From Mobula hypostoma (lineage: Eukaryota): a DNA stretch of 64,000 bases. The notes beneath the pieces are model-generated. The model was not told where the DNA came from and did no database searches. It saw only the letters and a list, made by a program, of their open reading frames with translations. Location of the stretch: the NCBI RefSeq assembly GCF_963921235.1, contig NC_086108.1, positions 80,540,001-80,604,000 on the forward strand, in the 5' to 3' direction. A program made the position numbers and the translations under genes. Below are positions 1 through 64,000 of this stretch, piece after piece (position 1 is the stretch's first letter; each line of letters opens with the position of its first letter).

Positions 1-948
1 AAAAGTCCTGGCTCTATGTTAATGTACAGTTCCCAGTCTGTCTCCAAGTTCCAGCCTCCGAGTTATCAGCCTCCGCAAGCTCAGGATCCCACACCCCAGC
101 TGGCAGTCAAGCTCAAGATCCCAGAACCCAGCCGGCAGCCAAGCTCAAGTTCCCAGAACCCAGCCGGCAGCCAAGCTCAACATCCCAGACCCCAGCCGGC
201 AGCCAAGCTCAGGTTCCCAGAACCCAGCCGGCAGCCAAGCTCAAGATCCCAGACCCCAGCCAGCAGCCAAGCTCAAGATCCCAAGCCAAGCTCCAAGAAC
301 CCAAGCCTCAAGGATCCCAAGCCAAGCTCCAAGAACCCTAGCCTCGAGGATCTCAAGCCAAGCTCCAAGAACCCTAGCCTCGAGGATCCCAAGCCAAGCT
401 CCAAGAACCCTAGCCTCGAGGATCGATCCCAAGCCAAGCTCCAAGAACACTAGCCTCGAGGATCCCAAGCCAAGCTCCAAGAACACTAGCCTCAAGGATC
501 CCAAGCCAAGCTCCAAGCTCACAACCCAAGGCCCCAGCCTGCAGCCAAGTCCAAGACCCAAGGCCCCAGCCTGCAGCCAAGTCCAAGACCCAAGACCCCA
601 GCCTCAAGCCTCAACAGCAAAGACCCCAGCCTGTTTCCAAGCTCAGGTCTCTAGACCTCAGCCACGTCCTGTCCTGAAGCCAGGTCATGTCCTTGCCTGG
701 TTCTGGGGTCTGAGCCTGAGGCAAGACCCAGGTTCTGGGTCCTTGTCCAGTCTCGGGCTCGGAGTCGAAGCCTTGTCTCCTAGTCCACGGTTTCTAGTCC
801 TGGTCCCGCTTTCCCTAGCCCAAGTCTGCGTTCTTGTCCCTGCTCCTGGTCTGAATCCTGTCACGTCCCTACTCTAGTTAAGTCCTGTTCCTTGTACTAC
901 AGTGTCTGTGTCTCACATTTGGGTCTGTTCCCAGCACCCCATTGTGAC
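1..948 (+). mobile_element. LTR-like element (3' part, truncated by window edge) with internal tandem arrays
   Basis: Ends ...cccattgtgac. 660-930 is the reverse complement of the element at ~15560-15830 (shared ggacaaggacccagaacctg...caggctcagacccc). Contains ~31-32 bp and 36 bp tandem units. Confidence 0.7.
276..517 (+). repeat. 36-bp tandem repeat (gatcccaagccaagctccaagaaccctagcctcgag), about 6 copies
   Basis: Direct reading; it produces the 12-aa DPKPSSKNPSLE periodicity of ORF 16..453. Confidence 0.9.
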
Positions 949-1555
949 TGACACACATTGGCTCACGCATCTGTGAAGGAACTTTATCTCATATAAAGAC
1001 TAGGCAACTTGCATTAATTGGAGGCTAGATATCTAATACCATTAATAATCTGGTTAGAGAAAGGTGAGCACATCTCGCAGATTCTTTAAGGAATCAAGTG
1101 TCAATCAATGCAGTGAGAGATAAACAAGGAAATGACAGAGCATATGGTTCAACGTGAGTTGTCCAAAAAAAAAACTAATATTCCTGCTTGGAAAGTGGTT
1201 TTCTTAGGCCTTAGCAGCTTCTGGGCTGATAGTTTTAGTGCTGTGGCTTAAAACCAAGTTGTTCTTTACAGAAGCTTCATAATTCAATATTTGAATCAAG
1301 CAGATTGGCGGCACTGTTAGTGATTGTCAATAGACGGCCATATTAACTAATATTCTTTTTTCTCAACTGTGTTGACACAGTATGGTGGAGGCTTACCCTT
1401 GCTGTGGGAAACTTACATAATTAAATGGCCATTAGGATTGTCTTCAAGTACAAACTAAATACAAAAAATCGGCCCAAAATTAAAAACAAATACTAAGCAG
1501 TAATAAGAAAAAATAAGTGATTGCTTCTGAAGCAGCAATTTTTAAATAAAATATA

Positions 1556-1866
1556 TGTCAAGAATGTAGAGGAGGCTTTACCCAAAAACAGAGTAATGGA
1601 GATGATTCAGCAATAAATGATAACTTTAACAGTAGACTGCAAAATAACAAACCATAAGGGGCCACAGACCAGAGAACAGATACTATACTCACAGGTAGCA
1701 AGGTAACTGTAGGCTAGGAGCAACTGGGTAAAGCTGGCTGGTTGAATGAGTGAACAAAGATTGTGGAGGAGAGCTGGGTTTAAATAGGCTGCAGGCGATG
1801 AAGTTGGAGATGAGTGGCAGATGACTCCTGTTAGCCAGGGAGGAGCCTGCATGTGCAGGCTTGATG
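1556..1866 (-). repeat. 3' LTR of the Gypsy element
   Basis: Aligns by eye with 6518-6830 (e.g. shared ctgggtttaaataggctgcagg); adjacent to the PPT. Confidence 0.85.
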
Positions 1867-1888
1867 GGACCCCCACTCCCCATGACAG

Positions 1889-2027
1889 AAGACAATCCAG
1901 ATAAATCCAGTGCAAGTACTTGATGCTCCCAAGATTTCTCCTCTGGGATGTACTCTTCACAGTCGACCAGATACTGCACACCCCGTCCATGACAATACAA
2001 ATCCATCAACCAGCAAACTGTGTACAC
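1889..2027 (-). pseudogene. Integrase C-terminal chromodomain remnant
   Basis: YTVCWLMDLYCHGRGVQYLVDCEEYIPEEKSWE resembles the chromovirus motif [29 protein letters not shown]. Confidence 0.85.
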
Positions 2028-2499
2028 CAGACACCTTCCACCATCCTTAGGTCCAGAGGGGCGGGCTCAGGTGGGTTGAGTAGTATATGGACAACAGGTT
2101 TAAGGCAGGACACATGGAGGATAGATGTGATCCTGAGAGACAGTGGCAGATAGAGATGTTAAGTGTCTGGATTGATACGATGGGTAATCTTAAAGAGACC
2201 AATGAACAGGGACGAGAGCTTGCGGGAGTCGTTGGGCAGGGGCTGAACTAGAGTGGATAGCCAGACATGGTCTCCAGGTCTGAATAGTCTGGCTGGGCAC
2301 CGACGGCAGTTAGCCTGGCAGCAGTAGGCATGGTTGGCAGATAGGATCGCCCGCCATACCTTCTCCCAAGTGTTCCAGCATTGGTGAACCAGGGCCCTAG
2401 TGGACGGAACCTCCACCATTAGATTCTTCATGGGAAACAACAGGATTTGGTGGCCATGAAGCATTTCAAAGGGTGATATATATGTGGCAGAAGAGGTTT

Positions 2500-3327
2500 C
2501 AAGGGTTTCAAAGGTACATTTAATGTCAGAGAAATGTAAATAATATACATCCTGAAATGCTTTTTCTTCACAACCATCCACAAAAACAGAGGAGTGCCCC
2601 CAAAGAATGAAAGACAGTTAAATATTAGAACCCCAAACTCCCCCCCAGCTCTCCCCTCCCATGTGTAGCAGTAACAAACAACAAGTCTCCGTCTCCCATC
2701 AGCAAAAAAAAAGCATCAGCACCCACCACTGAACACTCAAGCGTGAGCAAGGCAACAGCAAAGACACAGACTTGCAGTACTCCAAGGATTACATTGCTCA
2801 CTCAGCATTCGACATACCACAGGCACTCTCTCTCTCTCTCTAATAAGGGAGAGAGAGATGTCTCCATTTCACAGCGAGAGGGGAGATATAACAAACAACT
2901 CGCTGGTTTATGATGTTAAAAGTCCATTGCATCGCTTTTTCCAAGCTCTGTGCCCAAAGATGTCGGGTCTTTGGGCACAGAGACTTGGATCGTCCATCTT
3001 CCATGACACACCAGTCTTCTGCTCGGACACTGACCCCCGATTCCCAACCCCCGCCACCGTCTCCACGGCCACGGAAACTCAGTCCTCTGAAGGCGAGTGG
3101 AGCTCTTAGGCCAGGCCCTTGGCGTGCTGAACAATGGCCAGTAGTGAAACGCCGAGAGCGGGTCCCATTCCCACAATGAACCATAATCAGCATGTAACTC
3201 CAGGTCAGTGTCTTCAAAAGAACCCTGAAAGGGAAAAATAGAGATATTAAGGATGGAAATAAAGCTGTTTCCGAAGATGCAAGCAAAGGAGTTACCGTTA
3301 GACACCGTTAACCCTCCGAAGTTCCTC
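2500..3327 (-). mobile_element. Non-coding non-autonomous retroposon with Rex1-like 3' tail, inserted in the Gypsy integrase
   Basis: Splits integrase between WAKLSQKL (~3330) and TSSATYISPFE (~2497). Tail (caaaggtacatttaatgtcagagaaatgt..) resembles the tails at ~12222 and ~36295. Boundaries approximate. Confidence 0.65.
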
Positions 3328-4606
3328 GTTCAGCTTTTGGGACAGCTTAGCCCAGAGCAGATACTTCTGCCATATGGAAGGGTTAGAGGTGGTGAAGCGT
3401 TGCAATAACTTCTTCAGTTGCTGATTGGCTCTTTCTGACTGTCCAGTGGTCTGTGGATGATAGCCAGAAGACAAACTCATGGAACTGCAGGGGAGGGAGC
3501 AGAACTTTCACTAGAAATGGGAAATGAATTGTGGGCAGTGGTCTGACACAATGTCCTGGGGGAAGCCATGGAAACGAATTACATGTTGGAGAACCAGGTC
3601 TGTCATCTCAATGGCTGGCAGAAGTGGCCCACCTTGGAGAGATGGTTCCCTACTGCCATGATCACCGTGGCACCATTGGAAGGAGGCAAACCCATGATAT
3701 GGTGATGTGGGACCATGGGTGTCAAGGACTGGCAGGAGACCAGAGGGCCACTGGTTGGTGGAATTGAACTGGGCAGCAATGAACTGATGTACATCTGCGA
3801 CCATGGTGGGCCACCGGAGCCACTGTCATGTGTCCGGATAGCTGGACAAGGATGAGGAGTGGGCCCACCTGAGTCCCTCAGAGTGCACAACCACCAGCAC
3901 ATAGATGTGGTTGTCAGTTGTATCAGCCAGGACAGGCTCATGATGTAGGTCTTGGCAGATCTGGTTCTCAAGGTCCCAGATGATCCTGGTGAGGATCTGG
4001 GAGGATGGGCTGAGGGCTGATTTCCGCTTCTGCTGGGTGGAACTGCTGAGACAGAACTGGGTTGGTAGGAGATGGTAAAGTTGAAGAAGAGAGCAGCAAG
4101 CCTGACATGGGCTGAGTTGGCAGATCTGTTGAATGGATGTGAAGTTCTGTTGATCAGTTCAGATCAGGAAGGGCTCAGTGCTTCCCATTAGCCAGTGTTT
4201 CTATTCCCCAAGGTCCATTTGCTGAAGAGTAGCTCTTTTATCCTACTCTATAATGGTGCTGTGTAGAGTTGAACGTGTGCAAGAAGGCGGTACCAGGGTG
4301 TGTCTTCCCATTCAGTCCTTGCTGTGAGAGGATGGCCCAGGCACCCAAGTCAAATGCATCCACTTCTACCACAAAAGGTCCAGAGGAGTTTGCTGAAGGA
4401 GGTGAGACGAGCAGTGATTTGGCTGCAGTTCCTGATGAAATAGCAGTAGAAGTTGGAGAAGTCCAGGAAGTGCTGTAGCTGTTTGAGGGAACAAAGTCAG
4501 GGCCATGGAACGACAGCACGCACTTTCTCTAGGTCTATCATTATGCCTTCAGGTGGAAGGACGTAACTCAGGAAGGAAATGTCCTGGGTGTGGAAATGGC
4601 ATTTTT

Positions 4607-4950
4607 CTAACTTTCAGTACAGCTGGTTTTTGAAGAGACATTGAAGGACTGAACAGATGTGAAGATGTGGTCTTGGGGGTCCTTGGAGAAAATGAGGATA
4701 TCTTTGAGGTAGATGCACACATACCTGTGTAACATGTCCCAGAGGATCTTGTTGATGAAGGCTTGGAAAATGGCTGAACTGTTGGGAAGTCCGAAAGGCA
4801 TCACTAAGAATTCGTAGTGGCCAGTGGGTGCTATGAACACTGTCTTCTAGTCATCCCCCAGCGGATGTGGATCAGGTTGTACACGCTTTGTAGATCCAGT
4901 TTGGTGAAGATTTGGACCCCATGGAGATTTTTGAATCCATCATGGGGAGA
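4607..4950 (-). pseudogene. Gypsy reverse transcriptase remnant
   Basis: TKLDL..YNL, in-frame stop, then KTVFIAPTGHYEFLVMPFGLPNSSAIFQ..YVCIYLKDILIFS (YLDD mutated). Confidence 0.9.
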
Positions 4951-6517
4951 GTGTAGCAGTTCCTAATAGTAATAGCTGGAGGCTGGGATGGACACATGAA
5001 CCTATGGGGTGGTGCTTCAGCAGTGCTTCAGGGAGAACAGATAACCTTGGGAAGTGGTGTTACACAGGAGGAGCTTGATCATACAGTCATGTGGACTGTG
5101 AGGCAGCAGGGTGCTGGCCTTCCTTTTACTGATAAAAATGGCTCGTTCATGATACTCCTGTGGAAGTTTGGTGAAGTCAAGGGTTTCCTCCGTTTTCACG
5201 GATTTACAGGGTGAGGTCAGCTGAGGTTGCAAGCAGCTGTTCAGTCAGGTGAGTCCCCAAATAACCAGGTGAAGTGAGAGTCGTGAGTGGAGATCCAGGG
5301 GTAACTCAAGGTGAGCAGTGTGTTGGGTGTATCAATCAGGAGGATTTGAATGGACTCACAGTGCTCTCTGATACTCATGTGCACAGGCCGTGCGTGTGCT
5401 CTGAACATTCCAGACCCTGAGGGATGGTGGTAAATGGCAGTGATGCAGAAGGGGTGAGAGATAGGCTTGGTAGGGCATCCAGTCTGCACACACACAGAGA
5501 CCAGTCCAGAAAGTTGCCTGCTGCACTGAACTCCAGTGGAGCCTCTTATGTGCAGAGAGCTGTCAGAGTGTGGAGGAGGACAGAGACAGTGAGTCGGGCT
5601 CTGATGCTGAACAAGCGGCCAGGGCGAGCTTACCAGAAAGAAGGCCCCTTGTTTCTATGTGGTGGTGCTGTCTTCCGGGACGCAGTGAGCATTTGCTGCA
5701 CGGGCTATCAGCGGCTCTGCAGTAAGCGCACAAGTTATTTCTCAACCGACGCTGGCGACTTTTGCAGGGTGAACGGAGCTCTGCCTTATTGCATGGGTAC
5801 TGGAGGGATTGCTGATGAAGGTCCTGCAGCCTGACATGGTTCTCCGAATGGAACTGGGGTTCTGGCTGATGATCTGGAGGGTTGTTCCATAAGACACTTG
5901 TCAATTCGAAGGGCCAGGATGATGAGGCTTTCGAGGTCGGTGGTCATCTCCCAGCTAGACAGGTCACCTTTCTAGTGCTCCAAGAGACTGTGATGAGAAG
6001 GAGCCAGTAGTGCTTCCGCATACCAGCCACAGTCCCTTGTGAGGGTGTTGAATTCCATAGTGTATTCCAGCACAGAGCCCTCATGCAGGTGACTATCTAA
6101 TCTGCTGCCTTCCTTCAACTTCCTGGATGGTCAAAAATTCAGTGGTGAATTTCTCATATTTATTGCAAATGGTGGTTTTGTTGACCCCGTTGGCGGCAGC
6201 CCAGGTCAGAGCTCGCCACAAGAGAGAAGTGATGAAGGCAACCTTGGCTCTGTCTGTAGATGGCTGGAGCTCGACACATAAGACACTCTGGGACAGGAAG
6301 TTGCAGCACCGGGTTGGGGATCGAAGTGTTCAGGGGCCAGAATCCAGGGCTCAGAGAGAGGGGGTTGACTGTCACAGGGTTGCTGTATCGAGATAGAGAG
6401 ATGGAAGAGAGTAGTGAGGCAATAGTCAATGGTTTCCTGCTGCTTCCGGATCATGCTGAAGGACGACCTCCTTTAGGCAAGCATACTCTGCTGGGTCAAC
6501 TGCAGCTTCACTCATAC

Positions 6518-6830
6518 TGTCAGGAAATGCTGAGGAGGTTTTACTCAAAATCAGAGCAGCAAAGAAAATTCAGCAATGAATGATAACTTTAATAATAGGC
6601 TACAAAAATAACAAGCCATAAGTGGCCACAAAGTGAGAGAAAACAGATACTAAACTCACAAGAAGCAAGGTAACTGAAAGCTAAGAACAACTGGTTGAGT
6701 TGCTCTGGTTCAAAGAGTGAACAAAGCTTGCGGCTGAGAACTGGGTTTAAATAGGCTGCAGGAGATGAAGCTGGAAATGAGTAGCTGGTGCCTCTGCGCC
6801 TGGGAGGAGCCCAAATGTGCAAGCCTGACA
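6518..6830 (-). repeat. 5' LTR of the Gypsy element
   Basis: tgtca...tgaca termini; homologous to 1556-1866. Confidence 0.88.
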
Positions 6831-6996
6831 GTATGAAAGCTGACATTTTTCTGTCGTTGCAATTTGGTCAATATATGAATCCAGAGTCTTGGTGATAGAG
6901 TTGACTTTCATTTCGAGTGGGTTTAGCAACCTATTCAGTTGTAACAAGGTGTAATGACTTTTGCTATACAGAATTTGATATGTACAAAATAATTGA

Positions 6997-7358
6997 ATAC
7001 AACATTATGAGGGGTCTAGATGAGGTAAATGCAAGCAGGCTTTTTCCGTTGAGGTTAGGTGAGACTACAACTAGAGGTCGTGGGTTAAGGGTGAAAGGTG
7101 AAATGTTTAAGCAGAACATGAGGGGAATCTTCTTCACTCAGTGGAATGAGCTGGAAGTGCAAGTGGCGGGTGCGGGTTTTATTTCAGCATTTAGGAGAAG
7201 TTAGGAGAAGTTTGGATAAGTATATGGATAGGAGGGGTATGGAGGGTTATATTCCAGGTGCATGTCGGTGGGACTAGGCAGAGTTACAGTTTGGCATGGA
7301 CTAGATGGGCTGAAGGTCCTGGTACTATCCTGTAGTGCTCTATAACTCTGTGATTCTA
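6997..7358 (+). mobile_element. CR1 LINE 3' end
   Basis: YNIMRGLDEVNASRLFPL..TRGRGLRVKGE ORF2 C-terminus plus short-repeat tail (ctataactctgtgattcta). Confidence 0.85.
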
Positions 7359-8899
7359 AGGTTTTCTCAGGGCACTCAGTAATAGACATTGAAAGCAGGC
7401 CTTGCCACCAATGTCTACTAAGTAAAATGGAGTTCACCAGAATACTTTCCAATATCTCAGTTGGAGGGTGTGGGAAGTCAGAGGCAGTTGGTGTGGAACG
7501 TCAAATATGGAATTGTATTGGTTGGGAAGGTAGTGGTGGACGATAAGAGTTTTAAGCATAGAAACAGAGAAAGAGAGAGAGGGACAGAGTTAGAAACTGT
7601 ACTATACAAATGTATCCCACTGGTTGTTTAAAACATTGTGTCATGATACACATCTTTAAAAAATTGTCACTTCTGTTGAAGCATCTTGACCTGAAATGTT
7701 GACTGTCCATTTCCCTCCATAGATGCTGCATAACCCACTGAATTTTGTGTTGTTTTAACATGTTTTGGCCAAGCTGTTGCCTTGGTGCTGAGTTACAACA
7801 TCGATCCGCTTCAAGTTTCTGAGATCAATGCTGGTGAGCATTGAGTATTTCACAACAGGCTAGACAAGATCAGACTTGGTTGTGATGTCTCTTCACTGAA
7901 GATTAAGTGGTGAACATTCAAGATAGCACTTGAAGAATAACTACTGGTTGGTGAAACTGGTGCCCAAATTCAGTCGGAAATGTGGGGAGGAAATCAAGCA
8001 CAAATAGAAATACTTCATTAGCCTCGTGAAGGCCTGGATATTTAGTTAGTGAAGAAATTTCTCGTTCATCAAGAAACAAAATGGATTTTCTTGCAAGAAG
8101 GAATGATTTTAATACATCAGCAGTATACTCTTATCTTCCTTACTGACACAGTACAGGACAGGCTGAGACAGAAGCTTGATTTCCAAGAAATAATCTATGT
8201 AATAGTATTTCAACGGTGACCTATATCAGTAAGCAAAAATGTTCTAACACAAGTCCTAAAATTGAACTTGGACCCTGCACACTCCCTTTCTAGGTTGTGA
8301 ATCATGGAGAAATGTAATATTAAATATTTAATACTGTAACTTCGTGACTGAAAGGAAAAGGAACAGTGCCTTGCAAGGTACACATTGTCAGCAGTGCCCT
8401 GATCGAAAGATACACACAATATCTGGCATTTCTAGCAACCTTTCATTTTGACTGACAGCAGCCACTTTGCTTCAGCAATTGTTACTTATATTTTAATGAG
8501 CTGTTTCAGGCTGAAGATGGCAGAAGGTTGAAAAGGAAGCTGAAGTACACAGGGACACAAGAAAATAGAAGCAGTAATCGGCCAGCAGACCCTCAAGCCT
8601 GCTTTGCTGTTCAACATGCTCATGGCTGATCCATACTGACCTCAACTCCTCCTCTGTGTCAGTTCCCCAGTCTTTCATATATTTATCCATCTCTTGATTA
8701 AATGTATCTGACCACAACGACCCGCGGTCTTAAAGAATTCCAGGGATTCCAGATGTAGTGGTCACAAATGTGTGCTTTGAGGAAGACGTCAAAGAACATT
8801 AAAAAATATGGTCATTCAAAATGCTTCAGGATGGACAGTAGTTCAGGAAGAGATTCCAGGATTAATTGATGGAGTGGAAAAAAAGACAAAGGGAAATAT

Positions 8900-10400
8900 A
8901 CGGAAATAAACTACACAGGAGTAGAACCCAAGAATTGTTGTATCAGGTCAAAACACTGCATGGTGGAGAGGGATGGTTAAGGGTCAGTGGAAGAGGAAGG
9001 GGGTGAGACAGGGGCTACGAGCCAGTGAGGGGTGATGGATAACAGGAAGATGGAGCCAAATAAGGGAAGAGGAGCATGAGGTAGGTAGACAGAGTCAGGA
9101 GAAGGCAGACAAAACAAAACGCAGATGGAATTACATGGGGGAAGGAGAGGATTAAGGTGGAAACAGTTAGGACAATGATACGCAGGAACGCATAGGTTAC
9201 CAGTGCCAACTGGGGAGAAATGGAAGGGCAGATGGAAGAGGAGGGATAGATTGAGGAAAATAGGTGGGTAATAGGTAGATAGATGGAGAGGGAAAGGGAT
9301 GTAAATGGGTGGTAGGAGACTGAAGGGAGTCCACAGAAATAGGGGGCAAGGATGGGAAGATCAGAAGGGAAACACAAATTCAAGTTTACCTGAAATTGGA
9401 AAATTCAATCTTCATACTGTTGGATTGTAGACCACCCAGGCAGAACATGAGATCTTGTTCCTCAGGTGGTGGGGAAAGTTGGAATAGGAAGGAGAGTTGA
9501 AACACTGCAAAGAATGACTTTTAGGACAAGGCGCAGGTGTTGTATAAATCCATTGCCTAGTTTGCACCTTGCATCTCTAATATAGAGCAGGCCACATCTT
9601 GAGCACTGAATTCAGTAGACAAGGTTGGAGGAATCTTTGCCTCACCTGGAGGGGCTGGTTAGGTCCAGAGAGTCACAGAGGAGGTGGTCTCTATGGAAGG
9701 AGAAATTAGGGAAGAGAACAAGATATGGTTAGTGGTGGAATCATGTTGCAGCTGGCAGAAGTGATTTGGCATGTTTGAGGCTAAAGCTGGCATGGTGAAA
9801 GGTGAGAATTAGGTGAACTCTATCTCCTTTCCGTTTCAACAGACATGGGATGAAAGCAGAAGTCCAGGAAACAGAGGAAGTGCAAAAGCATCTTCCACCA
9901 TCCACAATGGAAGGGAAGCCATGTTTCCTGACAAAGGAGGACATTTCAGAAGTCCTAGAATAGAAGGCCTTTTCTTGATAACAGATGCAGTATGTGTGGA
10001 GAAACTGAAAGAAAGGGCATCATCCTTACAGAGAAAAAGGTGGAAAGAGATGGTGTCTGAGTGGTTGTGAGATTCAGTGGATTTACAGTGAACATCAGTG
10101 GACAGTTTGTTTCCCGAGATAGAGATAGAAAGATCCATATAGAAGAGAAATGTGTCAGACATATTCCAAGTGACCTTGAGAGCAGGATGGAAATTTATAG
10201 TGAAGGTGATAAATTTGATGAATTCTGTATTGGTGCAGGAAGCAGCACCACATTGCCAACAAAAAGGCAGATGTAGCTAGGACCAATGTAAGTACCCATG
10301 GCTACAGCATTGACTTATAGAAAGTGAAAGAAGTCAAAAGGTTATTTGTTCAGGAAAACAACGATGTCCAGAAAATGGAGAGGAGGTTCAGAAATGGTCC
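8900..10400 (-). mobile_element. Old Penelope-like element fragment (RT C-terminus, GIY-YIG end, purine/pyrimidine-biased tail)
   Basis: LSTDVHCKSTESHNHSD..CKDDALSFS resembles PLE RT (LSTDIHYKPTDSHSY..CKDAIPFS). 9395-9465 is rc of an EEQ.L.F.LG.LQP.MN/KIEFSN-like end also seen at 48700-48770. Confidence 0.75.
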
Positions 10401-10489
10401 ATGCGAATTTGAGTGTGTGATTAAACAGGTAGTGACAGTGATAACATTGATGATTCTGGCTATTTTCCCTCTCCACCTTCGATTTTGAT

Positions 10490-10592
10490 TCAAAGTGTGA
10501 TCAATTCCTTTCTTCTCACGGATGCTGTCTGATCCACAGAGTTCCTCCGGTTGATTATTTGTGGCTCCAGATTCCAGCATCTGCAGTCTCTT
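10490..10592 (+). repeat. Penelope-terminus-derived short repeat (degenerate)
   Basis: gatgctgtctgatccacagagttcctcc...ttccagcatctgcag, same family as 49060-49145. Confidence 0.65.
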
Positions 10593-11104
10593 GCATTGTA
10601 TTTCTAGATTCTTTGTGTAATTGTTAATTGGAAAAAAAAGGGAAAAGACAAATTTTCATTGGAACTTTCACATCTCATTAGTTTAAAGTTTTTCTCCAAA
10701 ATTATTGAAGTACTTCTAAAGAGTTGTTGCTTTTGTAATGTAGCCAAAGGAGCAGACAAAAAGTGCAAAAATAATAATGAAATAACTATTGGTCAATCTG
10801 TGCCAGAATGATGAATATCACCCAGTATATAGTGAAAAACTCTCATCTTTTTCAAGAATGTGATGTTGGAATTTTAGTTCAATAAGGGAGCAAATAGTCC
10901 GAAATTCATGTGACTGCCAGAACCAGCAGGAGTGTAGATTGCACCCAGCTTGGGAGAAAACAAAGACTCCGAGACTCCAAAATATAAAATGAATCTTTAG
11001 ACTCTCAAATCAAGAATGCCTTGCAGTGAGATATGGTTGACGGGTTAATTGAGTGCATCATTATTTTTTCCTTGGTGCATTTTGCAAAGATGTAATCCTG
11101 TACA

Positions 11105-11462
11105 TGAAGGTTTATAAGGTTATGAGATGCATTGATAGACAGCTGGTATCTTTTTCCCAGGATTGAAAGGTCTAGTATCACTTAAGGTGGGGATAGGGGG
11201 AGGCCAAGTTCAAAGGAGATGTACAGTCCAAGTTTTATATACAGTACAGAGAGTGATGGCTGCCTGGAGGCAAATATGACAGAGGCATTCAAGAGACTCC
11301 CAGATAGATAAGAATGTGCTTGAAATGGTGGGATACGGACATTGTTGAGGCAGAAGGGATTAGTTCAGCCGGGCATTTGATTGCTAATTTAGTTTCTCAC
11401 GATATTATGAGCCGAACGGCCAAAGGGTCTGTTCCTATGCTCCACTCTTCGATGTTCTATCT
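11105..11462 (+). mobile_element. CR1 LINE 3' end
   Basis: gtttataaggttatgagatgcattgatag..., aagggtctgttcctatgct tail typical of the other CR1 ends in the window. Confidence 0.75.
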
Positions 11463-11931
11463 GCTGTTTATGCTCAAAAGTGAAATAAAACATATACAGT
11501 ATAACCAGAAAATTATTTTAGCAGCATCTTCAGTTTTGAATTGCAGCGTTCCAGTAAAGAGGTAACATTTTACAGCTTATAATATAGATATCACCTGCTG
11601 GTGTGCTGAATGTATTGCTAATACTCACTGAGACTCCCCTCTGAACATTAAATAAAAATTAAAAAGGCATGTAAAGCAATCCTGTGGTGTTTTGTGCTGT
11701 GTGAAAAAAGAACATGCCACAGTTCTAGTCGGGACCTGCAGTAGTTTATACCACTGCTGCATTCATTGTGGTGAAGTGAGTCACAGAATAAAGAGCACTG
11801 CATGGGAACTGTAGAGCCGTAGAACAGGATGCTGTGGAGATGAGGAAAGATGCAGGATAAAGAACCAATTAAATCCGCAGTACGCTCTGTTCCAATCTGG
11901 CTCCAAGCCACTGAGATAGAGGCGATCAAGG

Positions 11932-12012
11932 GACTCTTTGAGAGGAAACCAGAGCACCCTGAGGAAACCTACACAGTCACAGGGAGGACGCACAAAACTC
12001 CTTACAGACAGT
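11932..12012 (-). mobile_element. V-SINE (HE1-like) core fragment
   Basis: rc reads ctgtctgtaaggagttttgtgcgtcctccctgtgactgtgtaggtttcctcagggtgctctggtttcctc, matching the recalled conserved V-domain. Confidence 0.75.
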
Positions 12013-14000
12013 TGGGGAGACATGTCCTGCAATATCATAAAACGTTCAATGATGCTGGACTAACCTCAGGTGTACCAAGTTGAATCGTGCCCAAAAAGCC
12101 CAGTCAGTTTACCCGTGGGGGGTGATTCACCCAGAAATGATCGCCAATATGATCAAACAAGAGTAATTCGGAGTTTATGCTTGATTTATGTATAAAAATA
12201 TTAACAAATACACACAATTGTTCAAAATTCAAAGAACGTTATCAAAGTACATATATGTCACCATATACAACTGAGATTTCTTTTCCTGTGGGCATACTCA
12301 ATAAATTCAAAGAAATACAATAGAACGCAAACTCATTATTTTTGCTCTTTTTGCACAACTTATTTAATTTAATTCATAATTATTGTAATTTATAGTACTG
12401 TACTGCTGCTGAAAACAACAGATTTCATGACAAATGTCAATGAGATTAAGTTTGATTTTGATTCTGTTTCCTTTTTTTAAAAAAAACAGCACCTACATTT
12501 GATCTATTTCAGTTCATGCAAGTATGTCCTTTAGATTTTATGCTTTAGCAAATGTTGAAAGGGTACCCATACCCTGAAAATAAATTAATATTTAATTGTT
12601 TATTGCTAAGTCTGCTGTCTTAGTTGAAGAACATTGCTTATACTTTCTGTTTCCTTATGAATGAAAAAGATTTGAAATGGAAATAACCTTGCTCAAGTGC
12701 TTCAAGAATCTTGCCTGGTAACTCTATGGTATACCAGCACAAAACAGAAGAGCGGTGAAAAGAAATCCGAGTTTAAATCAGTGGTGAGAAAAATAACTGT
12801 ATCATTGAACATAATATTTAAAGTTGCAATATTTCATGATAATGTGGGTCGCACCACAAATCTACCATGCACTAAATAAGTAAGTGTTGATTCCGTGAGT
12901 TTGGGCTTTCATCAAAGATAGACTACGACAATCATCATTGTTTAGAAAATCGGGGGCATTTAGGTACTGGATTCCCATCCATCAGTTTAAATAGACAAAA
13001 ATGTAAAGCAAAGCTGCAGAAGCTGAAGATATAAAATAGAAACAAAAGATGTTGGAAACACTCTGCAAGTCAGGCAGCATTTGTAGAAAGAGGAGCAGAA
13101 TTAACATTTCCTGCTGAAAGCCCTCTGTCACTCCTTATACTTCACAGTAATCAGCTCCAAGGCATCAATTTCAGTAAGTGAACCATGTAGGGTACAGGAT
13201 GAGGTAACTGGATGAAAATCGAGTGTATGACAGTGGTTTTCATACATAGGTCAATTTTTGTGGTCCATGTGTTTTATTTAATTTCTCATTTAAAATGTTT
13301 CTTTTTGTTGTAGTGATTTGACAATGCAGAATGAAAAACGTAATACAATGTTAATTTGTGGAATATTACCGTTGAAAATAGATTTGAAAAAACACTTGAT
13401 TGGATATCTAGAAGTCAGTTGTGTGGGTGCAGCTTGTATAATATATTGAGAGCAGCAAATGTGGCCCATTTCAGCAATTAGTTTGAGGTCCAGTGGAACA
13501 GCAATACATGTGGGAAAGATATTCTGACTTTCTAATCTCTGCCTCAGATAAATTTACATATATCTATCATCCTTCAGCCTCCAGGGAAAACAAACCCAGC
13601 CTATCCAATCCCATAGCTAAAGTTCTCTGATCCAGGCAACGTTCTGATGCATCTCCTCCGCACTCTCTCCAGTGCAACCACAACCTTCCTTTAGCATGGA
13701 AACCAACACTACACACAATACTGTGTGCATTCTAACCAATGGTCACTCCAAGGTATGCGCTTGCCCACACGCACACACATCGTTTGCGACTCGCGCACAA
13801 AGGAATTTAAACTGCGCAGAAAAGGTTGTCACCCTCTACCTCATCTCCATGTTAAGTATATTTTGTAAATGTACACAATCACATTTCCTTTACCATTTTC
13901 TGATGCGGACGGTGTTGATAACGTGGAGTTTGTGATGATTTGCCTGCAGGTTTTGGAAATGGCTTATCTATACTGTTTTTATTGAAGAAATTAATCAGTG

Positions 14001-14578
14001 AGAACTTCCGGTTTGGTCGCCGCCCGCTCAGCCATGGTTTTCGGTCGGGCGCTGGATCCTCGGAGAGATTCGGCGGGCGCCCGGCACTCAGCCGGGGTCT
14101 GTGGTCGAGTAGTCGGCGACTTGGGCTGGATCCCCCACCGGACTTAGTCTGGTGGGGGGGGTGTGAGGACACCCAGCAGGACTGAAAAAAACAAGATCTG
14201 ACAAAGGCCGGATGAGCTCCTTGTGAGACAACGGCCATCTTCCGTGGAAGAGATTAAAGCCTCACCACGTATCTACGAATCGTATGCTATGCACCTAGTT
14301 AGAAGAGATATGATGAACTTGGGCACTGCACTGTGAGTGCCTGGACCTGCCCAAGGCCTCCACCTAAGGAGCCGAGTTCGAAGAAGCGGCCGCGACTGGA
14401 ATCCGACACGGCCTCGGGCTCGAGTTTGGGAGGGGGGCAGCGCCGGGCGGTGCCAAGGCGGCCAGCGAGAACAAACTGGAAGAGAAGCTGTACTTGGTGC
14501 TGTTGCAAGATCGAAGAAGATGGAGGTGCATAGCCGCCAACCCCAGATTCAGGACGGCACCCACTGACTGACTGACTG
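14001..14578 (+). mobile_element. GC-rich chimeric retroposon with RTE-type 3' end and (TGAC)n tail
   Basis: Perfect 8-bp direct repeat aatcagtg at 13993-14000 and 14579-14586. 3' end reads QDRRRWRCIAANP (RTE ORF C-terminus-like) followed by cactgactgactgactg. Confidence 0.72.
14327..14506 (+). pseudogene. ZFTRAF1: Captured, rearranged fragment resembling ZFTRAF1/CYHR1 coding sequence
   Basis: 14327-14361 tgc act gtg (ag) tgc ctg gac ctg ccc aag gcc tcc = [11 protein letters not shown]. 14366-14506 = KEPSSKKRPRLESDTASGSSLGG(frameshift)AAPGGAKAASENKLEEKLY(L)VL. Recalled vertebrate CYHR1: PPKKRLR...[26 protein letters not shown]. Confidence 0.75.
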
Positions 14579-15527
14579 AATCAGTGCGCACGTTATTGTC
14601 ACTGGGCAAAATTTGCACAGCAGATTTTTGGGCACACTGGTCATAACAAATTAGAGGGAGCATTGATTTTAACCAGATTTTTGTAAGCTTGCAACATTAT
14701 ATCCCAACTTTTATATTTCATACCTATGAAGACATGCATGCCATGCACCTCCTTCACCCACTTGTTTGTGTTGCCATTTTCAAGAAATTATGAACTTGAA
14801 CCTCAAATTCTGTTTTCCAAATTCCTTAGCATCTCATTTACTGTCTACGTCCTACCCACATCTGACAGGGTCATAGAGTCATAGACTCATAGACTTCCCA
14901 AATTGTGTCACCTTGCAGTTGTTAGGGTTAAATTCCATCGAGCAACACTCTACCCAATTTTCAATCTGATTTACATTGCTGTAACCATGAACAATCTTCC
15001 TCACTGTCCCATACACCAATTTTCCATGAACATACCAATCATTCCACCTACATTCAAATTCTAACCATTAATGTAAATCACAAAACAAGGCTTCCATCAC
15101 TGATCCCAAAGGCACACCAGTGATTATATATTTTCAATCAGGAAAGCAGACTTCCATACTCTGCCTCCAGTTTGTCATTTTGTCTTGAACACAAATAGTC
15201 AGTTTGTCTTGGATCCTATGTCCCTTAACCTCTGGACTAACCGTGTATCTGGCCTATATTTTCTCCTTTCTCAGGGATAAGTGAAGGCACACTATGAAGA
15301 GCAGTAGAGTTATTATACATGTCACTAATATTTACCCCTCACTCAAAAAGTAATTCTTTGGGCTTTATAATCACAGCCATTGAATGACACTTTAACAAGT
15401 AGTTAGCTTCATAATTTAGGGAATATTACCGTGGTTGAAAGGCGAGCTGCGTTGTTACAATAAGGTGCCCTTATAGAGCAGCCTTATGCTGCAGAATAAT
15501 TACTGAAGCTGCTTCACAGAGATATAA

Positions 15528-17323
15528 TGTGTGAGCCTAAAAAAATAAAGATAGAAAGAAATTTGGGAGCAGACCCAAGTGCAAGACACAGACACTGACG
15601 TACAGAGAACTGGATTGGACTAGGCTTAGGGACGGGACAGGACACAGACTTGGAGCTGGGACAGGAATACAGGCTTGGGCTAGGACTTTGGCTAGGAAAG
15701 TGGGACCAGGACAAGGAACTGGGAACTAGGAGCCTAGACCTGGACTCCGAGCCAGATACTGGACAAGGACCCAGAACCTGAGTCTTGACTCAGGCTCAGA
15801 CCCCGGAACTAGGCGAGGACATGACAAGGCTTGGGTTCTTCGAGGTTTGGGTATGGACTCCGTGCCAGAGACTGGGCAAGGACCCAGAACCTGGGTTTTG
15901 ACTCAGGCTCAGACTCCGGAACTAGGCGAAGACATGACGTGATCTTTGGAGATAGGAACCTTGGACCGAGGACTGGACACTCGAAGCCTTAGTTTAGAGC
16001 ATGGGAACATGGATCTTTGGACTTGAGAGACAGGAACATGGGACACAGAGCCAGAACCCCTCCTTGGGAACAGCACATAGGGCCAGGACTCATACACAGA
16101 ACACAGAGCCGGAACCCCTCCTTGGGAGCAGGACATAGGGCCGGGACTCATACACAGAATGCTGAACACGACAAGATGGTTCTCAAAAAAAGGTAGCAGC
16201 AAACGGCTGGACCTACCTAGTGAAGGCGTGGACACAGAGACGGTTCCCAAAACAAGGTAGCGGCATACGGCCGGACCTACCTAGCGAAGGCGTGGACACA
16301 GAGACAGTTCCCAGCACAAGGTAGCAGCAAATGGCCAGACCTAGCTAGCGAAGGTGTGGACACAGAGACAGTTCAAAACAACGATAGACAGTTCCTTATC
16401 TAGACACAGCATGGCTCCGGTCTTGCTCCGGCAGTAGAACTTGACAGTGAAACAGGCAAGGCTTCAGAAGGAAGGGGAAGGGAAGGGAACAGTCCAGCCT
16501 CAGGGTAACGGCAAAGACAGCCTGGCTTGCCCAATGGAGGCAAGGACAGGAAGGGACAGATCCAACCGCAGGGTAATGGCAAAGACAGCTTGACTTACCT
16601 CACGGAGTCGAGGACAGGATACTGACAAGATGAACCAGCACCCACACTCGAACCCAGGGCCACTTATATTCCCCGCCCCAAGACGAGCATCAGGTGCCTA
16701 TGATTAAAGGCTGATTTATACTTGTGCGTCAACGCGACGCCATAACCTATGCAAGTGGCTTATGTGCATTGTGAGCATTTATACTTGTGCATTGGTGTGT
16801 CTGCATCACTGCACAATTCAGGCATGTTGTGCATGCGCACATACCTGCCTGTGCAAGGCTTCATGGTCATGGTAGTCTTTCTCAGGGTAAACAAGTTTAA
16901 AGCGAGCATCTTTTCTCGTAAAAGTGAAATGCGTCCCCCATAATTTTGGAGGTCTGTAAAGCTTTATGGAAAGCATTGCAGCCAGAGTTCCTTCCCTGCC
17001 CTTCAGTCGCCCAATGGGAAGCTATTGCAGCGTAGGAGGAAATGCGATGCTACCAAGCGGACCAATCACAGTTGTTGCGGTCTGCGTTGCTGCGATGCGC
17101 AGTTACATTTTGGGAGAGGTGCGCGTCAGGCTACGGCATAGGGATCTGTGTAGGCACTGTGTAGGGTTTGTGGCGACGCCGTACCTACGGCGTTGAGTTG
17201 ACACAGAAGTATAAATTAGCCTTTAGCCCAACTGAAACAAGGGACAGCCGGTAGACCCGGAGCCTGGAGTCCACGGACCGGACCGTGAACTGGAACGCGG
17301 ACATCACGGACCGGACCATGACA
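15528..17323 (-). mobile_element. Solo-LTR-like element with internal tandem duplications
   Basis: tg..(15528) to ..catgaca (17323). gatata occurs on both flanks (15521-15526, 17324-17329; one extra base on the left). TATA-like box on the minus strand at ~16663-16670. Same family as 1-948. Confidence 0.72.
16707..17223. mobile_element. MITE, probably PIF/Harbinger-like, nested in the LTR
   Basis: ~35-bp imperfect TIRs aaggctgatttatacttgtgcgtcaacgcgacgcc / ggcgttgagttgacacagaagtataaattagcctt; TA (or TWA) on both flanks. Confidence 0.85.
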
Positions 17324-17339
17324 GATATATCATGAAACC

Positions 17340-18112
17340 TGCCCCTACACCACTCAGGGCCCCAAACGTGCCTTCCAGGTGAGGCGGCACTTCACCTGTG
17401 AGTCCGTTGGGGGCTATCTACTGTAATCAGTGCTCCCATTGTGGCCTCCAGTATATCAGTGAGACCTGACTCATACTGGGAGACCACTTCACTAAGCACT
17501 TATGCTCTGTCTGCCAAAAAAGGCAGGATCTCCCAGTGGCCACCCATTTTAATTCCACTTTCCATTCCCATCCCAACATGTCAGCTCATGGCCTCCTCTA
17601 CTGTCATGATGAGGCCACACTCAGGTTGGAGGAGCAACACCTTGTATTCCGTCTAAGCAGCCTCCAACTTGATGGCATAAACATTGATTTCTCAAACTTC
17701 CAGTAATACCACCTCCTTCTCCTTCACCATTCCCCATTCCCTTTTCCCTTTCTCACCTTATCTCCTTACCTGCCCATCACCTCCCTCTGGTGTTCTTCCC
17801 CCTATTCTTTCTTCCATGGGCCTTCTGTCCTCTCCTATCATACTCCCCCATCTCCAGCCCTGTACCTCTTTCATCAATTGACTTCCCAGCTCTTTACTTC
17901 ACCCCTCCCCCTCTCCTGGCGAACCTGTCACCTTGTGGTTCTTCCTCCCCTCCCTCCACCTTCTTACTCTGACTCCCCATCTTTTTTTCCAGTCCTGATG
18001 AAGGGTCTCAGCCTGAAGGGTTGACCGTACTGTTTCCCATAGCTGCTGCCTGGCCTGCTGAGTTCCTCCAGTATTTTGTGTGTGTTGCTTGGATTTCTGC
18101 AGATTTTCTCTT
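17340..18112 (+). mobile_element. Penelope-like element 3' fragment (GIY-YIG region, pyrimidine tract, terminal repeat)
   Basis: FQVRRHFTCES..IYC..CSHCGL.YISET and RLEEQHLVFRLSSLQ motifs, homologous to 48440-49145; degenerate hammerhead at 17991-18026. Confidence 0.85.
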
Positions 18113-18421
18113 GTTTGTATTTCACTTATTTTATGTCTTTTACATTTGTTTTTCATCTTGAATGTGATTCTGGAACTGTTGGAGCCTGTGATTTGCAGCT
18201 TGGAGATCAATTAGCTGTTTCAGTGCTCTGCAGTCTCTGAGTGGATTCCGGAAGATAGAGGCAGCGTGCGTGAACCTTGAGGCAAGCAGGCTATGGGACA
18301 GGGTGCGAGCTGATGTTCAACTCCATTTTGCCAATTAAACCTTCCAATGTTCATTGATTAAAGTGACGAAGGAGATTGAAGCGTCAAGGCAAATGAGGAA
18401 GGTGAGCGTTGGCTACTTGCC

Positions 18422-18612
18422 TTTTGATTGCTGGGGGATTGCTCTGCAAACAGAGAGGAGAGACTGTTTTGATCGCTGTGGGATCGCTCTGCAAACGGAG
18501 AGGAGAGACTGTTTTGATCGCCGTGGGATCGCTCTGCAAACGGAGAGAGGAGGCTGCCTTTTGATCGCTGTGGGATTGCTCTGCCAATGGAGAGGAGAGG
18601 CTGCCTTTTGAT
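18422..18612 (+). repeat. 45-47 bp minisatellite, 4 units
   Basis: ttttgat starts at 18422, 18467, 18512, 18559, 18606; unit ttttgatcgctgtgggatcgctctgcaaacggagaggagagactg. Confidence 0.9.
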
Positions 18613-18704
18613 CATACTCCCCCATCTCCAGCCCTGTACCTCTTTCTTTTTTCCAGAGATGCTGCCTGGCCTGCTGAGTTCCTCCAGCATTTTGTATGTG
18701 CTGC

Positions 18705-19022
18705 TGGGATGCTTCCTATGGTGGGGGAATCCAGAACTATGGGGCACAGCCTCAAAATTGAGAGCTGACCTTTTAGAACAGAGGTAAGGAGGGATTTTTT
18801 AGCGAGAGATTAGTGAATCTGTGGAATGCTCTGCCACAGACTGGGGTGGAGGCCATGTCGGAAGTCGATCGTTTCCTGATCAGTCAGGGCATCAAAGGAT
18901 ATGGTGAGAAGGCAGGTGTTTGGGGTTGAGTGGGATCCGGGATCAGCCATGATGGAATGGCAGAGCAGACTCAATGGGCTGAATGGCCTAATTCTATTCC
19001 TATGTCTTATGGTCTTACGGTA
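18705..19022 (+). mobile_element. CR1 LINE 3' end
   Basis: ggggaatccagaactatggggcacagcctc..gtgaatctgtggaat..tatgtcttatggtctta tail. Confidence 0.85.
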
Positions 19023-19348
19023 TTATGATGAGACTTTAAGCGGTATCAATCACATCATTACACACTGCATTAATTGTCCTGTAAAATATTAGCCTTTATG
19101 ATGACGCTGTCACTTGAATCATTTAATTCATAACTTTGGTCAGATCTTCTTTGTTCTGGACATATTGAACATATAATTTCAAGCCCAACTGAAATTATGC
19201 CTAGTGACCCATACCAAGCAGCTGGCACATTCAAGTGTGTAGGAAGTGGGGAGATGGGGGAGAGGGGGCAGAAGTCCAAGAACAAGTCAGGGCACCCTTG
19301 TTTTGTGCAGAAGAAAACAGAACCATCAATCAATCTTGGCCCACTCAC

Positions 19349-19430
19349 AATCACCTCCCGAAACCCAGTTTCAAAGGAACTCGGTAGTGAATCTTGGCGG
19401 GTCACTACTCGCCCTCTGGGTTGAAGCAAC
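19349..19430 (-). other. Candidate exon (82 nt) of an unidentified minus-strand transcript
   Basis: Acceptor ttattttcttcctcttttag and donor gtgagt; non-repetitive, CpG-retaining. Frames give (R)LLQPRGRVVTRQDSLPSSFETGFREVI or VASTQRASSDPPRFTTEFL*. Confidence 0.4.
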
Positions 19431-21569
19431 CTAAAAGAGGAAGAAAATAACTCAATATAAAATGGATAAAAAACAAGCATTAAAGGCATAGATATCCTGA
19501 TAGGAATGCAGTGTGCAGATCCTCAATAACCTTCTAGCATCCTTTCACATTTCAAGGACGGGGTCTAGGAGTAGAAAAGCGAAGTTAATGGCAATTCTTA
19601 ATGTCATTTACATTCTAATTGCAGAGCACAGTATCCACAATTGTGTTACAAATAACTCCAAATTCAGTCTTTAGAACAGTGTCACCAAAGGCGGTAAACA
19701 ACAGTTAACCTTCTCAACCCACACACAGCATGCCGGATAAAGAGCACTTGGTGCGGCTGAGAAAGATTTTTCTCTGCATTAAAGGAGCATTACAGCAACA
19801 CAATGTCCAACAGACAATGCAGCAAGCTTATGAACTGTACAAATCCCAAATATGAACATTGATCTGTGCTGACTTAATTCATTGTAGCCAGTGTAACAAC
19901 AGGGAGATGATATCTCTGGGTTACAAACATGTATCCTCATTTTCTGGCTCCCCGGTACACAGTTCTGTAAATATTTAAGCTCCCTGTGATGAATAACCTG
20001 TGAATATTAACATTCATGTCTCCTTCATGCAAGATGAAGCACAGATGGAGTGGAATCTATTGTATAAAGACCACATTCTTCTATGGAGTAAAAAGAGTGA
20101 CAAGATTAAAAGAAGCAACAATCCTACCGGAGGAACGAACTACTGTCCTGAATGGACAGAATTTGGCATCCATTGTGCACATAATTATATCATGAAACCC
20201 TGAAAAATATTTCAAATTGTGAGGCTAGAATATGATTCCTGAGCTGAAATTCTTTGCTGGGGGATAATCCAGCACAGGAACTTGTCACTACTTTCTATTT
20301 TTTTTTAATTTGCTAAGGTAAAATGAAATCCAGTTTTATTTCAAGGTTTGTGGTGCAGGGTATAGTCTGAGACCGGACGGGATGAAGGCCAGTAACAAAG
20401 TGATAGGTCTGACTTTTTAAGATGGCCGTGCTCACAGAGTAATCAGGTGACTCAGACACACTGCACAACCAAAAGACTTTTTATGTCCACGTGGAATAAT
20501 GAGCGTTGCTTTTACCAAGAACAACATGCCGACTGTGCTGCTAATGGGACCAATACAGGGTGGTGATGGGGAGTAAAGGACCATCTTTTTGACTGAAACC
20601 GGTCCTGAGGATTATGAAAGATTCATTTTTTTCCCCAAAAAAGCTGAAGGATAAGAGCATCTGACAGGATTATAATCCTGAAATGTTGGAGGTTTCTAGA
20701 AATGATCCCTTTGAGACAACAAATCAGTTTCAAATTGAAGAAATAAGTTTACTTACTGTGGCATTCAAAATTGTTTCAGCGCACTGCTATTTTGTGATTT
20801 CCAGGGGAGAGTATCTTATGTCTGTGTATAAGCATAATAACGAAGTCCTTCAAAGCCAACAGCTGACAATTCCCAATCTGGGATTTAATTTGGCATGTCG
20901 AACAACACTGCTTATTACCATGGGCGCAAATGATTCACATGAGTGCCCTGCCCAAGACAGTTGACAGAGATCTGCCGAAGTGAGTGAGCTACAGAAGACC
21001 ATCCCCAAGACTACATCTCGTGGTGGAAATACTGACAGTTCAGCATTAAGTCTTGTATTCATTGATTTGATCAATAACATACATAATTGTCAAGTTTCTT
21101 GAAGTCAGGTTGCTGCAGTTGCAAGAAGAAGGGTCATTGTCTTATGGTCCAGCCCAAGCAAAACAATAAGGGAAATGCTGGAAGGAGAAATCACCAGTCC
21201 CAGTCATTGCAGATGCTCGAAGAACAGCATAACATGGAATATTCACTTGAGGTTCAGGTCGCTAGAAGCAGAGTGAGCTCCAAAAGCATTCACAGGCCTT
21301 TGCTTTCCAATCAGTTTTAGCAGCTTCTCCACTAACCACTAGGCCTTCAATTTGAGACACCTATGAAATGTTGTAATCTTGGGTGCAATCTGAATGCTAG
21401 TATAACTGTATGTGACAAATACAAGGTGATTGATAATGATGCCTTTGGAATATGATTCACCTGTTTTTTGTGTTCACAACCTTGACACGTTTGCAAAGGG
21501 ATTTTCCTGGAGTTTATCAGATACCGCCTATCCCGTTGAGTGTTTCCAACATTTTCTGTTTCTATTTAC

Positions 21570-22066
21570 TTTAGAGAGAGGATACTATAGAGAGAGTGCA
21601 GAGGAGATTTACAAGGATGTTGCCTGGATTGGAGAGCGTACCTTATGAGAATAGGTTGACCTTTTGCCCTTAGAGCGACGGAGGGTGAGAGGTGATATGA
21701 TAGAGGTGTATAAGCTGATGAGGGGCATTGATCGTGTGGATAGTCAGAGGCTTTTTTCCCGGGGTTGAAATGGCTAACATGAGGGGGCATGGTTTTAAGG
21801 TGCTTGGAAATAGGTACTGAGGGGATGTCAGAGGTAAATTTTTCACACAGAGAGTGAAGGGTGAGTGGAATGCACTGCCAGTGATGGTGGTAGAGGCAGG
21901 TACAATAAGGTCTTTTAAGAGACTCTTAGATAGGTACACGGAGCTCAGAAAAATAGAGGGCTATGCGCTAGAGACATTCTAGGGAGTCTCTAGAGTAGGT
22001 TACATGGTCGGCAGAACATTGTGGGCTGAAGGGCCTGTGATATGCTACAAATTTCTATGTTCTATT
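21570..22066 (+). mobile_element. CR1 LINE 3' end
   Basis: ERVQRRFTRMLPGL..LERRRVRGDMIEVYKLMRGIDRV; ttctatgttcta tail. Confidence 0.9.
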
Positions 22067-22345
22067 TCATACTTCCAACGTATGACCAAGGTAAGGCACA
22101 ATTTCCACTCAAGTGCAATACAGAAGGGTGTATACGCAGTAGGGCACCTTTGCTGAGGTATCACAGGAATGATTCATTGGAAAGCTAAACCTAGAAAGGT
22201 AATCTGGGTTTAACTTGGTGCGTCAACCAGCTATCAGAAGAGGCCCAAATATCCATTCCTGCTCCCTGTACAAGGAAATATAGAAAAGAAATGGATTCCC
22301 TAGTTGATCCTACTTCTCATCGTCTGGTGATATTGGTATAGTCTG

Positions 22346-24193
22346 AGTCATAGTCATAGTCATACTTTATTGATCCCGAGGGAAATTGGGTTTCATTACA
22401 GTTGCACCAACCAAGAATAGATATAGCAATATAAAACTATAAATAATTAAATAATAATATGTAAACTATGCCAGGAAATAAGTCCAGGACCAGCCTATTG
22501 GCTCAGGGTGTCTGACCCTCCAAGGGAGGAGTTGTAAAGTTTGATGGCCACAGGCAGGAATGACTTCCTATGAGGCTTTGTGTTGCATCTCGGTGGAATG
22601 AGTCCCTGGCTGAATGTACTCCTGTGCCCAACCAGTACATTATGTAGTGGATGGGAGACATTGTCCAAGATGGCATGCAACTTGGACAGCATCCTCTTTT
22701 CAGACACCACCGTCAGAGAGTCCAGTTCCATCCCCACAACATCACTGGCCTTACGAATGAGTTTGTTGATCCTGTTGGTGTCTGCTACCCTCAGCCTGCT
22801 GCCCCAGCACACAACAGCAAACATGATAGCATTGGCCACCAGAGACTCGTAGAACATCCTCAGCATCGTCCAGCAGATGTTAAAGGACCTCACTCCTCAA
22901 GAAATAGAGATGGCTCTAACCCTTCTTGTAGACAGCCTCAGTGTTCTTTGACCAGTCCAGTTTATTGTCAATTCGTATCCCCAGGTATTTGTAATCCTCC
23001 ACCATGTCCACACTGACCCCCTGGATGGAAACAGGAGCCACCGGTGCCTTAGCCCTGCTCAGGTCCACCAGCAGCTCCTTAGTCTTTTTCACACTAAGCT
23101 GCAGATAATTCTGCTCATACCATGTGACAAAGTTTCCTACTGTAGCCCTGTACTCAGGCTCATCTCCCTTGCTGATACATCCAACTATGGCAGAGTCATC
23201 AGAAAACTTCTGAAGATGGCAAGACTCTGTGCAGTAGTTGAAGTCCGAGGTGTAAATGGTGAAGAGAAAGGGAGACAAGACAGCCCCCTGTGGAGCCCCA
23301 GTGCTGCTGTTCACTCTGTCGGACACACAGTGTTGCAAGCACACGTACTGTGGTCTGCAAGTCAGGTAATCAATAATCCATGACACCAGGAAAGCATCCA
23401 CCTGCGTCGCTGTCAGCTCCCCCCCCCCCCACCCCCAGCAGAGCAGGGCGGGTGGTGTTGAACGCACTGGAGAAGTCAAAAAATATGACCCTTACAGTGC
23501 TCACTGGCCTGTCCAGGTGGGCGTAGACACGGTTCAGCAGGTAGACGATGGCATCCTCCACTCCTAGTCAGGGCTGGTAGGCGAACTGGAGGGGATCTAA
23601 GTGTGGCCTGACCATAGGCCGGAGCAGCTCCAGAACAAGTCTCTCCAGGGTCTTCATGATGTGGGAGGTCAATGCCACCGGTCTGTAGTCATTGAGGCCG
23701 CTGGGGCGCGGCGTCTTCGGCACAGGGACGAGGCAGGATGTCTTCCACAGCACAGGAACCCTCTGGAGACTCAGGCTCAGGTTGAAGACATGGCGAAGTA
23801 CTCCACATAGCTGAGGGGCACAGGCTTTGAACACCCTGGTGCAGACACCATCCGGGCCTGCAGCCTTGCTCGGGTTGAGACGTTTCAACTGTCTTCTCAC
23901 CTGTTCAGCTGTGAAGCCCACCGTGGTGGTTCCGTGTGGGGAAGGGGTATAGTCATGAGAGCAGGGTGGGGGACTGTGAGGAGGGGTAGGGGGTGAGACT
24001 GGAATATGTGCTGGTTGGGGACCGACAACAGATGACTCATGTGGGGGATGAGCAGGGGCCACAATGTCAAATCTGTTAAAGAACAGGTTAAGTTCGTTGG
24101 CCCTGTCCACACTGCCTTCAGCTCCTCTGTTGCTAGTTTGCCGGAACCCAGTGATGATCCTCATCCCACTCCAGACCTCTCTCATGTTGTTCT
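22346..24193 (-). mobile_element. Rex1/Babar LINE, 5'-truncated, frameshifted
   Basis: KAAGPDG, NDYRPVALTSHIMKTLERL, DPLQFAYQ, FFDFSSAFNT, GAPQGAVLSPFLF, LQKFSDD; (tagtca)n tail on +. Confidence 0.93.
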
Positions 24194-24776
24194 CAAGTAG
24201 TAATAGTCCCTGTAGGTTCAAATATTATGAGAGTCTGAACAATGACACCACAGTGACTTCAGTGAGAGGAGAACCTTATGCACTGCCTGAAGCATAAAGC
24301 AAGCATACAGTAACATCAAACAAAACACTGGGCAATGGCCAAATCAGCACTAAGAAAATGAATCTTGTCTCTGAAAGAAGTTTCAAGCCATAATATACAG
24401 GTAATTCTGTTCTGGAGAGATGAGGAACTGTTTTGGTGCATTTACTGGAACAGATTATTATGTGCTGCAATTGTCTTTGCAATTACTGGTGAACAGATAT
24501 ACTAGTCAGATAAGTCCTACCAGCTCTGCTGAAATCATCTATTCTTCTGTAAGCTAAAACCTTATGAAGCCCACAGTGAAACAAAAACAAGAACCAAAAT
24601 AGTCTCACTTCACAAACAAATCCAAAAATAAACATCCATATTTTATTAAGAAACACAAATGGCACTTTGGAAAGCGGCTGTCAAATTCTACCACTCCCAG
24701 AAAACTACCGGGTAACAAAACTCCCACTCTCGTACGTCTGAGAGGCAATTCATGTCACACACCACGCTCAACTCAC

Positions 24777-24832
24777 ATCATTTATAGATTGCCTGCAGTT
24801 CCTCTTTCTCTGTGTTTCTAAGCAATGAACAC
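24777..24832 (-). other. Candidate exon (56 nt) of an unidentified minus-strand transcript
   Basis: Branch-point-like tactgat, then gcattcttctag acceptor; donor gtgagt; non-repetitive. Confidence 0.35.
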
Positions 24833-24914
24833 CTAGAAGAATGCATCATCAGTAAATGTCATTTCTTCAAATGATGGGTTTCCTTCAGCGATGGAGTGAG
24901 CAAGTCTTCTACAT

Positions 24915-25265
24915 TCTCTCTCTCCCTCTCCCATCAGGCAGAAGATATAAAAGCCTGCAAGCCTGTACCAGCATGCTGAAAGACAGCTTTTATCTCACGG
25001 TTATCAGATCCTGAACAGACCTCTTGTACAATAAGATGGACTCTTGGACTCATAAGTTACCTCATTATAACCTTGCACTTTTATCATATACCTGCGCTGC
25101 ACTTTTTCTGTAGCTTTGACAGTATCCTGCATTATTATTGTTTTGGCTTATTCTAGCTCAATGCCCTGTGTAATGAATTGATCTGTATAAATAGAATATA
25201 AGGCAAGCTTTTCTCTGCATCTTGGTACATTTGACAAAAATAAACCATCAGCAATACCAGTACCA
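24915..25265 (+). mobile_element. Rex1/Babar-clade LINE 3' end (older family)
   Basis: LPSGRRYKSL..LKDSFY motif, then 3' UTR and accag/atacca tail; same family as 52378-53460. Confidence 0.75.
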
Positions 25266-26128
25266 AAGAAGTGCTTACAGACAAATTTACCCATTGTAGT
25301 TAACCCGATGAAATGGTTTTGTATTGAAAAAGTTGACCATCAACTGCCTTTGCCCTTCGACACCATTCCAGTGAAGCCACAAGCTTGAGGAATATCATCC
25401 AATCTTCCTTCCATGAATGCATCAGCTCTTGGGGCTTAATGCTGTGCTCAACAGTTTCAGAAAACCCATCTGTTTATGTCAGAATAGGCCAGTTCTGCAG
25501 TCAGGTCAGCCAGCTGGAAGAGGTTTTTTTTTGCTCTGCAATTTAATTAGCTAGATACTTCCAGCATTCTCTTTTATTTCATGTTTCCAGCAACTGCTGT
25601 GTTTTGCCCAACAATACTTTTTTTCCCCTCTCTCTACTAGCATCATTCATATCTCTTTATTTACACACCTCCAGACTGATTAGCAGTGCTGAATCAGGAT
25701 CAAAAGAATTTCTGACAAAGGAACGACTCAACTCTTCTCCCTATTACTGGCATTTCTTCTCTCTACTCCACCTCATCCTCATCCCCCTCCTCCCTTTATC
25801 ATAACACTTGTATGTCTCTTCACTGTTCCAATTCTTATGAAAGACAATTGATAGGAATAATCCCCCCCACCCCCCACAGTTGCTGCATAATCAGTTCAGT
25901 TCTTTCAGCATTTTCTGCTTCCATTTCAGAAATGAATATTAATAAAATTAATAAAAAAGATTCTTTGATGAGAGAACAGGCTAATATTTCCAATGAGATT
26001 TTCAAACTAATTTCACAGAAATGAACTTTGAATACTACTTTACTGTTGATGTCTGTTTGGGTAACTGGAAATCAGGAAACCAGCATTAGGGTGCAATAAT
26101 ATCTTGCATCAAAAGTCCAACTTATTAA

Positions 26129-26728
26129 TCATAGTCATAGTCATAGTCGTACTTTATTGATCCCGGGGAAATTGGTTTTCATTACAGTTGCACCATAAAT
26201 AACAAATAGTAATAGAACCATTAATAGTTAAATAGTAATATGCAAATTATGCCAGGAAATAAGTCCAGGACCAGCCTATTGGCTCAGGGTGTCTGACCCT
26301 CCAAGGGAGGAGCTGTAAAGTTTGATGGCCACAGGCAGGAATGACTTCCTATGATGCTCAGTGTTGCATCTCGGTGGAATGAGTCCCTGGCTGAATGTAC
26401 TCCTGTGCCCACCCAGTACATTATGTAGTGGATGGGAGACATTGTCCAAGATGGCATGCGACTTGGACAGCATCCTCTTTTCAGACACCACTGTCAGAGA
26501 GTCCAGTTCCATCCCCACAACATCACTGGCCTTACGAATGAGTTTGTTGATTCTGTTGGTGTCTGCTACCCTCAGGCTGCTGCCCCAGCACACAACAGCA
26601 AACATGATCGCACTGGCCACCACAGACTCGTAGAACATCCTCAGCATCGTCCAGCAGATGTTAAAGGACCTCGGTCTCCTCAGGAAATAGAGACGGCTCT
26701 GACCCTTCTTGTAGACAGCCTCAGTGTT
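26129..26728 (-). mobile_element. Rex1/Babar LINE 3' fragment
   Basis: Nearly identical to 22346-22945 (NTEAVYKKGQSRLYFLRR..LGGSDTLSQ); (tagtca)n tail. Confidence 0.93.
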
Positions 26729-27496
26729 GTCTACACTGTCCTTAATCACTGTCCTTAACCCACTCAAAATATGCACAACATCGACTGACATCTTATTTGA
26801 GTGCTTTTTGTCCATACAATGCTCGATTCTGTCCTTGTGCAGATGAATCTGTAGGTCTTGGTGTCAGATAATAGGGCACTAGGTCATATCTGCTTGAATT
26901 CTTTATACAAAGGAACTTTATCAAACAAGTATTAATTCCCAAATACAATGCAGACTTTGTGCACATTCACATTGTGCAACTTTGAAGAAGCACATTTTCA
27001 CACTTTGCTGGAATCACTGAATTGTTATTTTACTAATTCTTCATTCAAATATCGTACACCATCACATTCCACAAGTTCTGAAAATCAATTATAATGCAGA
27101 AGGGAAACACCCTACAGAAATTCAATAGTGAAGCTACCTCCATTCACTGAAACACTGCCTAATAGGTACCTTCATGATAATCTCAAGGCTTCAGGTGATT
27201 TGTATGCAGACTTACAGCTATGTATGGGTGAGAATAAGCTGTAATTGTCAGATTGTATTCATTTGGTTTATATTAAAACACGGAGAGCATTTGAGGTGAA
27301 CCATAAGATTGTTATCTAACTGAGGGATCAGTAATAAAACTGCCGCTCGAGGATGTGGGACATTGATGTGCAAAAGCACTCATTTTGCAAAACTAATAAT
27401 TCGATTCACTGCCAAATAATTAGAAGAAATTCTTTGGCTTTGAATCTAGTCATCTTCTAAATTATAGTCACGAGAAATTCTGAAGACGCTGGGAAT

Positions 27497-29110
27497 CCAA
27501 TGCCTCTCATCATCTTATACACATTTATCAGGTCACCTCTCATCCTCCGCCGCTCCAAGGAGAAAAAGCTGAGTTCACTCAACCTATTCTCATAAGGCGT
27601 GCTCCCCAATCCTGGCAACATCCTTGTAAATCTCCTCTGCAACCTTTCTATGGTTTCCACATCCTTCCTGTAGTGAGGCGACCAGAAGTGAGCACAGTAC
27701 TCCAAGTGGGATCTGACCAGGGTTCTATATAGCTGCAACATTATGTCTCGGCTCCTAAACTCAATCCCACGGTTGATGAAGGCTAATGCACCCTATGCAC
27801 TCTTAACCACAGAGTCAACCTGCGTAGCAGCTTTGAGTGTCCTATGAACTTAGACCCCAAGATCCCTCCGATCCTCCACACTGCCAAGAGTCTTACCATT
27901 AATACTATATTCTGCCATCATATTTAACCTACCAAAATGAACCACGTCACACTTATCAGGGTTGAACTCCATCTGCCACTTCTCTGCCCAGTTTTGCATC
28001 CTATCAATGTCCCACTGTAAACTCTGACAGCTCTCCACACTATCCACAACACCCCCAACCTTTGTGTCATCAGCAAATTTACTAACCCATGCCTCCACTT
28101 CCTTATCCAGGTCATTTATAAAAATCACGAAGAGAAGGGGTCCCAGAACAGATCCCTGAGGCACACCACTGGTCACTGACCTCCATGCAAAATATGACCC
28201 ATCTACAACCACTCTTTGCCTTCTGTGGGCAAGCCAATTCAGGATCCTCAAAGCAATGTCCCTTTGGATCCCATGCCTCCTTACTTTCTCAATAAGCCTT
28301 GCATGGAGTACCTTATCAAATGCCTTGCTGAAGTCCATATACACTACATCTACTGCTCTACCTTCATCAATGTGTTTAGTCACATCCTCAAAATATTCAA
28401 TCAGGCACATAAGGAACGACCTGCCTTTGACAAAGCCATGCTAACTATTCCTAATCATATCATGCCTCTCCAAATGTTCAAAAATCCTGCCTCTCAGGAT
28501 CTTTTCCATCAACTTACCTACCACTGAAGTAAGACTCACTGGTCTATAATTTCCTGGGCTATCTCTACTCTCTTTCTTGAATAAGGGAACAACATCCACA
28601 ACTCTCCAATCCTCCGGAACCTCTCCTGTCCTCATTGATGATGCAAAGATCATCGCCAGAGGTTCAGCAATCTCTTCCCTTGGCTCCTACATAGCCTGGG
28701 GTACATCTCGTCGGGTCCCGGTGACTCATCCAATTTGATGCTTTCCAAAAGCTCCAGCACATCCTCTTTCTTAATATCTATATGCTCAAGCTTTTCAGTC
28801 CACTGTAAGTCATCCCTACAATTGCCAAGATCCTTTTCCGAAGCAAAGTATTAATTAAGTACCTCTTCCATCTCCACCGGTTCGATACACAATTTTCCAC
28901 TGTCTCACTTGATTGGTCCTATTCTCTCACGTCTTATCCTATTGCTCTTCACATACTTGTCAAATGCCTTGGGGTTTTCCTCAATCCTGTCCGCCAAGGC
29001 CTTCTCATGGCCCCTTCTGGCTCTCCTAATTTCATTCTTAAGCTCCTTCCTGCTAGCCTTAGAATCTTCTAGATCTCTATCATTACCTAGTTTTTTGAGC
29101 CTTCCGTAAG
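27497..29110 (-). mobile_element. CR1 LINE ORF2 (RT) fragment
   Basis: PGNYRPVSLTSVVGK, VDVVYMDFSKAFDKV, SGVPQGSVLGPLLF, VSKFADDTK, RSHLEYC; interrupted by stops and indels. Confidence 0.95.
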
Positions 29111-30069
29111 CTTTTGAACCTTTCGTAAGTGATAGATCTGCTTAGCTTACTTTCCACTTCTGTGGGTTTACAACTAAATAGATATTCATGTGCCTTTATA
29201 AACAGAAGGCTGATAGAGCTGACAAAAAAAAATGTTCATTGTCTTTTATAATGGAATTCCCAATTGAATTATTTTGTGCAGCCAGTTCCAGATGAAAAAG
29301 AGAAGAAGGGTAAATTTTTTGCCAGCTTTTTTAGCATTAAGGGGATTGTTACTTGAATTGGATTTCACAAAGAAGCCCAGTTTGCCCTTGGCATTGGGAG
29401 TCACTACCTGCATTGAGTGAAGGACACTGAAACAGATTGTGGAACCTACATGAACTATACGGGGTAACACTCTAACTAATTGGTTTGTCTGCAATCTAAC
29501 CAGAAAGCCTGCACTGTCAATAGTTAGTAAAAGAAACTGGGGGCATTGGGGTTTACATATTACAATCTTCCTACAGGCTCTTGTCAGAATATTGCCACAA
29601 TACCAGAACAATGGGTGGCTGCTTAGATGATAATATTCCCCATACACTTGGTTCATCTGTGTACAAGAACAAATTTCTTCTGGAATGGGATCAGTATGTG
29701 ACTTGCTTATCTGAGCAATAGGTACCTCTTGAGCACTTCTCCTCCATCCTCTCACCTGCACTTTCTGTCTCTGCTCGTTTCTATCTTTCTTGACCCCCCC
29801 CCACCCCTCTTTTGCATGCTCTAGTACTCTCTCTACACATCCCATCCTGCTCTTAGTGTGTTGCAACATGCCTGTCTTTGTTGACTAACTTGGAGTAAAT
29901 GGAGGTAATGTGAAGCTTGTTGTACACACTGTTTTAGTGCCCTGTCACTTGAAAATAATTTTTTAAGAGTCCAATACCAATGTCTTATAGCTTAAAAAAG
30001 ATACTTTCTTAATCACTTATAGATGTAATGAAACTCAGAATCAGAATCACATTCATTATCACTGACGTG

Positions 30070-31080
30070 TAGAATTATTGAACAGTACAGGCCCTTCAAT
30101 CCATAATGTTGTGCCAACCTCCTAACCATTTCCTCCCACATAGATTTCCATTTTTATTTCATTAGTGTCTCATCGATGACACTAATATATCTGCCTCTCC
30201 CGCCACCTCTGGCAGCGCTTTCCACACACCCACCACTCTCTGTGTAGAAATCTACTCTGACATCCCCTCTATACTTTCCCTCCAATCACATTAAAATTAT
30301 GCACCCTTAAACTAGCCATTTCTACTCTGGCAATAAAGTTGCTGACTGTCCACTTTATGCCTCTTATCATCATATGTACCTCTATCAAGTCACCTCTCAT
30401 CCTCCTTCACTCCAAAGAGAAAAGCCCAAACACGAGAAAAGCCCTAGCTCACTCAACCTGTCAGCAAAGACAGGCTCTTTAATCTAGGCAGCATGTGGGC
30501 AAATCTCCATAAGACCATAACCATAAGACAAAGTCAGCCATTCAGCCCATCGAGTCTGCTCCGCCATTTTATCATGAGCTGATCCATTCTCCCATTTAGT
30601 CCCACTCCCCCGCCTTCTCACCATAACCTTTGATGCCCTGGCTACTCAGATACTTATCAATCTCTGCCTTAAATACACCCAACAACTTGACCTCCACTGC
30701 AGCCCGTGGCAACAAATTCCATAGATTCACCAATCTCTGGCTAAAAAAATTCCTTCGCATCTCTGTTCTGAATGGGCGCCCTTCAATCCTTAAGTCATGC
30801 CTTCTCGTACTAGACTCCCAAAATCTCCTTTGGACCTCTCTAAAGCTTCATTTTCTTCCTGTATGAGGTGACCAGAAGAGATACAATGCTCTAAGTGTGG
30901 TCTAACCAGAGTTTTATAGAACTGCAGCATTACCTCACAGCTCTTGAACTTAGTCCTCTGAATAATGAAGGCCAACAAACCATACACCTTCTTAACCATC
31001 CTATCAGCCTGTGCAGCAACCTAGAAGGATCTATAGCCCTGGACCCCAAGAGCCCTCTGTTTCTCCACCTTGCCATTAAA
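30070..31080 (-). mobile_element. CR1 3' fragment containing a nested younger CR1 end
   Basis: CR1 tail and ORF2 end (YKTLVRPHLEHC); nested piece described separately. Confidence 0.8.
30509..30820 (-). mobile_element. Short CR1 3' end nested in CR1
   Basis: 8-bp direct repeat aaatctcc at 30501-30508 and 30821-30828; cataagaccataa tail. Confidence 0.85.
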
Positions 31081-31094
31081 GCACTCCCTCATAG

Positions 31095-31460
31095 ACACAT
31101 ACAAAATTATGAAAGGGATACATAAGGCAGAGGCAGGAAAGTTGTTCCCACTGGTAAGTGCAGCAAAAATGAGGCATGGCCACAAGATTTGGAGAAGTAG
31201 ATTTAGGACAGAAATGAAGTGAAACTGCTTTTCCCAGAGATAAGTGAATCTGTGCATTTTCTGACCAGGGCAGCAGTAGAGGCTATCACATTAAATGTAT
31301 TTTACACACAATTAGATAGATTTTTGCATAGGAATGGAAGTAAGGATTATGGAGAAAAAGTTGATCAATGGAGCTGAGTCTACAGCCAAATCAGCTATGA
31401 AGTTATTGAATGGCAGTGCAGGCAGATGGCCGACTCCTGCATCTATTTCTTATGTTTGTT
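31095..31460 (+). mobile_element. CR1 LINE 3' end
   Basis: catacaaaattatgaaagggata..gtgaatctgtg..ctcctgcatctatttcttatg. Confidence 0.8.
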
Positions 31461-32819
31461 CTAACTACTTTCTATTTAGGATTAAATAACAGAATGGTAA
31501 AACAATGTCCATATCAGAGAAGTTAATTTATATTCACTCAAAGGAGATTTTATTAACATTTTAAAGTAGAATCACATTTGATTCAAGATTGAAAGAAGAC
31601 AAAGATTTATTTTTACAGCCCACATGACATGCAAATAAATTGCTGGAAATTTAAAGACCCAACTTTAAACAGTCGGAACCTTTCTTGGTTTCCTCTTGAC
31701 ACATTTAGAGCATAGAAATAGAAATCAAAATAGGTCAACGTTTCTTTGTAACTCTTGGTCAAAATAGTTTTCAGCAATGAGTGAGGGAAATTGTGCTCCC
31801 AATGCTATAGAATAGAAAATAAGATAACAGTCCTGATTAATGACATTTTCATTCTAGAATGTTGGTACACCAAGATATTTTATTCCTATAATTTGATCTT
31901 TTAAGTTGAAAGGAAGCACTTTAGTTTTGCCAATGACTTGTGGCATTAACAAGGTGATCAAAGCTCTAAGGCACTCACAGTTCTAGATAACAAGATAATG
32001 AACATTTCCAATAGTTTCTGTGTTTTTAATCCCATGAGGAATATTCATAGAGAGAAGAATCAACAGCTGGTTTTAGAATCATCATTCAAACATATTTCAT
32101 GAATCCAATAATGCATTTTAAATATTATTGGTACAGTGGAAGAACTGACTCAAAAACTTCTGGATATTATTTCATCTTTGCTCATAATAACTAAGCGGCT
32201 GCTAGTTGTGCTCTGATCACAATACAGTTTGACTGGTCCAAAGATGATCTCAGAAATTAATGATGAATGACCTGAGACAGAAATTCTTGTGAAATCATAA
32301 CTCTCTTATGAAGGATACATAACTATCAGGTTAAAAGCTATATTTTTTGCATGTCACCTAAAGAATAGATTGTGTGATATATTTCTTTTATTTACTAATC
32401 ACATAAAGTAGAACTAGTAACAGTATGGACAAATTTAACTTTTGGAGTGAAACCAAGGTATTTTCCTTGGAAGTATGGATTGTAACATTGGAACATAAAA
32501 CAGACAATTTCACTTATGCAGGTTCGGTGTGCACTAATGATTGGAAACAGAATACTGTACTCAGTAATTGATGATATCTGTTGCAGGAAGGAAAATTAGG
32601 CAACGAAAACCTGAGATAATGAATTAACTCTTGATCTGAACCTGTGGGCCAAAGCCTGATTAGAACTACACTTCATTTTAGAAAACAACTTGCTGATGGT
32701 CACTGTGACTCAAATAGGAATACAGGTATCGGTCTTGAGCAACTAAGCACCTGCACAAGAACTGGGCTCATTTCTAACTTCCTTTGGTCTCTGGGGCATG
32801 AGGATGGTGAGGGAAGTGG

Positions 32820-33275
32820 GTTAGAGTCCTAGAGTACACAGCATGGAAACAGGCCGTATGGTGCCAACCAAGCCAGTCTTATTTGCCCACACTTGGGCAA
32901 TGTACGTCTAATTCTTTCCTATTCATGTACTTATCCAAATGTATTTGCTACACTTCACACTGATCTGAATTAAAAGCCATTTACCAATCCTTGGCCCATT
33001 TACTTAACTGATCAATATCCCCTGTAATTTTTGATAACCTTCTTCATTGGCTATGATACTATCTATTTTACTATCATCCACAAACTTGCTATCCATGCCT
33101 TATATATTAACATCCAAATTATTTATATAAATATAAACAACAAAGGTCCCAGCACCGGCCTGTGTGGCACACTAGCACGAGCCTCCCATCCAAGAAATAG
33201 TCTTCAACTATGACTATCCGCTGGCTTCCAATGAGCCAATTATGAATCCAATTATCGATCTTGCCCTGGATCTCA
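32820..33275 (-). mobile_element. Old internally deleted CR1 remnant
   Basis: aacaacaaaggtcccagcacc..tgtggcacac (rc of a GVPQGSVLGPLL-like region) and CR1 tail. Confidence 0.6.
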
Positions 33276-35784
33276 AATGGGTTAAAAAGGTTGGGGAGAT
33301 GATCAACAAGATTTTAAGTGAAGTTGGAAATTGTCTTGTGGGTTAGTGTGATGCTTGAAAACTAAAATGATTGTTTAAGTATTTAATTCTGGTGAAAAGC
33401 TCTGAGCAGAGCTCTTACAAAATTATTTCACTGGTCTGTGAGAAATTTGCATGTGGCCTAGAATACGCATTGATCTCCTAAGTTAGACATCTAAGAATCG
33501 ACATCTATTTTAAACATCTAAGAAGCCTTAAAATAGATCAAAGGACATCAAAAAATGAGTGCAATGTCTGTGCAAGTGCTTAGTAACAAATTGGTCTGGT
33601 TTAAGTCTAGTTTATGCCCAAATATTGTTAATTTGTACTTCAATGTTAGAAAGAAATTTCTAGAAAAAAATCTCCTAAAATAAAGCTGAACACAATAATA
33701 AATCATCCTGTAGTAAATTTCAGACTTCCAGTGCAAAAATTGCATCCCCACCAACAATACTTGCATCAACCACTATGGGATTAGGTAAATTTCTAAACAT
33801 GGTCAAATGGAGTTCTTCACAGCTACATGCAGAGTAGGTTTCCTAGTATCATATTTTTGCTACTTTTGCTTTCTAAAGCTAACAAATCAACCCCATGATG
33901 GCTCATTCGCATCGGAACTGTTAAGGCGGTGAGAATGTTCCTTTTAAATGGGATTGACTACTTTACGATTCTCAGTGCAGCAGTTGGTGCGATTGTCTGA
34001 CAGCTGATGAAGGTCAGAAGTCAAAGAGTTCCCAGCTGAGAGGCCTGCCAGCTGTTTGAACTCCCCAAAGAAACTTCATTTGGGAATATTTTTAAACTTG
34101 ACAGACCAATGAAGCCAGTTGACAATCAAATGCTTGCAATGTACTTATTGCAGTGTGATAGATTTGTTTTTGAAGTAAACAATTCATTAAAATGCAATGG
34201 AAATTTCTGCATTGAATTGTTCACTGAAAAGCCTCTAACAATTTAAAGGAAATGTTTTCTCCTGCATATTGCAGAGAAAACACCATTCATTGAAATTAAC
34301 ATGTGCAGTGCAGCCAGCGATCATTAAAGTGGAGGACGGCAGATTGATTCTCCACTCCAGGGCATCCCTGATCTTCGATGCTCAATAGTCACATTGTTTG
34401 TATAACAGGAGCATGAGGTATAGGAAAACATTTAAATGGGAACTGTATACCCATAGCTACAGAAAAGATTTGGCAGAGATCTAGAAACTTTCTCCAAAAG
34501 AGAACACATCACTGGCATATGACAATAGCTTTAGGTTCATATACCTTGAACCCAGCTACTCAGATGGAGAAAGCAGTACAAAACTAATTGAGTACTGGGT
34601 TTTATAAATATAAGAGTTACGGAGAAACAATATATTCAGACAAAATCCTGGTAATACCACTATTGGAGATTTCAGATTTAAACAATCGAAATGAAGAAGG
34701 TATAGTACATTCAGCGAAGTGCTACTATGAGCAAAGAAGAGTAAAAGAGACTTTGAGAACTGGGCAAAGATCTATTGGAACAGGAAATTTGATAAGGTTG
34801 TTTGATGGGAAGACTGGTTGGGAAAAGACACAAGGAAGACACTTGCTTGGAAATAGATGGTTACAATATGATATTTGCTCATCTATGGCTATAAGGGTGC
34901 ACAGACTTCCCCAATTTTGGCAGAGAACCCACAGAGATTGCAACTTCTCTCAGGGCCACACAGCTGAAATTTTGGATTGTGGATGGTCGTCCTACACATG
35001 TGTTGGATCAATGAATACTAAGCTCAGAGTGATTGTCAAATGAAACATTCACAAACAATACAAAGACTCCTTCATGTATGGAATGCTACTGTTGACAGCA
35101 CAGTTATGTCTACTAACAACTGCACTTCCAAATGGAAGCAGGAGAGTAACCTCGTGCATTGTGTCACTTATCCCAGAAGAGGAAGCACAGGGATTTAGTT
35201 TTGTCAGTTTTCACCAGCTGGTGTCTGAATTAAAGCACAGTTCTCTCGTTACAAGAGCTTGCCAGCTAGTGGCAAGGAGAATTAACAGTTTAAATGAACA
35301 GATTTTCTTCCTGTTGTTTGAAACATTTTTTGTCTAACAGAGCATCACCATCACCTCACTATCACCCTTGCATCTATACCCTCTTTTCCTCCACCGAATA
35401 GTGTATCAATCTATGTGGATGTGCAGGTTTTATTTTGTGATCAGAATCAGGACATTGGACAATTTGGACTTCTCTAGCACTTCACTAAGAGACTTTTCAA
35501 CTGTTACCTTTTGTGTAACTATTTCATCAAGTGTGACGGAAAGAGGATAAGATATTTTTAAAAATGGTGTTGAAATCCAATTTACATGTTTGCAAATTGC
35601 CCTGCAGTTAAATTGGAAACAACTGCTACAGGTTTTTAGCATTTACTCTGTTCAAAAAAATTTAGTATTTATAGAAAATATTTGACTTGGCTTTGTAAGT
35701 TTGGATAACCTATATCCTTTTAACTTTTTTAAAAGGATATAATATATGCATTTTACATAAATACATAATACATCTTTTAACTCA

Positions 35785-35918
35785 GTCCTGAAGATGGGTC
35801 CGGACCCAAAACTTCAAACATCCATTCATTTCCAGAGATGCTGCCTGACCTGCTGAGTTCTTCCAGCATTTTGTGTGTGTTGCTTTGGATTTCCAGCATC
35901 TGCAGATTTTCTCCTGTT
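35785..35918 (+). repeat. Penelope terminal-repeat copy with degenerate hammerhead
   Basis: agtcctgaagatgggtccggacccaaaac..gatgctgcctgacctgctgagttcttccagcattttgtgtg. Confidence 0.8.
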
Positions 35919-36289
35919 TATCCTTTTAGCTTTGATTTGTATGAGCAAGAGAAGAAACTCGTCCTACAATTATTACTTCAGCAAAACATTATCTTGTTTA
36001 AACAGCATTATCCACAGTCCAATAGCCATGTCCAGGCTCTTTACACTGTCTTTAGCTAAAAGGAGTTGGTGAATCTAGCCTGGAATTACAATTTCAGAGT
36101 GCAATGATTTTATGCAGTATCTGCTGGAACATTATTGCAAATGCATTTTTACTCATTTTCTACTTCAAACATGGTGCCTGTGAATGGTGTAGATTTTAGC
36201 TGCATAACTATATAAGTGAGGGGCTCATCCTATTTTTAGCTAGAGTGACCATTTCTACCTGGGTCATTGCTGAGGACCACTGCAGGGTT

Positions 36290-36790
36290 CAATATTCAAA
36301 GTAGACTTATTATCAAAGTAAGCATATAATCACAATATACTACTCTGAGATTCATTTTCTTCCAGGCATTCACAGTAGAACAAAGAAATACACAACAGCT
36401 GACAAACAATCCACGTACAAAAGAAGGCAAAGCATGCAACTTAAAAATAGATAGATAAATAGATAATACTCAGAACATGTGTTTTAGAGTTCTTGGAAGT
36501 TAGTCTATAGGTGGTGGAATCAGTTCAGAGTGGAGTTGAGTAAAGTTATCCTGCTGGTTCAGGAGCCTGATAGTTGAAGGGTAAAAACTGTCCCTGAAGC
36601 TGGTATTGTGGGTCCTGAGGCTTCTGCACCTTCTTGATGGCAACAGTGAGAAGAGAGCGTGGCCTGGATGGTGGGGGCCCTTGATGACGGCTGCTGCTTT
36701 TCTTGCGGCAGTGCTCTTTGTAGATGTGCTCAATGGTGGAGAGGGCTTTTCCTGCGATGGACTGGGCTACAACCACCACTTTTACCAGGC
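36290..36790 (-). mobile_element. Rex1/Babar-clade LINE 3' end
   Basis: KAAAVIKGPHHPGHALFSLLPSRRCRSLRT..FRDSFYPSTIRLLN. Confidence 0.88.
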
Positions 36791-37924
36791 TTTTCCTACA
36801 AAGGAGGGTTGGAATGACTTAATATAGCAATTAGTAATTGATTTATTATTGTTACTTGTACTGAAATGCAATGAAAAGCTTTATTGTTGCACTTCATGGT
36901 AAGTTTGTTCTCTGGGGAAGCCCAGCCACCAGAAACTCTATCTTAGGTGCACACTCTTGGTAGAATTCTGTCTCTCAACTATCACAGGCAGATGGTGTCT
37001 ACCCAATCACTCTACTAGTGGGAGAATGTAGAAGCCAACTACTATTTCTTATGCAGTTTTACAGTGATCACAATTTGTTCCAATGCCCAAGATTCATAGA
37101 TCAAATATACAGTAAGCAAGGTGTTGCACATCATGCACATCTTTGCTGCCCCATGACTTTGATCAAAACTGATATTGATCCTCTGTGAAATGTATGACTT
37201 TCTTCTTTCAAGAATTTCTAAAACAGAGTTTTACTCTGAATCTTTTGCATAAACCATATTTACAAAACACATGGTTTAATTCTTGCTGAACTTAATGTTG
37301 ACAAAATCAAACATTTTGCGCACAACCATCAGGATCCTTTTCTTATCAAACTCAATTCTATGATCTAAGGTTATCATCCTTCTCCAGGATTATCTTGGCA
37401 ACATTTGCTTCCCATCTGTGCTCTTCCTGAACTTGGACAGCCCTTGTGATTAAAATAGATCTGTAAGCATACAGTTTAAAAGGTTCAAATCTACTCATGA
37501 TTTAACATTAGCTGCCCTGTCTTTCTTTTATACAAAAAGCAGAAGAGCATTTGTATAACAAAATGGAAAATATTGGAAATACTCAATAGCTCACAGATCT
37601 TCCCTGGGAGAGCAAAATATGATTAATATCTTAGATCAATGACCTCCAATTAGAACCCTTATATTAAGATTTCTAGCATCCATGTTATTTTACTTTTGGA
37701 TAAAAACATATCATCTTCTTAAACCAATCATAACTTTGACTGTTCATAATTAGAGGCACCACCAGTGGTGCAAAGCAGAGCTACTGCCTAGCTGAATATC
37801 TCTGATAAAGAAAGAACATTACACAAAGATCGTTATATATTAACAGCATCAGGTCTATCCAGTCAAGTATAAAACTGCTGGAGGTGGTTGTTTCATAACT
37901 AATTCACTCTCAATAATTACTGAG

Positions 37925-39220
37925 TTATACAGTATAAGTCCTTCAGTCTAAACCTTTCCTATCCATGAACCTGTCTAAATGTCTTTTAAACAAAACTGTA
38001 TACAATATTCTTATACAGCAGTAATAATGAGTCCCAATTCTTGTACTCAATGCCCCATCCATTGAAGGCAAGCATGCCATATGCCTTCTTCACCATTTTG
38101 TCTCCCTGTGTCACCACTTTCAGTAAACAAGGTATTTGTATGCCAAGATTTTAGTGTTTTTACAACACTCCCCAGGGCTTTGTCATTTATTGTGTAAGTC
38201 CTGCTCTGTTTAACTTTCCAAGATTGATCTCTTCATACTTTTCCAAGTTAAATTCCATCTACTATTCCTTGGTTCACTTTCCCAGTTGATATAGATCCTA
38301 GAGCAACCTTCTTCAAATTTTTGGAGTTATCTTCAAATTTATTAATCATGCAATGCAGACAATGTGCTGGAGGAGCTCAGCAGGTCAGGCAGCATATGTG
38401 GATGAGAATAAGCAGTTGACATTTTGGGCTGAAATACTTCATCAGGACTGGAAAGGAAGGGGGAGGAAGTCAGAATAAAAAGATGGGTGGAAGGGAGGAA
38501 GAAGTATGAAACCATGAGAGGGGAAGGGGGTGAAGTAAAGAACTGGGACGTTGATTGGTGGAAGAGAAGGGGGAATCCAACAGAGGAAGACAGAAGAACA
38601 TGGAAGAAAGGGAAGGGGCACTAGAAGGGGAGCTAATCATGCCACCTGCATTCCTACCCAAATCATTAATATATCTGAAAAATAGAAGGGGACCCAGTGT
38701 TGATCTCAAGTGGCACACAGCTGGTCACAGCATTCCAATCTGCAAAATGATCCTCTATTACCACTGATTCCTTCCACCAAACCAATTCTGTATCCAATTA
38801 TCTTAACTCACCCCGGATCACATGCAACCTAAACTTCCAGACCAGCCTGTCATACGGGACCCTGAGTCAATGTAGGTAGCATCTATGGTCCTGACTTCAC
38901 CAATCCTCTTGTTTGCCTCTTCAGAAAACTCTAAGGCTACCAAAATAAGCCTCACTCAATTTAAGAATTAAACTTGTGGACCTCTTTCAATAACTATTTA
39001 AAAACTAATAGAATTATGGTTGATTTTCTCAAATTGCTCCTCCACTAACAATTCAATCACTTACTCAGCCTCATTTCTCAACAGATAGATAAGTGTTGCC
39101 CACTCTCGAATAGGGTTATTTACATATTGATTGAAAAAGCTTTAGTGGACACTTCAGAAATTCTGCTTTAGTGGACACTTCAGAAATTCATCCCTTAGCA
39201 CTGTGGCAATTCAAGTGCAA
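37925..39220 (-). mobile_element. Old CR1 fragment interrupted by a Penelope-derived insert
   Basis: STLGPLLF.RYINDL motif; continuity across the insert. Confidence 0.7.
38352..38633 (-). mobile_element. Short Penelope-derived insertion
   Basis: 9-bp direct repeat taatcatgc at 38343-38351 and 38634-38642; rc contains cagtcctgatgaagtatttcagcccaaaatgtcaac. Confidence 0.85.
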
Positions 39221-41349
39221 TCATATCTATAAACAGTGACAATCATCACTTTGAGCAAAAAAAAGCTGTCAGATCAAAAGGACCCGCGTTAATACCAAAC
39301 TCTTCCATCTTTGTTTTCAACATCATTTTATTCTTATAATGCTTTCTTCACTCCTTAAGAGAATTGAGTAAAATCTTGGCTGCCATTCAAGCATAGTACT
39401 GAGGAAGGTTTGTAAAGGTCCCATGGCGCTATTCAGATCAGGCGTTCTCTCTGATATTTATCTCTCAGTCAAGATCACAAAAAAATAAAATTAATGGTAT
39501 TTATTGCTTTGCTGCTTTGGAACTTGGGTGGTATATTTTGTATATTAGTGCAGTTATATCAGTTCTAAAGTACTTCCCTAGCTGCAGAGCACTTTGATAC
39601 ATGGATATTGTGAAGGCTTCATGTAAATACAATCATCTTTCTCCACACAGCCTCTTAGCCAAGTGATATTTACTTTGCATATCCAGAGATGTTGTTCTGG
39701 GATGAATTCTCTGTACATGTAAAACAGCTGGAAGTGTAAAAATTAAAGATGGGAACTCTCTATAGCATAAGTAAACAAACCAGACTGAGATAAAATATAA
39801 TTTACTTCATAACCTGAATATAATATTCACATTAATAATATACAACATGTACCGTGAATTAAAACACACAATAAAAACCTCCCTCCCTCTATGTTCTTAA
39901 AATATGTTTTGTTGGAGTTTGAATCTCCTAAATAGTATAAATCATCCTGAAGTGTTTCTGAAACCATCAGAACCAACATAAGCAGATAGAAAAGAATTAA
40001 AAGTACAAAATCTACAAGCAAAAGAAAGGTTGGAGAATATTCTTTCTGAAAGCAGAAGGCTAAACGTTACAGTTGCATATATTTATGCAGATTGCACTCT
40101 ATCAGAACACGAGTTCTAAGTTAAGCTTCAGACTCTCCCATGCAGGAAAAGAAATACAGGGAATTTCTTCGGAGTCAGCCTAGGGTTTCTGGTGCTCTGA
40201 ATGTTATCTGTCACACCTTGCCAACAAGCTCTCCCATGCCTGCACTGCCATCCCCACTTCCCCCAATGCAAAGAACACTAATGCTAATCTTCAGCTGGTC
40301 AAATGGATTAAATTCCCCATCCCACCTATTTCAGCAACGTGGGTAGGCAGCTGTCAAGGGACACAGAACCACAGTCTGGTCATTAAAACTGGCTATGCCT
40401 GGTGTGTTGTTATTCCAGAGAGGCTGCCACCCGCACAGCTGATTTGTGTCACTTTTCCCTCAAATCTCTTGAATGACTTTACTCTTATTGGATTATTAGC
40501 CTACATTAATACAGAATATATCAACCAATGTGACAACCTGATTGTTTACACAATTACCAGCTTGAGAAGTGCCAGGATAAGACAAATAATTACAATATTA
40601 AAAACCTATAGCATTCAGGGTACCAAGCACTTGGCTGCAATTTTTTCACCTTAACACATTATTCCTTATTATTATTCTTGTGCCCTGAAATCTCTTCTTC
40701 TCTAAAAATTGGGGTTACAATCCTCCATCATCGGCTCCTTTCTTTTTGTTTTGCTTTCTCGATACATTGCATGACATCAAAATTATATTTTTACATTGAC
40801 TATGAAATTCTTTGGAATGCCAACAGACTTGAAAACGCAATATAAAAATATATATTTTCATTTTCTTTAAAACCTTGATGGTTTGAAACTAGTATTTGTT
40901 GTTATCTTCATATGAGCAGAAAGCATATAAAAATGTTATAAGCCCGAAAACGAGATGATCATTAGCGCTTTAAACAATGACAACGCAACATATCTAAATA
41001 TTATTCTATAATTTTGAGACCAAAACTGCCATGAATTCATTCAGACTGCCATGATGCAATCTTATTGAAAATCTTTAGACAATTGAATGGGACTGAGACA
41101 TTTTCTATAATATTGTACGTGCTCAGTTTTCCTTTGTTTTCAGAAAATAACTTAGCTTACTCTTAAAATGTGAAAATTGCAAAATAGTCCAGAAAAAGTG
41201 GTGTAGTTCATAAAAAGGGTGGTATATAAACCTGTGTAAGGTCATAAAACTGATTTTATTTGATTCAATATAAATCACACCCATTGATGGATTGTCTCCA
41301 CATAAGTTAACGATACGAAGTTCATGTACTATGTTGTGGCTTTGACATT

Positions 41350-41483
41350 TATTTGTGGTAAAGATTGAGGTACTTGTGATGATCTCGGGGTCGGGTTCCT
41401 TTCCGTCTCCGAAGCAGATGGACTGCAATCCCACTTGATTTTTTTAGTGCATGAAATTTCCACACTTCGGCAATCTTGTCTAC
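41350..41483 (-). other. Candidate (possibly terminal) exon
   Basis: Acceptor ttccttttgaacttgtag; locally CpG-rich. Frames give VDKIAEVWKFHALKKSSGIAVHLLRRRKGTRPRDHHKYLNLYHK* or RQDCRSVEIS..VKATT*. Not recognised. Confidence 0.3.
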
Positions 41484-43357
41484 CTACAAGTTCAAAAGGA
41501 ATTTAGAATGCTTTTAACTCATTGCCTTCTGAAAAATATTACAGGATTAGTGTAAATGGGTAGTTGATGATAGGCATGGACTCCAATACCGAGGGTTAAA
41601 AGGCACGTTTCTGTGCTACATCTCTCTATCATATCAGATAATGAGCTCACGGTACTTCCCTGCCTTTTGCCTCCCTCCCTGCTTGATCAAGGCTGTCACA
41701 TCTGCAGTTTCCCAATCCACTGGAAACCTCACCGAACTCTGTACTTTTGAGAATTTTCAACCAACGGCTCTGCTATCTCTTCGGCCACTTTCTTTAAAAC
41801 CCTTGGATGCAGGCCATCTGTTATCCTGGTGATATGTGCCGTACACATTTGACCCTTTTTCCTATCAAACGTTAGAAACATTATACTTGACATATGAACA
41901 ATTCCAGACATTAACAAAAAACTTGCTGGTCAGTCATCATTGTAAAATGAAAAGGATAGGTTATCACTTCAGTTCCAATCCTTTGTCAGAAAATGAATTA
42001 ATCACATTCTTGGTACAGGGCATCAGTGTTGGCTGACATGGTATGTTGAGTACATATTGGAAAATGATTAGCACATTTTTACTAAATATTCTGTGGCAGC
42101 ACAAAGGGCGAATAAATCATGACAGAAATCACTGTGCAGCAGCGTTGCCAGTTTGAAACTTTATGCTCCAACACACACCTTCTCTTAACCTCCTGCAGTT
42201 CAATAATGTAGAATATTAACACGTAGCTATGTCTCCTTCTCTCTTGTTAATTCCTGTTGCACATAGTTGTGCACACCTTGCTGGGTAAGAGAAGGGGAAG
42301 GTGTAAGTGAATATTAAGCAATCTGTGCAACTGATTTAACTGTCAAGTTTAAATACCTGCAATTTTGTGCTGCTGTGAGATACGTGGGAATGTGAGCTAA
42401 ATTATATGACTATTAGATACAAGCTTTGATTGATAGACATAAGGTGGTTGTTAGGCAAGTTGGGTGGCTGTGACAACTTCAGCAGTGTCTGATGCCAATG
42501 GCTAGTTGTTCACTTGGTATGATGTGGGACTTGAAGGCTCCATTTTCATCCTTCCCTTTCCGAAGCAATTTAATATCCATATTTGAATTACTTTATAACT
42601 TATGAATAAATGAATATTTAGTAAAACTAAGTAAATTAAAAGACAAACATAATTCACATTTAACAACGATATACAGATGGAGGAATAAAAGCAAATTTTG
42701 TTGATGGGTTCAAGAGAAAATACAAAGAAAGCACATTAAGTGGGAACAAACAAATACAAACACAATATCACAGGAAGAGGAAGCAGAAATAGTGTAAGAA
42801 ATTTCTGAAGAGTTCCAAGCCAAGCCAAGCATTTGCTATCTCATATTTTTCAGCTGCTTTTCCTTCAGAGAAGATTAAACATACTGTATCTTCTTTCAGG
42901 TTTATAATTTACTCCATTTGTTTTAATCCTAGTGCACAACCCTAGTAACATAAACTTAAAATTATATAAAGCAGATGTCCAGAAATAGAACAACACATCT
43001 GTTTGAGATTGAGATTAAATTAAGACAGAAGTTTAAGAAAATACTCTCACCAGATTTATTGAAACGAAACATAAGCAAAACACAGCACATTTTGGAAATT
43101 TGAAATCAAAACAAAAAACGCTGAAGGTGCTCAGCAGATCATGCAACGTCTATGAAGAAAGGAACAGAGCTAGCACTACAGATCATTGACCCATCAGAAC
43201 TGGAAATGAACTTATTCAAGTGAACTTACTGGCAACCATTATCTAGGAGCGTAGTGCACTTGTATGTCTAAGCTAAGGACACAGGGAGAACTGGGAGAGA
43301 CAGATTTTGACTTTCTCAAACTAAGAAGAAAAAAAAAGCCAAGAAGAGTAAGTAGAG

Positions 43358-43562
43358 CAACACACCAAATGCTGGAGGAACTCCGCAGGTGAGGCAGCAC
43401 CTATGGACAAGAATAGACAGTAGCTGTTTTGGGCCAACAGCCTTCATCAGTACTGCAGAATCTCTCATTTATTCGCTCCATAGATGCTACCTGATCTGCT
43501 GAGTTCCTCCATCATTTTGTGTGTTTCTCTGGATTTTCAGCATCTGAAGAATCTCTTGTGTT
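43358..43562. mobile_element. Mini Penelope-derived element with two inverted terminal-repeat copies
   Basis: caaatgctggaggaactccgcagg..ctatgga versus tccatagatgctacctgatctgctgagttcctccatcatttt; caagaagag on both flanks. Confidence 0.75.
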
Positions 43563-43779
43563 CAAGAAGAGAAGGGAGAAGCATCTTGCTTAAGTGTAAT
43601 GCCTACTAGCCAGTCAGTGGATGGTGCAGTCATTTTTATTTGTCAACTATATAAGACAAATTCAGAGTTAATCAACATATTGGTTTATAATTAGCTTCAT
43701 TTTAACAGCAAACATCTCAGTAGTTCATAATTATAATTAGTTTCCTCTCACTCTAGGAAAACTACTATACACCTTCCAG

Positions 43780-44477
43780 TTCACAATATGGACTTCATGG
43801 ACAACCTTGGCTTTAAAAGACCATTACCAATTTTTAACAATGCACATAAAAACATTCCATCTGGATTATTGATATGGCAACAACTGGGCACATGCCCACA
43901 AGGAGTTGCAGAGAGATGAAGACACAGTTCAGTACATCAAAGGAAATGGCCTCCCCTCTTTGGACTCTGACTACACTACTCGTTGCCTCAGTACAGTAGA
44001 CAGTTCAATCATAGACTCCATCCACCCCAGGCATCCTTTGTTCTCTTCTCCCCTCTCCCATCAGGCAGAACTGAGGCAAAGCAGCATCAACTTCATGGAC
44101 CCTAAACAGACTCCAGAGGAGGAGGTGTTTGCTGTCTTGAGGCTAATTAGAGTGGATAAATTCCCAAGGCCTGACAAGGTGTTCCCTCAAGCCTTGTGGG
44201 AGGACTCGTGCAGAAACTGCAGGGGTCTAGCAGTGATACTTAAACCATCCTTAGCCATAGGTGAGGTGCCAAGGATTGGAGGATAGCTAACGTTGTTCAA
44301 TTGTTTAAGAAAGGCTCAAAGAATAAGCCAGGAAACTACTGGCTGACATCAGTAGTGGGAAAGTAATTGGAAGGTGCTCTAAGAGACGAGATATATAAGA
44401 ATTTGGATAGACACGGACTGATTAGGGATAGTCAACATGGCTTTATGTGTGGTAAATTGTATCTAAACAATCTTAGA
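43780..44477 (+). mobile_element. Rex1-clade remnant (to ~44070) followed by a CR1 ORF2 internal fragment
   Basis: HPRHPLFSSPLS..; then VDKFPRPDKVFP and aagccaggaaacta.., agtcaacatggcttt CR1 motifs. Confidence 0.7.
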
Positions 44478-45510
44478 CCATAAGTCCATAAGACATTGGA
44501 GTAGAATTAGGCCATTCAGCCCATCGGGACTGCTCCACCATTCCATCATGGCTAATCCCAGATCCCACTTAAACTCATACACCTGCCTTCTCGCCATATC
44601 TTTTGATGCCCTGACCAATCAGGAAACTATCAACTTCTGCCTTAAGTATACCCACGGACTTGGTTTCCACCGCAGTCTGTGGCAGAATACTCCACAGATT
44701 TACTACTCTCTGGCTAAAAAATTCCTCTTTACCTCTGTTCTAAAGGGTCACCCCTCAATGCTGAGGCTGTACTGTCTAGTACTGGATATCCCCACCATAG
44801 GAAACATCCTCTCCACATCCACCCTATCTAGTCTTTTCAACATTCGGTTGCTTTCAATGAGATCCCTTCACGTACTTCTAAATTCCAGTGAGTTCAAGGC
44901 CAAAGCTGCCAAATGCTCCTCATATGTTAATCCCTTCATTCCTGGAATCATCCTTGTGAACCTCCTCTGAACTCTCCAATGACAACACATCCTTCTGAGA
45001 TATGGCGCTCAAAACCATTGACAATACTCCTAAGTGTGGCCTGGCTAGTGTCTTATAAAGGCTCAGCATTATCTCCTTGCTTTTATATTCTATTCTCCTT
45101 GAAATAAATGCCAATATTGCAATTGCCTTCTTTACCACAGACTCAACCTGTAAATTAACCTTCTGGGAGTCTTGCACAAGGACTCCTAAGTCTCTCTGAA
45201 CCTCTGATGTTTGAAGCTTCTCTCCACGTAGATAAAAATCTTCACTATTGTTCCTTTTACCAAAATGCATTATCATACATTTCCCAACACTGTATTCCAT
45301 CTGCCACTTTTTTGCCCATTCTTCCAATCTGTCTAGGTCCTGCTGCAATTGCATTGCTTTCTCAGCACTACCTACCCTTCCACCTATCCTCGTATCATCC
45401 GCAAACTTTGCCACAAAGCCATCAATTCCATTATCCAAATTATTGACAAACAATGTGAAGAGCAGCAGTCCCAATACTGGTCCTTGAGGAACACCACTAG
45501 TCACTGGCAT
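44478..45510 (-). mobile_element. CR1 LINE 3' half
   Basis: PVTSGVPQGPVLG, VAKFADDTRIGG, YKTLARPHL; cataagtccataaga tail. Confidence 0.93.
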
Positions 45511-45589
45511 CTCCAAGTCTGAATGCTTGAAACCACAGCAAAGCAATTCGGAATTGTCATACTGCTTATTTCTCGCCAAATATCAGTGA

Positions 45590-45871
45590 CAAAAATTACT
45601 GCTTTTTGAACACAAGTGCACACAACTAATGCTGTTTAAAAACTGTTTTCTCTAAGCACAGTGCAGCGTGTAGCAGCCACATAAGTACACATATCTGACG
45701 CTAGTTAGAAACTGTTCAGCAACAGTCTCCTGCCCCAGTTTGGGCATAGTGTCCCAAACAAATGAAAGGAATCCTGGCTATTTTTTCAATTAGTTTTTGT
45801 TTTTCTACAACTTGTCCCAAATAAGCAGATGCCCCGACTAACCAATGCCCAATTAACCTGAATCCACTGTA
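45590..45871. mobile_element. Tc1/mariner (Tigger-like) DNA transposon end fragment
   Basis: Ends gcccaattaacctgaatccactg|ta, a CAGT-type terminus with TA flank; the other end was not found. Confidence 0.55.
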
Positions 45872-48171
45872 TCCTCTTATATAAGTTTAAAGAAACCAAA
45901 ATACAGCTGTAACACTTAATTAAGACACCACGATGATCAACTACAGTAAATCAAAGTAAACACAGTTCTAATGTCGAATCTATAATTAGTGTGAAACAAT
46001 TTTGATGACAGTAAAGGTCTTCAAAATTATAGCTTGCCAACAACAGAATAATTATACTCACTGCGTGTGTATGTGCATGTATGAGTGTGTGCGGAGGGCA
46101 TTCACTATCTTCAAATGTGTTCATTTTGTTTAGACATTAGAAAAATTGTTCTGTTGACTTCTAAGTCTGGGACAAGTTGTCCCTCTAAAGCTTTTCTGTT
46201 CAACTTTGACGAATGATGTACTTATATAGTCCTTGAGATGTTTATAACTGGCAGCACACAAAAGACGGATTCAGTGAATGCAAATTTTTCTGAATAATAA
46301 AGCACAAAAGCCCATTTCCTTGAGATTTAGCTTCAAAACATACTTCTTATTTCCTCAGTGCTTGGCATTGGAGAATAATTTTCACCCCAAGAAAACAATA
46401 GCGTGCAATTTGAAATCAAACTGAGCTTCTCCAGAAAATGCAGACTTGGATCTCGAGAGGCACTAACTGATAGCTGAAGAAGAGCAAGAGAAACATCCCA
46501 CCTGGAGCTCTCCGATCAACAAAATGAATGGGGCATGAACAGGAGGGAAGCCATTAAGGGCAAAGAGAAACACTTTCCAGAATAAATCTGCTCAGTTGTA
46601 ATTCACAATGCTTACAAAATTACCTTCTTCACAATATAATCCTTAACACAAAAATCATTTTTCTGAGAGCACCCTCACACTTTCCTCTGCACTGATCATA
46701 ATACAACTGTGAATAAATTGCTGATCTAGTAACTGCATTCATTTGCTATAACTGGTTACAGTGGTACACAACTCACTCTGACAACGTCTCCTGAAAACAT
46801 CAGAGTAACTTCTGCATTGCCCAAATGAGAGGACAAACTGTAGTCACATCCTGCCAGACCCTTCATATGGTGAGACTAGCTGAATACCTTTCCCTTGATA
46901 CAAATGCCTCTCTCCTTACCCCGTGTCTATGATTAGTATATTCTTGTCCCTTCGAGTGTATCTCCTCCCTCCATTCTTCATCCAGTGCAGTTTTTCTCTC
47001 GTCCTGCACAGCCTTAGGGTGTAATTGCCTCCCAGGTGCCAGGGTTAGTGATGTCTCAGATCAGGTCTACAGTAGTCTAAACGCAGCTAGCTGGAAGTTT
47101 TGGTACATATTGGTATCAACAACATAGGTAAGAAAAGGAAAACGGTCCAGAAGAGAGAATATATGGAGTTAAGTAGAAAGCTAAAAAGTAGGACCTCAAG
47201 GGCAGTAACTTCTGGACTGCTGCTTGTGCCATGCACCGATGTGAGTAAAAGTAGAATAATTTGGCCGATGAATGCATGGCTGAGGAATTGGTCCATGGGG
47301 CAAGGTTTCAGATTTCCCGATCATGGGGAACTCTTCTAATGAAGGCCTGACCTGTACAAAAGGGAAGGGTTATGGATTACACCTGAACCCAAGGGGGACC
47401 AATGTCCTTGTGGGCAGGTTTGCTAGAGGCTGTTGGGGAGGGTTTACACGAATTTGTCAGGGGGATGGAAACTAGAGTGATAGGGCTGAGGATGGGGCAA
47501 TTGGTACACATGTAGATGTGGTATGTAGTGAGACTGTGAGGAGAGGGAAAAACTGCAGTCAGTGGAATGAACTGAAGTAAAATTGAAAAGCGTGATGAAT
47601 ACAGGACTGAAGGTGTTATATTTGAATGTATGCAGTGGACAAAATAAGGTAGATGATCTTGTAGCGCAGTTACAGATTGGCAGGCATGACATTGTGGCTG
47701 AAAGAAGATCATAATTGGGTACACATTGTATTGAAAGGAAACAACGTGGGCAGGTGGGCAAATGGGGTAAGGTAGTTCTGTAGGTAAAAAATGAAATCAA
47801 ATACTTGAAAGAGATTACACGGGATTTGAAGAAGTAGAGTCCTTGAGGGCAGAGTTAAGAAACAGCATGTGTAAAAAAGACCCTGATACAGGCCTCCAAA
47901 CGAAGCCAGGATGTGGGATACAAATTACAATGGGAGATAGAGAAGGCTTGTAATAAGTGCAATGTGATGATAATCATAGGGGATTTCATTGTACAGGTAG
48001 ATTGGGAAAATCAGGTTGGTGCTGGATCCCAAGAGAGGGAATCTGTAGAATATCTGCAAGATGCCTTTTTAGAGCAGCTTGTGGTTGAGCCGACAACAGG
48101 AAAGGCAGTTCTGGATTGTGTGCTGTGTAATGAACCAGCTCTGATTATGGAGCTTAAGGTGAAGGGACCTT

Positions 48172-49148
48172 TCGGTTCCCCTTGTCCTCACCTACCACCC
48201 CACCAGCCTCTGGATCCAGCACATTATCCTCCGCAACTTCTGCAACCTTCAACAAGATCCCACCACTAAGCACATCTTTCCCTCTCCACCCCTCTCCGCT
48301 TTCCGCAGGGATTGGTCCTTCCGCGACTCCCTTATCCACACGTCCCGCCCCACGGATCTCCCACCCGGCACTTATCCCTGTAAGCGTAAGCGCTACACCT
48401 GTCCCTACACCTCCTCTCTTGCCACCATTCAGGGCCCCAAACAGTCTTTCCAGGTGAGGCAACACTTCACTTGTGAGTCTGGTGGGGTCATCTATTGCAT
48501 CCGGTGCTCCCGGTGTGGTCTCCTCTACATCGGTGAAACCCAACGCAGATTGGGGGACCGCTTCGTCGAGCACCTCCGCTCCGTCCACCACAACAGACAG
48601 GATCTCCCGGTAGCCACCACTTCAACTCTGCTTCCCATTCCCATTCAGGTATGTCCATACATGGCCTCCTCTACTACCATGATGAGGCTAAACTCAGGTT
48701 GGAGGAGCAACACCTCATATACCGTCTAGGTAGTCTTCAGCCCCTTGGTATGAACATAGAATTCTCCAACTTCCGGCAATTCCCTCCCACTCCCTTCCTC
48801 TATCCCTATTTCACTCTGCCCAGTCCCCCAGCTGCCTATCACCTCCCTCATGGTTCTGCCTCCTTCTACTACCCATTGTTTTCCTGCCTATTACCTCCCT
48901 GCTTCCCCTCCCCCACCCCTTTGTCTTTCAAATTACTGGTTTTAAAACTGAACCTACCAGCCTTCTACTTCCAACCTCCACCACCTTCTTTATAGGGCCT
49001 CTGCCCCTTCCCTCTTCAGTCCTGACAAAGGGTTCTGGCCCGAAACGTCGACTCATTGTTTCCAGGGATGCTGCCCGACCTGCTGAGTTCCTCCAGCATG
49101 TTGTGAGTGTTGCTTTGATCCCAGCATCTGCAGATTATTTTCTGTTTA
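48172..49148 (+). mobile_element. Young Penelope-like element 3' part nested in CR1
   Basis: VPLVLTYHP..; RQHFTCESGGVIYCIRCSRCGLLYIGETQRRLGDRFVEH (GIY-YIG); RLEEQHLIYRLGSLQPLGMNIEF; many CpGs retained. Confidence 0.93.
49018..49053 (+). ncRNA. Minimal type I hammerhead ribozyme motif (one core mismatch)
   Basis: AGTC-CTGACAA-A-GGG(TTCTGG)CCC-GAAA-CGTC^GACT: helix I AGTC/GACT, helix II GGG/CCC, palindromic ACGT helix III, GUC site; CUGANGA reads CUGACAA. Confidence 0.75.
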
Positions 49149-50513
49149 CGGGGACATAGAAATGGTGGTAGGACTTAGTAAGTACTTTGTGTCAGTCTTC
49201 ACGGTGGAAGATATTAGCAATATGCCAGAAATTCAGCCATGTCAGGGGGCAGAAGTGAGTATAGTTGCTATTACTGAGAAGAAGGTGCTTGGGAAGCCGA
49301 AATATCTGATGGTAGATAATTCATCTGGACTAGATGGCCTACATGCCAGGGTTTTAAAAAGGTAGCTTAAGAAATTGTGTAGGCATTAGTAATGTCCTTT
49401 CAAGAATCACTAGATTCTGAAATGGTTCCGGAGGACTGGAAAATTGTAAATGTCACTCCAGTCATTAAGAAGGGAGGGAGGCAGAAGAAAGGAAATTATA
49501 GGCCAGTTAGTCTGTCTTCCATTATTAAGGACAAAGCTTTGAGGTGCTTGGAGGCACATAATGTAATAGGCCAAAGGCAGCATGATTTCCCTAAGGAGAA
49601 ATATTGCCTGACAAATCTGCTGGAATTCTTTCAGGAAATAACAAGCAGGGTAGACAAAGGAGAATCAGCTGATGCTGTTTACTTAGATTTTCAGATAAGG
49701 TGTCACACATAAGGCTGCTTACCAAGATAGGAGCTCATGGTATTCCAGGAAATATGCTAGCATGGATAGAAAATTTGCTGACTGGCAGGAGACAGAGAGT
49801 GGGAGTAGAAGATACCTTTTCTGATTGGCTGCCAGTGACTAGTTGTGTTTTGCAGGTATCAGTATTAGGTCCGCTTCTTCTCATATTGCGTGTCAGTGAT
49901 CTGGATGACAGAATTGATGGCTTTGTGGTCAAGTTTGTAGACAATATGAAGACAGGTGGAGGGACAGGTACTGTTGAGGAAGCAGGGAATCTGCATAGGA
50001 CTTACGACATATTGGGAGAATAGGCGATTGGCAGATAGAATATAGTGGAGGGAAGTATATAGTCATGCACTTTTGTACAAGGCATAAAGGTGTAGACTAT
50101 TTCCTAAATGGGGAGAAGATTCAAAAATCAGAGGAACAAAGAGTCTTGGGAGTCCTTGTGCAGGATTTCCTAAAGATTAGCTTGCAGGATGAGTCGGTGG
50201 TGAGACAGGCAAATGCAAAGTTTGCATTAATTTCGAGACGACTATAATATAAAAACAAGGATGTAATGCTGAGGCTTCATAAGGCATTGGTCAGACTGCA
50301 CTTCGGGGGTTGACTGCAGTTTTGGGCCCCTTATCTAAGAAAAGATATGCTGGCATTGGAGATGGTCCAGAGGAGGTTCACAATAATGATTCCAGGAATA
50401 AAAGGATTAACATATGATGAATATTTGATAGCTCTGGTCCTGTACTTGCTGAGGTTTAGTAGAATGGGGTGGGGGGGCTCTCATTGAAACCTATCGAATA
50501 TTGAAAGGCCTAG

Positions 50514-51388
50514 TGTTACGTACCCCGTAACTGGGTTGCCAAACCAGCAGAAATGGATCACTCAGTTGGAGTCTGGATTACTAGAACTAAGAAAGTTTTA
50601 TTAAAGAAACAAGCAACACAGTAATCGAAAGGATAATAAATGCAACAGTTCAGCAATGATAAACACACATGTGCACAGAATTAAAATAACAGGATCAATC
50701 AAGCTCTATCGTTGTCTAGGGGTAAATGACCAATTTCAAAGTGACACACAAAGTCCAGTTCAATTTAGTTCAGTTCGCAGTAATCGTTGCCATGGCGATG
50801 GACAATGTGGGGGGGGGAGGGAGAGAGAGAACAAGAACGACTGATCATTCAGAACGGCTTCCACTCACAGACCGGCGATATTGCTCACAAGCAGCTTTCA
50901 GGCAGGTCCTTTGTGATGTCACCTGAGGTCACCGACTGTGACCCCTCCTCCAGATGCGGTCGATCCTTTGCAGTGAACCCGGCACCCAAGCGAGGGTGGA
51001 CACACACCGGGTTCCCGCTGATCGTACCTTTCCACCCTGTGCGTTTAAGGCCGATCCCCTGATCAGCCATCCAGCCGACTTGTGAGAGGCGCACCGCTTC
51101 CAGGGTCTCGTTACCTCGGGGTGTCGTGTGTCTCCTGCCTTAGCGAACCTGTCCCTTTTTATCCCCCTACTGGGGTATCGCCTGTCCATCACTTCAAACA
51201 GTTCAGGGTTCAAAGGGGGAGCCGCTCTAGACAGCTCTCTCTCCCGTCCCTTCATTACACATCTCCAGATGCTGCTTCATTGTTCCTTATCTCTCCTTCC
51301 CCTGAGGACAGGTGGCAAACCAACTGCTGATGCCACTGATGCTAGCCCAGGCCAGCAAACATCTTAATTTATGTGTATTCTCGTCACA
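50514..51388 (-). mobile_element. Solo LTR (875 bp), young
   Basis: tgttacg...cgtcaca termini; 4-bp TSD ctag (50510-50513, 51389-51392); AATAAA on minus at ~50597-50602; CR1 sequence resumes seamlessly. Confidence 0.92.
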
Positions 51389-52377
51389 CTAGATAGAGCG
51401 GATGCAGAGGGAAAGTTTCCTATAATGCAGGAGTCTACGACCAGGGGATATAGCTTCAGAATAGAGTGATGTCCATTTACAATAAAGAGGAGGAGGAGTT
51501 TCACTAGTCAGAGGGTGGTGAATCTGTGGAATTCATCGCCAAGATGGCAGTGGAGGCAAAGTCATCGGATACATTTAAAGCAGAGGTTGGTTGATAGGGT
51601 TCTTTATTAGTCAGGGAGTCAAAGGTTACAGAGAGAAGGTTGGAGAGTGGGGTTGAGAGGGTTAATAAATCAGCTATGATCTAACGGCAGAGCATACTCG
51701 ATGGACCAAATTACCTTATTCTGCTCCCATGTCTTATGGTGTTACGGTATTACTGGTCTCTGACTGCCATGGGGAGTGTGCCTTTAAAACCAGCTGCCTT
51801 TCTCAGACTGGTGCACAGCAAGCTGTCTGAAGTTGCACTACATTAAGCTTAATCCCTTCAGGCACAAGTCCTGCTTTATCACTGCTTTAAAGAGTGTCCC
51901 GGTGAATTTCACATTTTTTATGGGTGCTAACAATGGACACAACACAGATTTAGCATGCCTCATGAAAAAAAACTGCAATTTCTAGACATGAAGATTTGCA
52001 ATGGAATGAGTACACCTGTTTCTCTGTAAATCTCTTAGATGAACAAAATATTCAAGGGGAATCAATTTTTGCATCCTCTCTACATAATCATTCCCTGCAC
52101 TTTATTTGATTTATTGCTTCCTCTAGTATTCCACCTCCGTGATTTCCTTCAGGTTCTGAGCTTTATCATAATCTCTCTCATGGTGTGAAATCTGTGCCTA
52201 TTACTTCAGCTTACCGATGATACCGATGATATTGGCAGCCTTTGCACATGCATTAAACAGAAGCTTTTCTGAAAACAGGTACATTTTACAAACATTCACC
52301 CACAGGCAGTTGGCTAAAGTGAGGGAGATGAAAGATGATGCAATTATGAAATAAGTCATCAATAATCCATTCACTAG

Positions 52378-53460
52378 CAGTGGTATTGGTTTATGAAAGT
52401 CACATGTACCAAGATAGCGTGTATTGCTTGTATTGTATAATGTTTATACAGATCAAATCATTACATAGTCTACTGAGCTAGAACAAAGTGAAGTAATAAC
52501 AATGCAGAGTAAAATGTAAAAGCTACTGATAAAGTGCAGTGCAGGTAAACAATAGAGTGCAATATCTTAATAAGGTAGATTGTGAGGTCAAGAATCCATC
52601 TTATCATACAAGAGGTTGCTCAAAGGGCTGATAGTAGAGGTATGGAAGCTGTCCTTGAGCCTGGTGGTACTTGCTTTTGAGCTTTGGTATCTTCTGCCCA
52701 ATGAGAAAAGGGAGAAGAGCGAGTGTCTGGGGTAGTTTGGATCTTTGCTTATGCTGGCTGCTTTACTGAGGCAGCAAGAAGTCAGACAGAGTTTGTAGAG
52801 GGGAGGCTGGTTCCTGTGATGCGCAGAACTGTGTCCACAACTCTCTGCAGTTTTCTGCAATCGCTTACAGAGCAGTTGCCATGCTAAGCTGTTATGCAAT
52901 CAGACAGAATGCTTTCTATGGTGCATTGATAAAAATTGGAAAGAGTCGAAAGGAACATGCCAAATTTCTTTGGCCTCCTAAGTAACTGGAGGCATTGGTG
53001 AACTTTCCTGGCTGTGACATCAATGTGGCTTGACCAAGACAGGTTTATGTTTAGGAACTTGAATCTCTCAACCCTCTCAACCCAACAACATTGAGCATGT
53101 GTGCCGCTCCTCCTTCTGATACCAATGACCAGCTCTTTTGTTTTGTTGGCATTGAAAGAAAGATTGTTGTCATGACAACATGTCACTAAGCTCTCTATCT
53201 CTTTCCCATACTCTGACCTGTTATTATTTGAGATATGGCCCTCTACAGTGATATCATCTGCAAGCACACAACCTTGATTGTATAGAGAGTAGACTAGGGG
53301 GCTGGAGATGTAAACCAGGGTTTAGAATAACTGTGGCAGAGGTGTTGCTGCCTATCCTTATTGATTGGTGTATGCTGGTCAGAAAGTCAAGGATCCAGTT
53401 GCAGAAGGAGGCATTAACTCCCAACGTCTGGAGGTTGATGATGAGCTACTTTGGAATAAG
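52378..53460 (-). mobile_element. Rex1/Babar-clade LINE 3' portion
   Basis: LADDITVEG, NNLSFNANKTKELV, FYQCTIESILS, LGRRY..TTRLKDSF. Confidence 0.88.
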
Positions 53461-54346
53461 GAAGTGATATCTGTCTCCTCTTACAAAACAGTCACCCAGA
53501 ATGCTGCTAAAATATGTTTGCAGTAGTCCTGAATTCATATTATTTTTTCCTGGATGTCTACATTTGAGCTTTTATTTATCCATCCTCCATTTTGGCTCAT
53601 TTTTGTCTTCTGAATGTACCTCTCACCTGCGATGAGTGTGACTGCTAGATGTACATTGACCAAGGCAAATTAAATTTCAGTGCTTTATTGCACTTTTTAA
53701 AATTTAAAGATGCCAGGGGGCAATGGAGCACAATGGAATTATTCACTAACTTCCTGAAGAGTAGAAAAACTCTGGGGTTGGGGGGAGGTTAATGAATTTC
53801 TCCTCTCCTTGTGATGTCACCAAGCCACATCTAAAGAGGATACTAATAAGACAGAGTCATGGAATCATAGAAAAGTACAGTACAGAAACAGTCCCTTCTG
53901 CCCATCTAGTCTGTGCTAAACCATTTAAACTGCCTACTCCTATTAACCTGCACTGAGACCATAGACCTCCATATCCTTACCATCCATGTACCTATCCAAA
54001 CTTCTCTCCAATGTTGAAACCGAGCTTGCATGCACCACTTGTGCTGGCAGCTTGTTCCACACTCTTACGACCCTCTGCGTGAAAAGGTTTCCCCTCATGT
54101 TCCCCTCAAACTTTTCACCTTTCACCCTTAACCCATGACCTCTGGTTGGAGTCCCACTTGCTTTTACCCTATCTGTACCTATACCTCTCATAATTTTGTA
54201 TACCTATATCAAATCCTCTCCCAATCTTCTATGTTCCAAGGAATAAAGTCTTAACCTATTCAATCTTTCCTTATAACTCAGATCTTCCAGATTTTCTCTG
54301 TATTCTTTCAGCCTTGAAAAAAGATCTAGTGCTTTCCTGACATAGA

Positions 54347-55762
54347 TGACAAATAAACTTTTCTTGGGTTTCCAGCCGGGTACAGGTATCGATTTTAACT
54401 GACATTTAGATGACAAACTCTGCCATTTTCATCAGGGATGATGCCTAGGCATGTCTAGTCACGTGGTATATACATCCCCGTTGTCCATCCCTCCTGATTG
54501 GTTAGTCCCCATCCAATCAGGTTTTCACTGCCCCACCTTGCTTTAAATCGAATTCCAGTTCTTACTTAGAGCAAGTCCTTCGTTTTTGTTAAAATTCTTT
54601 TCCTTTAGTTTTATTTCAATGGCTTCCTTCATGAGGTGGTCCAGAAAGCCATTGGCGCAACACAGTAGTTTTGTCAAGCCTATGACCATTGCAAATGCAA
54701 TGCTTTGCTACCACCGATTTCTCCTGGTAACCCAAATGGATACACCTTCTGTGCTTCTTGATACGGGTTTCCACCATGTGTCCCGTCTGGCTGATATACG
54801 CTGCTCAGCATTCACAGGGAATCCTGTAAACACCAGCTGACCTGAGTCCCAGGTCATCTTTGACTCACATAAGCTGTGATTTGAGCTTCCTCATGGGTTT
54901 GTGGATTGTATTAATCTGGTATTTCTTCAGGACCCTGGCGATCCTTCCAGAAATCGTGGAAGTATAGGGAAGACAGGTGGCAGTGGCAGGTTCCTCCTCA
55001 TTGTTAGGTTTCATGATTTTTCTGTTGGCCCTTTTAAGGGCCTGATTGTAGCCATCAGTAGGAATGTCGTGCTTAATCATCCTGTCTCCTCATGGAGACT
55101 CTCCGTGTCCAAAATAGTTTTTTGCACAGTTAATCAAAGTTGAAGGAACTGTTCTATGTTGGGAGGCGTGATGGTGGCCGTTACTGTTGAGATATAAGTC
55201 CGTGTGAGTGGGTTTCTGATAGACACCATGCCCAAGGCTATTGTCCAGTTTCCATCATATTAGAATGTCCAGGAATGGTAGACAATAATTCTTCTCCATC
55301 TCCATTGGCCAGACAAGGCGTATGGTGGAAACCTGTATCAAGGAGCACAGGAGGTATATCATTTGGGTTTACCCACAGAAATCAGTGGTAGGAAAACATT
55401 GCATTTGCAATGGCTATAGCATTGATTTCGATGGCACAAAACTATTGTGGCATGCCAATGGCTTTTGGGACTGCCTGGTGAAGGAAGCCATTGAAATAAA
55501 ACCAGAGGAAAAGAAATTTAACAAAGCTGAAGGTCTTGCTCTAAGTAAGAACTGGAATTTAATTGTAAACAAGGTGGGACAGCAGAAACCTGATTGGATA
55601 GGGGCTAACCAATCAGGAGGAATGGATGATGGGAGTATATATACCACCGGACTAGACCTGCCTAGTTATCATCCCTGATGAAGACGGCAGAGTGTGTCAT
55701 CGAAATGTTGGCTAAAATTGATAGCTGTACCCGGCTGGAAGCTCCAGAAGAGTTTATTTGTC
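54347..55762 (-). mobile_element. Penelope/Poseidon-like element with inverted terminal copy
   Basis: Minus-strand RT end and GIY-YIG (LPYTSTISGRIARVLKK, GVYRIPC..YISQTG). 55307-55762 is an inverted copy of ~54347-54790. Confidence 0.9.
55673..55711 (+). ncRNA. Degenerate hammerhead ribozyme motif (second family); inverted copy at ~54398-54437
   Basis: CC-CTGATGA-A-GACGGCA(GAGTG)TGTCATC-GAAA-TGTTGG; CGTCGG is expected at the end, and both differences are CpG-type. Confidence 0.6.
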
Positions 55763-58700
55763 TTTCAAACTTGTTTATGTCTTTCTTGCAGGAAGGTGAC
55801 CAAAACTGCACACAATACTTCAAATCAGGTCTCAACAACGTCTTATATAATAACTTGCATATAAAATTCCATCTCCTGTACTCAGTACTTTCATTTATGA
55901 CTGCCAATGTGCCAAAAGCTTTCTTTACGGCCCCATCTACCTGTGAGGCCACTTTCAATGAATTATGGACCTGTATTCCCTGATCCCTTTGTTCTATCAC
56001 ACTCCTCAGTGCTCTATTGTTTACTGTGTAAGACCTACCCTGGTTGGTCAAAGTGCAACACCTCACATTTGTCTGCATTAAATTTCATCTGCCATTTTTT
56101 CAGCTGCTCCTGATCCCACAGCAAGTCATAATAGCCTTCCTCATCCACTACACCCCCAATCTTGGTGTCATCCGCAAATTTTCTGATCCAGTTAACCATA
56201 TTATTATCCAGATCATTGATATATGTGACAAACAGCAAAGGACCCAGCACTGATTCCTGCGGCACACCACTAGTCACAGGACTCCAGTAAGAGAGCCATC
56301 CCTCTACTACCACTCTCTGGCTTCTCCCACAAAGCCAATGTCTAATCTAATTTACTACCTCATCTTGAATGCCGAACGACTGAATGTTCTTGACCAACCT
56401 CCCATGTGGGACATTGACATATGCCTTACTAAATTCCATGTAGCCACATAAACTGCCTTGCCTTCATCAGCTCTCCTGGTAATTTCCTCAAAAACCTCTA
56501 GAAGATTGAATAGACATGACTTACCATGCAGAAAGCCATGCTGACTATCCTTGCGCATCAAGTATATTGGTCTGCATCAATTAGACTTCAGAGGGGAGAA
56601 AATGGGAGTCACACCAACAAGTGAGTAGGGTGATGTAGAAAAAGATCTGGCAAGGACATGGAATCAAAGGTCTTGACTGGCGGGGTATTTGAACAGATAT
56701 CGCCCGCACATTCATTTTCCAAACGGAGTCATAAATTCAGCCCGTAAATTAATTCAGGTCAAAGGATTATGATTGATCAGTAAGCAGTTAGATAGCACAG
56801 GTGTAAGTGACACTGGATAAATATTTTCTCAGAACAAACACCAAAATAAGTAAAGTTGGAAGAAGTGGGTTGAGATCGTTCAGGGTTATGTCTCTTACTT
56901 GTGCTCAGTGGTGCAGATGGCACACAAAATCAATGGGGCAACCTCCCAGTGTCAAGAGGTCTTAGAAGCATAATCCGAATGGAATCTCAAAAGGGACCTA
57001 GAAACACAAACCAGAATAGATTGAGGGATATTAATTAAGATGCTGAGCAGGAGAAAATGAACAGAAGGTGAAAAGTTGATGAAAATCGGGCCTGGAGTTG
57101 AGCTGGTGTTTGAAAAGCATGAATATTCAGAGGAAAAGCGGCCAGAAGAATAAGGGTGAAAGGATGAATCAAAACTATCATTCAATGACACACAGAACTA
57201 TATATGGAAATATAATTTTTAAGTGGCATATTTCAACAGCAGGAAGCAGTATAATTTCAAAACTGCAGTTCCACAATTAAGAAAATATGATTGATTTGGT
57301 CCATTTAGAAAGTGACTGTGAAGTAAAATAAACTGATGGAGAAAAAGATTATCTGGTTTAAACCTACAAAGGCTGCATTGTGAGTCATTCCTGACAGTAC
57401 CTAGTTCCAGATGATACGAGGAAACTTTTTTCTTGTTCTATTTACAATTCTCAATCCTGGAAGGGGCACTGCTAAAGTTCAGTACAAACTGAAGAAGGAA
57501 GGCTGCACTAACTTCAATTTTATGGAAAGAATTTATTACTGAAACGAGGGACACAGGTGAATCTAATTTTTTTAACAATTTGCCACGTTAAAAATCATTT
57601 CTCTTAAAAGGTCTACGGTGGCTCTAGATTTAATGTCCAACTCTGTTGTAAACCATTGAAATACATAAGTAGAGCTGATCCAGGCCATGAGATGCCTCCT
57701 GGATTCTGTCTGTTTCTTTACAATGGTGTCAATCTGATCAGGCACAGCTCTGTTTTCCGTCTCTGCCAAGTATTTGCTACATAAACAGATCAGCCATACT
57801 TTAGAGGTTAAAATAGAAGCTATGCAGATTCCTTGCAACTATTCTATAAATGGTAACATTATAAATATTCACCCCAAAAATAACCTATACTTGGGGATTA
57901 TTCTGCAACCAAAGGGTCCATAAATTGCCACAGTCTTCGTGAATATATTCAATGAGCTATTTCATGTATCTATAATCAACCTCAATTTTTTTTAAGTTTT
58001 GCTTTGAGATATAGTTTAAGAAAAAATTGAGTCACTTTTACTTGGTCTACCAGGAACACAGTGATGTATTTAAAATGATTCATGGCATTTATCTGTTCTG
58101 GTAAACAAATAAAATTTGGTTGTTTTTGTTACATGATGGTGCTGTCCCTTCAATATGCAGACAGCTTATGACTTACAGGAATTAAGTTGTCTTTCTTGTT
58201 CTCCACTTCCAATGCTGTCAGCTCATCAGGAGTCAATAGAAAAAGGCGTAATTCACGAACAACTTCCTTTGCTATTTCTGGTACAGACTTGTCAAGAACT
58301 ACCTGTGTTGGAGGATAAAAAAATTATATTAGTTTCTGGAAAAAAAAGTTAAAGTTTCTATATTGATGGTGCAGCAATATGTTGGCCACATCCTTATATC
58401 AACTGATGCTGATGTGTAGAATTCATGTTCGTTCCTAGATTTAAAAGAAACAAACTGGACACTTCTCCTGGTCCTAATGCTTGAAACTCAGCTTTTGAAC
58501 ACAGTGCATTGCTGATATTCAACAAAATTTGCCTGATATAATAGGACAGTGAATGGCAAGGCTATTATTACTGGGTTCCAGAGCACACCTATCTGTGTAC
58601 AGCATCTGAGAAATGTGCAACCCCACAGAGCATTGCTGCCATCATTTTGACCCTTAATGATTTCAGGTTTTAGGTTTACCTAACAGTGAATGGAAATCAA

Positions 58701-58944
58701 ATGAAAATGAAATGCACAGTAGGGCCTGCTTCAAAATGTGAAAAAGGAACTAAATGGAGTATGCAACACAAAAGAACTACTTTTTCCAGTCCTTCATCTT
58801 TCCAAGAAGTGGTTGTTAAAAGGTATGTAAACGGCTACTGAAGCAATACTAGGTATCTTCAGTAGAGTGAAGTAAAGTAGTTTTGCTTCTGCCTGTTCCA
58901 AATAACTATCGTCGACCACTGCCTGCCTACTTTCAGCTTTCCTG

Positions 58945-59306
58945 AGCACAAAATAATCTGCAGATGCTGGGGTCAAAGCAACACTCACAACACGCTGGAG
59001 GAACTCAGCAGGTCGGGCAGCATCCGTGGAAAAGATCCCACAAAATAATCTGCAGATGCTGGGTCAAAGCAACACTCACAACATGCTGGAGGAACTCAGC
59101 AGGTCGGGCAGCATCCGTGGAAAAGATCCCACAAAATAATCTGCAGATGCTGGGGTCAAAGCAATGCTCACAACATGCTGGAGGAACTCAGCAGGTCAGG
59201 CAGCATCTGTGGAAAAGATCCCACAAAATAATCTGCAGATGCTGGGGTCAAAGATCTTTTCCACGGATGCTGCCCAACCTGCTGAGTTCCTCCAGTGTGT
59301 TGTGAG
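58945..59306 (-). repeat. Tandem array of 91-92 bp Penelope-terminus units (3 plus a partial) with an inverted piece, TSD-flanked
   Basis: Units start at 58947, 59039, 59130, 59222; inverted segment 59253-59306; 13-bp direct repeat ttcagctttcctg at 58932-58944 and 59307-59319. Confidence 0.9.
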
Positions 59307-60249
59307 TTCAGCTTTCCTGCATTTTACAATTTGATGTATTCAAGTTTATTGGATGAAAACTTCCAAACGTGCAGTCTCACTATCTGTTCAGTTGCGGCAA
59401 TATTTCCAACCACAATGTTGCTTCTGTTCGTAATTCAGATTGCCATTTCTGATCATGCACCATTGAAACTTTCTATCAAGTTAATGGATATATCTCCTAA
59501 TACTAGACTATGGCATTTTAATTCCAATTTGCTTCAAGATTCGGTTGTTGTTAAATTTATCAAGGAACAGATTGACTTCTTCTTTTCAACTAATGCTACG
59601 GAAGAAATTTCCAGCGGGGTATTATGGGACACTTTTAAAGCATATATCCGTGGACAGATTATCTCTTATTCTGCTGGATTGAAAAAACATATTAAGAATG
59701 AAATACTTGTGTTAATTAACAAAATTGAAGAAATTGATAAGAAATATGCCACTGCTCCTAGTGAGGAGCTTTATAAACAGAGAGTCAAACTTCAAATGGA
59801 CCATAGTTTACTGTTAACATCTTCAAATGAAAATCAATTAATGAAAACAAGAAGCGGGTTTTATATACATAGTGATAAGTCTGGTAAATTATTAGTTAAT
59901 CAATTAAAAACTGCTTTGGTTAAACATCAAATTATCAAGATTCGTAAACATGATGACACTTTGACAGTTGATCATGATGGGATAAACAAATCTTTTCAAG
60001 AATTCTATACATCTCTATATCAGTCAGAATTTCCTCATGATCCCAACGAAATGCATGACTTCTTAAGGAAATTGAACTTTCCGAAATTAACACCCGAAGA
60101 AAGATTAAAGTTAGAAACACCTAATACGGATGAAGAAATAAAGGGTGTTATTTCTTCAGTGAACTCTGGCAAAGCACCTGGTCCAGATGGTTATACAGTA
60201 GAATTCTTTAAGTCCTTTTCTTCTATTCTTTCCCCTTGGTTGTGTGGAG

Positions 60250-61110
60250 CAAGGGTCCCCAACCTTTTTTGCACCGCGGACCGGTTTAATATTGACAATA
60301 TCCTGACTGGCCGGAGGGGGGGGGGGAGGGGGTGGTTCAAGTAGGGTTAAACTCACCTCAACATGTCGTTTACAGTGAGGGTTGCCAACTTTCTCACTCC
60401 CAAATAAGGGACAAAAGTAGCAGTCAAATCCCGACGAAGGGTCCTGGCCCAAACGTCCGCTGTATCTCTTCCTATAGATGCTGCCTGGCCTGCTGCGTTC
60501 ACCAGCATTTTTTGTGTGTGCTGACGGGACACTTGTGTTTACCCCGAGAAAGACTATCATGACCATGAAGCCTTGTGCGGGCACCTGTGTGCGCATGCGT
60601 GACGTCCGCATATGCGACCTGTGCGTGCGTGTACGTGCCAATATTTTCCCCCACATATCGGTTTTGGCTTAGTCTTCCCGACTACACTGTTCATACATTA
60701 TTTCTACTTTATATAGGCTGTGTATTTATCATATCGTTCCTGCTTTCACTATATGTTAGAGTTATTTTAGGTTTTATGTGTTATTTGGTAGGTCATTTTT
60801 TGGGTCTGGGAACGCTCAAAAATTTTTCCCATATAAATCAATGGTAATTGCTACTTCGCTTTACGCCATTTCAGCATGAAAGGTTTCATAGGAACACTCT
60901 ATCTTAGTGGGGGAAATACAGGACAAGGGCAGTCCCATATGGGACAAACCAATTTAGCCCAAAATACAGGATGTCCTGGCAAAGACAGGACAGTTGCCAA
61001 CCCTATGTTCAAGTTTAAAAGTGCCTGACAGGGAAAGGTGCAGTTGAGTCATATCATTTCCTCGCGGCCCGGTAGCACATGCTTTGCGGCCCGGTGGTTG
61101 GGGATCGCTG
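60250..61110. mobile_element. Composite non-autonomous hAT (Charlie-like) element inserted in L1 ORF2
   Basis: TIRs caagggtccccaacc / ggttggggatcgctg; degenerate 8-bp TSD gtgtggag / atgtagag; L1 reading SPWLC|RVFKDAI resumes after it. Confidence 0.85.
60378..61005. mobile_element. Inner element with (T)AGGGTTGCCA-type hAT termini
   Basis: agggttgccaact (60378) and agttgccaacccta (60992-61005), one mismatch from a perfect inverted repeat; gggaca subterminal motifs. Confidence 0.65.
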
Positions 61111-63009
61111 ATGTAGAGTTTTTAAAGATGCAATTAGAATAGGTAAATTACCACAATCATTTTATGGAGCTTCTATTTCTCTAATTTAAAAAAAATAAGG
61201 ATCATATAGACTGATACCCTTATTGAATGTAGATTCTAAGATCTTTTTCTAAAATATTAGCATCTAGGTTAGAGAAGGCTCTCCCTTAAATTATCTCTGT
61301 GGATCAAACTGGATTTATTAAAAATCATTATTCATCCTTTAATATTAGGAGATTAATGAATATTGTTTATACTCCTTCACTTAGAACTCCAGAATGTGTC
61401 ATTTCATTGGATGCTGAGAAAGCTTTTGACAGAGTTGAATGGCCATATTTATTCAGTATGCTTGAGAAGTTTAATTTCAGTCTGATTTACTTCTTGGATT
61501 AAATTGATATATCATACCCCTGTAGCTTTGGTTTTTACTAATAATCAAAGATCTCCCTTTTTTCAATTATTTCGTGGTACTAGGCAAGGTTGTCCTCTTA
61601 GTCCATTATTATTTGATATTGCTCTTGAACCTTTAGCAATTGCTATTCGAGATTCACCAAATATTTTTGGTATCACTCATGGGAATGAGGTACAAGGTTA
61701 TCATTATATGCAGATTATTTATTATTATATATTTCTAATCCAGAGAAATCCATTCCTGCAGTTCTATCCTTGTTGGCTCAGTTTAGTAAATTTTCTGGTT
61801 ACAAACCGAACCTTAATAAGAGTGAACTTTTTCCGTTAAACATGCAGGTTCCAAGTTATGAATGTTTACAATTCAGATTGGTTCCGATTACTTTACTTAC
61901 TTAGGGGTCAAAATTACAAGGAAGCACAAGGATTTATTTAAGGCTAATTTTTTTTTACCTTTAATGGATCAGATTAAATGTTTGTTTACTAAATGGTCAC
62001 CAATGTCTTTGTCATTAATTGGCCGGATCAATGCTGTCAAGATGATTATTTTACCTACATTTTTATACTTATTTCAAGTGTTGCCAATTTTTATTCCGAA
62101 ATCCTTTTTTGATAATGTTGACTCAAAAATTTCTTCATACATATGGCTAACAAAAATCCCAGATTAGGTAAAAGATACTTACAGAAGTCCAAAAAGGAGG
62201 GTGGTTTGGCATTGCCCAACTTTAGATTTTACTATTGGGCAATTAATATTCGATATTTAAAATTTTGGACATGGAATTTGGATACAATTTTTAGTCCACA
62301 TTGGGTAAATCTTGAATGTAAATCTGTACAAGGGTTTTCATTGGGTTCTATTTTAGGGACCTTGCTTCCCTTTGTTCTTTCAAAATTGGATAAACAAATG
62401 AATAATCCAATAGTTAAATATACTCTTCGAATATGGTTGCAATTTCGAAAATTTTTTGGGTTGAATCAATTTATTTTAGTAAGCCCTATTATATCTGATT
62501 TTTTTTCAACCCTCTATTATGGACCAAGCCTATTTAGTCTGGAAAGCAAAAGGTATAATACGATTTCGTGATATATTTTCGGATAATTATTTCATGTTTT
62601 TGGAACAATTATCTAATAAATATAATTTACCTAGATCTCACTTCTTCAGATATTTACAGATTAGAAACTTTTTATATACTGTTCTTACTACCTTTCCGAA
62701 TCTATATCCAATGGATATCATGGAAAAAATTTTAGATTTAAATCCCTCTCAGAAAGGTTTAATAGCAATTATTTATAATATGTTTATGAAAATAAATCCA
62801 GATGTATTTAATAAAATTAAGAACGATTGGGAAAGGGAACTTAACCTCACTTTACCTACAGAAAAATGGGAAAAAAATTTCAATTAGTTAATTCTTCCTC
62901 TATATGTGCTAAACATGCATTGATACAGTTTAAAGTAGTACAAAGGGTTCATATGTCTAAGGATAAATTAACCTGTTATTACTCTCATATAAATCCTATA
63001 TGTGACAGA

Positions 63010-63088
63010 TAGTCATAGTCATAGTCATACTTTATTGATCCCGAGGGAAATTGGGTTTCGGTACAGTTGCACCAATCAGGAATAGAGT
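63010..63088 (-). mobile_element. Very short Rex1 3' tail inserted in the L1 Cys-rich region
   Basis: tagtcatagtcatagtcatactttattgatcccgagggaaattgggtttc identical to ~22351-22394; splits NPICDR|SEIASLTHMFWSCP. Confidence 0.9.
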
Positions 63089-64000
63089 ATCTGAGATAGC
63101 TTCCTTAACTCATATGTTTTGGTCATGTCCTCTGTTGAAGAAATATTGGAAAGATATCTTTGATATTATTTCAACTGTTCTGGATATTGATTTACAACCT
63201 CACCCCATTACTGCAATTTTTGGTTTACCAGTGATAGAACAAAGTCACTTGACCTCTTCATCTTGTTGGATGATTGCATTTGTTACATTAATGGTTAGAA
63301 GATCCATACTATTGAATTAGAAAGAGATTAATCCTCCCACTACATTTCAATGGTTCTCTCAAACTATATCATGTTTAAATTTAGAAAAAATTAGAAGTTT
63401 CATTTATGATCCTTCTATTAAATTTGAAGAGACTTGGAGGCCATTTATTCAATACTTTCATACGATGTAATTTGACTCTCTCCAATTCTATTCTGCTACT
63501 TTTAAATATATGGAGAGAGGAGCGGAGTTAATGACACTATTGGTTTTATCTGATGTAACATAAAAAAGAAAAAGAAATGGGCTTATTGGGGTATATATTT
63601 TTTTCTTATTTTCTTTTTCCATGATATTTTTGTATATATTTTTGTCTATATATTATTATATTTGTACTCTGTAAGATTTTGGGAGGTTATTATCTGTGTG
63701 TTAACTGTGCTTATATTTATATATACTAATTATTAACAATGTAATCCCAGTAGCTTTGTATCAATTCTTTGTAATGTTTAAGAATTTGATATTAATAAAA
63801 AGATTGAAAAAGAAAGAAAGATTCACCTCTTCACTCCCAGAGTGGGTGCAGGGAATGAAAACATTGTTGAGAAAGTGAATTTAACAAGTATAGCTGACCC
63901 AGATGTGTTGGAAGTCCAAGAGATTCGTGTCCCATTTCTGGAGAACTGGCACAACACAACTGAGGTCTTCTGGTTAAGATCCCAGCTCTAAAAGCTATGA

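Follow-up and report, generated by a model that had tools for sequence, protein, structure and literature searches.

An RTE-like bipartite retroposon in Mobula hypostoma with an exactly permuted piece of ZFTRAF1 exon 1 and a probably ADAR-edited hairpin

Introduction

Pack-type DNA transposons (Pack-MULE and similar elements) carry a gene fragment enclosed by terminal inverted repeats. Bipartite non-autonomous RTE elements, among them Bov-A, RTE-N2_Lch, RTESINE1/2 and WALLSI3, retain, as outlined by Kojima (2018, PMC5786205), only part of a LINE 5' UTR together with the last 70 nt or so of its 3' end and a microsatellite tail, and have no coding capacity. The pseudogenes derived from circular RNAs, in the outline given by Dong et al. 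(2016, PMC4897178), place non-colinear host exon sequence in the genome, with an exon-exon back-splice as their junction. In Rous-associated virus and in avian leukosis virus, nearly half of the adenosines in an inverted repeat were reported in summary to be changed from A to G in laboratory virus isolates (PMC12925331). Circular DNAs of the germline are, according to a published summary, mostly about 180 or 360 bp long; they show enrichment for 5' UTRs, and their ends are joined through microhomology (PMC10581685). In addition, non-LTR reverse transcriptases are described in brief as carrying out serial end-to-end jumping in a processive manner (10.1101/2021.04.30.442027).

The window analyzed here, a stretch of 64,000 nucleotides from Mobula hypostoma, contains an insert that can be set beside these systems. 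Like the bipartite RTE elements outlined by Kojima (2018), it combines a LINE 5' UTR part with an extreme LINE 3' end and lacks coding capacity; unlike those described there, it has a piece of a host coding exon between the two LINE parts and a new, A-to-G-converted fold-back at its 5' end. Similar to the circRNA-derived pseudogenes it holds non-colinear host exon sequence, but its junction lies inside exon 1, 2 nt short of a clean donor join, and the exon piece, which makes exactly one turn, has become a constant part of a family that spreads by itself. The hyper-edited inverted repeat of the avian retroviruses, as summarized in PMC12925331, is the nearest precedent that we found for the editing of the hairpin; in our case, however, the changes would belong to the germline-fixed founder of a non-LTR family. 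With the germline circles of about 180 bp, as characterized in the summary of PMC10581685, the exon piece shares its size, its origin from a 5' exon and a possible 3-nt microhomology, whereas it is known from genomic copies and its junction, read literally, has no microhomology. The likeness to Pack-type transposons is confined to the window locus, where a gene fragment does lie between terminal inverted repeats, although the cargo has a duplication and a family of its own and the surrounding miniature inverted-repeat transposable element (MITE) shows no sign of moving it. We describe the retroposon as a bipartite RTE-like element that contains a host exon piece in exact permutation, together with a hairpin probably written by ADAR.

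Our main reading, to which we assign a probability of roughly 0.75, is that the insert is a copy of a non-autonomous retroposon in which part of a LINE 5' UTR is combined with the 75 nt at the 3' end of the same LINE, with a permuted ZFTRAF1 cargo and with a likely ADAR-edited hairpin, and that it landed once in a MITE. In the literature, covered at the level of listings and abstracts and with few subscription papers, no report was found of ADAR edits fixed in a retroposon master, which is weak evidence of novelty; the family itself may already be catalogued in Repbase or Dfam.

Results and Discussion

A retroposon nested in a hAT-like MITE

The insert occupies positions 14001-14578 of the window (578 bp; all retroposon features are given on the plus strand) and is flanked on both sides by AATCAGTG, at 13993-14000 and 14579-14586. 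An earlier, sequence-only reading of the window had described a CpG-rich insert bounded by this exact repeat and had called for a search for empty MITE copies with a single such site. These copies were found and, since the octamer occurs in them only once, the repeat represents a real target-site duplication. The insert is rich in GC and CpG (GC 0.54-0.63, as compared to about 0.37 in the flanks), and the family majority sequence aligns from 14006 onward, leaving five extra bases (14001-14005) between the left duplication and the common start of the family.

The surrounding element (13737-14665), which is split by the retroposon, ends in 15-bp terminal repeats (13737-13751 and 14651-14665, mismatched at 3 of the 15 positions) and is itself bordered by the 8-bp duplications ATTCTAAC and ATTTTAAC (13729-13736 and 14666-14673). 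Its empty length is about 343 bp. A search of the organism's own genome indicated a large family, with the best 40 of 2686 candidates scored; of 29 other copies, 23 had both terminal repeats, and an 8-bp duplication with at most two mismatches accompanied 13 of the 23, compared to 0.08 in shuffled pairings. Short terminal inverted repeats, an 8-bp target duplication and many copies mark the element as a hAT-like MITE. Longer members of the MITE family (L042, L046, L048, L051, L052, L059 and L060) measure 580-813 bp between their terminal repeats and have an inner segment at the place where the window's copy took in the retroposon. The MITE in turn interrupts a minus-strand reverse-transcriptase frame, which we take to be CR1-like from its motifs, between residues 169 and 173 of a related open reading frame; protein-level comparison assigns the downstream part of the split frame to 13622-13723 and the upstream part to 14668-15196. 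The terminal repeats, the 8-bp duplications and the split frame confirm the nesting of the insert in a hAT MITE in CR1 that had been proposed from the letters of the window. A nucleotide search for the CR1 flanks among the fetched loci returned no locus matching both sides. Elsewhere in the window, a purine-rich stretch at 15741-16374 contains tandem repeats of 113, 58 and 64 bp.

The sequence-only reading had further suggested that the MITE may spread the captured exon in the manner of a Pack-type transposon, and the insert does lie in an intact member of this large MITE family. However, MITE flanks were seen around the retroposon in none of the 29 other best copies and in none of 80 sampled copies, the insert was present in none of 29 other MITE copies, and the composite 3' junction between MITE and insert had, with two mismatches allowed, a single match in the genome, namely the window. 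Several composite copies at different sites, in which the cargo moves together with the terminal repeats, were not encountered in these searches. Moreover, a contig of organism B (run X5, window 13964-14145) spans the same MITE-insert junction, so that the nested insertion is probably one old, inherited event shared with organism B, which could make it useful for dating. Mobilization of the exon by the hAT MITE as Pack-type cargo is accordingly highly improbable, and the seat of the insert in the MITE appears to be a one-off accident, incidental to its spread.

Independent mobility of the retroposon family

A search of the same genome with the insert gave 1607 candidates, the best 40 of which, all scored, were near full length; the 39 besides the window showed 86-89% identity. 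The permuted internal junction of the cargo had 387 exact matches genome-wide (control, 0). Since only 13 of the 30 best copies fit this junction pattern, the family can be estimated, roughly and by extrapolation, at about 900 copies. The dispersal of the captured exon through the genome had thus been foreseen correctly in the sequence-only reading, but not the carrier, which is not the MITE.

For a closer analysis, 80 of the first 100 junction matches listed were sampled. The 3' end was intact in 77 of these copies, the 5' ends were variable, and an exact flanking duplication of 7-13 nt was present in 34 copies, compared to an expectation of 1.2 and a maximum of 6 in 200 shuffled pairings. 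A fixed 3' end, variable 5' ends and flanking duplications are marks of target-primed retrotransposition. Given these duplications of its own, the retroposon, dispersed and flanked by target duplications of variable length, spreads by its own retrotransposition, independently of the MITE. The sampled copies diverged from the family majority by 3.4% at non-CpG positions; among copies, CpG sites had diverged by 18% versus 3% elsewhere, a decay six times faster, and this loss fits methylated, decaying DNA. The element was also covered by contigs of four other organisms, and its internal junction was bridged by contigs in organism E (X12) and in organism B (X10 and X20). The founder-derived family, with its hundreds of copies, is common to several species.

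Both ends of the retroposon derive from one resident LINE

At all 30 loci compared, the tail of the insert, QDRRRWRCIAANP followed by (TGAC)n, matched the end of a resident LINE with 89-99% identity, and positions 14504-14578 correspond to the 3' 75 nt of this LINE, including the microsatellite. The view that the insert is a LINE-tailed retroposon that has kept LINE ends and is RTE-like was upheld. Upstream of the cargo, positions 14130-14324 align to the LINE 5' UTR with deletions of 7 and 10 nt, stop before the LINE coding region and are without any A-to-G change. LINE-type tails were found at 128 places excluding the element itself; all 30 that were fetched share upstream sequence, and 18 LINE-type 5' ends were recovered. 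Two of four extended LINE copies run for about 3.2 kb and match both the 5' part and the tail of the element. In keeping with the length of about 3.3 kb, the single endonuclease and reverse transcriptase frame and the microsatellite tail expected of the parent of such a bipartite element, these copies encode an endonuclease and an RVT_1 (reverse transcriptase) domain, and most of the best relatives of the LINE protein are single chains of about 900-980 aa that contain the two domains. Hence the 5' part and the extreme 3' end of the retroposon come from the same autonomous LINE, whose interior is missing. A guessed pattern in which the LINE frame starts directly after the 5' part had no matches, and the real LINE continues with more UTR at this point. 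The junction pattern of the element was matched 387 times and the LINE tail pattern 128 times, two patterns that are unequally sensitive. A SINE with a tRNA-, 5S- or 7SL-derived head was rejected, as an Rfam scan of positions 13000-15500 gave no match at E up to 1 and the LINE 5' UTR accounts for the head.

The parent LINE likely belongs to the RTE clade. Named matches to the protein read 'Craniofacial development protein 2', a label that we take to be typical of RTE/BovB-like proteins. Those best relatives of the LINE protein (L104:2811-4493) that are named belong to invertebrates and reach no more than about 45% identity; because of these invertebrate relatives the question of a horizontal transfer of the LINE arises, within a thin sampling. 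Two further observations concern individual LINE loci. L115 and L121 have additional sequence in common (88% identity) about 180 bp upstream from the point at which the LINE copies jointly start; it represents either an extended 5' UTR or a repeat that lies upstream of both. L084 and L087 (G000:C2, 23.09 and 25.19 Mb) share, at positions 564-1573, 1 kb at 98% identity that ends in a short LINE tail, either because the tail is carried inside another unit or through a local duplication.

A fold-back hairpin with one-strand A-to-G changes

The 5' end of the retroposon (14008-14129) is a fold-back hairpin, whose right arm is composed of two LINE 5' UTR pieces joined across a 98-nt deletion and whose left arm is the reverse complement of the right. 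In the family majority, the first 130 nt or so form 56 pairs with a folding energy of -108 kcal/mol (z -7.9, 100 shuffles), and the fold of 28 full-length copies averages -77 on the same scale. The hairpin is worn in the window's copy, which alone folds at z -1.7, and, like the circular permutation of the cargo, the A-to-G-converted hairpin was absent from the sequence-only account. None of nine folded LINE 5' ends shows the hairpin. Three LINE copies (L103, L119 and L123) contain an inverted segment as in twin-primed insertions, and the hairpin may have formed by the same process.

When compared to the LINE, 15 of the 23 parental adenosines in the hairpin are changed to G, as opposed to none of 103 elsewhere in the element (P 5e-14). 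This count leaves out two A-to-G sites, one in the hairpin and one in the tail, which were attributed to CpG decay of the LINE reference; including the tail site gives P 6e-13. The loop and right arm contribute 12 of the changes (among 18 adenosines) and the left arm the other 3 (among 5), and the hairpin differs from the LINE further by one A-to-T, one T-to-G, one G-to-A and one CpG-related T-to-C change. At the changed columns the LINE copies are unanimous for the ancestral A (T for the left arm), with 4-15 copies each and with only 4-7 copies covering the 5'-most columns. The order of events can be read from the pairing. A T stands opposite the new G at thirteen of the 15 changed sites, the remaining two being unpaired, and in 13 of 15 G-T pairs the G is at a changed site. 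Because the new Gs face T in the opposite arm, the A-to-G changes postdate the fold-back and did not pass from one arm to the other.

The changes are fixed across copies, lie on the sense strand only and are found only within the hairpin. At changed non-CpG sites, A was seen in 12 of 547 copy cells, which equals the background rate of G-to-A decay (145 of 6803, 2.1%), and the changes were therefore already present in the master copy. Only one of 80 copies has at least three A residues at the 15 changed sites. No older, less edited subfamily was found among copies with LINE-like or gene-like diagnostic bases, and a search for an unedited or partly edited intermediate gave, at two mismatches, four matches, all of them ordinary copies (one duplicates L007).

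One-strand A-to-G change that is confined to a duplex and leaves G-U pairs is the expected outcome of ADAR activity followed by reverse transcription. The hairpin shows such a footprint, with a one-strand A-to-G cluster restricted to a segment that forms double-stranded RNA and with the partner base unchanged, so that A-U pairs become G-U. The A-to-G cluster is consequently best read as a likely case of ADAR hyper-editing that was reverse-transcribed into the master before amplification. Error-prone reverse transcription, GC-biased conversion between the arms or descent from an unsampled LINE subfamily would account for the same cluster without ADAR. Such explanations gain from the thin LINE coverage of the 5'-most sites, from the failure to find an intermediate and from the neighbor preference, which is not significant: a G precedes 5 of 15 changed and 3 of 4 unchanged stem sites (P 0.26), which for these few sites is in the direction expected from the deficit of G 5' of edited adenosines noted for ADAR in summary (PMC3197674). 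They are nevertheless unlikely, as the changes stop at the edge of the hairpin (0 of 103 outside) and are limited to the sense strand; moreover, arm conversion would restore Watson-Crick pairs, whereas G-T pairs remain at 13 of 15 sites, and from a parent with G at these sites the opposite arm would have received C in place of T.

The cargo is an exact circular permutation of a ZFTRAF1 exon-1 piece

The two peptides noticed in the insert, KKRPRL...ENKLEEKLY and one of 11 residues, occur in shifted frames and both match exon 1 of ZFTRAF1 at G000:C5:228.09 Mb. Exon 1, which is CpG-rich and ends in KASVYQ followed by a splice donor, agrees with the ZFTRAF1/CYHR1 proteins of skate and sawfish; exon 2, which follows at a distance of 91 kb, shows 99% identity to them. 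The earlier assignment of the fragment to ZFTRAF1/CYHR1 is confirmed by these matches. In Pfam, exon 1 had no match and exon 2 only weak RING matches. Within the retroposon, the first cargo piece (14325-14366; hereafter piece B) encodes the 11-residue peptide and represents 40 nt from the end of exon 1, identical at 39 of 40 positions between family majority and gene; it ends 4 nt short of the splice donor and has a 2-nt insertion in the window's copy. The second (14367-14503, EGPSSKK...LYSVL; piece A) represents the 138 nt located immediately before piece B in the gene, with 136 of 138 positions identical, so that the 178-nt cargo differs from the gene at 3 positions in total. The halves are swapped, the gene's last 40 nt standing first and the preceding 138 nt second, and in the gene the end of piece A adjoins the start of piece B with neither gap nor overlap. 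The cargo is therefore an exact circular permutation of a 178-nt piece of ZFTRAF1 exon 1, and the exact single turn is a rare, clean footprint of a circle-like capture.

In principle, the permutation could also go back to a colinear cargo that was first duplicated in tandem and then trimmed at either side. The master lineage does have small deletions of 4, 7 and 10 nt, but exactly one unit would have had to survive two independent trims, and the unpermuted, gene-order junction has a single match in the genome, in the ZFTRAF1 gene itself, which makes this route very unlikely. Two other candidates were rejected. A single crossover guided by 11 nt in which the LINE UTR resembles the point where the cargo was opened would require a UTR stretch that the element does not have. 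As to a canonical circRNA-derived pseudogene, the internal junction falls 4 nt before the donor of exon 1, and two more bases would give a donor-to-AG join; all copies, however, lack those 2 nt, a search for the intact back-splice donor join returned 0 matches, and the would-be acceptor has a poor context without a pyrimidine tract.

All three cargo junctions, read literally, are without microhomology, and the cargo is sense-oriented and wholly exonic. Because of this orientation and content, the end near the donor and the blunt joins, we favor capture from an RNA template and consider it moderately probable. The exact single turn would be explained if an RNA circle was opened once, or if one RNA was cut once and its two parts were swapped. 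Capture at the DNA level is a substantial alternative, though we regard it as the less probable of the two. In that case, a nucleosome-sized DNA circle of about 180 bp from the ZFTRAF1 CpG island, opened once, would have served as filler in the break that deleted the LINE interior, and the steps that concern the hairpin, its editing and the amplification would be unchanged. A DNA circle likewise accounts for exactly one turn without gap or overlap, and the cargo length of 178 nt (180 with the two missing nucleotides) coincides with the size peak that the summary of PMC10581685 gives for germline circular DNA; the source exon is CpG-rich, and AGG stands at both ends of the 180-bp version as a possible 3-nt microhomology. 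However, it would then be a coincidence that the cargo is in sense orientation, that it is wholly exonic and that it ends 4 nt before the splice donor; the AGG reading requires a further 2-nt deletion, and the two LINE-cargo junctions are blunt with nothing lost from the circle. There is only a small chance that the cargo was captured by some other route, neither from RNA nor from a DNA circle.

A possible origin of the master copy

Taken together with the favored RNA template, the master copy could have arisen as follows, with the steps of capture, fold-back and editing being reconstructed and no intermediate seen. A LINE reverse transcriptase would have jumped end to end from the LINE tail to a once-cut ZFTRAF1 exon-1 RNA, either an opened RNA circle or two swapped fragments, and from there to the LINE 5' fragment. 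An inverted duplication of the shortened 5' end would have given rise to a long double-stranded RNA, in which ADAR would have deaminated most hairpin adenosines; inosine, read as G during reverse transcription, would then have entered the master copy, which was presumably amplified to the estimated 900 copies. The capture of the cargo could have come before or after the inverted duplication and editing. In each round of copying, the LINE protein likely acts on the non-autonomous retroposon in trans.

A more far-reaching proposal, which we offer as speculative and rather improbable as a whole, is that the founder arose from two RNA-level accidents, a once-opened exon-1 RNA circle and a germline-fixed ADAR-edited hairpin. 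Under this proposal, inherited G-U pairs would pre-edit the hairpin, leaving four A-U pairs, and would let the element escape both editing and double-stranded RNA sensing and outgrow its parent LINE. If true, RNA editing would be a heritable source of successful mobile-element variants. If the ADAR reading of the hairpin holds, the family would represent a multi-species record of A-to-I editing that was made heritable in DNA and amplified hundreds of times. The ancestor (the LINE), the substrate (the fold-back) and the product can all be read from the genome, which makes this reading of the hairpin directly testable.

The hairpin may also be reflected in the truncation points of the family. 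Among the 80 sampled copies, 5' ends cluster at family positions 1-7 (15 copies), 26-30 (15 copies; far above chance, P 1e-9) and 90-100 (13 copies). A separate subfamily of copies that start at 19-37 was considered and rejected, the best P value being 0.02 over about 540 columns. The second and third clusters, which correspond to about 14031-14035 and 14088-14098 of the window, flank a run of four G-U pairs in the hairpin, and this position hints at cleavage or stalling near that run.

What the first reader, a model, noticed from the sequence alone, without database searches (positions are those of the whole stretch)
58945..59306. Tandem 92-bp array equal to the segment downstream of a Penelope hammerhead cleavage site
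Seen: three near-identical 91-92 bp units plus a partial unit and a 54-bp inverted piece, inside a 13-bp TSD, so probably one insertion event. On the minus strand each unit (gatcttttccacggatgctgcccgacctgctgag...cagattattttgtg) matches ~49054-49144. It starts a few bases after the predicted GUC^ site and ends at the element 3' end, and it lacks the ribozyme core. Knowledge: PLE reverse transcriptases are related to telomerase and PLE termini carry hammerheads. Inference: a ribozyme-released short RNA was copied repeatedly (template jumping or rolling on a mini-circle), a route from ribozyme product to minisatellite.
Basis: partly seen in the sequence, partly recalled or inferred. Interest (0 to 1): 0.72.

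Follow-up and report, generated by a model that had tools for sequence, protein, structure and literature searches.

The report
Penelope tail repeats at ribozyme edge
One insertion of a Penelope-like jumping gene in a ray holds three and a third copies of the element's 92-base tail, each starting four bases past the predicted ribozyme cut, so the copying enzyme likely stopped at the ribozyme's first stem and restarted, and later DNA duplication probably added the extra copies.

Summary
The structure is real: a 13-bp target-site duplication encloses three 91-92 bp units, a 32-bp partial unit and a 54-bp inverted arm. The units are the tail of a Neptune/Nematis-type Penelope-like element (PLE). 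A close relative shares the insertion's left junction; a more distant one runs past the site without it. But the unit is not the whole cleavage product: it starts at +5, lacking exactly the four bases of hammerhead helix I, with one extra G at each joint. The frame (inverted tail-less arm, tailed arm, junction palindrome) is the known PLE insertion. Best reading (0.45): reverse transcription stopped at helix I, re-primed once at the tail start, and DNA duplication multiplied that joint. Reiterative telomerase-like copying (0.25) and a released or circular ribozyme product (0.15) are not excluded. None of 7 other head-to-tail joints seen starts at +5 or at the cut. The scan had already noted two-armed PLE insertions and breakpoints at the ribozyme edge elsewhere in this genome; my look-ups showed no array like this. 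One locus, no genome available.

The parts
58932..58944 (.). left copy of 13-bp target-site duplication
58945..58946 (.). two extra bases at the tailed end, in neither the target nor the units
58947..59038 (-). unit 1 (92 bp): PLE tail from +5 to +95 after the predicted cut plus one extra G; keeps all three variable CpGs
59039..59129 (-). unit 2 (91 bp): one C lost in a C run, one CpG-type change
59130..59221 (-). unit 3 (92 bp): five changes from unit 1
59222..59253 (-). partial unit, unit positions 61-92 (tail only)
59250..59259 (.). 10-bp palindrome centred on GATC at the inversion junction
59253..59306 (+). inverted tail-less arm, unit positions 2-55; starts at the same +5 base as the units
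59307..59319 (.). right copy of the duplication; a 5-base run of it matches, in register, the family sequence that would follow the arm
48163..48780 (+). broken GIY-YIG endonuclease end of a related PLE copy (sister subfamily, not the parent)
49018..49053 (+). minimal type I hammerhead of that copy: helix I 49018-21 with 49050-53, predicted cut between 49049 and 49050
   Evidence: pattern as in PMC4209133; no Rfam hit
49059..49144 (+). tail of that copy, 92-97% like the units
58177..58302 (-). exon of a BTBD19-like gene (bounds read by hand); the insertion likely lies in the intron before it, in the gene's sense

Best explanation
This is one two-armed insertion of a Penelope-like retroelement tail, in which the reverse transcriptase likely stopped at the first stem of the hammerhead ribozyme, likely restarted once at the element's tail start, and later DNA duplication probably multiplied that joint into three identical units. 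Steps. Shown: one 13-bp duplication encloses everything; a more distant relative runs past the site without the insertion; units and arm begin at +5; the units end at the family's main 3' site. From known PLE biology: both target strands are cut and prime at two neighbouring internal RNA sites, giving a tailed and a tail-less arm. Inferred: copying from the tailed site ran 91 bases to helix I (folded, cut or uncut), gained one untemplated base and re-primed at the tailed site; copying from the tail-less site ran 54 bases to the same boundary; the two cDNA ends joined at the GATC palindrome, either where the first cDNA met the second primer or by a later 56-bp loss of one palindrome arm. That leaves a direct repeat of at least 32 bp at 92-bp spacing, which slippage or unequal exchange would expand. 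Ribozyme cleavage is not required.
For: Frame matches published PLE insertions: partial tandems, inverted 5'-truncated copy, 30-40 bp tail on one end, palindrome at the inverted junction, TSD; two adjacent internal start sites and extension of both strands in vitro. 58947 is the largest loose-end peak in the DNA runs (262, 193, 37 contigs); tail-less ends at 58977-58980 lie 4-7 bases from the arm's end, and a 5-base run of the duplication matches the RNA there in register (P about 0.005). The 4 missing bases are exactly helix I's 3' strand. Of 12 other family copies in the window, 9 begin at the ribozyme's edges (five at -26 to -36, four at -1 to +10) and 3 are long (ends uncertain by about 5 bases). 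All 3 joints are identical to the base, which is easier to explain as copies of one joint than as three restarts with variable start and added base. The one derived state shared among units is shared by neighbours (units 2 and 3). Organism C: a 2012-nt contig fits 58564-58943 and goes on 1632 nt unlike the stretch.
Against: One locus. The shared state in units 2 and 3 is weak: it is a 35% family variant and chance sharing has P 0.28-0.87, so a simultaneous origin of all units fits as well; no change is shared by all three units. Two expansion events from a 32-bp repeat are not shown. If the arm is a snap-back copy, only one stop at +5 is independent, and the GATC palindrome alone could have fixed it. 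0 of 7 other head-to-tail joints listed start at +5 (they start at +9, +12, +21, +26, +27, +34, +46), though joints identical to ours or a few bases longer would not have been listed. The letters beyond the site in organism C were not shown, and the unit number in organism B is unknown.
Confidence: 0.45

Rival explanations
1. Reiterative copying in one event: the PLE enzyme held one RNA, copied from the tail start to helix I as a template boundary, reset, and did so three times and a part, until it met the second primer. Works like telomerase, DRT2 or DRT10 repeat addition.
For: No change is shared by all three units and unit 1 is unchanged, so the units parted at or soon after insertion; 1 non-CpG substitution in about 332 sites fits independence since about the A-B split (2.6 expected, P 0.26). 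The partial unit ends at positions 61-65, where the second primer would sit. PLE priming needs no homology. A stem 5' of the template sets the boundary in telomerase and DRT10; DRT2 makes 120-bp repeats and fold-backs.
Against: No alignment repeat was seen: the family's bases after the tail end read TTTA, not GATC (consensus of mixed loose ends; window copies). Three identical joints demand high precision. The in vitro PLE study, in the parts read, reports no such ladder. No second example found.
Confidence: 0.25
2. One reading: hammerhead cleavage released a short RNA, trimmed by 4 bases or with helix I still paired, which was copied repeatedly by template jumping or as a 92-nt circle.
For: The start lies 4 bases from the predicted cut; a circle gives identical joints; R2 enzyme jumps between short templates using untemplated bases; a circular intermediate has been proposed for PLE tandems.
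Against: Start is +5, not +1; the 3' end is an internal RT start site, not a ribozyme cut, so the known circle route does not apply; the arm stops at the unit start, which a circle does not predict, and a stronger 10-bp palindrome lies elsewhere in the unit; cleavage-dead RNA inserted normally in vitro and no RNA-seq reads began at the cut in Anolis.
Confidence: 0.15
3. A source locus elsewhere already carried tandem tail units behind its hammerhead; its transcript was inserted once, with the first primer at the last unit and the second at the first unit.
For: Gives identical joints, the geometry of two primers on one RNA, and an arm that stops at helix I in one step; pLTRs can mobilise enclosed sequence in trans.
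Against: Only moves the origin of the joint elsewhere; no second locus with this joint was seen, although the tools could not show one.
Confidence: 0.12
4. Assembly or chance artefact.
For: Short tandem units can be mis-assembled; the one-base loss in unit 2 could be a read error.
Against: Units carry different CpG changes; perfect duplication; left junction present in contigs of two organisms.
Confidence: 0.03

Closest known systems
Insertion unit of endonuclease-bearing Penelope-like elements (Pen2a_Av of Adineta vaga, PMC3846280, passages; PMC8557442, passages; Poseidon of Anolis, PMC11167929, parts 1-2 of 4)
   Same: Partial tandem plus adjacent inverted 5'-truncated copy, tail on one end only, palindrome at the inverted junction, one target-site duplication, two internal start sites.
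   Different: Here the tandem has three base-identical 92-bp units with the same 5' stop, all without the ribozyme core; the passages read describe two or more copies of unequal length.
Non-LTR retrozymes (PMC7229834, passages; bioRxiv 10.64898/2026.07.22.740005, parts 1-3 of 5)
   Same: Short tandem arrays derived from PLE terminal repeats, present in cartilaginous fish; the preprint also invokes tandem birth followed by unequal crossover.
   Different: Retrozyme units each hold a hammerhead and can self-process; these units hold none and would be missed by that definition.
Repeat-adding reverse transcriptases: telomerase, DRT2 (PMC12039810, passages), DRT10 (PMC12632851, passages)
   Same: A template bounded on its 5' side by an RNA stem; head-to-tail cDNA repeats; fold-back products in DRT2.
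   Different: They use an alignment repeat to reset and are shown biochemically; here no alignment repeat was seen and the evidence is one genomic fossil.
Template jumping and snap-back by R2 enzyme (PMC8857657, abstract; PMC11371274, passages); L1 twin priming (Ostertag and Kazazian 2001, recalled, not read)
   Same: Untemplated base at a joint, tandem copies, inverted 5' piece with a small loss near the second primer site.
   Different: No poly(A), no L1-type cut site, start internal to the RNA; the nearby L1 begins only at 59439.

Membership tests
Endonuclease-bearing PLE insertion | Terminal repeat that follows a GIY-YIG endonuclease end | tested here: met
   Sister copy: weak Pfam GIY-YIG hit, E 7e-4, 20.2 bits, below the 22.6 cut-off; 60 homologs, best 82% from rays, some with an RT domain
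Endonuclease-bearing PLE insertion | Minimal hammerhead in the terminal repeat | tested here: met
   Core, helix I and cut site at 49018-49053; same motif behind 59037 in contigs; activity not tested
Endonuclease-bearing PLE insertion | Inverted 5'-truncated arm, tail on one end only, junction palindrome, target-site duplication | tested here: met
Neptune/Nematis clade | CX2-5CxxC linker before GIY-YIG | tested here: inconclusive
   43 of 60 homologs match a CX2-6CxxC pattern; the window copy lacks one cysteine
Neptune/Nematis clade | Placement in the RT tree | not tested
   No RT of this family was located in the window
Non-LTR retrozyme | Hammerhead in every repeat unit | tested here: not met
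Non-LTR retrozyme | Monomer ends set by self-cleavage | tested here: not met
   Start at +5; 3' end at the RT start site
Non-LTR retrozyme | Circular RNA monomers in cells | not testable with these tools
   Only contigs were available, which cannot show RNA ends
Telomerase/DRT-type repeat addition | Stem at the 5' template boundary | tested here: inconclusive
   Geometry fits helix I; the stop is inferred; the motif alone does not fold better than shuffles (z 0.52)
Telomerase/DRT-type repeat addition | Alignment repeat at both ends of the template | tested here: inconclusive
   Family bases after the tail read TTTA, not GATC, but the parent copy's own downstream bases are unknown
Telomerase/DRT-type repeat addition | Processive multi-round synthesis | not testable with these tools
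   needs biochemistry
L1-driven twin-primed insertion | Poly(A) tail and L1 endonuclease site (recalled) | tested here: not met
   Neither at 58932-58947

The most novel reading that the evidence does not exclude
The PLE reverse transcriptase, closest mobile relative of telomerase, can copy one RNA segment over and over in vivo, with the hammerhead's helix I acting as a template boundary rather than as a cutter; this array is a fossil of such repeat addition and a route from PLE tail to minisatellite in one step.
Probability: 0.22. Interest if true: 0.75.

Novelty: new variant of a known kind. Interest (0 to 1): 0.38.

Why it matters
What the PLE hammerhead does is open: cleavage was dispensable in the one in vitro system. 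A precise stop at helix I would give it a structural role as a barrier to reverse transcription, and repeated restarts would link PLE enzymes to telomerase-type repeat addition. Both are directly testable, by a genome-wide count of this joint and with the existing purified-protein assay. If the units grew by DNA duplication, this is a tidy but ordinary case of a retroelement seeding a minisatellite.

Tried and rejected
No whole genome is held, so the genome-wide test of unit boundaries was not run. Rfam: 0 hits in the window. Pattern scans: viral contigs 0, metagenomes 0 and 2 hits that match only 20-25 bases and look like chance, bacterial genomes 0. Sequencing runs: no RNA holder on record listed; one run guessed to be RNA was laid, and its contigs say nothing on RNA ends. 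Depth over 59038-59072 was rejected as a count of joints, because tail contigs fit two places. My first idea that the target was an L1 was wrong: L1 homology starts at 59439. L1-driven twin priming was rejected (no poly(A), tail asymmetry of PLE type). A pure DNA origin of the first joint was judged unlikely: it joins the family's main RT start site to +5 with no flanking homology and an extra base. Folding: the unit forms a moderate hairpin (z -2.0), the circular form is less stable than the linear one (-20.7 vs -25.2 kcal/mol); neither decides anything. Earlier-findings look-ups by sequence, near, relatives and words returned nothing. The Terminon paper (PMC5850863) is not held.

Full report
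Observation. The array is there as described. Tandem Repeats Finder gives 58947-59253, period 92, 3.3 copies, 96% matches. A perfect 13-bp duplication flanks it at 58932-58944 and 59307-59319 (chance about 3e-6). Read in the element's sense (minus strand) the insert is: duplication, inverted arm (unit positions 2-55), partial unit (positions 61-92), three full units, two extra bases, duplication. The three head-to-tail joints are identical over 23 bases.

Setting. Protein relatives point to a ray (best hits Hypanus and Mobula). The insert lies about 640 bases from an exon of a BTBD19-like gene on the minus strand, likely in its intron (the upstream exon was not located). It is not in the nearby L1, whose homology starts at 59439. 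The copy at 48-49 kb ends in a broken GIY-YIG domain (weak Pfam hit; 60 homologs; 43 of 60 with a zinc-finger linker of Neptune/Nematis type), followed by a minimal hammerhead: helix I 49018-21 with 49050-53, predicted cut between 49049 and 49050, of the kind in PMC4209133 (parts 1-2 of 4 read).

Relatives. I laid 4 of the 24 listed runs on 58450-59072, that is the left flank, unit 1 and 34 bases of unit 2 (all contigs; 24 of 409 loose-end rows and 32 of about 61,000 pieces shown). Organism B carries the left junction: a contig runs from the flank to 58970 with 8 differences in 521. In organism C a 2012-nt contig fits 58564-58943 (17 differences in 380) and goes on for 1632 letters unlike the stretch; this fits an empty site, but those letters were not shown. 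The insertion therefore likely arose after C split off and before A and B split. Unit number in B could not be read.

Unit boundaries. Behind 59037 the family continues into the hammerhead (122, 126 and 26 contigs), which places the unit's first element-derived base at +5 after the cut. The four missing bases are the 3' strand of helix I, and each joint has one extra G. The 49-kb copy is a sister subfamily and matches only from 49059. The other end, 58947, is the largest loose-end peak in the three DNA runs (262, 193, 37 contigs), the tailed start site; tail-less ends cluster at 58977-58980, 4-7 bases from the arm's end. A 5-base run of the right duplication matches the family RNA there in register (P about 0.005), as expected if that overhang primed the arm. 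Of 12 other family copies in the window, five begin at -26 to -36, four at -1 to +10 and three are long (old copies, ends uncertain by about 5 bases, very short copies undetectable). Against a general rule: the 7 other head-to-tail joints listed start at +9, +12, +21, +26, +27, +34 and +46, none at the cut or at +5; joints equal to ours or a few bases longer would not have been listed.

The inversion. The junction is a 10-bp palindrome around GATC. It can be made by a perfect fold-back followed by a 56-bp loss through a 4-base microhomology, or by the first cDNA meeting the second primer at positions 61-65. If the arm is a snap-back copy (as for R2, PMC11371274, passages), only one stop at +5 is independent; if it was primed from the target, at least two are. 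Tail asymmetry favours the second. I first read this as L1-type twin priming; earlier scan notes on two-armed insertions and the papers moved me to the known PLE frame: partial tandems, inverted copy, one-sided tail and junction palindromes (PMC8557442 and PMC3846280, passages), two internal start sites and extension of both strands (PMC11167929, parts 1-2 of 4). That paper also found cleavage dispensable for insertion and no reads starting at the cut.

How did three units arise? Units differ at three CpG sites, one adjacent double change in unit 3, and one lost C. Unit 1 carries the majority family letter at every position listed (58971-59000). No change is shared by all three; units 2 and 3 share one, which is also a 35% family variant, and chance sharing has P 0.28-0.87. 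One non-CpG substitution in about 332 sites fits independence since about the A-B split (2.6 expected, P 0.26) and not since the C split (7.4 expected, P 0.005). So the units parted early, which suits both a single event and early duplication. The first joint needs an RNA-level restart (inferred: it joins the main start site to +5, without homology, with an extra base). After that, a precursor of arm, partial unit and one full unit already has a 32-bp direct repeat at 92-bp spacing. Base-identical joints are what copying of one joint gives; hence 0.45 for one restart plus DNA duplication, 0.25 for reiterative copying, 0.15 for a released or circular cleavage product, 0.12 for a multimer transcript from elsewhere, 0.03 for artefact. 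These odds are judgement, not computation.

Comparison. It is a PLE insertion by every structural feature tested. It is not a non-LTR retrozyme, whose units each hold a hammerhead (PMC7229834, passages; bioRxiv 10.64898/2026.07.22.740005, parts 1-3 of 5). It may work like telomerase, DRT2 or DRT10 repeat addition (passages), but no alignment repeat was seen. Template jumping with untemplated bases is known for R2 (PMC8857657, abstract); tandem dimers of mobile elements expanding into arrays are known in flies (10.1101/158386, abstract). In eight literature searches (listings only, apart from the papers named) I saw no description of identical core-less PLE tail arrays bounded at helix I; key papers outside the library (Arkhipova 2006 and 2017, Evgen'ev and Arkhipova 2005) and the supplements of PMC11167929, which I did not open, may bear on this.

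Verdict. Real, a new variant of a known kind, from one locus. Interest 0.38; the reiteration reading has probability about 0.22 and would deserve 0.75.

Noticed in passing
window 43340-43571: Older head-to-head pair of the same PLE ends, tail-less arm on the minus strand and tailed arm on the plus strand, with a possible 9-bp duplication; arms begin at about -36 and +3.
   Followed up: partly
window, 12 family copies between 7663 and 60531: Nine short PLE-end copies begin at one of the two edges of the hammerhead; none begins between about -37 and -200.
   Followed up: partly
window 59439-63473: 5'-truncated, frameshifted L1 ORF2 on the plus strand, interrupted at about 60246-61087 by a stretch that holds a PLE end at 60420-60531.
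   Followed up: partly
window 58177-58302, minus strand: Exon of a BTBD19-like gene, 96-100% identical to ray proteins over the matched part.
   Followed up: partly
window 18418-18613 and 18646-18710: A 45-47 bp tandem array (4.3 copies) directly beside a tail-less PLE end, 500 bases from another PLE copy.
   Followed up: no
window 76-608: Compound tandem array of 32- and 36-bp units with an open frame of 284 codons across it.
   Followed up: no
window 15634-16619: Cluster of short tandem duplications with periods 24, 58, 64 and 68, possibly one LTR-element region.
   Followed up: no
contigs of runs X1, X5, X11 laid on 58973-59033: Seven other head-to-tail joints of PLE tail pieces, mostly to the tail-less end, six with 1-38 letters in between.
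   Followed up: partly
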